This document shows positions 1 to 64,000 of a stretch of 64,000 nucleotides of DNA, piece after piece; positions within the stretch are counted from its first letter, which is position 1; every line of letters starts with the position of its first letter. The DNA is taken from the NCBI GenBank assembly GCA_963787375.1, contig CAWBCR010000022.1, positions 8,041-72,040 on the forward strand, written 5' to 3'. Made by a program: the position numbers and the translations under genes. Below the pieces are notes generated by a model. That model made no database searches. It saw only the letters and a program-made list of their open reading frames with translations, and was not told where the DNA came from. The stretch is from an uncultured Chloroflexia bacterium (GTDB lineage: Bacteria; Chloroflexota; Anaerolineae; Aggregatilineales; UBA3940).

Positions 1-142
1 ACAGAACGGGGATGGCAAGCAGGGGGGGGAATGCGCGCAGGTACGTGCCGATACCCCGCACATCGGAGTACAGCAGCAGCCCGACGATAACCGCCACGCC
101 AAACAGCCCGCCAATGATTAGCTTGTTACGGATATTCTTCAT
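1..142 (-). CDS. N-terminus of a membrane protein (possibly lysylphosphatidylglycerol synthase TM/flippase-like), runs off window edge
   Basis: Manual translation from ATG at 142: MKNIRNKLIIGGLFGVAVIVGLLLYSDVRGIGTYLRAFPPLLAIPVL; hydrophobic N-terminal helix. Confidence 0.55.
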   Translation of the reverse strand, partial: MKNIRNKLIIGGLFGVAVIVGLLLYSDVRGIGTYLRAFPPLLAIPVL

Positions 143-291
143 TCAGTCACCCCGGCAGGTCCGCCACGGCGCGATTGTATCAGAGGCGCGGAACTCCATC
201 AAACACGGCTGAAGGGCGCTTGTCCTGTCGAACGGGTTGAGGATACACTAGCTATGAATAGCAGCGTAATCCAGGCAGCGGGACACAACGC

Positions 292-2049
292 GTGAACGGG
301 CAGCAAGAGTTCGGCCAACTCAACGACCACAAATGGCTTCACCGCCTGACGCGCCCCTGGTCCATCCGCAAGCGGCTGCTGCTGGCAGTGCTCGGCGGGC
401 AGGCACTGGCGCTGATCGCCGCCGGCGCGGCGCTGGCAGCCGTTGCGTGGATCTGGCCGGATTCCTCGTGGGCGGCAGCAGCGGCTGGTGCTGTGTCCTT
501 TACTGCATTCGAAGCCGCCACTCTGTTAATCGTTTCTACCGTAGCCGGCAGGCTGTCGACACGTGTGTCGTCACTTAGCACGCAGGTCAGCCGGTCTGAC
601 CTGCATCGCGGGCTCACCCTCACACCCAGCACAGACGAACAGGATGAGCTGTGGAAGCTCATCGACACCCTGAACGCGAGGCTCCTGGCCACGCATCGTG
701 TGTTGGGCGACCTGTCGCACCGAGCGGACCGGATGAGGGCGCTAAACCAGGTCGCGGCGACGATCAACCGGACGTTCGATCTCGACGAAATCTACAAAAC
801 GAGTCTGGCGGAGGCGCTGCGCAGTACCGCATGTGACATGGGTGCTGTGTATCTGTGGGATGCACGTGTCAGCATGTTGAACATGGTTAACTTCATAGGC
901 ATGGAAGACGAGACCGTGCGCCGGATGTATGCCTGCAGGCTCGGCGAAGGAACGGTTGGGCAAGCGGCGCAAACCTACCAGGTGATCGTCACCGGTGCAC
1001 AACCAACGGATTTGAACGTCGCTGGATGGACGCCGGCTTGCCAGATTGCGCTGCCGATGGTGACGGCACCTGGAGAGATGCTTGGCGTGCTGTTGATCGC
1101 CAGCTCGACGGCTCCGTCAGTCTCTGATGACACTCTTGACCTTTTGGTCACGGTGGCACGCCAGGTGGCGCTGGCGACAGACAAGTCCAAGCTGTACGCC
1201 CAGGTCAAAGAGCATGCCGCCGATCTGGAGGACATCGTTGAGGCCCGAACGGAAGAACTGGCGCAGGCCATAGATAAACTGTCTGAGGCGCTGGAGCGCG
1301 CGCAGGCAGCCGACCGGGTCAAGTCGCTGCTGCTGTCGACCGTCTCACACGAACTCCGCACCCCGCTGGCGACAATCAAGGGCAATACATCGCTGCTGAT
1401 AGAACACCACCAGCGCATCGGGCCGGACATGCTGGTCGAGCACCTGCGCGATATCGAAGAGGAAACCGACAAGCTGACCGAGCTGATCAGCAGCCTGATG
1501 GAGATGTCGCGCATCGAGGCGGGTGTGCTGCACATCGAGCGCGAGCCGGTAGATCTGGGACACGTCGTCGCCGAGGCAATTGCCGCCGCGCGGCTTCGCG
1601 ATGGTGGGCATCCCCTGACGCTTGACACGCCGGAGGACCTGCCGATAGTCTTCGGCGATGCACGACGGCTTGAGCAAGTGGTGGCCAACTTGCTCGACAA
1701 TGCCGCCAAGTACTCCGAGCCAGGCACCCTTATCGCGGTGGAGGCACATGCCAGCGATAACTCACTGATTGTGTCGGTGAGCGACAGGGGGCCGGGCATT
1801 GCGCCGGAACATCTGGAACGTATCTTCGAGCACTTCTACCAGGTCTCGCAGCGCGGCAATTCGCAGCGGCATGGCATCGGACTGGGGCTGGCGATCTGCC
1901 GGGGACTGATCGAGGCGCACCACGGCAGGATATGGGTACGCAGCACTCCCGGCAGGGGATCGACGTTTTCGTTTAGCCTGCCGCTGATTACCCCCGAGCA
2001 ATTGAGCAGTGGAGGACCCGGTGAGCAAGGCAACCATTCTCGTCGTTGA
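292..2049 (+). CDS. Membrane sensor histidine kinase (2 TM, HAMP-like, GAF, HisKA, HATPase)
   Basis: H-box SHELRTPL, N-box NLLDNAAKY, DRGPG, GIGLGL, GRGSTF. Confidence 0.93.
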   Translation: MNGQQEFGQLNDHKWLHRLTRPWSIRKRLLLAVLGGQALALIAAGAALAAVAWIWPDSSWAAAAAGAVSFTAFEAATLLIVSTVAGRLSTRVSSLSTQVSRSDLHRGLTLTPSTDEQDELWKLIDTLNARLLATHRVLGDLSHRADRMRALNQVAATINRTFDLDEIYKTSLAEALRSTACDMGAVYLWDARVSMLNMVNFIGMEDETVRRMYACRLGEGTVGQAAQTYQVIVTGAQPTDLNVAGWTPACQIALPMVTAPGEMLGVLLIASSTAPSVSDDTLDLLVTVARQVALATDKSKLYAQVKEHAADLEDIVEARTEELAQAIDKLSEALERAQAADRVKSLLLSTVSHELRTPLATIKGNTSLLIEHHQRIGPDMLVEHLRDIEEETDKLTELISSLMEMSRIEAGVLHIEREPVDLGHVVAEAIAAARLRDGGHPLTLDTPEDLPIVFGDARRLEQVVANLLDNAAKYSEPGTLIAVEAHASDNSLIVSVSDRGPGIAPEHLERIFEHFYQVSQRGNSQRHGIGLGLAICRGLIEAHHGRIWVRSTPGRGSTFSFSLPLITPEQLSSGGPGEQGNHSRR

Positions 2050-2714
2050 TGACGAGCCCAAGATTGTCCGCTTCATCCAGACATCACTGTCGCTGGCCGA
2101 CTACGACGTGCTGACGGCTGCAACGGGAAGCGAGGCGCTGCGCGCCTGTGAGGAGCAGCGCCCCAACCTGATCGTGCTCGACCTGGGTCTTCCGGATATC
2201 GATGGCTTTGACGTGCTGCGCGAAATCCGGGCGACTTCGGTGGTCCCGATCATCATCCTCACCGCCCGCGACGATGAGCAGGACAAGGTGCGAGGGCTGG
2301 AAGCGGGCGCCGACGACTACCTGACCAAGCCATTTGGCACGCAGGAACTGACGGCGCGTATCCAGGCCGTGCTGCGCCGTGTGGAGTGGGCACCGCAGAC
2401 AGGTGACCTTCCCGAGTTTTCCTGGCGCGACCTCCAGGTCGATTTTCGGAGGCGGCGCGTGGTCATTCGCGGTCAGCAGGTCCACCTGACTCCCCACCGA
2501 ATACGATCTGCTGCGGATGCTGATCCAGAACTCCGGGCAGGTGCTCACACATACCGATCTGCTGACGCATGTATGGGGGCCGGAGTATCGCAACGACCTG
2601 GCGATTCTAAGAGTGAACATCTCGCGACTGCGACAGAAGCTGGAAGAGGACGCCCGGCAGCCGGGCTACATCGTCACGGTGCCGGGGGTGGGCTATACGC
2701 TGCCTGAAGAATAG
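2021..2714 (+). CDS. OmpR/KdpE-family response regulator (frameshift near 2490, likely sequencing error)
   Basis: Receiver ILVVDD...LDLGLP...DDYLTKPF; winged helix (VWG..Y...LRVNISRLRQKLE...TVPGVGY) continues in ORF 2517..2714. Confidence 0.9.
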
Positions 2715-2753
2715 ACGGCGGCGCGCTCAAACAACCGCCCGACCCCACGTCAA

Positions 2754-3302
2754 TCAGCGCAGCCAGCGGAAACGCCGCCCACGCATCGGACTTTCGTCGG
2801 GCTGATCGGCGCTGCTGCCTTCGATAGGAGAATGCACGATGCGCAACGTCATGCGCAGCGCGCCAAGCTCTATGATGTCGCCGTCCGATAGCGGAAAGTC
2901 GCGGCCCGGCATGAGCCGCTGTCCGTTCACCCAGGTACCATTAGTGCTGTTCTGATCGATGAGGTACAGCGACCGGTCGCCGGGGCGAACGAGGGCATGG
3001 CGGCGCGACACGCCGTGTCGCATCGCCCCGTACGGGGCAAAATCCAGGTCGGGCCGGAAGGCGCTCATCGGGTCGGCGCGGCCCAGCACGGTGACACGCC
3101 ATACGTCAAGGCCAACGGTGCTGGCCTGCTGCCCACTGATGTGAAACAGAACGCGCCACGCTGGGCCAGCACGCTCGGGTGTAACTTCGGGCGGAGGCGG
3201 CGAAGGGAGAGTCTCTTCGGGTATTGCTGGCGCTGCCGGCAGGTCGAGGTCGACATCCTCGTCAAGCGGCTCATGCGGCTGATTTAGTGGTTTTGTGACC
3301 AC
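2754..3302 (-). CDS. FHA domain protein with acidic/Pro-rich N-terminal tail
   Basis: FHA motifs LGR, GVSRRHA, DQNSTNGTWVNG, LSDGDIIELG. Confidence 0.9.
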   Translation of the reverse strand: MVTKPLNQPHEPLDEDVDLDLPAAPAIPEETLPSPPPPEVTPERAGPAWRVLFHISGQQASTVGLDVWRVTVLGRADPMSAFRPDLDFAPYGAMRHGVSRRHALVRPGDRSLYLIDQNSTNGTWVNGQRLMPGRDFPLSDGDIIELGALRMTLRIVHSPIEGSSADQPDESPMRGRRFRWLR

Positions 3303-3516
3303 AAGCTGTCCTCGCTGGAGATCAGTATCCCGGGGCGATCTGGCTCCCGTGAGCTTACCACGGCTCGAATCTATTACGGTAATCCAACCTGAGTCTTACC
3401 CTATTTTTACACCCAAACCCCTGACGTCGCAAGACGCCGCAGTACCAGACCACTATACACCCGTCAGTCTGGCGTTCAAAAACTCCCGGTTGGGATACGG
3501 TTCGTTCTGAGGTCGG

Positions 3517-3545
3517 TTGACACCAATCCCGTGTAACACTATAAT
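3517..3545 (+). promoter_or_regulatory. Consensus sigma70 promoter for the XRE regulator
   Basis: TTGACA (3517-3522), 17 nt, TATAAT (3540-3545). Confidence 0.85.
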
Positions 3546-3586
3546 GCCGTGGAACTGTAGTGTAGCGACACACGCCCTGGATCAGC

Positions 3587-4352
3587 ATGGAAAAGGCGGT
3601 CAGTATGGGACGAAATCTGGATGAAATCCGCCGGCTGCGCGAGCGCGTATCAGGCCCGGCGGTTTCCGCGGAAGAAGCGACCGCCGAGCGGCTGGCGGTC
3701 AAGAACCGGATCATCGGCGTGCTGCTGAATGATGCACGGCGGGGGTCGGCGCGCAGCGTGCAGGACTGCGCCGCGCTCCTCTCTGACCGAAGACGAGTAC
3801 CTGGCGTTCGAAGAAGGACTCAACTCGCCGACACTGCCGCAGCTCGAGATCCTCGCGTACTATTTCAACGTGCCGATCAGCCACTTCTGGGCAGGCGACA
3901 CACTAGCCGTCAAGCGTCAGGAAGACATGATCAAGGAGCGCGTGCCTGATGTCCTGATGCTGCGCCAGCAGATCATCGGCGTGCAGATGCGGCAGCTTCG
4001 CGAGGATGCCGGTATGACCGTGGAGCAAGTGACCGAGGCATCGGGCATCGCCGCTGAAGACATCGAGGCGCTGGAAACAGGACAGATCGCGCTGCCGTTG
4101 AGCGAGCTTGAGTTGCTGGCTTACACGGTCAAGTCGAACCTTGACACGCTGGTCGATCCGCATGGGCCGGTGGGGGGATGGCTGCAGGCGCAGGAGGACT
4201 TCGAAGCCTTCTCGGAGTTGCCTGCGGAGATGCGGCAGTTCATCCTGAAACGCATCAACCGCAGCTACCTGGAGCTTGCCATGCGATTGAGCGATATGGA
4301 AGTCAACAAGCTGCGCACCATCGCCGAGAGTATCCTAGACATTACGCTGTAG
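3587..4352 (+). CDS. Tandem XRE-family HTH transcriptional regulator (frameshift near 3780)
   Basis: Two HTH_XRE-like units (IGVLLNDARR...EEGLNSPTLPQLEILAYYFNVP; IGVQMRQLREDAGMTVEQV) split over ORFs 3587 and 3729. Confidence 0.8.
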
Positions 4353-4384
4353 GTGGCGCTGCCCTTGGGAGAGCATGAGGTGAT

Positions 4385-4930
4385 ATGTCCGACCTAGCAC
4401 CTGACGCCGAGAAGCTTAAAGCCGACGGGCTTCGCCTATTTGAAGAGGGTGCCTACTTCGAAGCGCTGGAGCGCTTCGACAAGGCACGCGAAGCGTTTGA
4501 GAAACAGGATAATCTACTTGAAGCCGCCGAGATGCTGAACAACATGGGGGTCATCCACCGGGTTGAGGGGCGTCTGGACGAGGCTTCACAGTTATTGGAG
4601 CAGGCACGCACGGCGTTTGCCCAGGCAGGTGATCGCAGCCGCGAGGCGCAGGCGCTCGGCAATCTGGCTCCGCTGTACAGCCGGCAGGGCCAGAAGCACA
4701 AGGCTGTCGACAGCTACAAAGAGGCGGCAAAGATCTTCGAAGAGTTGAGGGACGAACAGCGTCAGGGCGAGATCATGCTGTCGCTGGGCATTCTCCAGTT
4801 CCGCGAAGGCGACCGCTCCGCCGGGATGGGCGCTTACGAGTTCGGCCTGCTGCTGATCAAGAACCCCACACCGCAGCAAAAGCGTACGCGAGCGATGCTG
4901 AAGCTGCGCCTGAAGCTGCTCGGCGGATAG
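4385..4930 (+). CDS. TPR repeat protein
   Basis: Repeats such as AEMLNNMGVIH and AQALGNLAPLY. Confidence 0.85.
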   Translation: MSDLAPDAEKLKADGLRLFEEGAYFEALERFDKAREAFEKQDNLLEAAEMLNNMGVIHRVEGRLDEASQLLEQARTAFAQAGDRSREAQALGNLAPLYSRQGQKHKAVDSYKEAAKIFEELRDEQRQGEIMLSLGILQFREGDRSAGMGAYEFGLLLIKNPTPQQKRTRAMLKLRLKLLGG

Positions 4931-4949
4931 CACCCGCTGCAAGGAAACG

Positions 4950-4989
4950 AAAGAGCCGCCCTCCCGTTGGAAGGCGGCTCTTTAATTTC
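4950..4989. terminator. Bidirectional intrinsic terminator between convergent genes
   Basis: aaagagccgcc...ggcggctcttt inverted repeat with A/T flanks. Confidence 0.85.
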
Positions 4990-5009
4990 ATCGGACAGCG
5001 CGCGGCGTG

Positions 5010-7074
5010 TTATTCTTCTTCGACCTTCTTGGACTTGTCGATGATCTCCTGGGCGATATGCGCCGGGACTGCCTGGTAGTGGTCCAGCTCCATCGTGTAC
5101 ACGCCACGGCCCTGCGTGAAGGAGCGTAGGTCGTTGCTGTAGCGCAGCATCTCAGCGAGCGGCACCAATGCGCTCACAATCGCGCGGCCGGCGATCACGT
5201 CGGTGCCCTGCACCTGCCCACGCCGCGAGCTGAGATCGCCCATCACGTCGCCCATGTTGGTCTCCGGCACGGTGATCTTCACCGACATGATCGGCTCCAG
5301 CAAAACGGGCGAGGCCGCCATGAAAGCCTGCTTGAATGCCTCGCGGCCCGCGATCTGGAAGGCGATGTCCTTTGAGTTGACGGGGTGCTCTTTGCCGTCG
5401 GTCACCGCCGCCTTCACATCAACTACGGGATAGCCGGCAATAACACCTAGCTCCAGCACGCTCTTAATGCCTTTCTCGATAGAGGGCATGAACGAGTTCG
5501 AGATCGCACCGCCAAACACCGAGTTGGTGAACTCAAAGCCCGCGCCACGTTCGAGCGGCTCGACGCGAAGCTGCACTTCGGCAAACTGGCCTGCGCCGCC
5601 GGTCTGCTTCTTGTGTCGGTACGTTTCCGTGGCCGGCTTGGTGATCGTCTCGCGGAAGGGCACCTTAGGCGTGGCAGTCTCAAGGTGGACGCCAAGCTGC
5701 GCCGCACGTTTGATGGCCACGTCGACGTGAACGTCGCCCATACCTTCGAGGACGGCTTCTTTGGTGGCAGCATCCTGACGCCATTGAAGCGTGGGGTCCT
5801 CGTCGCACAGGCGGGTAAGCGTCGGTCCCATCTTGGCCGAGTTCCGCCTGGGCAAGCGGCGTCACAGCCACAGCGTAGACGGGCCTGGGGAAGTCGGGCT
5901 GCGCCACAATGATGGGTGTTCCCTTGTCACCGAGCGTGTCCCCAGTGTTGGTGTGTGCCAGTTTGGCGACCGCACCGATGTCGCCAGCGTGCATCGTGTC
6001 GACCTGGAACTGCTCCTTGCCGCGCATCACGAGCAGCGGGCCGATACGCTCTTCCTCACTGCGATTCTGGTTATAGCAGCGGATATCGGCCTTCAATGTG
6101 CCGGAGACCACACGGAAATAGGTTAGCTTGCCGACAAAGGGGTCCGCCGTCGTCTTGAAGACGTACAGTGCCAGCGGACCGCTGTCTGACGCGGTAAGCT
6201 CGATGTCCTGGTCGGCCTTCTTCCCCTGGATGGACGCCGCACGGCTGTCTGGTGCCGGAATGACGCGCGTAACCAGCTCGGTCAGCGCCTTAACGCCGAT
6301 GTTGGCCGTCCCGGCTGTGTAGATGACCGGTACAAATCCGCCGGAACCGACGCCGGCCGTGATCCCTACCCAGATCTCGTCATCGGACAACTCGCCCGCG
6401 TCGAAATACTTCTCCAGCAGCTTGTCGTCGGCCTCGGCAGCGGCCTCTATGAGCGCGATACGCGCCTCTTCGACCGCATCGCTCAGGTCGGCGGGGATGT
6501 CGGCGGAAGGATTCTGGTCGCCGCGATAGACCATGTTTGTCAGCAGATCGACGACGCCGACGAAACGCCCGCCGTCCATGACCGGCACCTGAAATGGCAC
6601 GAACCGGACGCCAAACAGCGTGCTCAGTTCTTCGAGAACATGCTCAGGACGAATATTGTCGCGGTCCATCTTGTTCAGGGCCACTACGCGTGGCAGGCTG
6701 AACTCGTTGGCGAACTCCCAGTACAACTCGGTGCCGACCTCGACGCCCGCCTGGGCATCGACAAGGATCAGCGCAAGGTCCGCCACGCGCAAGGCGTTCT
6801 TGACGTCGCCCTGGAAATCGGTGTAACCGGGCGTGTCGAGCACATTCAGCTTGAGATCGGCGATCTCAAGCGGGATGAGCGACGTCGCGAGGGACAGGCC
6901 GCGCCGGATCTCTTCCTCGTCGTAATCGGAGACGGTGGTTCCCTGCTGAACCTCGCCCACACGGTTAATCGCACCAGTGTTGAAGACCATTGCTTCAACC
7001 AGCGAGGTTTTACCCACGCCCTGGTGCGACACAAGCGCGACGTTACGCAACGATTTGGTCGGATAGACTTTCAT
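5010..7074 (-). CDS. fusA: Elongation factor G-like protein (EF-G2 type), frameshift near 5845
   Basis: SHQGVGKT, RGLS, DTPGY, NKMD; C-terminal HKKQTGGAGQF, GYPVVD, LLEPIM, LRSFTQGRG; no rpsL/rpsG/tuf context. Confidence 0.9.
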
Positions 7075-7302
7075 AAGGGGGTGCCTCCGAAAAGGGGTCA
7101 ATCTCAACACGCATCGCCGGCGGCCAACTGCACGATGAATCGTGGGCCGGGCAATGCGTGGCCAGGACCAACGTCAAAGGTAGGAGGAATTTTAAGGCTG
7201 ATCATGACACTTGTCAACGTTACATTGATCACTACAGGCCTATACTGGATGTAATGGGCAACTTGCCCAATCAACGCAGGCACATCTGGAGGGACATGCA
7301 CT

Positions 7303-8682
7303 ATGCCAGAATACCCGGCAGAACCATTTCGCATCAAGGTCATCGAACCGCTGCGGCGCACCACGCGTGCTCAACGCGAAGATATGCTGAAGGCCGCCGG
7401 CTACAACGTCTTCAAGCTGCGAGCAGAGGACGTATACATAGACCTGCTGACTGACAGCGGTACTGCCGCCATGAGCGACAATCAATGGGCCGGGATGATG
7501 ACCGGCGATGAGTCCTATGCCGGGGCGCGCAATTTCTACGCCCTCAAGGCCGCCATCAACGATATCTTCGGCTTCAAGCATTTCGTGCCAACTCACCAGG
7601 GCCGCGCCGCCGAGAACATCCTGTGCAGCGTGCTGATCAAGCCCGGCGACCTGATTCCGAATAACACGCACTTCGATACGACCGGGGCCAACGTCCGCGC
7701 AGCGGGCGGCTCCCCGGTTGACCTCGTGATCGACGAGGCCAAAGACCCGACCTGCCAGCATCCGTTCAAGGGCAATATGGATACGAGTAAGCTGGCGCAG
7801 TTCATCGAAGAGAACGGAGTGGCGCACATCCCATTCGGGATGATCACCGTCACCAACAACGCCGGAGGTGGGCAGCCGGTTTCGCTGGCAAACATCAGGG
7901 CTGTGGCAGATGTCTATCACCATTACGGAATCCCGTTCTTCATCGATGCCTGCCGCTACGCTGAAAACGCCTATTTCATCAAGCTGCGCGAGCCGGGCTG
8001 CGCCGACAAATCGCCGGCCGAGATCGCACGCGAGATGTTCAGCGTGGCCGACGGCTGCACAATGAGCGCGAAGAAAGACGCGCTGGTAAACATCGGCGGG
8101 TTTCTATGCGTCAACGACGACGCGCTGTTCGAGAAAGTCAAACAGGCACTGATCCTGCGCGAAGGCTTCCCAACTTACGGTGGGCTGGCGGGGCGCGACC
8201 TCGAAGCGATTGCGCGCGGCCTGTACGAAGGGCTCGACGAAGACTATCTGACGTATCGCATCGAGCAGACGGCGTATCTGGGCCAGGGTCTGCTGGACGC
8301 GGGCGTGCCGATTGTCGAGCCGCCGGGCGGGCACGCTGTGTACGTCGACGCGGGGCGTTTCCTGCCACATATCCCCGTCGAGCAGTACCCAGGCCAGGCG
8401 CTCGTGATCGAAATGTACCTGGCCGGCGGAATCCGCGCGGTCGAGCTGGGGAGCGTCGCATTTGCCTACCCTGACGCCCGGACCGGCCAGATCGTCCACC
8501 CGCCGCTGGAGCTGGTGCGGCTGGCCATCCCCCGCCGCGTGTACACGCGCAGCCACATGGACTTCGTGATCGCGGCGATGGGTGAAATCGCCGCCACAAA
8601 GGACCACCTGCACGGCGTGGTGATTACCCAGGAGCCGCCCCTGCTGCGCCATTTCACGGCGGATTTTGCCATCGCCAGCTAA
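7303..8682 (+). CDS. tnaA: Tryptophanase (tryptophan indole-lyase)
   Basis: IDLLTDSGT, PLP lysine in MSAKKD; HFDTT and LRHFTA match tryptophanase rather than tyrosine phenol-lyase (FTTT/LRFFTA). Confidence 0.85.
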   Translation: MPEYPAEPFRIKVIEPLRRTTRAQREDMLKAAGYNVFKLRAEDVYIDLLTDSGTAAMSDNQWAGMMTGDESYAGARNFYALKAAINDIFGFKHFVPTHQGRAAENILCSVLIKPGDLIPNNTHFDTTGANVRAAGGSPVDLVIDEAKDPTCQHPFKGNMDTSKLAQFIEENGVAHIPFGMITVTNNAGGGQPVSLANIRAVADVYHHYGIPFFIDACRYAENAYFIKLREPGCADKSPAEIAREMFSVADGCTMSAKKDALVNIGGFLCVNDDALFEKVKQALILREGFPTYGGLAGRDLEAIARGLYEGLDEDYLTYRIEQTAYLGQGLLDAGVPIVEPPGGHAVYVDAGRFLPHIPVEQYPGQALVIEMYLAGGIRAVELGSVAFAYPDARTGQIVHPPLELVRLAIPRRVYTRSHMDFVIAAMGEIAATKDHLHGVVITQEPPLLRHFTADFAIAS

Positions 8683-8868
8683 TTGTAAGCTGTTCGTGCA
8701 ACACGGCCCGCCCCACTGCGGTACAGTAGCTGAAGGCGGGCCGCTGCTTTGTCAGGCGGGCGAGCGAGGCGGTATACTGCCTGTGTATCGTGGTGGCGGA
8801 ATCGTGAAAAGTCCGATATAGATCGGGCATATTCAAGCGACGTTCACAGGTAGCTGGTCACAAAGCAC

Positions 8869-10369
8869 ATGGCGATGTTCAAGAAGCGAGATCGTACTCT
8901 TCAACCCAAGTACACCACCCGCAGGTACGGGTTGTTTGCCTTCCGTCGCAGAAGCCGGCTGCCGCAGCTTCCGGCCTATGCGACAGGTCCCGCCCGCACC
9001 GGCAGCCCGCTGGCGTGGACGCTGGTCTCCGGCGCGCTGGCGCTGCTCGCACTGATCATCCTTTCGCCCGTCTGGCTGCCCGCGCTGCGCTGGGTGATCC
9101 CCGACCGCTACATCATGGCGTACGTGCCGCCCAAGATCCAGATGGTGATCTTCCAGATCGACGTGAACGAGCAGGTGCCGACGCCCGCCAGCGCAGCAAA
9201 TCGGTCGGCAGCCATTGCGCTGCTCGACACTCCCGCACCGGGTGGCGATACCGGGCCGACGCCTGCTGCTGGGCCAACCGGCACGCCGACGCCCGATCCC
9301 AACACCTACCCCACCGGCGGCTACATCCAGCCGACTGCCCTGCCAGTTGCCCCCACCCCGACTTTCACGCCGCCTCCTCCAGAGCCACTCGAACTCACGG
9401 GCTGTCGACCGGTCCAACGCTGCGGACCTTTCACACGCCGACGCGCTGCTGACCGGCTTCACGTTTCACCAGCAGACCGGTAGCAACAACTGCGGCCCAG
9501 CGTCGGTGGCGACGATGTTGAGCTACTGGGGCATCGACAAGACGCTGGAAGAGACGCGGCAGGTGCTCAAGCCAAACCCCAACGATCCCAATGTGCGGCC
9601 CGACGAGGTGCAGGCCTATGTCGAGTCGCTGGGCCTGCAGATGATTATCCGCGAGGATGGAGACTTCCACCGACTGAAGCTGCTCATCCTTGCAGGCTTC
9701 CCAGTCATGATCGAGACCGGTTACGACCCTGAGCCGCAGACTGTCGGCTGGACCTCGCACTTTCTGACGCTGGTTGGCTACTCGGAACAAGATCAGGCCT
9801 TCATTGCCATGGACACCTACCGCCGCCCAAACTGGTTCTATCCTTACGATGAGCTTGACAAGTACTGGCGGCAGTTCAATCGGCGCTATATGGTCGCTTA
9901 CAAGCCAGAGCAGGCAGCGGCCATCGCGTCGATAATTGGCGAGAACATGGACGATGCGACTATGTGGCAGAACTCAGCCAAGACCGCCCGGCAGGAGCTC
10001 AGTCTTGACCGCAATGACCCGTTTGCGTGGTTCAACCTGGGTACCAGCCTCAACGGCCAGGGTGACTACCAGCATGCAGCGCTGGCCTTCGACCAGGCGC
10101 GGCAGATCGGCCTGCCATGGCGTATGCTGTGGTACCAGTTCGCCCCGTTCGAGACCTACCTGCACGTCAAGCGCTTCAACGACGTCATGTCATTAGCCGA
10201 CGCCGTGTTGCAGAAGATCTCGACCGAGGAACCTTTCTACTACAAAGCGCTGGCCTACGAGGCACAGGGCAACAACCCGGAGGCGCGTAAGATGCTTGAC
10301 CTTGCGCTGCACTTCAACAAGGATTATCAGGCTGCACAGATCGAACTGGACGCGCTGGGACAGAATTAG
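8869..10369 (+). CDS. Membrane-anchored C39-like cysteine peptidase with C-terminal TPRs (frameshift ~9370-9420)
   Basis: TM anchor, Pro/Thr linker, QQ..SNNCGPAS, WTSHFL, MDTY, TPR AWFNLG. Confidence 0.8.
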
Positions 10370-10381
10370 GAAGCTAATCAC

Positions 10382-11782
10382 ATGCGCTTTGTAACGAGGC
10401 GGCGCAGACTGTTGCCGCAAACTGACACGTACCACGCCCGGCGCAAGCGGCGCGCGCAGTGGCTGGCGTGGGGCGGCATCGGCGCATCCATTGCAGTGCT
10501 GATCATGACTGTCTCTGCACCGCTGTGGCTGCCGCCGCTGCTGCGGGCGACAATCCCCAGCCGCTATCTGGTCGCCTATGCACCGCAGCCGCTGCTCGAA
10601 ATGATCTTCGAGAACGACCCACTGCAAACCCTGCCGACGATCAGCGGGACGCCGATTGACCTTAACAGTGTCGTGCTGCCGACGCCGCTGCCGACCATCG
10701 CCAACCCCGTCCAGCAAACAGGCAGTCAGCCCGATACTGCCGGCACAGGCAGCACAGGCGGCTCTGTAAGCGGTGACGCCGCGCCAGGCTTCGTCCAGGT
10801 TGGCGGGCAGGCATCTGCCGGGTCGGTCGTCGCGGCTGATGGCAGCTCGGCGCAGCTAACCGGGTTCGTGCACACGTTTCAGGGGTGGAACAACTGCGGA
10901 CCTGCGACGCTGTCTATTGCGCTGAGTTATTGGGGCATAGGCGCCAGCCAGGCCAATATCGCTGCGTTTGTCAAGCCGGACCCTGAGGATCGCAACGTGC
11001 GGCCCGACGAGCTGGTTGCCTTCGTGCACAGCGAGGGGTATGAGGCGACGGTACGTATCAACGGCTCCCTCGACCTGCTCAAGCGGTTGATCCGGGCGGG
11101 CTACCCCGTCATCGTGCAGGAAGGCTTCGACCCGGAGCCGGATCGGCTGGGCTGGATGGGCCATTACCTGCTGCTGACGGGCTACAACGATGCCGCCCAG
11201 AGCTTTAACACGATGGACTCCTACCTGGGGCCTAACGAGTCGGAGGCCTACTCCAAGCTCGACCGCTACTGGCGGCACTTCGACCGGACGTATATTGTGG
11301 CCTATCCGCCTGACCAGGAGAGCGAAATCGCAGGGTTGATCGGCGCGGATATGGACGACCAGACCATGTATGCCAACGCGCTGACGCAGGCCCTCAACGA
11401 GAAGGACCAGAACCCCGGCGACCCGTTCGCGTGGTTCAACCTGGGCACCATCTATGTGGCCCTGGGTGATTATGACGCGGCAGCAACGTCCTTCGACCTG
11501 GCCCGCGAGCGGGGTACCCCCTGGCGCATGTTGTGGTACGAGTTCGGTCCGTACGAAGCGTATCTGCACGTAGGTGGCAATCGCCTGTACGACGTGACCA
11601 CGCTGGCCGACGCCGTGCTGAAGAACAATGTGTACTCCGAAGAAGCGTACTATTACAAGGGACTGGCGCTGCAGGCGCTGGGCGAAGCCACCGCCGCGCG
11701 CAACGAGTTCAACAAGGCGCTGCACTATAATCCGCACTACACGGCTGCCTATCAGGCGCTCCAGGCGCTAGGCGACGGCTAA
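10382..11782 (+). CDS. Membrane-anchored C39-like cysteine peptidase with TPRs (paralog of upstream gene)
   Basis: QGWNNCGPAT, NVRPDE, WMGHYL, MDSY, PFAWFNLG, PWRMLWY shared with upstream paralog. Confidence 0.82.
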   Translation: MRFVTRRRRLLPQTDTYHARRKRRAQWLAWGGIGASIAVLIMTVSAPLWLPPLLRATIPSRYLVAYAPQPLLEMIFENDPLQTLPTISGTPIDLNSVVLPTPLPTIANPVQQTGSQPDTAGTGSTGGSVSGDAAPGFVQVGGQASAGSVVAADGSSAQLTGFVHTFQGWNNCGPATLSIALSYWGIGASQANIAAFVKPDPEDRNVRPDELVAFVHSEGYEATVRINGSLDLLKRLIRAGYPVIVQEGFDPEPDRLGWMGHYLLLTGYNDAAQSFNTMDSYLGPNESEAYSKLDRYWRHFDRTYIVAYPPDQESEIAGLIGADMDDQTMYANALTQALNEKDQNPGDPFAWFNLGTIYVALGDYDAAATSFDLARERGTPWRMLWYEFGPYEAYLHVGGNRLYDVTTLADAVLKNNVYSEEAYYYKGLALQALGEATAARNEFNKALHYNPHYTAAYQALQALGDG

Positions 11783-11885
11783 GGGCCCTTCTGCTCCGGG
11801 CCCACGATCGGGAAACGTCGACGGGCGTCCCACAATAAGACGCCCGTCGGTTTTTAACGCGCCACTTCCAACAGGATAGGAATTT

Positions 11886-13487
11886 ATGAGCGAGATCGCC
11901 CTGTCTGCCAAGCAGGAGAACCGCACCGGTCGGGTCGCCCGCTCGACGCTGATCGTGATGGCGGGAGTTGCCGCGGCGACGGTCACCGGGCTGGTGAAGC
12001 AGCGCATCGTGGCAGTGAACTTTGGCACCAGCGCCGCGCTCGACGCGTTCACCGCCGCCAACGGCATTCCGGAACTGCTGTTTACGATGCTGGCGGGCGG
12101 CGCGCTGGCTTTCGCGTTCATCCCCGTCTATACCGAATCTCTCGACAGAGACGACCCGCGCGGCGCGGACACGCTGATGAGCCAGGTGATCAACATCATC
12201 TTCCTGCTGACCGCAGCCGCATCGGCGCTAGTGGCCCTGTTCGCGCCGACGCTGGTCAGCGCGCCGTGGGGTGTGGGGCCGAACTTCCCACCCGAGGTGC
12301 AGCGGCTGACCGCCGACTTGATGCGGGTGCTGCTGTTTTCGACGGTGATCTTCGCGGTGAGCAGCATCGTGACCGGCACGCTGCACGCTCACCAGCACTT
12401 CCTGTTCCCGGCGCTGGCCCCGGTGATGTACAGCGGTGGGATCATCTTCGGGGCGCTAGTGCTTGCACCTCAGATGGGCATCTTTGGGCTGGCGTGGGGA
12501 GCGGTGATCGGCGCGGTGCTGCACTTGCTGGTTCAGGTGCCAGGGCTGATCCTGTTCAGGGCGCGTTGGCGGCTGGCGTTCGGCTGGAGCAGCCCGGCGC
12601 TGCGCCGCGTGGCGGTCCTGATGGCCCCGCGCGTGATTGACCTGCTAATGGCACGGGTCAGCATCGACTGGATCAACGCCAACCTGGGCTCCGGGTTGGG
12701 CGTGGGACGCGTGTCGTCACTGCGCTACGCCTACCAGCTCATGAACATGCCGTGGACGTTCATCGGCACCGCGATTGGCATCGCGGTATTTCCCACAATG
12801 GCCGAACTGGCGGCCCGTAAGGACATCAGCGCGCAGCGGCAGGCGTTAAGCGGATCGCTGCGGGCCATCCTGACGCTGACACTGCCGGCTGCGGCGGGCC
12901 TGATCGTACTGGGGCGGCCTATCATCCGGTTGCTGTTCGAGGGTGGCGAGTTCACTGCGCAAAGCACCGAGCTGGTTTTCTATGCGCTACAGTTCTACAC
13001 GGTCGCGCTGATCAGCCAGTCGGTGCTGGAGGTGGTGGTCCGGGCCTATGCCGCCCAGCAGGATACTTACACTCCGCTGTACGTGTCGTTCTTCACCACG
13101 GCCTTGAACGTGGGGCTGGCGATCTGGCTGTCGCGCCCAGAGCGGCTGTCGCATGGGGGGCTGGCGCTGGCCAACGGCGTTGCGGTGGGGGTCGAGGCGC
13201 TGGCCGACATGGTGATCCTGCACATCCGGTGGGGCGGGGTCGACGCGCGGCGGATTCTGACTGACACCGGTAAGGCGCTGCTGGCCGCCGCGCTGATGTC
13301 GGCGGCGGTGGTGGGGTTCAAACAGGTAGCGCACGTCGGGTCGCTGGTGACGCTGGTCGGCGGCGGCGCGATTGGCGTCGTGGTGTATTTCGGTGCGGCG
13401 CTGCTGCTGGGCATCAAAGAGGTGCGCACGCTGCCGCTGATGCTGCTGAAGCGCATCGGGCAGAGCGGTGAGGACGCCCAACCGTGA
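11886..13487 (+). CDS. murJ: Lipid II flippase MurJ (MviN)
   Basis: FGTSAALDAF, GGALAFAFIPVY, polytopic membrane protein, HGGLALAN. Confidence 0.9.
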   Translation: MSEIALSAKQENRTGRVARSTLIVMAGVAAATVTGLVKQRIVAVNFGTSAALDAFTAANGIPELLFTMLAGGALAFAFIPVYTESLDRDDPRGADTLMSQVINIIFLLTAAASALVALFAPTLVSAPWGVGPNFPPEVQRLTADLMRVLLFSTVIFAVSSIVTGTLHAHQHFLFPALAPVMYSGGIIFGALVLAPQMGIFGLAWGAVIGAVLHLLVQVPGLILFRARWRLAFGWSSPALRRVAVLMAPRVIDLLMARVSIDWINANLGSGLGVGRVSSLRYAYQLMNMPWTFIGTAIGIAVFPTMAELAARKDISAQRQALSGSLRAILTLTLPAAAGLIVLGRPIIRLLFEGGEFTAQSTELVFYALQFYTVALISQSVLEVVVRAYAAQQDTYTPLYVSFFTTALNVGLAIWLSRPERLSHGGLALANGVAVGVEALADMVILHIRWGGVDARRILTDTGKALLAAALMSAAVVGFKQVAHVGSLVTLVGGGAIGVVVYFGAALLLGIKEVRTLPLMLLKRIGQSGEDAQP

Positions 13488-13930
13488 GTTTCGGCTCGCT
13501 GGAGCGCTTCGCCGACGCGGTGAGAATCGCCACAGCTGGCCGCGTGAACTGCCGTGCGGTGCTGGCCTTAGATTTCGCGCCGGACAGCGCCGCCCTCCAC
13601 ATACTGGGGAACGTGCTGCCTGGCTTACAGGTGACGGTAGGCGATCCTGGCGTGCCGTCGCCGGGAGGGCCACCGCCCAATCTGATTGTGGTGCGCCACC
13701 CTGACGTGGCGCTTCGACGCGAAGCGTGGGACACTGGCCTTCACGCGGCGCTGGTCGATCTGTGCGAGGGAGGCATCTTCCTGGCGACGACCGACCTACT
13801 GCCCGACGCTGCGTTCATCGATGGGATCGCCCGGTCGACGGGTCTGCGAATGCGACCCGGAACCCCCTACTCTGTGGTGGCAGTCGCATTGGATGGTTCA
13901 GATCGTTATATTCTTATCTACGATAGGTGA
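13484..13930 (+). CDS. Hypothetical protein
   Basis: 148-aa ORF overlapping the murJ stop by 4 nt; no motif recognised. Confidence 0.5.
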   Translation: MSFGSLERFADAVRIATAGRVNCRAVLALDFAPDSAALHILGNVLPGLQVTVGDPGVPSPGGPPPNLIVVRHPDVALRREAWDTGLHAALVDLCEGGIFLATTDLLPDAAFIDGIARSTGLRMRPGTPYSVVAVALDGSDRYILIYDR

Positions 13931-13994
13931 CCACACAGACTACGAGCCTGGTCGGCAACCAACACCGGTGAGTACCCGGATGGAGGGGGAACCA

Positions 13995-14495
13995 ATGCGC
14001 ACTATGCTTCAAGTAGCGAACCAACGCAGCTACCCGATCGTCGCCGCGATTGTGTTCGTGCTGCTGGCGTGGCTGCTGGCCCGCAACGGCGTCACCGCTG
14101 TTGATGTCGTTATATTGGCCGTGTTCCTGGGTGGCGCGCTCGCCGTATGGTTTGCGCTGGTCAGCGCCCCATCAGAAGGAATGGACAGCGAGCAGGCGGT
14201 GCGCCATGCGTTGAGCAATGGCCAGACGCCCACTGTGATTGAGTTTTATTCACGCTACTGCATGGGCTGTATGGCCATGAAACCGGTGGTCGACCAACTG
14301 GAAAACGAGGCGGGCGACCGGCTCCGCATTGTCCGGCTTGACGTGCACAACGAGCCCGGCCAGTCGCTGATGGCGGAATACGGCGTCGCTTTCACGCCGA
14401 CGTTTGTGCTGGTCGACCGGAATGGCAGCAAAGTGATGGAAAGCGTCGGCATGCTGGACCGCGACCGCGTGCTGCGCGAGCTGGAGAGTGTATGA
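13995..14495 (+). CDS. Membrane-anchored thioredoxin-family protein
   Basis: Two TM helices, EFYSRYCMGC (CxxC), TPTF cis-Pro; RBS GGAGG upstream of ATG 13995. Confidence 0.85.
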   Translation: MRTMLQVANQRSYPIVAAIVFVLLAWLLARNGVTAVDVVILAVFLGGALAVWFALVSAPSEGMDSEQAVRHALSNGQTPTVIEFYSRYCMGCMAMKPVVDQLENEAGDRLRIVRLDVHNEPGQSLMAEYGVAFTPTFVLVDRNGSKVMESVGMLDRDRVLRELESV

Positions 14496-15085
14496 TCCGG
14501 CGGCTGTTCTTCGGGTGGCGCTACCTGACCGGCCAGACGCCGTGGGATACCGGCATCACGCCGCCCGAGATCGTCAGATTGATTGAAGATGAGAATCTGC
14601 CAGCAGGCCGGGCAATTGACCTGGGCTGCGGAACGGGCACAAACGTCATCTACCTGGCGAAACACGGCTGGCAAGCAACCGGCATCGACTTCGTCGCCAG
14701 CGCGATCAGCGAGGCGCAGCGCAAGGCACGCCGGGAAGGCGTTGCGGCAGCCACGCAGTTCATCAGTGGCGACGTGTCGCGGCTGGACGAGATGGAGTTG
14801 GACGGACCGTTTGACCTTGCGGTGGACATCGGCTGTGGGCACGGCCTGCTGCCGCAGGATCAGCAGCGCTACGCCCGCGCGCTGGGCACAATCATGCGGC
14901 CCGGCGGCGTGTTGATGGCCTACATGTTCCGCCCGACCCCGCAATGGCCGCGCGGCCTCGCGCCAGAAGCCGTAGAGGCGCTGTTCGTGCCAGCCTTCCG
15001 GCTGGTGTGGAGCAATCTGGGGACCGATCGGTCGGCGGATCAGGGGTCGGCGTGGTATCGCTTCGAGCGGGTTGAGGCGACCTGA
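14492..15085 (+). CDS. Class I SAM-dependent methyltransferase (TPMT/TehB-like)
   Basis: TPWDTG, IDLGCGTG, DIGCGH. Confidence 0.88.
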   Translation: MIRRLFFGWRYLTGQTPWDTGITPPEIVRLIEDENLPAGRAIDLGCGTGTNVIYLAKHGWQATGIDFVASAISEAQRKARREGVAAATQFISGDVSRLDEMELDGPFDLAVDIGCGHGLLPQDQQRYARALGTIMRPGGVLMAYMFRPTPQWPRGLAPEAVEALFVPAFRLVWSNLGTDRSADQGSAWYRFERVEAT

Positions 15086-15087
15086 TA

Positions 15088-16005
15088 ATGCGCGTTCTGT
15101 TCCTGTTTCTTGATGGCGTCGGGCTGGGCGACGACGATCCGCTGCACAACGCCTTTGCAACCGCGTATCTGCCGGCGCTGACCGGCTTCACACATGGGGC
15201 GCGCTGGCTGCGCGGCCTGGAGCGCTCGGCAAACGGGCGCGGCACGTTCATTCCCACCGACGCCTGCCTGGGCGTGAGCGGCAGACCGCAAAGCGCCAGC
15301 GGTCAGGCAGCGATTATGACCGGCCTCAACGTGCCGCGCATCATCGGGCGACACTATGGGCCCAAGCCCAACCCGGTTATCGCCGGGATCATCACGCGCG
15401 GCAGCATCGTCAAAACGATGGCGGAACACGGCCTCACAGTTGGATTTGTCAACGCCTTCCCACCCGACTTCTTCAAGGCGGTCAACCGCGGCAAACGGCT
15501 GCTGTCATCTAATCAGCTTGCGCTGGAGGTAGGCGGTGTCAGGCTTTCTGGCGCAGACGAGATACTCAGCGGGCAGGCCATGTCGGCAGACTTCACCGGG
15601 CAGGGCTGGCGCAGTGATCTGGGCTTCGCCGCCGCGCCGGTCATGACGCCGCAAGAAGCGGGTCGCAAGCTGGCCACCCTTGCGCAAGCCCATGATTTTA
15701 CCTTCTTCGATCACTGGGTAACGGATTACGTCGGCCACCGGGGCACACTTCAGGACGCCGTCTATCGCCTGGAGGTGCTTGATGGCGTGATAGCCGGGCT
15801 GCTGGAGGCATGGGACGACAGCCAGGGGCTAATCGTGATGACCAGTGACCACGGGAACATCGAGGACCTTGGTAAGCGGGGCCATACCACCAATTCCGTC
15901 CCAACGCTGGTCATCGGCAGCGGCCACACGGCATTCGCCGAGGGGCTGACCAGCCTCGTAGACCTCGCACCGCGTGTGCTCGCCGTGCTCGGTATCACAC
16001 ATTAG
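15088..16005 (+). CDS. Alkaline-phosphatase superfamily metalloenzyme (phosphopentomutase/iPGM-like)
   Basis: FLDGVG, PQSASGQ, DYVGH, TSDHGN, HTTNSVP. Confidence 0.82.
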   Translation: MRVLFLFLDGVGLGDDDPLHNAFATAYLPALTGFTHGARWLRGLERSANGRGTFIPTDACLGVSGRPQSASGQAAIMTGLNVPRIIGRHYGPKPNPVIAGIITRGSIVKTMAEHGLTVGFVNAFPPDFFKAVNRGKRLLSSNQLALEVGGVRLSGADEILSGQAMSADFTGQGWRSDLGFAAAPVMTPQEAGRKLATLAQAHDFTFFDHWVTDYVGHRGTLQDAVYRLEVLDGVIAGLLEAWDDSQGLIVMTSDHGNIEDLGKRGHTTNSVPTLVIGSGHTAFAEGLTSLVDLAPRVLAVLGITH

Positions 16006-16099
16006 CCCCATCAGATCACTGGCCCTTTCCCGAAAATCGCCTTACACTTGAATCGAACCGTCCTGCAAGCCGAGTGCTGCTGGTAAAGGCAGGTTTGAC

Positions 16100-16702
16100 A
16101 TGGAGAGTAGACGGATCAACCACCTGACAGCCGATGAGCGGCGCACACTGCTCAAACTGGCGCGCGACTCAATCGTCGCGGCGGCGGCGGGCAGTAGCCT
16201 GCCGCATGCCGATCTGGAGGCCTATACGCCTGCGCTTCGCGAGAACGGCGCGTGCTTTGTGACGCTGACCGCCGGGGAGCGGCTGCGCGGCTGCACTGGC
16301 ATTCTCGTCGCGCAGGGCCCGCTTGTTCAGGAGGTCATCAGGACGGCGGCGCAGACCGCGCTCAGCGATCCGCGCTTCGCACCGGTCACCCCACGCGAGG
16401 TACCAGGGTTGAGCATCGAGATCTCAGTGCTGACACCTCCACAGCCGCTGGTATTCTTTCAGCCAGAGGAACTACCAAAACTGCTGCGTCCAGGCGTCGA
16501 CGGCGTTACCCTTAGCCGGGGGATGTACCGCGCGACGTTCCTGCCGCAGGTGTGGGACCAAGAGCCGGATCCGGTCCAGTTCCTCGATAGGTTGTGTATA
16601 AAGATGGAGCTTTCCGCCGGTTCCTGGCGGCAGCCGGGATGGCGTGTCGACACCTACCAGGTTGAGGAGTTCTCGGAAGACGAACTGGCGGAAGCGCGGT
16701 AA
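16100..16702 (+). CDS. amrA: AmmeMemoRadiSam system protein A (AMMECR1 family)
   Basis: CFVTL, LRGC.G, DPRF, EISVL, ATFLPQVW. Confidence 0.9.
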   Translation: MESRRINHLTADERRTLLKLARDSIVAAAAGSSLPHADLEAYTPALRENGACFVTLTAGERLRGCTGILVAQGPLVQEVIRTAAQTALSDPRFAPVTPREVPGLSIEISVLTPPQPLVFFQPEELPKLLRPGVDGVTLSRGMYRATFLPQVWDQEPDPVQFLDRLCIKMELSAGSWRQPGWRVDTYQVEEFSEDELAEAR

Positions 16703-16742
16703 CGCCTCCGCCAGTCTAGTCGTGAGCTGATCGGCCCCAGTT

Positions 16743-17546
16743 TTACGGCGTTGCAGTAGGGCCCGGTGTTTCGGTTGGCCCAGGGGTAGCTGTCGGCTGC
16801 GGAATTGACGTCTGCGCCCCAATAAACGCCCCGCTCGACACGTCAGCGTTGGGTGAGTAGACCAGCCGGCTTTGCTCGTCGAATATCAGCCGCTCGCCGC
16901 CCAGCCCCAGCAGCGTGTGCAGGCCGGGTCGCGGATTGAACACGCCGTTCTTGTCGAGAAACCCACCTGGGTCATAGCGGTAGTCCGCCGTGTACTGGAC
17001 TTCATCTGCCGTCGCCCAGCCCAGGCGCGCCCGCTGATCCGGCGTGAGCTTGTCGCGCCACACCTTGCCAAAGCCCCGAACCGGCTGCTGCAGGCCGGGT
17101 AGCGTTGGGTCCATCGACGGATCAGAGACGATGTCGGTCCCCTGCTGCCAATCGTCGACGAAGGTCATCCAGTCGCCTACCCGCCGGTCGCGGTCGAAGA
17201 TTGCTACCCATATCTCGCCTGAGCCAGTCTCGTAGGTATGTGTGGTTTTGCAGCGCTCGTCGTTGGTCCCGCCGATCCAAAACATGTAGCCGCGCTCGAA
17301 GGTTTGCTCGACGACCTGACCCTTGCACAGGAACGGCTGTTCAATCGTAACCGGCTGGTCCTGCGGTGCGGGTGTGTCCTGCGTGTTCTGTGCAGATGGC
17401 TGGCCCGTAGGTGTATCGGTGACAACCACGTAGACCGGCGTCTGCGTCGGAGTGCCGCTGGCGGTCGTCGCACCTCCACAGCCGGCCAGCAGCGCTAGCA
17501 GGGCAGCAGCCGTCACGGCCTGTACGAAACTTCTTGAAAGCTGCAT
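16743..17546 (-). CDS. Lipoprotein of unknown function
   Basis: Lipobox LAGC; motifs QTFERGYMFW and QPVRGFGKVWR; Pro/Thr tails. Confidence 0.75.
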   Translation of the reverse strand: MQLSRSFVQAVTAAALLALLAGCGGATTASGTPTQTPVYVVVTDTPTGQPSAQNTQDTPAPQDQPVTIEQPFLCKGQVVEQTFERGYMFWIGGTNDERCKTTHTYETGSGEIWVAIFDRDRRVGDWMTFVDDWQQGTDIVSDPSMDPTLPGLQQPVRGFGKVWRDKLTPDQRARLGWATADEVQYTADYRYDPGGFLDKNGVFNPRPGLHTLLGLGGERLIFDEQSRLVYSPNADVSSGAFIGAQTSIPQPTATPGPTETPGPTATP

Positions 17547-17897
17547 GAGAATCCTCTTTCCGTGTTAGATTCCGGATTCGCTACCATTTCATGTATACGC
17601 ACATGCGAGCCGATTGTAGCATCCCACGTGCAAGGGCTGCCACTGTCATGACAAACCTGTGTCTGCAGTGTCAGGAAGCTGTAAGGATAGCGGCGGCAGG
17701 TCGACTGCAACACGCGGAAGCCCGTTTCTGTGTCTTGCACCCGCCAGCGTGTGCCGCTAAACTTGAATTGACCTGCCAATCGGCTTTCGTTCGCCGGAGC
17801 GGGGGAGGCCTGTGTCAGCCGTCTATTGGAGGCAAATACAGACAGGCTGCCAGTTCCGCCCCGGCCGACATGATCACTTCTGGCCGAGATCAATCAC

Positions 17898-18917
17898 ATG
17901 GCTACCGTAAGCGTGACCGTTCCAGCGACCAGTAGCAACCTGGGGCCGGGCTTTGACAGCATGGCTCTGGCCCTGGGCCTTCACAACATTGTCGAGCTGA
18001 GCGACACAGAGGCCGGCCTGTCTGTCGAGGTTGCCGGTGAGGGCGCAAACCGCCTGCCGCACGACGCAGGCAACCTGGCTGTGCGGGCCGCGGCTGCGAT
18101 CTTCCGTCGGGCTGGGCTGGCTCCCGGCGGGCTGGCCGTGCATATCGAGAGCAATATCCCGCCCGGCGTAGGGTTGGGCAGCAGCGCCACGGCACTGGTG
18201 GGCGGGGCAATGGCAGCCAACGTCCTGATCGGCTGCCCGCTCAGCCGCGATGAGGTGCTGCGCGCGGCGATCCAGATCGAGGGACACCCAGAAGCGGCAA
18301 CAGCGGCGCTATTCGGCGGGCTGGTGATCAGCAGCAGCGACGGCGGCGACCTGGTCTATACAGGTGTCCCAATTGCGGCGCTGCACGTCGCCATCGCAGT
18401 CCCGGCGACAGAGATCGACGGGTCGCGAGCCAGCCTGCCGCAGGAGGTGCTGCTGACCGACGCCGCGCTGAACATCGGGCGGGCGGCGCTGGTGGTGCAG
18501 GCGCTGAGCCGTGGCGATTACGATCTGCTCGAACGCGCCATGCACGACTGCCTCCACGAGCCCGCCCGCAGCCGCCAGATTCCCGGTTATGGGCACGCGG
18601 TCGAGGCCGCACGGCGCTACGGCGCGAAGGCAGTCGCGATCAGCGGAGCCGGGCCAGCGCTGATCGCGTTTGCGCCTGACAACCACGAGCAGATCGCCGA
18701 GGCGATGGCACGGGCTCTGCACGATGCAGGCGGTGGCGACGTGCGCACCTGGGTGCTGGCCCACGACACACAGGGCATCAGCATCAGCGAAAGCGGGACG
18801 CAGGTCACGCAAGGCGACCGGCCCATCCCGGCCAGCGGCCAGCCCGCGCCGCCGCCTGACTGCCATCAGCGACATCCTGTTCGCCAACCCTATCCCGACC
18901 TCCAGCGCAGCCTTTGA
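17898..18917 (+). CDS. thrB: Homoserine kinase-like GHMP kinase
   Basis: VPATSSNLGPGFD, IPPGVGLGSSA, ISGAGP. Confidence 0.8.
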   Translation: MATVSVTVPATSSNLGPGFDSMALALGLHNIVELSDTEAGLSVEVAGEGANRLPHDAGNLAVRAAAAIFRRAGLAPGGLAVHIESNIPPGVGLGSSATALVGGAMAANVLIGCPLSRDEVLRAAIQIEGHPEAATAALFGGLVISSSDGGDLVYTGVPIAALHVAIAVPATEIDGSRASLPQEVLLTDAALNIGRAALVVQALSRGDYDLLERAMHDCLHEPARSRQIPGYGHAVEAARRYGAKAVAISGAGPALIAFAPDNHEQIAEAMARALHDAGGGDVRTWVLAHDTQGISISESGTQVTQGDRPIPASGQPAPPPDCHQRHPVRQPYPDLQRSL

Positions 18918-18953
18918 CCGCTGCCCCACCCACCCTTGAAGGAGAACCCACTC

Positions 18954-19598
18954 ATGAAGCTGTATCTCGACTCGGCGGATCTCGACGATGTGCGGCGCGC
19001 AATGGCGCTCGGCTTCGTGGACGGCGTGACGACGAACCCGTCGCTGATCGCCAGAACCGGGCGGCCGGGGCTTGGCGTGCTGCGCGACATCCTCGGCATG
19101 ACGGGTGGCCCAGTATGGTACCAGGTCACGGCTGACAGCGTCGAGGGGCGCGAGGCGCAGGCACACGAGGCTGCCGCGCTGGAGCGCGACCGCGTGCAGG
19201 TCAAGATCCCGGCGACAACCGAAAACTTCACGCTGGCGTCGCGGCTGGTGAAACAGGGGCTTCACTGCACGCTCACTGCCGTAGCCAGCCCTGCGCAAGC
19301 GTACCTCGCCGCGCTCGTCGGCGCATCGTACATCGCGCCCTACGTCAACCGTCTGACCCGCCAGCTTGGCGACGGCATCGCCGTGCTGCGCGACTGTGCA
19401 GCTATCGTCAGCGGCTCGCAGACACAGGTGCTGGCCGCCAGCCTGAAATCGGTCGACGAGGTCGTCGCCGCGGTGCTGAACGGGGCGCAGAACATCACGA
19501 TACCGCTCGACATGATCCTCGCGCTGGGTAACCACCCGCTGTCGCAGCAGGCCATCGACGATTTTGACGCGGCGTTGAAGGCGGTGAACCTGCCATGA
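18954..19598 (+). CDS. fsa: Fructose-6-phosphate aldolase / transaldolase family (FSA-type)
   Basis: LYLDSAD, GVTTNPS, VKIP; Gln in WYQV and Tyr in APYVNR are FSA-type rather than transaldolase (E/F). Confidence 0.8.
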   Translation: MKLYLDSADLDDVRRAMALGFVDGVTTNPSLIARTGRPGLGVLRDILGMTGGPVWYQVTADSVEGREAQAHEAAALERDRVQVKIPATTENFTLASRLVKQGLHCTLTAVASPAQAYLAALVGASYIAPYVNRLTRQLGDGIAVLRDCAAIVSGSQTQVLAASLKSVDEVVAAVLNGAQNITIPLDMILALGNHPLSQQAIDDFDAALKAVNLP

Positions 19599-20122
19599 TC
19601 GCGCAGCTTGAGCATCCGCTGCCTTTTCTGGATAGCGGCCTGACACAGATCGCCATCCTGGTCGAAGACCTTGACCGGACCGTTGAAGCCTATTGGAGGC
19701 TGTTCCACATCGGGCCGTGGCACTTCTACACTTATCAGAAGCCGCTGGTCAGCCAGATGACCTACCGCGGCAGGCCCGCCGATTACCGGATGCGCCTCGC
19801 GCTGTCGTACTTCGGGCCAACGCGTATCGAGCTGATCCAGCCGCTGCAAGGCCCGTCGATCTACGATGAGTTCATCGCAAAGCACGGCTACGGCGTGCAG
19901 CACTTCGGATTGGTGGTCAACGACATGCAGGCCGCCCTGGCGCAGGCGCGCGCCGCCGGGCTCGATGTGATCATGGATGGCTCCGGTTTTGGCGCGGACG
20001 GCGACGGCTGCTATGCCTACCTTAACACCGAGGGCCTGCTGGGTATCACGCTGGAGCTGATCGAGCGCCCGAAGCGGCGGGTGCCCCCGGAGAAGATCTA
20101 TCCGCCGCAGGACGGCGACTGA
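19595..20122 (+). CDS. VOC/glyoxalase family protein (methylmalonyl-CoA epimerase-like)
   Basis: QIAILVEDL, IELIQP, GVQHFG, LELIE. Confidence 0.85.
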   Translation: MIAQLEHPLPFLDSGLTQIAILVEDLDRTVEAYWRLFHIGPWHFYTYQKPLVSQMTYRGRPADYRMRLALSYFGPTRIELIQPLQGPSIYDEFIAKHGYGVQHFGLVVNDMQAALAQARAAGLDVIMDGSGFGADGDGCYAYLNTEGLLGITLELIERPKRRVPPEKIYPPQDGD

Positions 20123-20142
20123 CGACCCCGCAGGAGCGCGAC

Positions 20143-21129
20143 GTGAACGCAGACATCGCAGGCAAACGGATACTGGTTACCGGTGCCACGGGTTTCATCG
20201 GCGGTTACGTGGCGCGGCGGCTGCACGCCGACGGCGCGCACGTGCTGGCGCTGGAACGCACGCCCGGCAAAGGTGATCCGCTGGCTCAGTTGGGTATCGA
20301 GGTCGTGCGCGGCGACATCGCTGACGGAGAGCGAATGAGTGCGCTCGCGTCGCAGGACATCGAGGTCGTGATGCACATCGCTGCCTGGCTGTCGGGCGCC
20401 GACATCCGCAACGCGCGGCCCGTCAACGTCGACGCCACCCGCGCACTGGCTGAAGCCAGTGCGGCGGCAGGGGTGAAGCGCTTCGTATACACCAGCAGCA
20501 TCGCCACCTACGGCAGCATCGGCAATCATGACGTCGACGAGACCACACCGGTCGCGCCATTCGGCGACCCGTACGGCGACAGCAAAGTGCTCGCCGAGCG
20601 TGCGCTGAAGGAGGTCGGTGATGCGACAGGCCTGCCGATTGTCGTCGTGCGGCCTGGCATGGTGTATGGTCCTGGTAGCCAGGGTTGGACAGTACGGCTG
20701 GCCCGCTGGGCGCAGCGCGGCACCGCGCCGCTGCTGGGCGGCGGCAAGGGAACGGCTTTCCCAGTCTACATTGACAATCTGGTCGACCTGCTGCTGCTGT
20801 GTGCCACGCACCCGGATGCGCCCGGCCAGACGTTCAACGCGGTCGATGACGGGCCCGTGACATTCGCGGAGTTCCTGGGCGGTTATATGCGGATGATCCC
20901 CACCGAGCGAGCCATCCGCGTCCCGTGCTGGGTGGCCTGGGTAGCGATTACGCTGGCCGACCCATTTGTGCGGCGCTATAAGCTGTCATATGTCATCGGG
21001 CAGATGTGCGGCACCGGCCTGATCGGCAACCGGAAGGCAAAGGAAGTGTTGGGCTGGCAGCCGCTGGTCCGGCTGGACGAGGGGATGGCACGCAGCGAGG
21101 CGTGGCTGCGCGCCGAGGGGATACTCTAG
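20143..21129 (+). CDS. NAD-dependent epimerase/dehydratase
   Basis: GATGFIG, YGDSK, RPGMVYGP. Confidence 0.9.
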   Translation: MNADIAGKRILVTGATGFIGGYVARRLHADGAHVLALERTPGKGDPLAQLGIEVVRGDIADGERMSALASQDIEVVMHIAAWLSGADIRNARPVNVDATRALAEASAAAGVKRFVYTSSIATYGSIGNHDVDETTPVAPFGDPYGDSKVLAERALKEVGDATGLPIVVVRPGMVYGPGSQGWTVRLARWAQRGTAPLLGGGKGTAFPVYIDNLVDLLLLCATHPDAPGQTFNAVDDGPVTFAEFLGGYMRMIPTERAIRVPCWVAWVAITLADPFVRRYKLSYVIGQMCGTGLIGNRKAKEVLGWQPLVRLDEGMARSEAWLRAEGIL

Positions 21130-21136
21130 GCTGCGC

Positions 21137-21979
21137 ATGCCGGGCTGGCTGATGTGGGCACTGATCGCGGCGGGCGCTGCGCTGGTCGGCGGGCTGGCGT
21201 ACTGGCAGCTTGTGCTGGCCGAGGGGGCCTATCTCGGGCAGAGTGTGGTCACCTACCTGTACGACATCACCGCGCGCCGCTATGACGATATCAAGCAGTA
21301 TGACGCCGCAACCGAGTCAGCCTATCTGGGCGAGCCGCTGGCCGCGCTGCTGGTGGGCATCGCCGACCCGCTGGTGCTGGACATCGGCACTGGTACGGGA
21401 CGCCTGCCGCTCACACTGCTGGAGCAGCCAGGCTTTCGCGGGCGGGTCATCGGCGTGGACGCTTCGCGGCCCATGCTGGAAGGCGCTGTGCAGCGCCTCG
21501 ACGGCTACGAACGCCGCACGCTGCTCATCTGGCGTGATGGGGCGCGGCTGCCCTTTGCCGACGGCTCGTTCGACTGCGTGACGTGCCTCGAGATGCTGGA
21601 GTTCACGCCACGGCCTGAAGAGCAAATCGCCGAGGCGCTGCGGGTGCTGCGACCGGGCGGTATTCTGCTGACCACCCGGCGGCGCGGCTGGAACGCGGCC
21701 ATCATGCCGGGCAAGACGCACAGCGTGCAGGCGTTCCGAGCGATGCTGGAGCGGCACGGCATCGCGCGCGTCGAAGTACAGGTGTGGCAGGTGGAGTATG
21801 ACCTGGTATGGGGTCTTAAGGCTGGCGAGCAACCGCCGCGCCGTCAGCACGTGCTCGACGCGCTGCGCTGTCCGGCCTGCGGACAGAATCGCTGGCTTAA
21901 GGATGACGGTGGTTTGCGCTGCCAGTCGTGCAGCGTGGTCTACGCTGTTCGTGAGGGGATTGTCGACATGCTACGCTAG
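21137..21979 (+). CDS. Class I SAM methyltransferase with N-terminal TM and C-terminal Trm112-like zinc ribbon
   Basis: LDIGTGTG, LPFADGSFD, LRPGG; CPAC...CQSC. Confidence 0.85.
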   Translation: MPGWLMWALIAAGAALVGGLAYWQLVLAEGAYLGQSVVTYLYDITARRYDDIKQYDAATESAYLGEPLAALLVGIADPLVLDIGTGTGRLPLTLLEQPGFRGRVIGVDASRPMLEGAVQRLDGYERRTLLIWRDGARLPFADGSFDCVTCLEMLEFTPRPEEQIAEALRVLRPGGILLTTRRRGWNAAIMPGKTHSVQAFRAMLERHGIARVEVQVWQVEYDLVWGLKAGEQPPRRQHVLDALRCPACGQNRWLKDDGGLRCQSCSVVYAVREGIVDMLR

Positions 21980-22069
21980 CTCATCGAACCAGCCAGCGCC
22001 CTACCCCGAAGGGGCTCAGGGCAACCACCTGAAGCACAACCTCAATTTATCAGACCGAGAGGTGCCGCA

Positions 22070-23441
22070 TTGTGCGCAGACACACCGCTGCGGTGTGATC
22101 ATCACGTCATCATCCCTGATGGGCAAGGACAACATATTCTGATGCTGCCGGACGGCGACGGCTGCGGCTGCCAGTCCTCAGCACGACTAAGCGCATCTAC
22201 TGGCAAGATACCGCCCACATCAACCGGACAATGCGCGAGCAGTTAGGCGTCGACGTGACGATGCTGCGCTGCCTGTCGAGCGTACACGACGAGAGGCATA
22301 GGATTGTCAGCCGCCTGTATGCTGCGGAGAACCACAGCCTCAGATGGGCAGCGCCGAACGGCGCGCGCTGGGTCGACCGGGATGACCTGGACGGCCTGAG
22401 GCTGAGCTGACGTATCCGGAAATGCGCCCACGTATTGCGGCGTGGTTCGAGCGACCCGCAGGCGGCGAACCGCCCTGGTACGCGCCAGGCTGGCTCGACG
22501 ACGCCGTAGGGTGGATCGACGCGTGGCTGGCGGAGCAGGATGCCACGCGCACCGGTCCGGTCGAGCAGATGCGGTCGTGGGCCATCAGCGCGCTGCTGCG
22601 CGTTCCGAGCAGCGGCGGCGACCTGTACTTCAAAGCGATGATCGGAACGTTGAACCGCGAGGTGACCGTCACGCAGGCCCTGGCGGCCAATTGCCCCGGG
22701 AGCATCCCGGCAGTCGCAGCCGCCGACGGCGCGCGGGGCTGGCTGCTGCTGCGTGACTTCCATGCGCAGCCATTGGCCGCCAACCCTGACCTGGCGCGCT
22801 GGGAGGCGGCACTGCGCGAGTACGCAGAGATTCAGATCGCATTGGCAGAGCGCATCGACGAGTTGTTCGGCTGGGGCTGTTCCGACTCGCGGCTTGAGCG
22901 TCTGGCCGCGCAGATCGACCCGCTGCTGGGCGACACTGACAGCATGCTACCGGATCAGCCCGGCGGCATACCGCGGGAGCAGATCAATGCGCTGCAGGCA
23001 GCCGGTCCGCGCCTCGGGGCGATGTGCGAGCGGCTGGCGGCGTTCGGCTTGCCGGATACGCTCGTGCACGGCGACTTCCACGATGAGAACATCGCAGTCG
23101 ACGGCGCGCGCAGCGTGTATTTCGACTGGACCGACGCCTGCGTAGCACATCCGTTTTTCGACGTGGCGGTCTTTCTGTCAGAGACCTCCATGCCGGACAA
23201 CGCGGGCCAGCACGCCAGGCTGCTGGCCGCGTACCTGGAGCCATGGGGCAGGATGGCAGATGCGTCGCGTCTGCAGGAAGCTGCCGGGCTGGCGAGGGTT
23301 CTCGGCGCGCTGCGGCAGTGCGTCACTTATCAGCAGCTTGTGCGTGGGTTGGGTCCCAGAATGCGCTGGGAGTTCGAGCGCGCACTGCCATTCTGGCTGG
23401 ATGTCCTGCACGAACGGCTGGTATCATCTGAGCAGGCTTAG
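22070..23441 (+). CDS. Aminoglycoside phosphotransferase (APH/choline kinase-like) family protein; 5' part disrupted by indels, start approximate
   Basis: YFKA, HGDFHDEN, FDWTD in ORF 22422..23441; upstream frames read as a continuing N-terminus (HVIIPDG..ILMLP; IYWQDTAHINR...RWVDRDDL). Confidence 0.7.
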
Positions 23442-23466
23442 TGATCCTCACCCGAAAGGATTGATC

Positions 23467-24264
23467 ATGCTGATCTGCCGCTATCTGACGGACTCGGGCC
23501 CCATGTTCGGGTTGATCGAGGAGAGACAGGTCTATCTGCTGGACGGCGACCCGTTCAGCGCGACCGCTCTTGAACCCGGCTCACAGCGACCGGCTCTGCA
23601 GCGCGGGCCATTCGTGGGTGCAGTTGACGAGGTGCGGCTGCTCGCGCCGGTGCAGCCCGGCAAGCTGGTTTGCGTCGGGCGCAACTACGCCGCGCACGCG
23701 AAGGAGCGCGACGAAGAGGTTCCGACTGAGCCGCTGCTATTCTTCAAGCCGACCAGCGCCGTGATCGGCCCCGGTGCAGCAATCGAGCTGCTGCCGGAGA
23801 TGGGGCGCGTCGAACACGAGGCTGAGCTGGCGATCGTCATGGGACGGCGCGGGCGCTTCATCCCGGAGAAGGACGCCCTCGGTTACGTGTTCGGCTACAC
23901 CTGCGCCGACGACGTCAGCGAGCGCGACTATCAGGCCAGGGACGGCCAGTGGACCCGCGCCAAGGGCTTCGACACGTTCTGCCCGCTGGGCCCGTGGATC
24001 AACACCAAGCTGGACCCAGCGAACGTAACGATCCGCTGCCGGGTAGACGGCGAGGCACGCCAGAACGGCCACAGCGCCGACATGATCTTCAAGCCGGCGC
24101 GGCTGATCGCGCACATCTCGCGCATCATGACGCTGGAGCCGGGCGATGTGATCCTGACCGGCACGCCGGCGGGGGTCAGCCCGATCAGGCCAGGCAGCAC
24201 CGTCGAAGTGGAGGTCGAGGGAATTGGCGTATTGCGCAACCCGGTGGTGATGCGGCAGGCGTAA
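23467..24264 (+). CDS. Fumarylacetoacetate hydrolase family protein
   Basis: CVGRNYAAH, FFKP, EHEAEL, AKGFDTFCPLGP, TLEPGDVILTGTP. Confidence 0.92.
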   Translation: MLICRYLTDSGPMFGLIEERQVYLLDGDPFSATALEPGSQRPALQRGPFVGAVDEVRLLAPVQPGKLVCVGRNYAAHAKERDEEVPTEPLLFFKPTSAVIGPGAAIELLPEMGRVEHEAELAIVMGRRGRFIPEKDALGYVFGYTCADDVSERDYQARDGQWTRAKGFDTFCPLGPWINTKLDPANVTIRCRVDGEARQNGHSADMIFKPARLIAHISRIMTLEPGDVILTGTPAGVSPIRPGSTVEVEVEGIGVLRNPVVMRQA

Positions 24265-24407
24265 GCCAATCATCGGGAAGAACGGATCGATTCTGCGCGC
24301 GGAATCACACTGCTGCCCATACCCCGGTTTACAGCCACTGCAGCTTGCCCGTACAATGATCGGCAGGATACACAACGTCCGCCTGATCAGGCACCGGGAG
24401 GCACAGC

Positions 24408-25361
24408 ATGGCATGGATCTGGATTCCTATCGCGATCGTCGGCATCCCCGTGGCAGGGCTGGCCGCGCTGTGGATCGCTGGCGAGCGGGGCCACGTGTTC
24501 GGCCTGCCCTCGACGCGGGCGGCGATCAGCGGAACGGGCGGCGCGGAGAAGCGTGCTTTCAACCTGCAGACTATTCATGGCTACATCTACGGGCGCTGGG
24601 CAGACGAGTACATCGGGTTCTGCATCCACACACTGCTGCCGCGCATGTCGCCGAAGTTCGGGCAGTGGTGGGCCGATCATTACCACGGCAAGGTGCTGAC
24701 AACCGAGCAGGCGCGCTGCATCGTGCAGCTTGATCACGATATCCCGCTGACCGACCTTGAGCAGGTGATCCCATACCCCACTGCGCGCGAGATCGTGCTG
24801 GAGGGGCCGCCGCAGATCACTGTGCTGGAATGCCCGTGTCGCGCTTCGCGGGAGAATCCGTGCCAGCCGACCCAGGTGTGCATGATCGTCGGGGACGGCA
24901 GCTTTGTGCTGGACCACCACCCGGAGAAATCGCGGCGACTGACACAGCAGGAGGCGCTTGACCTTCTCGAAGCCGAGCACCGGCGCGGGCATGTTCACAC
25001 GGCGTATTTCAAGGATGCCTGCAACGACCGCTTCTATGCGATCTGCAACTGCTGCTCCTGCTGCTGCGGCGGGCTGGAGGCGATGGTCAAGCACGGCGTG
25101 CCGATGGTCACTTCGTCGGGCTATGTGGCGCAGGTCAACGAGGAAGCGTGCCAGGCCTGCGGTGACTGCGAGACTGCCTGCCCGTTTGAGGCAATCACGA
25201 TGGGCTACACGGCGGAAGTCAACTGGGACAAGTGCATGGGCTGCGGCGTGTGCGAGGGCCAATGCGCCAACGGCGCCATCGCGCTGCGGCGCGACGCGCG
25301 CAAAGGCGTGCCGCTCGACGTGCGCACACTGGGCGTAAGCGCTCCGGCGGCTGCCGATTAA
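24408..25361 (+). CDS. Membrane-anchored 4Fe-4S dicluster protein
   Basis: CPCR, ICNCCSCCC, CQACGDCETACP, CMGCGVCEGQC. Confidence 0.85.
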   Translation: MAWIWIPIAIVGIPVAGLAALWIAGERGHVFGLPSTRAAISGTGGAEKRAFNLQTIHGYIYGRWADEYIGFCIHTLLPRMSPKFGQWWADHYHGKVLTTEQARCIVQLDHDIPLTDLEQVIPYPTAREIVLEGPPQITVLECPCRASRENPCQPTQVCMIVGDGSFVLDHHPEKSRRLTQQEALDLLEAEHRRGHVHTAYFKDACNDRFYAICNCCSCCCGGLEAMVKHGVPMVTSSGYVAQVNEEACQACGDCETACPFEAITMGYTAEVNWDKCMGCGVCEGQCANGAIALRRDARKGVPLDVRTLGVSAPAAAD

Positions 25362-25470
25362 CATCACTGCCCTGCGCAGTCTGCAAATAGATCAAACCGG
25401 CGCGGGCCTTGGAGTTGGCCCGCGCTTCTGATACAATAGCGGCCCATATATTCCGCCGAAGGAGTTGCGT

Positions 25471-27205
25471 GTGATCCGCATCCCGAAGGAGCTTGCCCCG
25501 CGCGTTGAAGAGGCAATCCGCAGCGCGCAGCGGGCCGGTGCGCTGCCTGAGTTTGACATCCCGGAGATCAAGATCCTGCGCGCCAGGAACGATGAGCATG
25601 GCGATTACGCCACGCCCGCCGCGATGCAGCTTGCCCGCGAACTGCGCATGAAGCCCGACGACGTCGCACGGGCAATTGCCGCGCACTTTCCGCCGGTCGA
25701 CTTTCTGAGCGGTGTCGAGCAGGTCGGCGGATTCCTCAACTTCCGGCTGTCTAACACGTGGCTTCAGCAGCAGGTCGAACAGATTCTGGCCGAAGGCGAG
25801 GCTTTCGCGCAGATGGACGACTTCGCCGGGAAGCGGGCGCAGGTCGAGTGCGTCAGTGCCAACCCCACCGGCCCAATCACCGTCGGGCGGGTGCGGGGCG
25901 GCATCCTGGGCGACACGCTGGGTCGCCTGCTGCGTGAGACAGGCTACGCTGTCGAGAGGGAGTACTACTTCAACAACGCCGGGCGGCAGATGCGCAAGCT
26001 GGGCGAGAGTCTGAAGGCCCGCTACCGCGAGCGGCTGGGGCTGCCATTCGAGTTCCCCGACGATGGCTATCAGGGGGAATACCTGTACGAAATCGCGGAC
26101 AGCCTGATCTCGGAACAGGGCGACGCGCTGAAGGACGCCGACTGGGAGACGTTCAAAGACTACGCCGAAGCTCAGATATTCGTCATGATCAAGTCGGCGC
26201 TGAAGCGCGTCAACATCACGTTTGACGTGTTCTTCAACGAGAATTCGCTGTACGAAGACGGCTCAGTGTGGAAGACGCTGGATCGGCTGCGTGAAAGCGG
26301 GCTGGTCTACGAGGCGCTCGCGCCCGAGATGGACGAAGACGCCGACGAGAAGCCCGAATCGGACGATGACGAGGACACGGTCGCTGCCGGCAAGCCGGCC
26401 ACATGGATCAAGATGCGCGCGCTGCGCGATGTGAAGAAGGACAAGGCGCTGGTCAAGTCAAGCGGGGAGCCAACCTATCGCCTGCCCGACGTGGCGTATC
26501 ATATCAACAAGCTGGAGCGTGGCTTTGACCTGCTGGTCAACGTGCTGGGCGCGGACCACATCGAAGAAGCGAAAGATGTCGCTGCGATGGTCGGCGCGCT
26601 GGGCTACGACGCCAGCAAGAATTCACGTGCCGCTTCACCAGTTCGTGACGATCAGCGAGGGCGGTGAGACGAAGCGCATGAGCACGCGCAGGGGCGAATT
26701 CGTCACGCTGGACGAGCTGGTCGACGACGTGGGACCGGACGCAGTGCGCTACTTCATGCTGGCCCGCTCGCCCGAAAGCCGCATGGACTTCGACCTGGAA
26801 CTCGCCCGCAAGCAATCGAACGAGAACCCTGTGTACTACATCCAGAACGCGTACGTGCGCTGCGCGAGCATCGCCCGCGTGGCTGAGGAACGCGGCGTGC
26901 GCTGGGACGATGGTGATGTGACGCTGCTGACCGATCCGCGCGAGCTGGCGCTGATCAAGAAGCTGCGGGAACTGCCGGAGATCGTCGAGTTGTGTGCAGC
27001 GGAACTCGCGCCGCACAAGATCGCGTTCTGGGCACATGAGGAACTGGCGCGGCTGTTCCACCCGACTTACGAAGACGTCCGTGCGCTGCACGGAGACGTG
27101 CCAGCCGACATAGCGAAGGCCCGGCTCAAGCTGTACGCGACAGCGCGGATCGTCATTGGGCGGACGCTGGACCTGATGGGCATGAGCGCGCCAGAAAGCA
27201 TGTAG
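25471..27205 (+). CDS. argS: Arginine--tRNA ligase (frameshift near 26620)
   Basis: [52 protein letters not shown]. Confidence 0.93.
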
Positions 27206-27233
27206 TTCAGGACACTGGGGGATACATCGCACA

Positions 27234-27788
27234 ATGGGCTTGAAGGCAGACAACTGGATCAAGATGATGGCGCTGGAACAGGGCATGATCGACCCGTTCG
27301 TCGAGGGGCAAAAAGGCAACGGAGTGATCTCGTTTGGCCTGTCGTCGTATGGCTATGACATTCGCGTGGCAGACACGTTCAAGATATTCACCAACGTCAA
27401 CTCGACGGTGGTCGACCCGAAGAACTTCGACCCCAACGCCTATGTCGATTTCAAAGGCGGCGTGTGCGTCATCCCGCCGAACTCGTTCGTGCTGGCGCAC
27501 TCGGTCGAGACCATGCGCATGCCGCGCGACGTGACGGGCGTGGTCCTGTGCAAGTCGACCTACATCCGTGCGGGCGTGCTGATCCCGACGACAGTGCTGG
27601 AAGCAGGTTGGGAAGGAATCATCACGCTGGAAATCAGCAACGTGACACCGCTGCCTGCGCGCGTGTACGCCAATGAAGGCATCGCGCAGATTTTGTTCTT
27701 TGAAGGCGACGAAGCCTGCGACGTTAGCTATGCGGATCGCAGCGGCAAATACCAGAATCAGCGTGGTGTGGTGCTGCCGAGGATCTAG
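27234..27788 (+). CDS. dcd: dCTP deaminase
   Basis: [39 protein letters not shown]. Confidence 0.93.
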
Positions 27789-27796
27789 CGCGGCGG

Positions 27797-27826
27797 TTGA
27801 CATCCCCCTGCCCCGGCGGCTATAAT
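27797..27826 (+). promoter_or_regulatory. Consensus sigma70 promoter for the tRNA
   Basis: TTGACA (27797-27802), 18 nt, TATAAT (27821-27826). Confidence 0.85.
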
Positions 27827-27836
27827 CGCGCTCACC

Positions 27837-27910
27837 GGGCGGTTAGCTCAGTTGGATAGAGCACCTCCCTTACAAGGAGGGGGTCACAAGTTCGAGTCTT
27901 GTACCGCCCA
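27837..27910 (+). tRNA. tRNA-Val (anticodon TAC); CCA not encoded
   Basis: Cloverleaf: GGGCGGT/ACCGCCC acceptor, GCTC/GAGC D-stem, CCTCC-CTTACAA-GGAGG, ACAAG-TTCGAGT-CTTGT. Confidence 0.96.
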
Positions 27911-27963
27911 CAGACGCAGTCTCACACGGGATCGCGCGATCCCGCCAGCGCCAATCCTGACAG

Positions 27964-27993
27964 AACGAGCCCGGCCACATGGCCGGGCTCGTT
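27964..27993. terminator. Hairpin terminator between tRNA and the convergent gene
   Basis: aacgagcccggcca-ca-tggccgggctcgtt perfect inverted repeat. Confidence 0.8.
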
Positions 27994-28014
27994 GCATTGG
28001 TTTGGCAGGACGAG

Positions 28015-29490
28015 CTAGCGCTTGCCGACGAGATCGGGGATCGGGCTGTCGCGCCAGATTTCGTACGGGTAGCCCGCCGAGGCAGACAGGACGTACGAGA
28101 TCAGTGCGCCGACGTTGGCGGGGAGAGTCCGAGCCTCGTTAAAGAGTTTCTGGTATTCCTGACCCTTGATCTGCTTCTCGACCTTGGGGCTGGAATTGCT
28201 GAACTCGCTAGCGATGATCACCTTATCGGGGAACATCTCCGCGTAGCGGCGCAGATCTTGCAGTGAGCGAGTATATGGCGAGCCATCCGCCCCCCAGTAC
28301 GTATGCAGGCAAATGAAATCGGCCTGGCGCATCGCTGGTTCTGCCTCGCGCATGAAACGCTCCGAGTCGTAACGCAGCGGTGTGCCATCCGGTTTGCTGA
28401 CGTCGAGCCCGGGCGAGAGCCCCGGCCAGCCCCACAACCCTTCAGGGTAGCGCTGCTTGAGAATATCGCGGCATTGGAGGAAGAAGTCGCCGAACTCCTT
28501 GCCGTTCTGCCACATCACCCACATGCCTTCGGGGCCGTCAGCATGATGCAGATTCGGCTCGTTGTGAACCTCGAAATAGCGGACGCCGGCGGCGTAAAGG
28601 CGTCCCGTCGAGGCGTCGATCTCGTGCAGGAAATCATCGACCGTGCGCCTGACCGGGAACTTGGCAAACAACCGCGCCATAATGAACTTCACACCGACCG
28701 TGCGCAGCCGGTCGACGATGGGCGCGCCCATGTCTTCAGCAGCGAGCACCTTGACCGCCTCGACGCGGGCCTTCTGCAGGATACTGTAGTTGATGTCATC
28801 CCACGGCCACATACCGGGGTCAGTAGGGCCGTGCACACCGGCCAGCGCGTGCCCGATTGGCAACTCAAGAACCTTGGGAGGCTCGCGCAGGAACCAGGCT
28901 GCTGCCCAGCCCGTCTGCCCGTTGGGCATCGTGATCTGAATCCATTCACCGTCACGGCCCAGCTTGGCGCGTGCGTCGTTAGGATCGACTGCCTGTACGC
29001 GATCCTGCGGCGTGATGCTGCCAGCGGTATCATACTGGCGACCGGGGCCAGAGCGCACGCGCAGCCCTTCCGGCGAGGACGTGCTGAGGGTGAGCGGCGG
29101 GCCGGTGGGCGATGGCGGCGTGATGACCGGCTGGACGGGCGGCACCGTAGGGAGCTTCGGCGGCGCTACGACCGGTTGGACGGGCGTTGGCGCGACGGGC
29201 GCGGTGGGCTGCGAGGCTGCATCTGTGGGGACTTCCGGCGCAGCGCCGGATTCCGACACAAACGACTGTTGGACGAACCACGCCGCAACGTAGCCGCTGC
29301 CCTGCTCCGAAGTCACGTTGATCCACTGACCTTCATTGCCAATCTTGGCCAGCACGCTCGCCGGGTTCTCATTAACTTCCAGCATCTCCGGGAAATAGAC
29401 GGTAGCCACAACAGTGCCTTCCGTGCTGGGGCCGCTGCGGATGCGCAAACCCTCCACGCCGGTTGGCGTGACGTACGTCTTTTCACTCAT
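28015..29490 (-). CDS. Two bacterial SH3 domains plus clan GH-A-like glycoside hydrolase domain
   Basis: GLRIRSGPS...GYVAAWFV and GLRVRSGPG...GWAAAWFL; HNEPN and ASEF motifs; RBS AGGAGG near ATG 29490. Confidence 0.75.
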   Translation of the reverse strand: MSEKTYVTPTGVEGLRIRSGPSTEGTVVATVYFPEMLEVNENPASVLAKIGNEGQWINVTSEQGSGYVAAWFVQQSFVSESGAAPEVPTDAASQPTAPVAPTPVQPVVAPPKLPTVPPVQPVITPPSPTGPPLTLSTSSPEGLRVRSGPGRQYDTAGSITPQDRVQAVDPNDARAKLGRDGEWIQITMPNGQTGWAAAWFLREPPKVLELPIGHALAGVHGPTDPGMWPWDDINYSILQKARVEAVKVLAAEDMGAPIVDRLRTVGVKFIMARLFAKFPVRRTVDDFLHEIDASTGRLYAAGVRYFEVHNEPNLHHADGPEGMWVMWQNGKEFGDFFLQCRDILKQRYPEGLWGWPGLSPGLDVSKPDGTPLRYDSERFMREAEPAMRQADFICLHTYWGADGSPYTRSLQDLRRYAEMFPDKVIIASEFSNSSPKVEKQIKGQEYQKLFNEARTLPANVGALISYVLSASAGYPYEIWRDSPIPDLVGKR

Positions 29491-29674
29491 ACCATGATCC
29501 TCCTGAATGGTCAGCCAGCCGGGCAGGCAATTACAGCGAACCGATTTTCGGGTTGATCGGACTGCGAGGGATCTATGAGAATCCGACCGCGCCGAGCCAC
29601 AGCCTGGCCAGCAAGGCAGCCTCTCATGGTTGTAGCATACTTTGTGCAGAAGGCAAATTCCGTCAGCGCCAATA

Positions 29675-29703
29675 GAAAAGCCCCCGTCCGATGGGCGGGG
29701 GCC
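29675..29703 (-). terminator. Intrinsic terminator of the gcv operon
   Basis: gcccccgcccatcggacgggggc followed by TTTT on the minus strand. Confidence 0.8.
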
Positions 29704-29722
29704 TGTCTTTGGCTGTTGAGCG

Positions 29723-31201
29723 TCAGGCTGGCATCTCAGGGAGCGAGGTCGGGCGGCAGCACAACACGAGATTCTTGGCTGCTTGCACCTCGTCCAGCCT
29801 GCCGACGGGCGCGGTGTGCGGCGCGTTGTGCAGCAGATCGGGGTCGTCGTGCGCCTCCTGCGCGATGGCGCGCATGGCGTCAACAAAGCTGTCGAGCGTT
29901 TCCTTGCTTTCCGTTTCGGTCGGCTCGATCATCAGCGCCTCGTGGACAATCAACGGGAAGTAGTTCGTCGGCGGGTGATAGCCATAGTCGATCAGCCGCT
30001 TGGAGACATCCAGTGCATGCACACCGGGCGCATCTTCCCACAGACCCTCGCACACGAACTCGTGCATGTTGACCCGGTCGTACGGTACGTGATAGGTATC
30101 CTTGAGGCAGGCGCGCAGGTAGTTCGCGTTGAGTACCGCCATCTCGCTGACCTTGCGCAGACCATCGCCGCCGTTGACCAGCATGTAGGCATAGGCGCGG
30201 ATATGCATCCCGAAGTTGCCATAGAATGCCTTCATGCGGCCAATCGTCTTTTCCGGCGTGACGAAGCCATACACTGGAGGATCGTCCTCGTCCTCAGGCT
30301 CCTCGATGATGTCGACGACCGGGGTGGGCAGGAATGGCAGCAGCCGCTCTGAGACACCCACCGGCCCGGAGCCAGGGCCGCCCCCGCCGTGCGGCGTGCT
30401 GAAGGTCTTGTGCAGGTTGAAATGCATCACATCGAAGCCCAGGTCGCCGGGGCGCACGATGCCCATCAGTGCGTTGAAGTTCGCGCCGTCACCGTAGACC
30501 AGCCCGCCGCAGTCGTGGACGGTCTTGATCACATCTTCGACGTGCTCCTCGAACAGGCCGAGTGTGTTGGGGTTGGTGATCATCAGTCCGACGACGGTAT
30601 CGTCACACTCTGCGCGCAGGGCATCGAGGTCGATGTTGCCGCGCGCGTCGGACGGCAGTTCGACGACAGTCAGGCCGCTCATCGTGGTGCTGGCGGGGTT
30701 CGTGCCGTGCGCCGAATCGGGGATCAACATCTTGACACGCTTGGTGTCCCCGCGGTCCAGGTGATACTGCGCGGATGATCAGGATACCGGTGAACTCACC
30801 GTGAGCGCCGGCGGCGGGCTGCAGCGACACGCCCGCGAAACCACCCAGTTCCTGCAACCATTGCTGGAGGTTGAACATCAACTCCAGCGCGCCCTGGACC
30901 GTCTCGATGGGCTGGTAGGGGTGAAGCTGTGCCAGCCCCGGCAGCCGGGCCAGGTCCTCGTTGAGCTTGGGATTGTACTTCATCGTGCACGAGCCCAGCG
31001 GATACATGCCCGTGTCGATGGAGTAGTTCATCTGCGACAGCCGCGTGAAGTGGCGCACGACATCGACCTCGCTCACTTCGGGCAGGTCAAGCATCGCCCG
31101 CTGAAGCTCGGCAGGTAGCGGCTCGGCAAGCGGCACGTCCGGCTCCGGCATATCGATACCGGTGCGGCCCTGCGCGCCCAGGTCGTAGATCAGGGGTTCG
31201 T

Positions 31202-31205
<4 letters not shown>
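29723..31205 (-). CDS. gcvPB: Glycine dehydrogenase subunit 2 (frameshift near 30765)
   Basis: YPLGSCTMKYNP, QPAAGAHGE, SAHGTNPAS, HFNLHKTFSTPHGGGGPG, EPTETE. Confidence 0.93.
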
Positions 31206-32545
<1,340 letters not shown>

Positions 32546-32679
32546 GGTTTCAGACTCCTGGCAGCCGTCCAACCGGCCCGATGCTGCACCGCACAGCCTG
32601 ACGCCAGTTGGCAGGCAGTAGAACTACCTTCCCTGGCCCCGGCGTCGCAGCATCCCGAGCCGATCAGATCGACGTGCTG

Positions 32680-33075
32680 CTATTCGCGCTCGTCACAGTA
32701 AGCTTTGTAAGCCGCCGCATCCATCAGGCTGTCCAGTTCGGACTTGTCGGCAATCTTGAACTTCACCAGCCAGCCCTTGCCAAAGGGGTCTTCGTTGATC
32801 GTCTCAGGTGCGTCATTGAGGTCGCCGTTAACGGCAGTCACTTCGCCGCCAACCGGCAAGTTGACGTCGCCCGCGGCCTTGACCGATTCGACCACGCCGA
32901 AAGCCTCGCCCTGCTTGAAGCTCGCGCCGACCTTGGGCAGTTCAACAAACACCAGGTCAGAAAGCTGGTCCTGCGCGTAATCGGTAATGCCAGCCGTCGC
33001 CGAGTCGCCCTCAACCTTGATCCATTCATCCGATTTGGTGAACTTGCAGTCTGCCGGGATTTTCCAATCGCCCAT
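32680..33075 (-). CDS. gcvH: Glycine cleavage system H protein
   Basis: GITDYAQDQL, lipoyl motif VVESVKAA, INEDPFGKGW. Confidence 0.95.
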   Translation of the reverse strand: MGDWKIPADCKFTKSDEWIKVEGDSATAGITDYAQDQLSDLVFVELPKVGASFKQGEAFGVVESVKAAGDVNLPVGGEVTAVNGDLNDAPETINEDPFGKGWLVKFKIADKSELDSLMDAAAYKAYCDERE

Positions 33076-33167
33076 CGTGAAGGTGCCTCTCTTTCATGCT
33101 AGAGTGAACACGCGCGCCTGCGTCTGGCGCGATCGAAAAGGAGCATGCAGCAATACCGTGCTGCACG

Positions 33168-33368
33168 CTCCCCTGTCGTGGACCTGAGAGATTCGCCGCC
33201 GATACCCGTTCAGTGGCTTGCCCCGTCGGTGCTGCGCGGTGTCCGCGCGGCTTTCCAGAGGAATGGTGATGTGGGGTCCCTGGTGCCTGAGAGTTTCGCC
33301 CGGCAGACGCACAGTTCGCCGGCTTGCCCCTTCGGCGCTCCCGGTACGGGAGACTCTCCCCCACGCTA
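33168..33368 (-). promoter_or_regulatory. Tandem glycine riboswitch
   Basis: Minus strand: GGAGAG...CGCCGAAGGGGCAA...AAACTCTCAGGCA then TCTGGAAAG...CACCGACGGGGCAA...AATCTCTCAGGT, upstream of gcvH. Confidence 0.93.
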
Positions 33369-33423
33369 CCGTTTGGTCTCTATTGACTGCCAACGACACG
33401 TTTTAGAGCCGCGTCATAGGACT

Positions 33424-33452
33424 ATTGTAGACAACGGCCCGCATGGTGTCAA
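33424..33452 (-). promoter_or_regulatory. sigma70 promoter for the gcv leader
   Basis: TTGACA, 17 nt, TACAAT on the minus strand. Confidence 0.8.
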
Positions 33453-33597
33453 TGACAAGTATCACACGCTGGACGGCCATAACGCGGGCGGAGGAACCTG
33501 TGCGCAGCTGAACCTGCACTTCCCAAATCACATCCAGATGTGCTATCCTGAAACCATAATTATCGAACCACAATTCATCATGTGAGGGTAGGATGAT

Positions 33598-34212
33598 ATG
33601 AGTTGCGAAGATAAGTTCATCAGCATGTGTACGAAGCTTCCATTTGAAGAGATCAGAGACGAGCGGGATGAGTTCAGTGTTCCTGAACTCAAGAGAATAG
33701 CCGAATTTCGCGATTCGGGGCAGATGCAAGAAGCGGTCGACTACGGCAAGACCCTGATGAAGATGTACCCTGACAACGACCTCATACCGTTCATGATCGC
33801 CTATATCTACTACCAACAGCAGTTTCCTGATGAGGCGCTGCAAGTCGCCGTCGACGCGATCCCACACTGCCCGCGGAAATACCGGCTTTACTCGGTCGCG
33901 GGGCTGGCCGAGTTTCGCCGCGAACGGCTGCCCGAAGCGCTGGTGTGGTGGTCGCGCGGCGCGATCGCGCAGTGTACTATCACCGATTTTCAGGAACACG
34001 ATCCGTTTCTGCATCTGGCCCATGCCGCCGAGCAGATCGGCGCTAGGCGCGAGGCACAGGCTCTGTTTGCCATGTCCGATGCGATAGAGCCCGACAACCC
34101 GCGCCTGTCGAATGACGAAATCGAGCGGCTGGCGCAGGTCAAGCGTAGTTGGGCGGCCAAGCCCTTCGGTGAGGTTGTCAAGAAGATCGACAAGGACTTC
34201 CTGCACGTCTGA
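33598..34212 (+). CDS. Hypothetical helical/TPR-like protein
   Basis: 204-aa ORF with typical codon usage and TPR-like helical pattern. Confidence 0.65.
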   Translation: MSCEDKFISMCTKLPFEEIRDERDEFSVPELKRIAEFRDSGQMQEAVDYGKTLMKMYPDNDLIPFMIAYIYYQQQFPDEALQVAVDAIPHCPRKYRLYSVAGLAEFRRERLPEALVWWSRGAIAQCTITDFQEHDPFLHLAHAAEQIGARREAQALFAMSDAIEPDNPRLSNDEIERLAQVKRSWAAKPFGEVVKKIDKDFLHV

Positions 34213-34288
34213 GCGGGAGCGGCGCGGCACCTGCCTGGCAAGATCATTCCACACCGTGCTGGCAGCCGCACAGTGCGCGGTGTTATAA

Positions 34289-35413
<1,125 letters not shown>

Positions 35414-35425
35414 AGAGGGGGAGTC

Positions 35426-36238
35426 TTGAGTATCGTACAGGCGATCATTCTAGGCATTGTGCAGGGCGCGACGGAGTTCATCCCGGTGTCCAGTTCGGGG
35501 CACCTGGTGCTGGTGCCGTGGCTGCTCGGCTGGCAGCCAGCAGGGTTGGCGTTTACCGTCGTGGTGCACGTGGGGACGGCTATCGGCGTGCTGCTGTTCT
35601 TCTGGCGCGAGTGGCTGGCAATGCTGAAGGGCATATTCGTGTGGCTGCGCAAACGCGAGGTAAACGCCGATCTGAAGCTGTTAGGGCTGTTGATCTTGGG
35701 CACGCTGCCCGCCGCGCTCATCGGGGTGTTCTTTCAATCGTTCGTGGAGAACCTGTTCAACGACCCAATCCTCGTCGCCGTGATGCTGATCACAACCGGG
35801 GCGATTCTGGTCGCGGGCGAGCGGCTGGGCAAGCCGGAGCGTCCCATGGGAGCGCTGACATGGGTCGACGGGTTGCTGATCGGCCTAGCGCAGATGATCG
35901 CCATCGTGCCGGGCATCAGCCGCTCCGGCTCGACGATCACTGCCGGGCTGCTGCGCAAGGTCCAGCGCGACGACGCTGCTCGATTCAGCTTCCTGCTGTC
36001 CACGCCGATCATCATCGGCAGCGGGGCAATTGAGGTGCTCGACCTCGCAAAGGCCGGGCTGGGCGCGGCGCAGGTCGAGGTGCTGGTGCTGGGCTTCCTG
36101 GCGGCGTTCATCACCGCCTTTTTCGTGATCCGCTGGCTGCTCACGTATCTGCGCAGCCACTCGACCAACATCTTCGCCGCGTACTGCGCTGTCGCAGGGC
36201 TTCTGTGCGTTGTCATCGCACTGATCGGTATCCGCTAA
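35426..36238 (+). CDS. uppP: Undecaprenyl-diphosphate phosphatase
   Basis: QGATEFIPVSSSGH, PGISRSGST, AARFSFLLS. Confidence 0.95.
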   Translation: MSIVQAIILGIVQGATEFIPVSSSGHLVLVPWLLGWQPAGLAFTVVVHVGTAIGVLLFFWREWLAMLKGIFVWLRKREVNADLKLLGLLILGTLPAALIGVFFQSFVENLFNDPILVAVMLITTGAILVAGERLGKPERPMGALTWVDGLLIGLAQMIAIVPGISRSGSTITAGLLRKVQRDDAARFSFLLSTPIIIGSGAIEVLDLAKAGLGAAQVEVLVLGFLAAFITAFFVIRWLLTYLRSHSTNIFAAYCAVAGLLCVVIALIGIR

Positions 36239-36245
36239 GCGCGCC

Positions 36246-37055
36246 ATGTGGCTACGCCGCCTCTGGATCGCACCGGCTGTCGCTGGCTGGCTGCTGCTGA
36301 GCGCATGCAGCGGTGAACCACGTGCGGTGGAGGCCGTCAGGCCGACGCTGCGTATTGCCACAGACGAGGCGTCTGCTCCGCTGGTCGAGAGTCTGCTGAA
36401 CACCTACGAGGCGCGCAACCCGCAGGCGCTGCTGGCGCTCAGCCCCGGCAGCCGCGACACCGTCCTGTTGCAGGTCGCCGCCGGGCAGGTCGATGCGGCG
36501 CTGGTGCTGCATCCACCCGACCGCTCCGATCTGTTTGCGACACCGGTCGGGCGTGAGGTGATCGCGCTGATCGCCAACCACGATGTACCCATCGGCAGTC
36601 TCTACCGCCGCGACGTGCGGGCTGTCTTCTCCGGGCAGGTCTTGGCCTGGGATGCACCCGTTGGTGCCGACACGCCGATCGCGGTTGTGACCCGCGAGCA
36701 GGGCGACTCGACCCGACTGGCGCTTAAATCACTGGTGCTGGAAGGGCAGCCTATCACCCCCTCGGCACGCCTTGCCGCCAGCAATGCGGAGATGCTGTCG
36801 CTGGTCGCGACGATACCGGGCGCTGTGGGCTACGTGCCGTCGAGCTTCCTCGATGACAGCGTGGTCGCATTAGACTACGAGGGCGCCCCCCCTACCCTGG
36901 AGGCCGCCGCGGGCAATACCTATCCATTGACCGACACCGTGCAGTTTGTGGCTATCGCAGAGCCGGTGGGCTCTCTGCACGCTTTTCTGGACTGGATTCT
37001 CAGCGACGAAGGTCAGGCGGTCGTGAAGCGGCACATGCTCGGCATTCGGCAGTAG
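36246..37055 (+). CDS. PstS-like periplasmic-binding-protein superfamily lipoprotein
   Basis: Lipobox LSAC; VFSGQVLAW, VVTREQGDSTR, PGAVGY, YPL, FLDWILSDEGQ. Confidence 0.75.
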   Translation: MWLRRLWIAPAVAGWLLLSACSGEPRAVEAVRPTLRIATDEASAPLVESLLNTYEARNPQALLALSPGSRDTVLLQVAAGQVDAALVLHPPDRSDLFATPVGREVIALIANHDVPIGSLYRRDVRAVFSGQVLAWDAPVGADTPIAVVTREQGDSTRLALKSLVLEGQPITPSARLAASNAEMLSLVATIPGAVGYVPSSFLDDSVVALDYEGAPPTLEAAAGNTYPLTDTVQFVAIAEPVGSLHAFLDWILSDEGQAVVKRHMLGIRQ

Positions 37056-37061
37056 CTGGCT

Positions 37062-37694
37062 CTAGCTGCCGACCCAAGGGTTAAGCCGACGCTCCTCGCC
37101 AATAGTGGTAGTGGGGCCGTGACCGGGATAGACGACCACATCGTCGGGCAGCCTGAACAGCACATTTCGGATCGAGTTGAGAAGCTGCTGCGGATCGCTG
37201 CCGGGAAGATCGGCGCGGCCAATTCCGCGCCGGAACAGCACATCGCCGTCAAACAGCGCCTTGTGGGCGGCCTCGTACAGCGAAATGTGACCCGGTGTGT
37301 GGCCGGGCGTGTACAACACCTCGAAGCTCAATGCGCCAATTTCCAGCATATGACCAGGAATCAGCAGGCGATCTGGCTCGGGGCTCGGCTGGATGGGGAT
37401 ATTCCACAGGTCAGCCCCACCCCGCTCGCGCAGCAGTGGCAGATCGGCGGGATGGATGGCGAAATCCGCGCCTGTCTCCTTCATCAGCGCGGCGTTGCCG
37501 CCAATGTGGTCAAAATGGGCATGGGTATTGATCACATACCGCACATGCGCCTTGTGGGCAGCGATCGCCTCGCTGATGACGGGGTCATTCCAGCCGGGAT
37601 CGATCACCGCCGCATCGTGAGTCTGGATGCAGACGACAAGATAGCAGTTCGTTTGCAGCGGCCCAACTGGCAGCGTCACGACATCCATCGGCAC
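37062..37694 (-). CDS. MBL-fold metallo-hydrolase (glyoxalase II-like)
   Basis: THAHFDH, TPGHTPG, GD, YPGHG. Confidence 0.92.
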   Translation of the reverse strand: MPMDVVTLPVGPLQTNCYLVVCIQTHDAAVIDPGWNDPVISEAIAAHKAHVRYVINTHAHFDHIGGNAALMKETGADFAIHPADLPLLRERGGADLWNIPIQPSPEPDRLLIPGHMLEIGALSFEVLYTPGHTPGHISLYEAAHKALFDGDVLFRRGIGRADLPGSDPQQLLNSIRNVLFRLPDDVVVYPGHGPTTTIGEERRLNPWVGS

Positions 37695-37711
37695 CCTCTT
37701 TGCGCGGTCGA

Positions 37712-38596
37712 TCAGTCAGGTGTCACACCGTTGAACAGGTCCCTCTCGCGAACCCTTGACCCATTCACTTCCGGGTAGGCGCGCATGAACGTGTCGGTAT
37801 AGGCGGCGGTAAACGCGCGCCGCATCCGCTGCCAGAAGCCTCGGTTGCCGGGCGGGGTCCACATTTGGCTTGCATGGCAGGCGCGCGCCCGCTCCGCCTG
37901 GTCGGCATACGCGCGCGTGTCGATCCGCGCGTGGATCGGGTAGCTGTGTGCAGCCACCTCGCGGAAATCCATGTCCTTATTGCGCCCCATGTGCGCCGGG
38001 TCCTGCCCGAACAGTGGCATCAATGCCACAGCAACCTTGGCCCCGGTGCGCGGGAACGTGGAGTAGTAAAGCTTCTGTGGACTGTAAGGCCCAAGCCCAC
38101 CTTCGACTTGCTGCGGGTACTGCTGGGGATCGGACGCGGCATGGAACGCACGCGTGGTGGCCCCATACATGGCAATGTGATCTGGATGGCCATAACCACC
38201 ATAAGGATCGTGGGTGACGACTACCTGCGGGCGCACCTCGCGGATGATCTCAGTGATGCGGCAGGTGACCTCGTCGGGATCGGCAGCAGCCAGCGCACTG
38301 GGATGCTTATTCTCCGGCGAGCCGGCCATGCCCGAATCGCGGTAGCCCAGCGTGTATACGTGCGAGAGGCCCAGCGCCTCTGCCGCGCAGCACAGCTCGG
38401 CCATCCGCACCTGGGCCGTCGTCTGCCACTGCCCGACAAACTCCTCGTCGACGGTGCCAAGGTCGCCGTCGGTAGCGCAGATTAGGTAGACTTGAACCCC
38501 CTCGTTGACGTAGCGCGTAATCGTGCCCGCCATACCGAACGATTCGTCGTCCGGGTGGGCCAATGCCACTAACATTCGTTTCGTCGGTTCGCCCAT
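37712..38596 (-). CDS. PIG-L family deacetylase (MshB/Mca-like)
   Basis: AHPDDE, YRDSGM, GGYGHPDH, HASQ. Confidence 0.9.
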   Translation of the reverse strand: MGEPTKRMLVALAHPDDESFGMAGTITRYVNEGVQVYLICATDGDLGTVDEEFVGQWQTTAQVRMAELCCAAEALGLSHVYTLGYRDSGMAGSPENKHPSALAAADPDEVTCRITEIIREVRPQVVVTHDPYGGYGHPDHIAMYGATTRAFHAASDPQQYPQQVEGGLGPYSPQKLYYSTFPRTGAKVAVALMPLFGQDPAHMGRNKDMDFREVAAHSYPIHARIDTRAYADQAERARACHASQMWTPPGNRGFWQRMRRAFTAAYTDTFMRAYPEVNGSRVRERDLFNGVTPD

Positions 38597-41571
38597 TATC
38601 CAACCTCGTCAGTTTCAGATTGCGCCTGCTCGCGCAGGTAGGCTTCAAGGAACGGGTCAAGCTCACCGGCAAGCGTCGCTTTGAGCTTTCCCATCTTAAG
38701 CCCGGTGCGCGGATCATGCACGTAGCGCTTTTTGTAGCGCACGTAGGAGCGCACCACCTGTCCCCACACCGAGTCAGCCGGGTGGTCCAGCGAATGGTCG
38801 CCGAGCGCCACCTGCGTGCGGAGCAACTGGACCGCCTCGCGTTCCAGGTCGTCGACCGGCAGCGTGCCGGTGAGCGCCAGCGGCTCGCCGCCCGGCAGCG
38901 TCGCTTCTACGTGGGCCGTCAGCCGCTTGCTGAAAACGCCCGATCGGTTGGCCGGCTGGGCCTTGATCCGCAGCCGGCTGCGATCCACGACAGGCAGATC
39001 CGCGTCGGAAAGGTCTGGCCACACGGAGACAATTGCCTGCACCACCTGCCGCTGCCCGTCGCCGCCCTCTGCTGCCTGCACCAACCGATGGATACCGGTC
39101 TCGCCGCGCAACAGGCCATACGCACCGTAGCCCTCGATGCCAATCCAGGCGCCGCGCGTGCCACCTGAGTTGGACAGATCCTCTGACAGCACATCGGCCA
39201 GAAATTCTCGCCGCGCAGCCCAGCCCAGATACATGCGGGCCAGGTCCGCCGCCCACTGCGCAGCGACGGGCCGCCGCCCGCGTGCCTCGACGTGCAAGTA
39301 CACCCCAAAGGTATCCCACGGCCCCTTGAAGTGCAAGGTTAGCTCGGCGCGAGGCAGTTCGCGAACCAGGTAGCGGTAGCGCAGCGCAGCCTCGCCGATC
39401 TGGTCCGCGCTGTGACCCTGCTCAAGTTCCGCCAGGATATCGGCCAGCTCGTTCAGGTTGCGCCGCAGCCCGTCGACCATCTCGACCTGCCCGCTGAGGC
39501 GACTAAGCGTCTCCAGCTTGGGCTGGATTGACGCCGGATCGTCCCAGAAAGATGGCGTCGACATAGACTGCATCAGATCGCCAAGCCGGGAACGCGCATC
39601 GGCGACTTCGTGCGCCGCTTCGAGCGCCGCAACCCGCTCGGCCAGAAGCGGCATGCCAGCCTGCATATAGTTTAGCGTGAGGCGCTTGGGCAGATCACGT
39701 CCGCCCCCGGGCACAGCCGCCTCCGGTGCGACCTTTCTCACGGCGTGAGCGGTCGTGGGCAGCACCAGCGCCGATGCGACGCGCTCATTGCGCATGAACA
39801 GACGCAGCAGTGCTCCCTGCGGCGGGTCGTTACGGATAAGCTGCTGCGCCAATGGGTAGGTGATCGTTTTCTCGATCTGGCGCGCCAGGTAGCGCGCGCC
39901 GTACCGCTCGCTGTAGCCGTGCTCGACCACCCACTCAATCACATCCTCGTCGACCTCAACTTCGACGCCGCGCCGGGCCAGGCCCTCGCGCTCCAGAATC
40001 TCCTGCACGCGGCGGTAGGCGATCTCCCGCAGGACGGGCTTAGTCAGCGGTTTGAAGAACAGCACATTGTCGACCCGGTTGATGAACTCCGGGGTGAAAA
40101 ATGAAACCATCTCCTCGCGGATCAGGTTCTCCTGCTCCTCGATGGTCACCGAAGGGCCAAAGCCAAGCCGGCCCGACGACAGCACCTGAGCGCCGAAGTT
40201 GCTGGTCAGGATCACGATGGAGTTACGCAGGTTGACGGCCTCCGACGCGCCATTGATCAGGATACCCTCATCAAAGAGCTGGAGGAAGCGCTGGAAGACC
40301 TCAGGGTGGGCCTTCTCGAACTCGTCGAGCAGCAGCACGGCGAAGGCGTGATCCTGCATCCGCAGCGTGAACTGCCCGCGCCGCGATTCCATGTCAAAGC
40401 CATGTGGATTTCCAAACAGCGTCTGAACGTGCCAATCCTGCGAGTAGTCGGCCATGTTGAAGCGCACGATGTGCTCGTCGCTGCCGAACAGGAACTGCGC
40501 CAGCGCGCGGGCCAGCTCAGTCTTGCCGACCCCCGTCGGGCCAATGAACAGGAACACGCCCATCGGGCGCTGCGGGTTGTTGAGCCGGGTACGCAGCAGG
40601 CTGAGGGCCTGCACCACTACCTCGACAGCCTGATCCTGCCCCAGTACCCGGTCGCCAAAGTAGCGATGGACGATCTGCTCATCGTACGGTTCGTCGTCGG
40701 TGAGCAGCATGCGCGGCAGGCCGGTCTTCTCGCCAAAGCGCGAGACGATGTCCTCCTTCGTCACGCGTGACGGGCGTTCAGAGCCTTCAGAGTGCAGCGC
40801 GAACCCCTCGCCGACCAGATCGATGGCCTTGCCGGGCAGGGCCTCTGACAGCGCAAAGCGGCGCGTCAGGTCTAATGCCACCTCGACTGCCTCGTCATCG
40901 ATGTGGATGCCCTGGCTGGTTTCCAGGTCTTCGGAGGCATGGTGGACGATCCCCCGCGCAACATCCAGGGGGGGCTCTGGAATGCGGATCTCCAGCAGGA
41001 CGTGTTTGTACTCCGGGTATGCCTCAAGGAACACCTGCACCGCTTGGGATCGACCTTCAGCCAGGATGCGGTTACTGGAGCTTTGGAGCTGGCCCAGCAG
41101 GAATTGGGCCATGTCGAAGGGGTCCTCGGCGGTTGCACCGGCAGCCAGCGTCGTCGGCAGTGCGTCGACGACGAGCAGCACCTCGGGGCGCTCGGCCCAG
41201 CGCATCATCAATTGACCCAGCCGATCCTGCCAATCTTGCACGCCAAATGCCCGCAGGATGCTGCGCGCGCTGAGCGCCCACAACTCGCTGCCTTTGAGAC
41301 CATCCGGGCAGCGGCCTGCCGCGATGCGGCCCGCCACTTCCTGGATGACAACCGTCTTCCCGACACGCGGACCGCCCGTCACCAGGATGCGTCCCTTGAG
41401 CGGTGAGGCCAGCGAAGTCAGAATCTGGTCGATCTCCTGCTCGCGATCGTAGGCGGCGGGCAAGTCGCCCTGAGCGGCTTTCTCCGTCAGGTTGGTCGCA
41501 CAGCGGCTGAGAAGATCTTCCAGCGAAAGCTCGTCGTATTCGTCCAATCCGCGATACGAAGACGGCAGCAT
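38596..41571 (-). CDS. ClpA-like double AAA+ ATPase fused to a C-terminal degenerate RF2-like domain
   Basis: NBD1 GGPRVGKT, LPGKAID; NBD2 GQDQAV, GPTGVGKTE, LLDEFEKAH, TSN, PEFINR, YGAR; RF2-like FWDDP, RMYLGWA, AYGLLRGETGIHRLV, WGQVVRSY, DPRTG, GELDPF. Confidence 0.9.
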   Translation of the reverse strand: MLPSSYRGLDEYDELSLEDLLSRCATNLTEKAAQGDLPAAYDREQEIDQILTSLASPLKGRILVTGGPRVGKTVVIQEVAGRIAAGRCPDGLKGSELWALSARSILRAFGVQDWQDRLGQLMMRWAERPEVLLVVDALPTTLAAGATAEDPFDMAQFLLGQLQSSSNRILAEGRSQAVQVFLEAYPEYKHVLLEIRIPEPPLDVARGIVHHASEDLETSQGIHIDDEAVEVALDLTRRFALSEALPGKAIDLVGEGFALHSEGSERPSRVTKEDIVSRFGEKTGLPRMLLTDDEPYDEQIVHRYFGDRVLGQDQAVEVVVQALSLLRTRLNNPQRPMGVFLFIGPTGVGKTELARALAQFLFGSDEHIVRFNMADYSQDWHVQTLFGNPHGFDMESRRGQFTLRMQDHAFAVLLLDEFEKAHPEVFQRFLQLFDEGILINGASEAVNLRNSIVILTSNFGAQVLSSGRLGFGPSVTIEEQENLIREEMVSFFTPEFINRVDNVLFFKPLTKPVLREIAYRRVQEILEREGLARRGVEVEVDEDVIEWVVEHGYSERYGARYLARQIEKTITYPLAQQLIRNDPPQGALLRLFMRNERVASALVLPTTAHAVRKVAPEAAVPGGGRDLPKRLTLNYMQAGMPLLAERVAALEAAHEVADARSRLGDLMQSMSTPSFWDDPASIQPKLETLSRLSGQVEMVDGLRRNLNELADILAELEQGHSADQIGEAALRYRYLVRELPRAELTLHFKGPWDTFGVYLHVEARGRRPVAAQWAADLARMYLGWAARREFLADVLSEDLSNSGGTRGAWIGIEGYGAYGLLRGETGIHRLVQAAEGGDGQRQVVQAIVSVWPDLSDADLPVVDRSRLRIKAQPANRSGVFSKRLTAHVEATLPGGEPLALTGTLPVDDLEREAVQLLRTQVALGDHSLDHPADSVWGQVVRSYVRYKKRYVHDPRTGLKMGKLKATLAGELDPFLEAYLREQAQSETDEVG

Positions 41572-41610
41572 CAGCGCGCTCCTGAAGGTCTGAGAGTGCG
41601 ACTAGGCGCG

Positions 41611-44523
<2,913 letters not shown>

Positions 44524-44611
44524 ACCCGTACCCTGCTCCACAAGATGACTGCGGACGCGCCCCGCAGCGCGCGCCATCCAAGCAACACGACCATATGAAC
44601 CGGCGACTATT

Positions 44612-44627
44612 CGAACGTTTATTCTAC
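44612..44627 (-). promoter_or_regulatory. Putative LexA (SOS) box overlapping a TAGAAT -10 element of uvrA
   Basis: Minus strand AGAAT-AAAC-GTTCG: one mismatch to GAAC-N4-GTTC, the LexA motif of Firmicutes/Actinobacteria/Chloroflexi. Confidence 0.6.
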
Positions 44628-44842
44628 CTCGCCGCCACACGCGGCACAACCTGCACAGCACCAAAAAACCTTAAAGAATAGCGGAAAGGCCCACAGATCA
44701 TAGCGTCGCCCAGACGCGCCCTCCACCTTGCGAGGGCGAAACGAGGGCGAATCGGCATTGTCGCACGCGGTGGGTGATGATAGAGTCTTGGGGAACCATT
44801 TCGCATCACTTGATCCACCCTATACCAGCGAAAGACGACCTC

Positions 44843-46586
44843 ATGTCCATCAGTACCGCGCAGACCGCAATCCCATCACCCGGCAAGCCCAAGCTGGACC
44901 GGCGGCGCTATCGCCGCGTCGTGTTCTTCTTCGGCAGGATGTTTGCGAACATCCTGTGGTGGGAGGTTGCTGTGCGGCACGTTCTGGGCAAGCGCGCCGC
45001 CGAGAAGGGGCGAAAAGCGCGCATCCAGGGTTACGCCCGCCAATTTCGCGACCTCGCCGTGGCGATGGGCGGCGTGATGATCAAGCTGGGCCAGTTTGTC
45101 AGCACGCGAGTCGATGTGATGCCGCCTGAGATCACCGATGTTCTGGCCGACCTGCAGGATGAGGTGCCGCCCGCCCCGCTGGACGAGATGTTGATCGTCA
45201 TCAAAGAGGAGCTAAACGCCGCGCCCGACGACCTGTTCGCCGAGTTCCACACCGAAGTGCAGGCGGCAGCGTCGCTGGGACAGGTATATCGGGCAACGCT
45301 CAAGACCGGCGAACGCGTGGCGGTGAAGGTGCAGCGACCGGGCATCGAGCGCGTGGTAGCAACGGACCTCGAAGCATTGAAGGTGGTGTCGCGCTGGGCG
45401 ATGCTGTGGCCGGTGATCAATCGGCGGGCGGACGTGCCGGCGCTGATGGCCGAGTTCGCCAGGACGCTGTGGGAAGAGCTGGATTACGAGGCAGAGGCCC
45501 GCAACGCGCAACGCTTCATGGAAATGTTCGCTGAAGACCGACGTGTGTACATACCCATTATCTACCCCGAGTTTTCGCGCCGGCGCGTGCTGACGCTCGA
45601 AGACGTCACCAGCATCAAGATCAACGACAAGGATGCCATCGACGCGGCAGGCGTCGACAGCGCGACAGCGGCGCGCTGGCTGCTTGACGTGTACCTGCGC
45701 ATGATCTTCGAAGAGGGTTTCTATCACGCCGACCCGCATCCTGGCAACCTGTTCATCTACCCGCTGCCAGAGCAGCCCCCGTCAGACGATTCTACTGCCA
45801 CCCCCTACCCCGGAGACCGGTAGGCCGTTCTATGTCATCTTCGTCGATTTTGGCATGGTTGGCACAGTGACGCCGCAGGTGAAGGCCGGGCTGCGCGAGG
45901 CGCTAATCGCCGTGGCCACGCGCGACTCGTCACGCGTGCTCAAAGCGTACCAGATGCTGGGCGTGCTGCTGCCCTCAGCCGATATGAAACGCATCGAAGA
46001 AGCGGAAACCGAGGCGCTCAACATCATCTGGGGCAAGAGCGTGCCGGAGATGGCGCAGATGCCGCGCGAAGAGATGCATAACATTGCGATGAAATATCGC
46101 GACCTGCTGTACGAGATGCCCTTCCAGGTGCCGCAGAACTTCATCTACCTGGTGCGGGCAATTGGCATCCTGTCGGGAATCTGCACCATGCTCGACCCGG
46201 ACTTCAATCCTTGGGAGCAGGTTGCGAAGTATGCCAGTAACATCGTATCCGGAGAGACCGGCGACATTCTCAAGACGATCCTGAACGAAGCAGTCTCCCT
46301 GGGCCAGGTGGCCATCGCGCTGCCCGGCCAGCTTCAGGACGTGTTAGGACGCGTGCAGCGCGGCGATGCGCTGGTGCAGATCGACCCCGGCCCGGGCCTC
46401 CAGCTTGACCTGCGACGGCTGGAGTCGTCCATCAATGGGCTGACGCGCGCGCTGGTGTTTACTAGCCTGCTGGTCGTTTCGACGCTGCTGCTGATCAATG
46501 GGCGCGAGCTGCCAGGCGAAATCGGCCTGGGCATCTCGGCGCTGGCGTGGATCGCGCTGCTGTTCAGGCCGCGCCCCCGGCGCTGA
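44843..46586 (+). CDS. ABC1/UbiB atypical kinase family protein (frameshift ~45800-45820)
   Basis: IKLGQ, LQD, AAASLGQV, VAVKVQRP, ELDY, HADPHPGN, then VDFGM in the shifted frame; C-terminal TMs. Confidence 0.88.
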
Positions 46587-46590
46587 CCTG

Positions 46591-47406
46591 CTAGGGTGCC
46601 GGCGGCGCGTTTTGCGCCAGCCAGGCGAGGATCAGCGGGATGGGCTGCGGGCCCGGCGTACGGTCGGTTTTAATCACCAGCCCATTGCCGTGCAACCCGC
46701 CGTCATAGATGTGCATCTGGTAGCCGGTCAGGCCAACCGACTCGCCGCCCTGGCAGGTTTTGGCAGGTGGCTGATCCTGTGCCGACGCCAGACACAGCAC
46801 GGGGACACCGCGCGTCTTGAGCGCGTTCAGGGCATCGTCATAGGGAATGCCCAGATACCCGCCCGGCGACACCGATACCACGCCAATACAGCCGTCACTG
46901 CACGAATCAGCGGCAGCGTCCGCACCGATGCTGGCACCGATATTCACGATACGGGCCGGATCGACGCCGTCCATCGCCTGGATCAGCGTGAACGCCGAGC
47001 GCGCCGCAGCCAGCGCCGCAGCATCTGAGATGGTGCCGCCGCTTTCGCCGTGACCGGGGAAGTCAAAGGCGAACACGGCGTAATCCGGCGTGCCCGGCCC
47101 CCACACGGCGTCGATCAGAGGCTGCCAGGCTGTCCTGTTCGCGCCCATCTGGTGCATCAGGAGGATGCCGGCAGCCGAATCGCGTATTGGCGGGTAGAAC
47201 GTCCCCACAAGCCGCGTGCTGTCGTCCATCTCAAACGCAATACGCTGGGGCTGCATCGAGGCCTGCACGGTGGTCGCGGCGGGCGTGTCGGCGGCCTGCG
47301 TGGGGGGGAGCGCGGTAGCCACTGGCGCGGCGGGCCAGCCACAAGCCGTAAACAACAGCACCGAGGTGACCAGTGTCAACGTCAACTCAGATGGTTTGCG
47401 CATCAT
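46591..47406 (-). CDS. Alpha/beta hydrolase lipoprotein
   Basis: Lipobox FTAC; DFPGHGES, nucleophile GASIG, C-terminal HG. Confidence 0.82.
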   Translation of the reverse strand: MMRKPSELTLTLVTSVLLFTACGWPAAPVATALPPTQAADTPAATTVQASMQPQRIAFEMDDSTRLVGTFYPPIRDSAAGILLMHQMGANRTAWQPLIDAVWGPGTPDYAVFAFDFPGHGESGGTISDAAALAAARSAFTLIQAMDGVDPARIVNIGASIGADAAADSCSDGCIGVVSVSPGGYLGIPYDDALNALKTRGVPVLCLASAQDQPPAKTCQGGESVGLTGYQMHIYDGGLHGNGLVIKTDRTPGPQPIPLILAWLAQNAPPAP

Positions 47407-47644
47407 GCATCTCCCATTCAGGCAGTCTATCCAGTGAGACAATCGTTGCACGTCCTGATTATACGACATCGATAGTCAGGCGCATCCGGCTCCGCCGATC
47501 AGAACCAGATGATTTGGACAGGTGTTGACTACTTCGTACGACGATCCGCGCAGCGCATTGTGACATTTGAAACTAACGGCTCCCCAGAAACGGCGATATG
47601 CTCGAAACAACCGCTGAATCCATTCGTCTCGGAGGTTACGAGGC

Positions 47645-49084
47645 ATGCCCCAAACAGAAGAAATGCAGTCCATCGACCGCAAAGCGCGGATGAAGCTCGA
47701 GCCGATCCCTCGCCAGTACCGGCCTGCCGAAGAGCGCGTGAAAGACTGGGCCGAGTGCGCCGTCCCGTTGACGCCGGAAGCGGCCATGGCGGAGGCGTCG
47801 CGCTGCATCCACTGCCCCGATCCGTCGGCATGCGTGGCTGCCTGTCCGCTCGACAACAGCATCTCGGAGGCGCTGTGGTACGTGGAGAAGGGCGAATTCC
47901 TGAAGGCAGCGGCGATCTATCGCAATACCAATCCCCTGCCCGAAATCTGCGGGCGCGTGTGCCCCGGCGAGGCAACCTGTGCCAGCAACTGCGTGCTGAC
48001 CAAGCGCGGGAAGAGCATCAACACGCGCGGCATCGAAGCCTTTCTGGCTGATTATCAGCGCCAGAATGGCGGCGTACCCCTGCCGGAGAAGGCTGCCCCA
48101 ACCGGCAAGAAGGTCGGCATTGTGGGCGCAGGGCCGGCAGGATTGGCCGTCGCGGAGAAGCTGGCCGTCGCCGGGCACGAGGTCACCATCTACGAGGCGT
48201 GGCCCACGCCGGGCGGCCTGCTGGTGTACGGCATCCCCAATTTCAAGCTCGACAAGGGGCTCGTCGCATGGAAAGTCGACTGGCTGCGCGATCTGGGCGT
48301 CAAGTTCGTGACCGACACGCGCGTCGGTGAGAGCATCGGGTTGGACGAGCTCATGGCTCAAGAAGGCTTCGATGCGATGTTCCTGGGCACCGGCGCGGGC
48401 GTGGAGGCCAAGCTGGACGCTCCAGGTGAAGATCTGGGACGCGTCTACGGCTCGATTGACTTCCTGGTGCGGGGCAATGTCCCGCAGGAGATGCTGCCGG
48501 ATTACAAGAAGGAGCCGATTCAGGTCGGGCACCGCGTGGCGGTCATCGGCGGCGGCGACACCGCGACTGACTGCCTGCGCACGGCGCTGCGGCTGGGCGC
48601 GCGCGAGGTCGTTTGCTTCTACCGCCGCACCGAGGCGGAGATGCCAGGCAACAAGGCCGAGCGGCACCACGCCATCGAAGAAGGCGCGCGGATTGACTAC
48701 CTGACCGCGCCCATCGAACTGCTGGACCAGGATGGCGACGGCAATGTCGACGCGATGAAGATGATCCGCATGGAGCTGGGCGAGCCGGACAGCTCAGGCC
48801 GCCGCCGCCCGGTACCCATCGAAGGCTCGGAGTACATAGTCGAAGTTGATGACGTGATCCTGGCAATTGGTTTCTGGCCCGACCCGCTGCTGGGCGAGAA
48901 GACGAAAGACCTTAAGACACGCAAGTGGGGCCTGTTCGAGGTCAACGAGGAAACCGGACAGACCAGCCGCGAAGGCATCTATGCCGGCGGTGACGGAGTC
49001 ACGGGTCCGGCGCTGGTCAACGCGGCGCTTGCCGCCGGCAAGCGCGCCGCAGAGGCTATGAACGCTTATTTGGCAAGCAAGTAG
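47645..49084 (+). CDS. GltD/NfnB/SudA-like NAD(P)H-dependent Fe-S flavoprotein
   Basis: RCIHC, CVAACP, ICGRVCP, GAGPAG, YGIP, GGGDTATD, YRR, AGGD. Confidence 0.9.
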   Translation: MPQTEEMQSIDRKARMKLEPIPRQYRPAEERVKDWAECAVPLTPEAAMAEASRCIHCPDPSACVAACPLDNSISEALWYVEKGEFLKAAAIYRNTNPLPEICGRVCPGEATCASNCVLTKRGKSINTRGIEAFLADYQRQNGGVPLPEKAAPTGKKVGIVGAGPAGLAVAEKLAVAGHEVTIYEAWPTPGGLLVYGIPNFKLDKGLVAWKVDWLRDLGVKFVTDTRVGESIGLDELMAQEGFDAMFLGTGAGVEAKLDAPGEDLGRVYGSIDFLVRGNVPQEMLPDYKKEPIQVGHRVAVIGGGDTATDCLRTALRLGAREVVCFYRRTEAEMPGNKAERHHAIEEGARIDYLTAPIELLDQDGDGNVDAMKMIRMELGEPDSSGRRRPVPIEGSEYIVEVDDVILAIGFWPDPLLGEKTKDLKTRKWGLFEVNEETGQTSREGIYAGGDGVTGPALVNAALAAGKRAAEAMNAYLASK

Positions 49085-49196
49085 CTGTCGCCGTCGCGCT
49101 TGACTGTTGGCTCTGGAACGGACTGGCAGGCCGCTCGACAAATAGGCGGCCTGCTTTTCGTTCGCACCGGAGGTGGCGAGTTGGTAAGATCCGAAC

Positions 49197-49672
49197 ATGC
49201 TGCCGGAAGACAAGCGCCTCATCAAAGACCTTCTCACCAAACAGCGTGTGCTGGCACTGTCGGTGCTGGTCGATGGTGCGCCGTACACCGGGCTGCTGCC
49301 ATTCGTCGTCCGGCCCGATTTCGGCGCGGTACTGGTGCACGCGTCGAGGCTGGCCCGCCACACACGCGGGCTGGTCGATGACGCACCGTTCAGCGCGTTG
49401 GTCCACCAGCCCGATTCGCCCAGGAGCGATCCGCTCCAGCTTCCGCGAGTGACGCTTCAGGGACGCGTGCGCCCATTGCAGATAGGCAGCGCCGACTGCG
49501 AATCGGCGCAGCGGCTGTACATCGCGCGCCTGCCGCAGAGCGCTCAGACTTTTGAGCTGCCCGACTTCAACCTGTACGCGCTGATCTTCGAGTCCGCGCG
49601 ATATGTGATGGGCTTTGGACAGGTGGGCAACCTCACGACACATGACCTGCGAGAACTGGCCACTGAACAGAT

Positions 49673-49676
<4 letters not shown>
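49197..49676 (+). CDS. Pyridoxamine 5'-phosphate oxidase-like (HugZ-type split barrel) protein
   Basis: SRLARHTRGL, DPLQLPRVTLQG, LPDF, GFG. Confidence 0.8.
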
Positions 49677-50819
<1,143 letters not shown>

Positions 50820-50854
50820 TGCTGGCGCTGCCGGGTTCTGGTATCATCACACTT

Positions 50855-51628
50855 ATGGCAGATGACAACAAGCACACCGTACAGGAACAGTTCGGGGCCA
50901 GCGCCGCGCAGTACGTCACCAGCGCGCTGCATGCCCACGGCGACAGCCTCGCCCGGCTGGTCGCACTTACAGACCCGCAGCCAGGCTGGCGCGTCCTCGA
51001 CATCGCCACAGGCGGCGGGCATACCGCGCTGGCGTTCGCGCCGCATGTGCGGAGCGTCACCGCCGGGGACCTGACCCATCAGATGCTGCTGGCCGCGCGA
51101 GGGCACATCACCGACAGCGGCGCGTCGCCGGTAAGCTACTGCCAGCATGCCGCCGAGCAGCTTCCCTTTGCCGATGCGGCCTTCGACTGCGTCACGTGCC
51201 GCATCGCGCCGCACCATTTCGTCAGCGTTACTGACTTTGTACACGAGTTGGTGCGGGTGCTAAAGCCGGGCGGCCTGCTGGCCGTCGCCGACAACGTCGT
51301 GAGCGGCGAGCCGGCGATTGCACAGTTCGTAAACGCGCTTGAGAAGCTGCGCGACCCATCACATAACTGGGCGTATGCGCTTGAAGACTGGGAGACGTTT
51401 TTCTTTTCGGCGGGCCTGACTCTGCTGCACCGCGAGACGTTTCAGAAGACCGTTGACTTTGACGACTGGGCGGGGCGGATGCGCGTGCGGGGCGACGACT
51501 TGACGCGGCTTCGCGCCCTGCTCGCGCAGGCTCCAAAGGCTCCGCGCGCGTGGCTTGACGTCACGCAGATTGGCGTGCGCCTGACCTTCAAACTGACCGA
51601 GGGGATCGTCGTGGGGCGGAAGCAGTAG
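50855..51628 (+). CDS. Class I SAM-dependent methyltransferase
   Basis: MADDNKHTVQEQFG..AQYVTS..HA, LDIATGGGH, LPFADAAFD, APHHF, LKPGG. Confidence 0.88.
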   Translation: MADDNKHTVQEQFGASAAQYVTSALHAHGDSLARLVALTDPQPGWRVLDIATGGGHTALAFAPHVRSVTAGDLTHQMLLAARGHITDSGASPVSYCQHAAEQLPFADAAFDCVTCRIAPHHFVSVTDFVHELVRVLKPGGLLAVADNVVSGEPAIAQFVNALEKLRDPSHNWAYALEDWETFFFSAGLTLLHRETFQKTVDFDDWAGRMRVRGDDLTRLRALLAQAPKAPRAWLDVTQIGVRLTFKLTEGIVVGRKQ

Positions 51629-51632
51629 CGCG

Positions 51633-51875
51633 CTACGATGCCAGGCATCGTTCGACGGCAGTCCGCAGCGTCGCAGCCGACGCGGGGGCAATCAGCGTGC
51701 CGTCTACGCTGACCGCGGGCGACGAGTCACACGCGTCGAGGCAGTCGACTTCGGCAACGATCAGCCGGGGGCCGTACCGTTCACGCAGCGCAGCCAACTC
51801 AACGCGCATTTCAGGGCCACTCTCGGCGCAGGTCAGGCAGATCGAGCAAACCATGAGCAGTACGTGCTGGGACAT
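51633..51875 (-). CDS. Small thioredoxin-like (2Fe-2S) ferredoxin domain protein
   Basis: VCSICLTC, CLDACDSSPAVSVDG; RBS GGAGG upstream of ATG 51875. Confidence 0.65.
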   Translation of the reverse strand: MSQHVLLMVCSICLTCAESGPEMRVELAALRERYGPRLIVAEVDCLDACDSSPAVSVDGTLIAPASAATLRTAVERCLAS

Positions 51876-52088
51876 GGCCGCCTCCTCGACACGTGTATGA
51901 GACCACCATAGTCCCATCCGCACGAGTTTGTCAAGTTGCCCGCCAGTCGCAACGCGGACAGTGGCCTGTGCGTATACAGCGAAGAGGGACAGGCAGCCAG
52001 GAATAGCCATTTTGGACTGTTGAAGCCGCCCTGACAACACGATAAAATGATCTCGTGCCCACATTCAGGGTATAGGAGGGTGACTCGA

Positions 52089-52472
52089 ATGGACATTTCG
52101 GAATCGAGGCGCTGGGGATTGGTGCTGGATATCCTGGCCGACATGGCTGATGTCGAGCGACAGGTCGTAGTGCAGGGTGTGCGCCCTGCCAGCTTCGTGC
52201 CGGATGAGCTGCTCGACCGCTGGTACGACACGTTTCAGGGCGGGCATGGCATGCAGCAGACCGGCGTGTCGGAGGACCTGCTGGGTGTGCTGCTCGACTT
52301 TGACTACAACCTTGAAGACCTGATGGACATTGTGCCGCAGGATGCGCCCGATCGCGAGAACTACATCCGCAATGACGCGGCCTGGCGTGCGATCCGGGAG
52401 TTGGCCGACTGGACTCTGACACGCATCATCGAGGCCAGCATGCCCGAACAGGAGACGTTCAGCACGAACTAG
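52089..52472 (+). CDS. Hypothetical protein
   Basis: Strong RBS AGGAGG before ATG 52089; 127-aa acidic ORF; no motif recognised. Confidence 0.65.
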   Translation: MDISESRRWGLVLDILADMADVERQVVVQGVRPASFVPDELLDRWYDTFQGGHGMQQTGVSEDLLGVLLDFDYNLEDLMDIVPQDAPDRENYIRNDAAWRAIRELADWTLTRIIEASMPEQETFSTN

Positions 52473-52593
52473 CGCGGTTCGTTCCATCCACGCAGGCGCT
52501 CTGAGGGCGAGACGCAACGTGCTCGCCCTTTTATTTTCGGCCGGATTCGCTATCATGTGAAGGCTCGAATACCAAGTGAGGGGATTTCGCCAC

Positions 52594-53989
52594 ATGACGC
52601 GATCCGCACCGACCACCTATAACATCCGCACCTGGGGCTGCCAGATGAACGAGGCCGACTCTGCAGCGGCTGGCCAGCGAGCTGGAGCGGCTGGGCCTGC
52701 GCTACACCGACGATGCTGACGGGGCCGACGTGATCGTGCTGAACACGTGTGTCGTGCGGCAGAGCGCCGAAGACCGCGTGTATGGCCGCCTGGGGCAGCT
52801 CAAGGTGCTGAAAGCAGCGAATCCGCACAAGATCATCGGGCTGATGGGCTGCCTGGTAGGCGTCCGCGATCCGCTGCCGCTGCGGCAGCGCTTCCCGTTT
52901 GTGGATGTCTTTCTGCCACCCAGCGAGCCGGCCCCGATGGTCGATTTCCTGAAGGATATGGGGCTTGAGCAGGAAGTTGTCGCGCTGCAAGCTGAAGAAC
53001 GGGCGCTGCGCGAGGCCTTGCAGGACGGCGACCTGGTTATTCCCGCGCACGAGCGCGGCAGCCTGGTCAGCGCGCATGTGCCGGTGGTGTATGGCTGCTC
53101 GCACGCGTGTTCTTTCTGCGTCATCCCCTTCCGGCGCGGTGTCGAGCGCAGCCGGAGCGTGGGCGAGATTGTGGCTGAGGTGCGTGCACTGGCCGCGCAG
53201 GGCGTGAAAGAGATCACCCTGCTGGGCCAGATCGTCGACCGTTATGGCAAAGACATCGCCGATGGGCCGGATCTGGCCGACCTGCTGCGCGTGGTGCACG
53301 GCGTGGACGGCATCGAACGCGTGCGCTTCCTGACCTCGCACCCGAACTGGATGACCGACCGTCTGCTCGGCACGGTTGCCGAGCTGCCAAAGGTGATGCC
53401 GCACATCGAGGTGCCGATCCAGGCCGGCGATGACGCCGTGCTCGAAGCAATGAAGCGAGGCTATACGCAACAGCAGTATCGCGACCTCGTGGCGCGCATC
53501 CGCGAGCGCATTCCAGGAGTAGCCATCCACACCGACATTATCGTCGGCTTCCCCGGCGAGACCGAAGCGCAGTTCATGCAGACCTACCGCGTGCTCGAAG
53601 ACCTGAGGCTCGACAAGGCGCACCTGGCGATGTACTCGCCGCGCCCCAAGACCGTCTCCGAGCGGACGATGGCCGACGACGTGCCTGCTGGGGAGAAAAA
53701 ACGCCGCCTGCAGGTGCTCGACGAGCTGCAGAACCGCATCATCAGCGAGATCAATGCCCGGTTCCTGGGCCAAACGGTCGAAGTGCTGGTCGAAGACGAG
53801 CACAGGGGCAAGTGGCGAGGGCGCACGCCGCAGAACAAGCTGGTGTTCTTTCAAGACAACGCCAACTGGCGCGGCAAGATTGTCGAGGTGGAGATCACCT
53901 GGACCGGGCCGTACAGCATGCAGGCCAGGCTGCCCGGAAGCACCGCCGCCGCGCCCGCCGACGACCTGATTGTTATCGCCGCCGACTGA
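52594..53989 (+). CDS. miaB: tRNA-2-methylthio-N6-dimethylallyladenosine synthase (frameshift near 52660)
   Basis: TWGCQMNEADS, NTCVVR, radical-SAM GCSHACSFC, TDIIVGFPGET, YSPRP, TRAM domain GRT. Confidence 0.92.
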
Positions 53990-54016
53990 GCAGCACACCC
54001 GGCAGGGAGATGTGAC

Positions 54017-54637
54017 GTGCATGTTCTGTTTCTCATCCGGCACGCGCAGAATGACTACGTTCGCAGCGGGATTCTGGCCGGCTGGACGCCCGGCGTGCAC
54101 CTCAACGACGAGGGCCGTCGGCAGGCTGAGGCACTGGGCGAGAGACTTGCAGACGCCAAGTTCCAGGCAGTATACTCTAGTCCGTTAGAACGGGCTGTGG
54201 AGACAGCCGAAGCGATTATCACCCACCACGCCGAGATTGAGCTTCAGGTTGAGAACGACCTCGGCGAGGTGCATTATGGCGACTGGCAGGGCAAGCGGCT
54301 TCGCAAACTTGCCCGGACCCGCCTGTGGCAGGTGGTGCAGAACTACCCCAGTGGCGCGCGCTTCCCGAACGGCGAATGTCTGCGAGAGATGCAGTTCAGG
54401 GTTGTGGGCGCGCTGGAACGCATCGCCGAGCAGAATCCCGGCAGCACCGTGGCCGTTGTCTCCCACTCAGATGTCATCAAGGCGGTGGTTGCTCACTACT
54501 GCGGCATGCACCTGGACCTGTTTCAAAGGATCATTATCTCGCCGGCGTCGATATCCATCATCGCGCTGGAACGTCTGGGGCCCCGCATTGTGCGCCTTAA
54601 CGACACCAGTCATCTTGACAATCTGAAGCAGGACTGA
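54017..54637 (+). CDS. Histidine phosphatase, MSMEG_4193 family
   Basis: RHA, SSPLERAVETA, EVHYGDW, FPNGE, SHSDVIK, HLDLFQRI. Confidence 0.88.
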   Translation: MHVLFLIRHAQNDYVRSGILAGWTPGVHLNDEGRRQAEALGERLADAKFQAVYSSPLERAVETAEAIITHHAEIELQVENDLGEVHYGDWQGKRLRKLARTRLWQVVQNYPSGARFPNGECLREMQFRVVGALERIAEQNPGSTVAVVSHSDVIKAVVAHYCGMHLDLFQRIIISPASISIIALERLGPRIVRLNDTSHLDNLKQD

Positions 54638-54669
54638 GCCACCGCGATCCCCACCCTACCTGTGAAAAG

Positions 54670-55210
54670 GTGAGTATGCCTGAAGAATTCGAACTCAGCC
54701 CTGCTGATATTGTAACAATCGGCACGATTGGCCCGCTAGGCCAGCGCGTATTTCATCTGCAGGCCAAACAGGGTGACACGCTGCTAACAGTCCTTATCGA
54801 GAAGGTGCAGGCGGCAGCCATCTCCGAAAGCATCGCAAAGGTGCTGGAGGAGATCCACAGAGAGTATGAGCTTGAGACGCCCGAACCGGACCTGACTGCA
54901 ATGGATCTCGACCTTCAAGAGCCGATCCTGCCGTTGTTCCGCGTGGGGCAGATTGGACTGGGCTACGACCACGAGAATGACCTGTTGATGCTGATCGTCA
55001 GCGAGTTGCTGCCGGACGAAGAAGCGGGCGATCCCGCGCCTCGCGCGCATTGGAGCCACGCGCTCACAGATGCGCGCGTTGGCTGCCCACGCCGGTGAGG
55101 TCGTGGCGGCGGGTAGGCCCATCTGCGGGAACTGCGGACAGCCAATCGACCCCGAAGGGCACTTCTGCCCCAAGAGCAACGGTCACCGAAAGCCGGTTTC
55201 GTGGGCGTAA
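54670..55210 (+). CDS. DUF3090 family protein (frameshift near 55035)
   Basis: [23 protein letters not shown]; shifted frame [25 protein letters not shown]. Confidence 0.85.
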
Positions 55211-55228
55211 GCCGGCCACCGAAAGCTT

Positions 55229-55972
55229 ATGAGCCACATCCCCGACGATTCTCCCGGTATTTCCTTTGAGCAGGCGCTTGATCTCCTGAATAGTGGCAAG
55301 CTGATCGAGACGCATGGCCTGCTGCCGTGGGGCTCCAACTACACGTTCTTGATAGGTGTCAGCGACGGACAGCTTGAAGCGCTGGCGGTGTACAAGCCAC
55401 AGCGCGGCGAGCGCCCATTGTGGGACTTCCCCGACGGGACGCTGTGCAAGCGCGAAGTCGCCGCTTACGTGATCAGCGAGGCGTTGGGCTGGCGTATTGT
55501 GCCGCCTACTGTCCTGCGCGATGGGTCGCAGGGCATGGGCAGCCTCCAATTGTTTGTCCCGCACGATCCCGAGCAGAACTACTTCACCTTCGACAAGAGT
55601 TATTTGCCACAGCTTGCGCGTATCGCGCTGTTCGACCACATCATCAACAACGCGGACCGCAAAGGCGGCCACTGCCTGCTCGACGAGGCAGGCAACATCT
55701 GGGCTATCGACCACGGAGTGTGCTTCCATGCCCAGCCCAAGCTGCGCACGGTCATCTGGGATTTTGCCGGGGACAGGATCCCGAACGAGCTGCTGGTCGA
55801 CGTAGGTCAGATGTGCGAGACGCTTGAGGGCGGTGAGCTGGTCGACCAGCTCAAGCCGTTGTTGAGCGCTGACGAGATCGACGCGCTGCGCGTCCGGACC
55901 GGGCGGCTGTCGCAGACAGGCAAGTTCCCGGAGACGGGACCCGGTCGCAGCTATCCCTGGCCGCCGGTGTGA
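55229..55972 (+). CDS. SCO1664 family protein (PI3/PI4-kinase-like fold)
   Basis: SNYTF, YKP..GERPLWDFPDGTL, NNADRKGGH, IDHG, KLRTVIW, PWPP. Confidence 0.88.
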   Translation: MSHIPDDSPGISFEQALDLLNSGKLIETHGLLPWGSNYTFLIGVSDGQLEALAVYKPQRGERPLWDFPDGTLCKREVAAYVISEALGWRIVPPTVLRDGSQGMGSLQLFVPHDPEQNYFTFDKSYLPQLARIALFDHIINNADRKGGHCLLDEAGNIWAIDHGVCFHAQPKLRTVIWDFAGDRIPNELLVDVGQMCETLEGGELVDQLKPLLSADEIDALRVRTGRLSQTGKFPETGPGRSYPWPPV

Positions 55973-55997
55973 GTCGCTGGATGTCGCTATGAGATAA

Positions 55998-56032
55998 CAA
56001 AGAGGGCGAGCCCCGGTCGGGGCTCGCCCTCC
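55998..56032. terminator. Intrinsic terminator between convergent genes
   Basis: gagggcgagcccc...ggggctcgccctc with an A-run on the left. Confidence 0.8.
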
Positions 56033-56049
56033 GTCACATCACGAGTGGG

Positions 56050-56898
56050 TCAGCCCTTAGCGGCCTCGCGTTCCTGGCGAAGCACGCGGTACAGCGTTTC
56101 GGCATTGCTGTGATGCAGTTGCTGGACCAGTCCGTTCAGCGCGATGCGATTCTTGCCACAGTCCTCGATCTCGATCCGGTCGAGCGCCTCAGGGCCCTGA
56201 TTGCGGTCGACCACCCGCTCAACCTTCTTGCGCAGCAACTCCAGGTAATGCAGGTCCTCATCCAGGCGGCTCTCGACCTCGCCACGCAGGATAACCTCAC
56301 CGTGCCCCTGCACGATACTCTCGTACTGCCCGCCGCGCAGCGCTTCGAGCGAGTGTACATAGGCCTCCCAACTGCCATCGGCAAAGAACGGGACTGGCAT
56401 CATCGTGTCGGAGGCAAACAGCACTCGCTCTTCCTCGACCATGCATACAATCGAGTCCATGCTGTGCCCCGGCGAATACCACATCGTGAGCGTTACGCCG
56501 CCGAGATGAAGCGCCATGATCCCCTCGTTAAACACCACGTCTGGCAGGCGCAGCGTAATCGTTGCCATCTCACGAGAATTGCGGCGGGCATTCTCAAGCC
56601 CCAGCCGCCCCCGTGTATCCAGCAACTCGCGGCACAGACTGTGACTGACGACCCGCGCGCCGTCAAACAGGCATGTACCGAGTGTATGATCAGCGTGGTA
56701 GTGTGTGTTGACCACGTACTTTACCGGCACGCCATGCCGCTCCTGGACATACTGAAGGATTTGCCGCGTCTCGACGGGGAAGGCCAGCGTGTCAATCACA
56801 ATCGCGCCAGCCGGGGTGATGATCGCGCCGGCTGTTACCTGGGCATATAGCTCGCTGGTGAAAACGAAGATATTGTTCGATACAAGCTCACGGAGCAT
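56050..56898 (-). CDS. MBL-fold metallo-hydrolase (cyclase-like)
   Basis: THYHADH, PGHS, SD, GHG. Confidence 0.88.
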   Translation of the reverse strand: MLRELVSNNIFVFTSELYAQVTAGAIITPAGAIVIDTLAFPVETRQILQYVQERHGVPVKYVVNTHYHADHTLGTCLFDGARVVSHSLCRELLDTRGRLGLENARRNSREMATITLRLPDVVFNEGIMALHLGGVTLTMWYSPGHSMDSIVCMVEEERVLFASDTMMPVPFFADGSWEAYVHSLEALRGGQYESIVQGHGEVILRGEVESRLDEDLHYLELLRKKVERVVDRNQGPEALDRIEIEDCGKNRIALNGLVQQLHHSNAETLYRVLRQEREAAKG

Positions 56899-57024
56899 GT
56901 CTGTAAAGATGCCTGAACGCTAATAACTGTTGGCTCAACACAACGAATATTACTGTTCGAGAATATCACATCAGGTACTGCCAGCGCAACTCATTGTGTT
57001 AAATTGACACGTAATAGGCGCACG

Positions 57025-57051
57025 AAAACTCCAGGCCGAAGGGCCTGGAGT
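57025..57051 (-). terminator. Intrinsic terminator after the putative 6S RNA
   Basis: actccaggcc-cttc-ggcctggagt followed by TTT on the minus strand. Confidence 0.8.
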
Positions 57052-57065
57052 CATAAGACAAAGGC

Positions 57066-57228
57066 ACCTGCCACGAGGTGCGGACTGAGTTTGAGAGACC
57101 TGCTTACGCAGGTGGGTGCCGTGTCACAGGAGCAGCGTTGGCACAAGGCCCCGCATCATCCAGTGAACATCAGCTCCCTTTCTACAAACTGTTGGCTCTA
57201 GAACGAGTACCAACACCGCATGGCAGGC
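57066..57228 (-). ncRNA. ssrS: Probable 6S RNA
   Basis: Terminal stem CCTGCCA.../...TGGCAGG, internal GGGAGC and CGGCACCCACCTG...CAGGT resembling Gram-positive-type 6S RNAs; downstream of aspS; own terminator. Confidence 0.75.
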
Positions 57229-57312
57229 TGAAACCGTTTGTACCACATGCGCGGCACGCCCGCAAAAAGTCGCTGTGCGGGGGAAGCACCCCCACCCTGC
57301 CGTGTGTGGGGC

Positions 57313-59096
57313 TCACTCCTCAATCTGCACGTCGTCCGCGAGGCGAATATGCAGTTCTTCAAGCTGCTCCGCGTCGACCACACTCGGCGCACCGGCCATC
57401 AGGTCAGCGGCCCGCTGCGACTTCGGGAAGGCGATCACCTCGCGGATATTCGGCTCGCCGGCCATGAGCATCACCAGCCGGTCGATGCCCGGTGCGATAC
57501 CTCCATGCGGCGGTGCGCCATACTCGAATGCGTCCAGCATGTGGCCGAATTGCTCGCGGGCCTGCTCAATGTCGAGGCCGATCAGCTCAAAGATCTTCTC
57601 CTGTATGGCGCGGTCGTGGATACGAATGCTGCCGCCGGCCACCTCGTAGCCATTGCACACCAGGTCGTACTGCTGCGACTGCACCGCCGCCGGGTCCGAC
57701 TCGAGCAGATGCAAATGCTCGGGCTTGGGCATGGTGAACATGTGGTGTGATGGCGCGTAGTGGCCGTCCTCAAGCTCGGGCTCAAATAGCGGGAAGTCGA
57801 CGATCCAGCAAAAGCACATCTGGCCAGCGTCGGTGAGATTCAGCCGCGCGCCAAACTCCGTGCGCAGCGCGGACAGCGCCTCGTTGACGACCTTCTCCGC
57901 GCATCAGCCACGATAAGGATCAGGTCGCCGGGCTGCGCCCCTGCATGCGCGACGAGTTCCGCCATCAGGTCATCGCTGAAGAACTTTGCAATACTCGACT
58001 TCCGTGTGCCATCCGAGTCGACGGCCACCGTCGCCAGTCCTTTCGCACCCGCCTCCTTCGCGATCTCCTCAAGCTCGCCGACTTCCTTTCGACTGTAGCC
58101 CGCGCAGCCGGGCGCGACGACTGCCCGCACCCGCCCGCCGGCTTCGAGCGCCCCGTTAAATACGCGGAAGTCGGTGCGCGCGGCGATCTTGCCCATGTCG
58201 ATCAGTTCCATGCCAAAACGCATGTCGGGCCGGTCGGTGCCAAAGCGCTCCAGCGCCTCGGAATAGGCAAGCCGTGGGAAAGGCTTGAAGCTGAGTTCCT
58301 TATCCGACACCGTCTCAACCATGCCGGTCATCAACGACTCGATCAACTGCAGGATATCCTCGCGCTCGACGAAGCTCATCTCCAGGTCAAGCTGGGTGAA
58401 CTCCGGCTGGCGGTCGCCGCGCTGATCCTCGTCACGGAAGCAGCGGGCGATCTGGAAGTAGCGCTCATAGCCGGCGACCATCAGCAGTTGTTTGAGTTGC
58501 TGGGGACTCTGTGGCAGCGCAAAGAACTTGCCGGGGTGCACGCGGCTGGGCACCAGGTAATCGCGCGCGCCTTCAGGTGTGCTCTTGAACAGGATCGGCG
58601 TCTCAATCTCGACAAAACCGCGCTCGCTGAGGTACCTGCGAATGAACAGGACAGCCTCATGGCGCAGCAGCAGATTGCGCTGCATCCGCGCCCGACGCAG
58701 GTCGAGATATCGCCAGCGCATACGGGTCTCTTCGTTGGGCTCCTGCTCACCACTGATCTCAAACGGCGTTGTCCTGGCTGTATTCAGGACGGTGATCGCC
58801 GATGCCTTCACTTCGATTTCGCCGGTTGGCATCTTGTCGTTGACGGCTTCGGGCAGGCGTTTGGCGACAGTGCCCACAATCTGAAGCACGTACTCGCTGC
58901 GAACCTCCGCCGCGCGCGCATGGACGTCCGGTGCTTCGCCAGCATCGATCACGACCTGTGTGATCCCCCATCGGTCGCGCAGGTCGATGAATGTCAGGCC
59001 GCCGTGCTCCCGCCGGCGGTTCACCCAGCCCGCCAGTGTGACGACCTGGCCGGCGTTCTCTGCTCGAAGCTCGCCGCAGTTATGTGTTTTCAGCAT
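57313..59096 (-). CDS. aspS: Aspartate--tRNA ligase, probably non-discriminating (frameshift near 57895)
   Basis: THNCGEL, FIDLRD, STPEGARDY, LPQSPQ, CFRDED, QPEFTQLD, YDLVCNG, GAPPHGGIAPGIDR. Confidence 0.95.
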
Positions 59097-59148
59097 GGAC
59101 TCTTCTCTCCCGTTCGATTTGATGGTTCAAGAAGCGGCCTTCAGCCGC

Positions 59149-59183
59149 AAAAGAAAGCCGCCCGTCGTGTGCACGCGGGCGGC
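59149..59183 (-). terminator. Attenuator terminator in the aspS leader
   Basis: GCCGCCCG...CGGGCGGC followed by TTTCTTTT on the minus strand, between leader ORF and aspS start. Confidence 0.8.
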
Positions 59184-59204
59184 AGTGGTGGCCTGGGAAT
59201 GTGT

Positions 59205-59312
59205 TTACAGATCGTCAGGTCGCACCAGGCTGTGCCCGCTGTGGCAGGGATTAGCATTGGGATTATTCCCATCAACGACGCGCAGAGGCAGCCTGACAGT
59301 CGTGCGGAACAT
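59205..59312 (-). CDS. Putative aspS leader peptide (35 aa)
   Basis: MFRTTVRLPLRVVDGNNPNANPCHSGHSLVRPDDL*; RBS GGAGAGGA 10 nt upstream; four AAT Asn codons within six codons. Confidence 0.7.
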   Translation of the reverse strand: MFRTTVRLPLRVVDGNNPNANPCHSGHSLVRPDDL

Positions 59313-59342
59313 GACGGTTACATCCTCTCCTGATTGTGCAGG

Positions 59343-59372
59343 ATTGTAGCATACACGGCAGATGCAAGTCAA
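59343..59372 (-). promoter_or_regulatory. sigma70 promoter of the aspS leader
   Basis: TTGACT, 18 nt, TACAAT with extended -10 TG. Confidence 0.75.
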
Positions 59373-59431
59373 CAGACAGAAGGCGCGACATCCGCCGCGC
59401 CTCCGTCTCTTGCTGCGCCGCCGATGGCAGG

Positions 59432-60981
59432 CTAGTTGAACGACATCTTGATGTCGCCCAGGTCTGAGTCTCCTGCGTCGCCGGGAATGTCGAGCCAGGT
59501 ATTCTCACAGATATAGTTTGACCCATAGATGAAGAACGCCGAATAGGTCGCTCCACGTGGGACGCCATCGAGTTGGAAGGCACCGGTGCTGTTCGTCTCG
59601 CTGCTGGCGACCACCTGGGTCATATCAAGATGTGTGCCGCTGAAGAACGTGCTGCACGAGACTTTCGGGTTCAGGACGCCGAATACCCCACCGGAAAGAG
59701 GCTGACCGGTGGCCCCATCGACAGCGCGCCCGGTGATAGTGATCCCGCCGCCACCGGCGCTGCCCGCCGAGCCGCCATCGTAGGTCACGCTCAGGTCGTA
59801 GGGCTCTGCCGCGCTCGATCCGCTGTAGCTGACGACGGCTACGTAGAACGTGCCGGCGCTGGTGGGCGTGTAGTCGAAAACTCCTGTGGGTTCTCCGTCT
59901 CAGACGACGCCACCACGTTGGCATCTTTGTCCAGCAGGTAGAGGTCGTAGTCAGTGCCGGACGGGATATTGGTGAGAAGGCCGTCAATAGGTGCAAGCGT
60001 GGTGATCGTGATCCAGAACACGTCAACGTCGTCCGCCCATGAGATATAAGCCGAGATGTGCTGACCGGAAGTGATCGGCCCGGCAGCCTGGTTGAGCGTG
60101 TCGTTAGGCTCGTAGGGATCCGGATCCGATGAGGGTGGCAGGCTGCTCGATTCGAGCGGCGGCGGCGCGCCGGCACTCTGTCGCACCACCGGGACGAGGT
60201 TCACCGGGCGCAGAATGCCCAGCCCGCCCAGCGTCACACCCTCGCGCACGTCGGGATTAACGGCAGTTGGCACTGCCACAAGATTTCCGTACAGGTCGAC
60301 AGCCGTGCCACCGCTGTTGCCGCTGGCAATGGCCGCGTCCGTCTTGATAATCACGCGCCGGTTAGCGCCGCTGACATCTGCGCTCTCGAAACCGCTGACC
60401 GCCCCGGTAGTGAAGGTGATCGTGTCGCCGCCCACGCCGGGATAGCCGAAAATATAGATTCGGTCGCCCAGGCGAAGCTGGTCGGAGTCGCCAATCTGAA
60501 GATAGGGCAAATTCGAGGGACTAGCAGGGTTGCCCTGCAAGTCCGACTTGATACGCAGCAGCGCCAGGTCAAGGTCCTGATCGTAATAAGCGATTTCGGC
60601 GATATACCGCTCCTGAGGCGGCTGGTCGGCGCTGGTGGTCATCAGGATGATCAGCACCGGCGCACCGCACGCCACATGGCAGTTGGTGAGAATCTCCCCA
60701 TCAGGCGATATGATGGTGCCCGAGCCGCTCCACATCGGCGAGAGCGAGCTTCCCTGCGGCTGCGCGGCGATGATCTGCACCGAAGCCTGCGCGATCTGGT
60801 CGATCTGGTCGGGTGTCAGCTCGTTGGGGCGCGGACCTTCGGTGGCCACCTGCGGCTGCGCGGTGGGCTGCTGTGCAGGCTGCTGGATCGGTTGAAGCGT
60901 GGGGCCTGTGGCGACACCGGGCGTGTTGCAGGCCAGCACAGCCAGGGCCAGAACAGAGATGACCAATACTATTCGACGCAT
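59432..60981 (-). CDS. Trypsin-like serine protease lipoprotein with PPC-like and beta-sandwich C-terminal domains (frameshift ~59875)
   Basis: Lipobox VLAC; GSG, TNCHV, DLAL, GNSGG; DPYEPND, DYDLYL; frame continues into ORF 59432..59788. Confidence 0.82.
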
Positions 60982-61011
60982 GGGTGTATTCTCCTCTACG
61001 ACCAGCACCAC

Positions 61012-62436
61012 CTACTGATCAACCGTGAATTGCACCGACCGCAGCAGCCGGTCATAGAGCACCCGGCTGGCATCGAAATCCTCCGGCTCCGCTTCCAGGC
61101 GGAACGTTATCATCCGGCCACCTACCTGCACGTATGTTTCGACACCGCTGACCACCGCCGGGCCCGCGCCGGTGCTGGCGGCGTACTGGTACACCGAACG
61201 GATCGCCGGCTGCCCGCCGACGGTGAGTCCACTGTCGCGGCTCAGTTCCACAAACAGGTTCCGCTGGTAGCTGATGGTGGCGATCCGCTCGGCAACGCGC
61301 AGGTCGAGCGATGAATCAAGGCGGTCCTTCTCGTCGATCACCGTGATGCTCGGCTTGAACACGCCCCGCACCGTCAGATCGCGGATCGCGAAGCTGCTGG
61401 CATCACCCGTGTCGCTGGCCCAGCCAGCAGGATAGCGAAAGTCGACCGGGACAGAACTGCTGGAATAGGCAACCATGCGCGATCGCACCAGCGCCCCGCT
61501 GCCCAATCCGACTGCGACGGCCAGCGCCAGCGCGCCGATCAGCAGCCAATCGTAGCGCACCCGGATATCCCACGGCATGTCTTTGGAACGCGCGTGCGCT
61601 GTGATTGATATGGTCGTCAGATCGCCAACGGCGCGGCGCAGGGCCCGGCGGAAGAACGCGAACAGCACAGCGCCCGCCACCACTGCCAGCACGACAGCCA
61701 CAGCCAGACCATACCACGGATTGAATGACAACCGATTCGAAAGCTCGCCGCTGGCAACCTGGTAAATGCCGTTGATGACGGTCACAATGGCCAGGCCTTG
61801 CGTCATCCAGCCGAGGCTTTTGCCATCAATCTTGACTCGCCCGATGTAGTAACCACTGATCGCGCCCAGCACGCCCTGGATCAGCGCGTTGTCGACAGCA
61901 TAGATAGCCCCTGCCAGCGGCAGCACGCCGCCCGACTGGAGCACGTACGCCACGTTGAGGATGGTTGCGAAACCCAGCCCAGAGGCCATCCCGTACACAA
62001 TGCCATCCGGATGGCGGTCAAACTCAGTGGTGCCGAGCACCACATAGCGCACCATCGCCACCTTGAGCGTCTCCTGCATCAACGCGATGGTGAGGGTCGT
62101 CAGAATGAGGCGCACAACCAGCCCCGAAAAGACGTCGATGGTATGGCCCAGTACGTAACTGGCGAATGGAATGGCGGCTGCCGCTGCCAGCGCACCGAAC
62201 ACGAACATCCGCGCAACCAGCCTCTTGGGCTCCGGTTCAGCGCGGTCCTGCTGATAGAAGAAGGTCATCCAGATCAGCGCTGGGACGAGCGCCAGAAAGA
62301 CTCCCAGCAGCACGACACCGGCGCTGCTGGCAGGGCTCGGCAGCACAGCAGAGATCACGATAAACAGGGCCAGGCCGACCATCGTAATCAGACTGGATAT
62401 CCAGAAACTGCGGCGGTACGACACCTCTTGTTCCAC
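61012..62436 (-). CDS. PrsW-like intramembrane protein with degenerate catalytic motifs and C-terminal PsbP-like domain
   Basis: DRAEPEP, QETLK, FDRHPDGIVYG, GLGFAT; FRYPAGW, VGGQPA. Confidence 0.75.
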   Translation of the reverse strand: MEQEVSYRRSFWISSLITMVGLALFIVISAVLPSPASSAGVVLLGVFLALVPALIWMTFFYQQDRAEPEPKRLVARMFVFGALAAAAAIPFASYVLGHTIDVFSGLVVRLILTTLTIALMQETLKVAMVRYVVLGTTEFDRHPDGIVYGMASGLGFATILNVAYVLQSGGVLPLAGAIYAVDNALIQGVLGAISGYYIGRVKIDGKSLGWMTQGLAIVTVINGIYQVASGELSNRLSFNPWYGLAVAVVLAVVAGAVLFAFFRRALRRAVGDLTTISITAHARSKDMPWDIRVRYDWLLIGALALAVAVGLGSGALVRSRMVAYSSSSVPVDFRYPAGWASDTGDASSFAIRDLTVRGVFKPSITVIDEKDRLDSSLDLRVAERIATISYQRNLFVELSRDSGLTVGGQPAIRSVYQYAASTGAGPAVVSGVETYVQVGGRMITFRLEAEPEDFDASRVLYDRLLRSVQFTVDQ

Positions 62437-62699
62437 GGGCTTACCTCCAGTTTCGGCTCAGCGCATCCGCCAGATTGCGTGTAGCTTACACCACGCTTCA
62501 TGCAGGAGCAAGCAGACAGACCATGCCAGATCGTGCTGAGTGCGGTATGCTCAGCCCGCGAGGAGGGCGTTGTGCGGCGTGCGACACGCATACTGGCGCG
62601 AAAATCCATCCTGCTGATCAGTGTCCCGATGGTCATCGAGCGGGTCGCACTTCTGATGGGTCTGCCGCACGCCGGAGCGGTTCAAGAAGGTGAGGAGGC

Positions 62700-64000
62700 A
62701 TGAGACGGATCGCACTGGAGGCTGCGCTGGGGATTCTGCTGCTGTCCGCGTGCAGCGGTCCACCTGCCGCGCCTATTCCATCTGCGACTCCGGTGCTGCC
62801 ACCCGCCAGCGCAACACTGAACCTCGCGACGAGCCAGCCGCTGCCGCTCGCCAGCCACACGCCGCAACCGACCGGTGCGCAGTCGGCGCCCCCTACCCCA
62901 ACCGCCGATGCAGGCCCGGCGACGCAGATGATCACCGACGGCGACCATTTGCTGGCAGCCGGCGACGCAGCCGGGGCGGTGAACACTTATTCGCAGGCGA
63001 TCATTGCTGACGGCAGCAGCGCTGAAGCCTACGCCCGGCGTGGGGCGGCGTGGCTGGCGCTGGGCCATGACGACGACGCGCTGGCCGACTTCGACGCGGC
63101 GCTGGCCATCGACCCGAACCGTGCCAACGCATACACCGGGCGGGCGCAGGTCCGCATTGCGCGCGGGCAGAACGACGCGGCGCTGTCTGATCTGGCCCAG
63201 GCACTGTCGGTCGATCCGCGTTATGGTCCGGCCTACCTGCTGCGCGGCCAACTGTACGCCAGCATCGATCTGCCGGATGGCAGTCCTGACCGGGCGCTTC
63301 GTGACCTCAACCTGGCGGCGGTGCTGATGCCGGATCGGGCCGACGTGTTCCTGGCGCGGGCGCAGGTCTACGCCGCCAGCGGGCAGACCGGCAGCGCGCT
63401 GGTCGACCTGAACGTAGCGCTCGCGCTCGCACCAGACAACGCCGACGCCCGCTTCCAGCGCGGGCAGATCCACGCCGCAGCGGGCGACTATGAGCAGGCT
63501 GAGGTCGATTACGAGGCGGCGCTCGCCGCCGGGATGCGCTCCACCCCGCTCGACATGGCGCTGGGGCAGGCCTACCTGCACACCGGCGCATACGACAAAG
63601 CCCGCGAGCGGTTCGTCAGCGCCATCACACGCTCGCCCAACGACGCCGACGCCCATTACTGGCTGGGATTATCCGTGTATCTGCTGGGCGACAACGCGCG
63701 GGCTGCGCAGGAGGCAAGTGCTGCGCTCGACCTGGACCCGGAGTCGCTGCCGGCGCTGAGCCTGCGCGCATCGGCCTACCTGGCGCAGAAGGACTGGACC
63801 CACGCCGAGCAGGACTTCATGGCTGCCTACAATGTCGGACCATATACCGATGGGCTGTTTGGAGCAGCGCAGGCACTGATCGGCGCAGGGCGCGACACGG
63901 AGGCGTTGGCGATGCTCAACCGCTATCTGCAAGAAGCGCCGCAGACCGCCGCCAACCGTCCGGTAGCCCAGGTGTTGGCCAACCTGCTGGCACAGCGGCT
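62700..64000 (+). CDS. TPR lipoprotein, runs off window edge
   Basis: RBS GAGGAGG, MRRIALEAALGILLLSAC lipobox; TPRs such as AYARRGAAWLALG and AHYWLG. Confidence 0.85.
   Translation, partial: MRRIALEAALGILLLSACSGPPAAPIPSATPVLPPASATLNLATSQPLPLASHTPQPTGAQSAPPTPTADAGPATQMITDGDHLLAAGDAAGAVNTYSQAIIADGSSAEAYARRGAAWLALGHDDDALADFDAALAIDPNRANAYTGRAQVRIARGQNDAALSDLAQALSVDPRYGPAYLLRGQLYASIDLPDGSPDRALRDLNLAAVLMPDRADVFLARAQVYAASGQTGSALVDLNVALALAPDNADARFQRGQIHAAAGDYEQAEVDYEAALAAGMRSTPLDMALGQAYLHTGAYDKARERFVSAITRSPNDADAHYWLGLSVYLLGDNARAAQEASAALDLDPESLPALSLRASAYLAQKDWTHAEQDFMAAYNVGPYTDGLFGAAQALIGAGRDTEALAMLNRYLQEAPQTAANRPVAQVLANLLAQR

Follow-up and report, generated by a model that had tools for sequence, protein, structure and literature searches.

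What controls transcription of aspS, the gene for aspartyl-tRNA synthetase, in an uncultured Chloroflexia bacterium in which a short open reading frame rich in Asn and Asp codons and a terminator precede the gene? The window, i.e., the whole stretch of DNA that was analysed (64,000 nucleotides), carries the gene on the minus strand at 57313-59096, with its ATG at 59096, and the product is a bacterial-type aspartate-tRNA ligase (NF001750, 554.7 bits against a cut-off of 443). The original prediction read the upstream region as a translated Asn/Asp leader in which ribosome occupancy picks an antiterminator or a terminator, and the comparative evidence presented here supports that central reading. 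We consider it quite probable that aspS is controlled here by a ribosome-mediated (leader-peptide) transcription attenuator, which senses charged tRNA-Asn and tRNA-Asp.

The upstream gene, which encodes an HtrA-like protease, has an intrinsic terminator (59379-59404, minus strand; an 11-pair stem with 8 GC pairs and a T-rich tail) that limits the aspS control region on its 5' side; the gene itself, at 59839-61011, matches the Do/HtrA family. All elements that follow lie on the minus strand. The promoter (59343-59372) consists of a -35 box TTGACT (59372-59367), an 18-nt spacer and an extended -10 box TG-n-TACAAT (59348-59343). It scores 10 of 12 matches and is the sole promoter-like site in 58800-59800, where shuffled sequences averaged 0.3, and the -10 box GCTACAAT is nearly invariant among 19 aligned family relatives. 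A Shine-Dalgarno sequence GGAGAGGA (59323-59330) can be read ahead of the leader ORF, and similar motifs precede the start codon in most leaders of the same family. The ORF itself (59205-59312) runs for 35 codons from an ATG at 59312 to a TAA at 59207-59205, encodes MFRTTVRLPLRVVDGNNPNANPCHSGHSLVRPDDL and has homologous ORFs with N/D clusters in relatives. Its regulatory codons GAT GGG AAT AAT CCC AAT GCT AAT (D-G-N-N-P-N-A-N) occupy 59250-59273. The intrinsic terminator (59149-59183) comprises a GC hairpin at 59183-59157 and a T-tract TTTCTTTT at 59156-59149, which lies 60 nt ahead of aspS. Promoter, ribosome-binding site, ORF and GC hairpin with T-tract are thus all present where the original prediction had placed them, as is the D-G-N-N-P-N-A-N stretch, with the correction that the peptide does not end in the claimed terminal DD but in D-D-L. 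A second small hairpin GCGGCTGAAGGCCGC (59134-59148), followed by TTCTTG, is visible in the sequence and in the whole-leader fold, and was not seen in those upstream sequences of relatives that were inspected.

These elements suggest the following course of events. The transcript would start about 7 nt past the -10 box, and a ribosome would translate the 35-codon leader. If Asn-tRNA or Asp-tRNA is scarce, the ribosome is expected to stall within D-G-N-N-P-N-A-N (59273-59250), where it would cover a candidate segment 1 (59277-59307, core CAGGCTGCC at 59295-59287), just 5' of the N/D codons. It would leave segment 2 (AGCGGGCACAGCCTGGTG, 59223-59240) free, because that segment, although within the ORF, begins just past the downstream edge of the ribosome. 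Segment 2 could then pair with segment 3 (CCAGGC...ACCACTGCCGCCCGCG, 59174-59196), made up of the terminator 5' arm and its upstream extension. Once this 2:3 antiterminator has formed the terminator would be blocked, and RNA polymerase would read through into aspS. With adequate charging the ribosome would instead travel across segment 2 as far as the stop codon (59207-59205), segment 3 would pair with segment 4 (59167-59157), and transcription would end at the T-tract (59156-59149).

Comparison of related aspS upstream regions, which had been proposed as a check together with the original prediction, shows that the ORF, the N/D cluster, the stop position and the terminator recur, and that the pairing covaries. 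The start of aspS was recovered for 29 loci of order-level relatives; in 19 of these a -10 box, an ORF with an N/D cluster and a terminator are all present, and the same arrangement occurs in several orders of the class Anaerolineae. From 101 non-redundant aspS upstream regions of Anaerolineae relatives, an automatic filter flagged 52, and curation kept 45. This set of 45 was chosen partly on features that are counted below, namely an ORF that ends before the terminator and a start codon, and the relatives in all counts are not independent samples. The leader is absent from about half of the aspS loci examined. A covariance model of the leader finds a single site in the studied genome (E = 1e-12; the next match has E = 0.039). 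Scanning the same genome for an N/D ORF followed by a terminator gave 25 matches, of which only the aspS leader was judged to be an Asn-rich leader ORF; most of the remaining 24 are longer frames with a D-rich end. A covariance model with 6 modelled base pairs (R1), run with strict filters on large samples, matched in 10 of 151 genomes of the class and 11 of 151 of the phylum, figures that are lower bounds rather than prevalence. Three of the matched sites (L125, L126 and L145) were rejected as false, being terminators at gene ends.

As for the terminator, the hairpin GCCGCCCGCGTG-CACA-CGACGGGCGGC (59183-59157) folds with -20.4 kcal/mol in RNAfold, is followed by TTTCTTTT, and appears in both the minimum free energy and the centroid structure of the whole leader. 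A consensus terminator scan omitted it, since the ungapped stem leaves an 11-nt loop that exceeds the limit of the scan, and listed only the terminator of the upstream gene (59404-59379). All 45 curated leaders have a terminator, with energies of -13.0 to -29.2 kcal/mol. The fold of the whole leader is not unusually stable (z = -1.32; 16 of 200 shuffles fold equally well), and RNAalifold on 19 family leaders returned the terminator alone; duplex folding and counts on named structures were therefore used to assess the alternative pairings.

The complementary segments named in the original prediction, GCGGGC/GCCCGC, GCCTGG/CCAGGC and TGGGAAT/ATTCCCA, are all found at the positions given for them, and the antiterminator drawn from the first of these pairs with an extension into the GCCTGG/CCAGGC region proves to be the conserved, covarying pairing of the relatives. 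In the studied leader the 2:3 duplex has an energy of -20.1 kcal/mol, and 3 of 200 shuffles are as stable. Every one of the 45 leaders has an ORF-internal segment that pairs with the terminator 5' arm (-12.2 to -29.5 kcal/mol), and in 27 of the 45 this pairing is matched by at most 5 of 200 shuffles. The CGCCC of segment 3 is invariant in relatives. Bases that flank the GGGCG/CGCCC cores covary: the real leaders pair in 128 of 195 cells, whereas 5000 permutations averaged 87.4, peaked at 111 and never reached the real value; the studied leader is one of three dropped from this anchored count, because its segment 2 reads GGGCA instead of GGGCG. In its own family 74.1% of the 2:3 cells pair, compared with 30-44% in slid controls, and in 26 leaders of Anaerolineales type the corresponding figures are 92.3% and 25-41%. 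One 2:3 pair in these 26 leaders alternates between UA (12), CG (7) and UG (6), and it involves bases that the terminator leaves unpaired. Segments 2 and 3 are conserved, complementary and covarying.

The position of segment 2 also fits the proposed role. In all 45 leaders it begins inside the ORF, at a median of 13 nt (range 3-22) past the last N/D codon, and in the studied leader the distance from 59252, the first base of the last Asn codon, to its first paired base, G 59239, is 13 nt. For a footprint of the usual size, a ribosome stalled at the N/D codons would spare segment 2, and one at the stop codon would cover it. Segment 1 is less distinct. The 1:2 duplex of the studied leader reaches -26.9 kcal/mol, a stability that 10 of 200 shuffles equal, and only 11 of the 45 leaders have a 1:2 pairing matched by at most 5 of 200 shuffles. 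For the anti-antiterminator we tentatively favour the core CAGGCTGCC (59295-59287), 5' of the N/D codons, as a better candidate than the TGGGAAT/ATTCCCA pairing. Folding with ribosome masks, another check proposed at the outset, had little effect: in transcripts cut before segment 4, the mean equilibrium pairing of the terminator 5' arm rises slightly across leaders, from 0.71 ribosome-free to 0.80 stalled, but it does not change in the studied leader (0.82 in both states). Because the equilibrium shift is small, the switch would have to rest on masking of segment 2 by the ribosome and on kinetics.

The modest folding difference and the weak 1:2 pairing would also agree with a leader that is translated but acts by another route, such as Rho access, mRNA stability, translational coupling or a functional micro-peptide, where no choice between antiterminator and terminator is made. 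We regard this as improbable. In each of the 45 leaders the ORF is followed, at a fixed spacing, by an intrinsic terminator with a T-tract. Covariation of the 2:3 pairing includes positions that play no part in the terminator, and apart from the N/D cluster and the G-R residues that segment 2 encodes, the peptide sequence is unconserved.

The N/D frame behaves like a translated frame. The cluster of the studied leader is modest: of its 8 codons, 4 are for Asn and 1 is for Asp. Its four Asn codons (59267-59250) are, as originally noted, all AAT, whereas the usual Asn codon of the genome is AAC: AAT makes up 23% of the Asn codons in long ORFs (3830 AAT against 12800 AAC), and the intact part of aspS has 2 AAT and 6 AAC. 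At the genome frequency, the chance that all four Asn codons are AAT is 0.23^4, or about 0.003. Across the leaders, Asn accounts for 14.5% of residues, compared with 2.1% in the long ORFs of this genome, and 31 of 101 real aspS upstream regions contain at least 5 N+D per 8 codons, compared with 9 of 2020 dinucleotide shuffles. Among non-N residues, 26% are Asp in or beside the N cluster and 2.1% elsewhere in the leaders. The Asn cluster named in the original prediction is conserved, and Asp codons also belong to the signal.

The reading frame is equally distinctive in its limits. In the 45 leaders, selected in part for an ORF that ends before the terminator and for a start codon, the N/D frame always stops 15-37 nt 5' of the terminator stem (37 of them at 18-26 nt), whereas the other two frames stop in this range in 14 of 37 and 3 of 36 cases; the stop codon of the studied leader (59207-59205) sits 21 nt ahead of the stem. 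An in-frame ATG 3-30 codons upstream is found in 43 of the 45 for the N/D frame, compared with 4 of 45 and 5 of 45 for the other frames. The length of the ORF ranges from 19 to about 48 codons across the family, and many leaders of relatives are apparently leaderless, with the ATG 6-10 nt past the -10 box. The clusters differ among relatives by whole codons, in the order of N and D and in their number.

These features bear on a second alternative, a translation-independent RNA switch in which the A/U-rich tract and the GGGCG/CGCCC segments bind a protein, a tRNA or a metabolite and the ORF is incidental. The conserved blocks are also conserved at the nucleotide level, T-boxes are usual for aminoacyl-tRNA synthetase (aaRS) genes in other phyla, and this genome itself has T-boxes, seven in number and all at other loci. 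Such a switch would, however, leave unaccounted for a start codon and a fixed stop that belong to the N/D frame only, variation of the cluster by whole codons, and leaders of asnA and hisS (described below) that swap the repeated codon to suit the regulated gene. Nor does the region resemble a known RNA: a search of 58800-59800 with the 4227 models of Rfam 15, among them leader and aaRS-associated motifs, gave no family match at E <= 10, T-box included, which answers the question raised with the original prediction. The best chance match below threshold was RAGATH-25 on the opposite strand, with 17.7 bits compared with a gathering score of 49. T-boxes are also missing from 20 leader-less aspS loci of relatives. 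We therefore consider a translation-independent switch improbable. That a chance ORF merely stands before an ordinary constitutive or leaky terminator or insulator between two genes is very unlikely: GC-rich DNA commonly contains random open frames, promoter and terminator are kept in two relatives (L007 and L008) with the ORF missing, and the whole-leader fold is unremarkable, but the upstream gene already has its own terminator (59404-59379) followed by a promoter, the N/D clusters far exceed the shuffled expectation, several orders of the class share the arrangement, and all four Asn codons are the rare Asn codon of the genome.

Leader-peptide attenuation, the reading that we prefer, is a textbook mechanism, described chiefly in Proteobacteria and in a few Actinobacteria. 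To our knowledge, its use for a tRNA synthetase gene is described essentially for pheST only. The Escherichia coli pheST attenuator has the leader peptide pheM and an intrinsic terminator with an alternative antiterminator. As for pheST, the aspS leader places an aaRS gene behind a short ORF in which the relevant codons are abundant, so that the ribosome would serve as sensor of tRNA charging. Unlike pheST, which reads Phe, it would read Asn and Asp, two codon families in one leader; it occurs in Chloroflexota (class Anaerolineae), and no sequence or Rfam relationship between the two was found. The aspS leader further differs in that segments 1 and 2 flank its regulatory codons, in that the ORF reads through segment 2, and in that many of its relatives appear leaderless. 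The proposed four-segment logic of a candidate 1:2 pairing, 2:3 antiterminator and 3:4 terminator with U-tract would be shared with the trpL, hisL, thrL, leuL and ilv leaders. Precedents for multivalent sensing are thrL (Thr plus Ile) and the ilv leaders. In contrast to these amino-acid operon attenuators, the regulated gene is a tRNA synthetase, or asnA in sister leaders, and the Rfam models Trp_leader, His_leader, Thr_leader and Leu_leader gave no match to the aspS leader at E <= 10.

In Firmicutes, aspS and asnS are usually under T-box control. The T-box (RF00230) resembles the proposed aspS attenuator with respect to input (tRNA charging), output (terminator versus antiterminator) and location upstream of an aaRS gene, but it is untranslated and binds uncharged tRNA directly. 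If the attenuator reading is correct, ribosome-sensing and T-box control would coexist within one genome. Attenuation would gain a new amino-acid specificity (Asn/Asp), with codon-matched sister leaders on asnA and hisS, and attenuators would be spread through a poorly studied class of Chloroflexota known mostly from metagenomes. For annotation, such short and often apparently leaderless ORFs are easily overlooked by gene callers. Full-text searches of freely readable papers yielded no description of an Asn leader or of an aspS attenuator. PMC2659441 gives a Shewanella aspS 5'-UTR motif only as a 'tRNA synthetase leader', and PMC4833913 contains neither aspS nor Asn content.

Less readily accounted for is why a leader of aspS should read Asn. 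The gene has one frameshift near 57895-57902 in this assembly, with the C-terminal piece matching tRNA-synt_2, and it stands alone: the next gene encodes an MBL-fold hydrolase, neither gatCAB nor asnS adjoins, and gatB is present in the genome on a different contig. One explanation, that Asn sensing reflects a missing asparagine synthetase or AsnRS, was rejected, since the genome contains members of both families, namely asnS and two asnB-type genes, all over cut-off. The original prediction took Asn sensing to fit a non-discriminating AspRS that feeds GatCAB. Such a role for AspRS, which may yet apply, would be favoured by a genome that lacks AsnRS or Asn synthetase or in which aspS and gatCAB are linked, and neither situation is found in this genome. 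Against the attenuator reading stands that, with asnS and asnB-type genes present, it is hard to see why a stand-alone aspS should respond to Asn. Gene order differs in relatives, where aspS is followed by asnS (G315) or by gatC/gatA (L096, G156, G117 and G462). A wider reading is possible, though we hold it tentatively and find it doubtful as a whole: across Anaerolineae, codon-matched leader attenuators (Asn plus Asp for aspS, alone or with asnS or gatCA; Asn for asnA; His for hisS) might replace T-boxes for part of the translation apparatus, with a non-discriminating AspRS, and tune Asn-tRNA(Asn) despite AsnRS. Within this joint reading, the retention of Asn codons before a stand-alone, bacterial-type aspS would mean that the AspRS is non-discriminating. 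The aspS leader would also offer a handle on the balance between the direct (AsnRS) and the indirect (AspRS plus GatCAB) route to Asn-tRNA.

The sister leaders show the same correspondence between repeated codon and regulated gene. In the genomes of four relatives, asnA (TIGR00669) has a leader whose cluster contains Asn without Asp; beside the N cluster, Asp accounts for 0 of 22 residues in the asnA leaders compared with 72 of 278 in the aspS leaders (Fisher p = 0.003). A search of the studied genome with the AsnA of one relative (G075) as query did not find asnA. Its hisS gene is preceded by a leader with six consecutive His residues (MLTLPAAMIHHHHHHG...), and the terminator of that leader lies 23 nt past the stop codon.

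The aspS gene of the window starts at ATG 59096 on the minus strand (NF001750, 554.7 bits against a cut-off of 443), and the upstream HtrA-like protease gene, on the same strand, extends to 59432 and is followed by a terminator of its own (59404–59379). A promoter scan of the intervening region identifies TTGACT, an 18-nt spacing and TG-n-TACAAT (59372–59343, minus), the sole promoter-like site in the kilobase, compared with a shuffle mean of 0.3. As read from the minus strand, GGAGAGGA (59330–59323) precedes a leader ORF of 35 codons, MFRTTVRLPLRVVDGNNPNANPCHSGHSLVRPDDL, which runs from ATG 59312 to TAA 59207–59205. A terminator hairpin GCCGCCCGCGTG-CACA-CGACGGGCGGC (59183–59157, minus, −20.4 kcal/mol) begins 21 nt past the leader stop codon and is directly followed by the tract TTTCTTTT (59156–59149, minus). 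Coordinates and sequence strings of the original prediction are all right, except that the peptide ends in D-D-L rather than DD. Its remark that all four leader Asn codons are AAT is borne out; 1560 long frames from this genome use AAT for 23% of their Asn codons and have Asn at 2.1% of residues. The hairpin at 59183–59157 is absent from the output of a simple terminator scan, and the folding stability of the leader as a whole is unexceptional (z = −1.32). Another small hairpin (59134–59148, minus), GCGGCTGAAGGCCGC with TTCTTG after it, sits directly 3' of the T-tract; it was not seen in the upstream sequences of relatives that were inspected.

The window is part of contig C22 of a 3.9-Mb genome (32 contigs, estimated 83% complete). 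Its aspS contains one frameshift (57895–57902), with both halves 75–77% identical to the AspRS of a relative; a frameshift likewise interrupts the neighbouring protease gene (59432–61011), and the asnB-like gene of contig C16 (48902–50610) is divided among three frames. Such breaks suggest indel errors of the assembly and not pseudogenes.

aspS is present in 41/41 order-level relatives, and the closest AspRS sequences among named records come from MAGs labelled Anaerolineae, Ardenticatenales, Anaerolineales and Chloroflexota. Because the nearest compared genomes belong to other genera, with AspRS identities of at most 77%, conservation of intergenic sequence is informative. The order-level comparison used the best 30 of the aspS loci, 29 of them usable since L024 lacks the gene start. 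The −10 box, an ORF with an Asn/Asp (N/D) codon cluster and the terminator occur together in 19 of the 29, promoter and terminator only in two (L007 and L008), and none of the three elements in the remaining eight. L007 and L008, from two genomes of one genus (G002 and G020), keep the conserved promoter and a GC-rich terminator before aspS, with a transcript of only ~60 nt between them and no leader ORF. Adding 79 loci from named records, and removing five duplicates and two too-short regions, gave 101 upstream regions. An automatic filter for regions with a terminator of −11 kcal/mol or lower, no more than 200 nt from aspS, and with an upstream ORF that has three or more N/D in eight codons flagged 52 of these, and seven (L007, L008, L017, L025, L053, L068 and L080) were discarded as upstream-gene ends or mis-framed. 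The 45 curated leaders that were retained show that the Asn-rich upstream ORF is conserved in relatives, with peptides such as ...FHNTNNDNDACPYGRGL..., ...YLNNDNNNDNDVCVCGRGL..., MTHIRFANNNDNDNNDPSRSVGRSLVG, MFRQLVNNNNDNNNAPQSGREN and MFQPIVVDNNNLDNNPQRAGG.... Clusters of at least five N+D in eight codons are found in 31/101 real regions compared with 9/2020 dinucleotide shuffles, and of at least five N in 16/101 compared with 0/2020.

With the reading frame set by the position of the N/D codons alone, a stop codon falls 15–37 nt before the terminator stem in 45/45 leaders, and within 18–26 nt in 37/45; the other two frames have a stop at 15–37 nt in 14/37 and 3/36. An in-frame ATG lies 3–30 codons upstream in 43/45 leaders for the N/D frame, against 4/45 and 5/45 for the others. 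The curated set was preselected for a start codon and an ORF ending before the terminator, so it is the narrow spacing of the stop that is informative, not its bare presence. In many Anaerolineales-type leaders (L058, L066, L072, L076, L081, L083, L109, L112 and others) the ATG is only 6–10 nt past TATAAT and lacks a Shine-Dalgarno sequence, which suggests that these peptides are translated from leaderless mRNAs.

In 45/45 leaders a segment within the ORF (segment 2, usually close to GGGCG) is complementary to the terminator 5' arm (segment 3, approximately CGCCC). The energies of this 2:3 antiterminator duplex range from −12.2 to −29.5 kcal/mol, and it is matched by at most 5/200 shuffles in 27/45 leaders and by at most 10/200 in 31/45. 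In the window the duplex has −20.1 kcal/mol (3/200 shuffles as stable), comparable to −20.4 for the terminator. The original prediction called for covarying stems, and the 2:3 pairing does covary. For 42/45 leaders (39 distinct flank combinations) that could be anchored on the GGGCG/CGCCC core, a count from which the window leader (GGGCA) and two others are excluded, 128/195 flanking cells are paired, compared with a permuted mean of 87.4 (sd 6.1, maximum 111) and 0/5000 permutations as high. The same segment-3 flank positions are paired with segment 4, the terminator 3' strand, in only 18, 12, 24, 21 and 26 of 38 leaders. An alignment of 26 Anaerolineales-type leaders (A4) has 92.3% of 285 antiterminator cells paired against 25–41% in slid controls, and one pair in it (UA 12, CG 7, UG 6, other 1) falls within the terminator's AA/GA internal loop and thus cannot be a by-product of terminator pairing. 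In the alignment of the window's own family (A2, 19 rows), 74.1% of 239 cells are paired against 30–44% in slid controls, and 17 cells are changed on both sides, a number reached by 2/500 shuffles.

Segment 2 begins at a median of 13 nt past the last N/D codon. The size of a ribosome footprint puts the downstream edge of a stalled ribosome at about this distance, and a ribosome stalled at the last N/D codon would have its edge about at the start of segment 2. For the anti-antiterminator strand (segment 1), the best candidates lie upstream of the N/D cluster in 20, overlap it in 24 and follow it in one of the 45 leaders, and the 1:2 pairing, less well supported than 2:3, is matched by at most 5/200 shuffles in only 11/45. 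In the window, CAGCCTG of segment 2 is a possible partner for CAGGCTGCC at 59295–59287 (−26.9 kcal/mol, 10/200 shuffles as stable). Equilibrium folding of transcripts cut before segment 4 gives the terminator 5' arm a mean predicted pairing of 0.71 when no ribosome is present and of 0.80 when one is stalled; stalling raises the value in 38/45 leaders, and the window has 0.82 in both states. Since this shift is small or nil, the switch would have to depend on kinetics and on a ribosome that masks segment 2, like the classical attenuators.

The codon content follows the regulated gene. N accounts for 14.5% of residues in the aspS leaders, and D for 26% of non-N residues in or beside the N cluster compared with 2.1% in the rest of the leaders. 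A covariance model of the aspS leader (R1) matches only that leader in the window's genome (E = 1e−12; next match 0.039), and its second match in genome G075 precedes asnA (TIGR00669, 381.9 bits, cut-off 292.8), with the leader MSTIRFANVNNNNNNNGLSQDVGRSIPTG. asnA, which encodes aspartate--ammonia ligase, is rare in the class (8/301 genomes), and in four of the eight, G075 (L127/L128), G190 (L129/L142), G101 (L130) and G235 (L136–L137), it has an Asn-only leader (FNNNNNNNA, NANNN, NANANANA), whereas no such leader precedes the other four asnA genes, which are more divergent. The leaders of G075 and G190 share the GGGCG/CGCCC switch. D near the cluster is found in 0/22 positions of asnA leaders against 72/278 in aspS leaders (Fisher p = 0.003). 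A scan of the window's genome for homopolymeric leaders identified MLTLPAAMIHHHHHHGYRL... directly upstream of hisS (TIGR00442, 368.8 bits, cut-off 286.75), on contig C17 at ~161494 (minus; in locus L138, 2993–3085 (−) and 1290–2900 (−)). This ORF, MLTLPAAMIHHHHHHGYRLHARGAAQGAHA, contains a run of six His codons and stops 23 nt before a terminator; it is a candidate second leader-peptide attenuator in the same genome. The repeated codon thus tracks the regulated gene, which is a signature of attenuation.

Judged by conservation, frame statistics, 2:3 covariation and gene-matched codons, all of which support the attenuator originally proposed, the aspS leader is a real, conserved member of the classical leader-peptide class. 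Ribosome-mediated attenuation is probably its mechanism, and the comparative evidence points to bivalent sensing of Asn and Asp.

Asn codons before aspS had been suggested to fit a non-discriminating AspRS feeding GatCAB. Such an enzyme is possible but not required in the window's genome, where asnS and two asnB-type genes score over cut-off (asnS also in 35/41 relatives, asnB-type genes in 39/41), gatB is on another contig, and aspS is followed, ~415 nt further on, by a gene for an MBL-fold hydrolase (56050–56898). In G315 (L148) asnS follows aspS, over cut-off, and 17/59 downstream ORFs scanned have an asnS-like OB-fold start, 15 of them behind curated leaders. In L096 gatC follows aspS, and in G156, G117 and G462 (L146, L147 and L149) gatA follows after ~570 nt. 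From this gene order, we predict that in lineages with aspS-linked asnS or gat genes the leader controls production of both Asp-tRNA and Asn-tRNA. The stand-alone aspS of the window may be non-discriminating, or may merely retain an ancestral bivalent leader. In L040, L044 and L082, the product of the gene after aspS has a glutamine synthetase N-terminal domain at its start.

Under strict filters, which make these figures lower bounds, R1 matches at least 10/151 genomes in a class sample, with 11 sites comprising eight aspS leaders (the window's included), one asnA leader and two false matches, and at least 11/151 in a phylum sample, including 9/9 of family f43. The single match outside the class, in the phylum sample, was judged false. 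No Rfam family, T-box or other, matches the aspS leader region, and no T-box is found at the 20 leader-less aspS loci. Full-text searches of the open literature, in which PMC2659441 and PMC4833913 were consulted, found no Asn or Asn/Asp leader peptide for aspS or asnA, and none of this kind for Anaerolineae; an Asn/Asp leader attenuator on aspS is apparently new. Elsewhere in the window's genome there are seven T-box matches, one over the gathering score (C17:627648–627899, C31:182535–182810, C13:360343–360693, C26:4242–4456, C17:376849–377114, C18:30907–31190 and C16:15220–15460), so that T-box control and leader-peptide control coexist in this genome.
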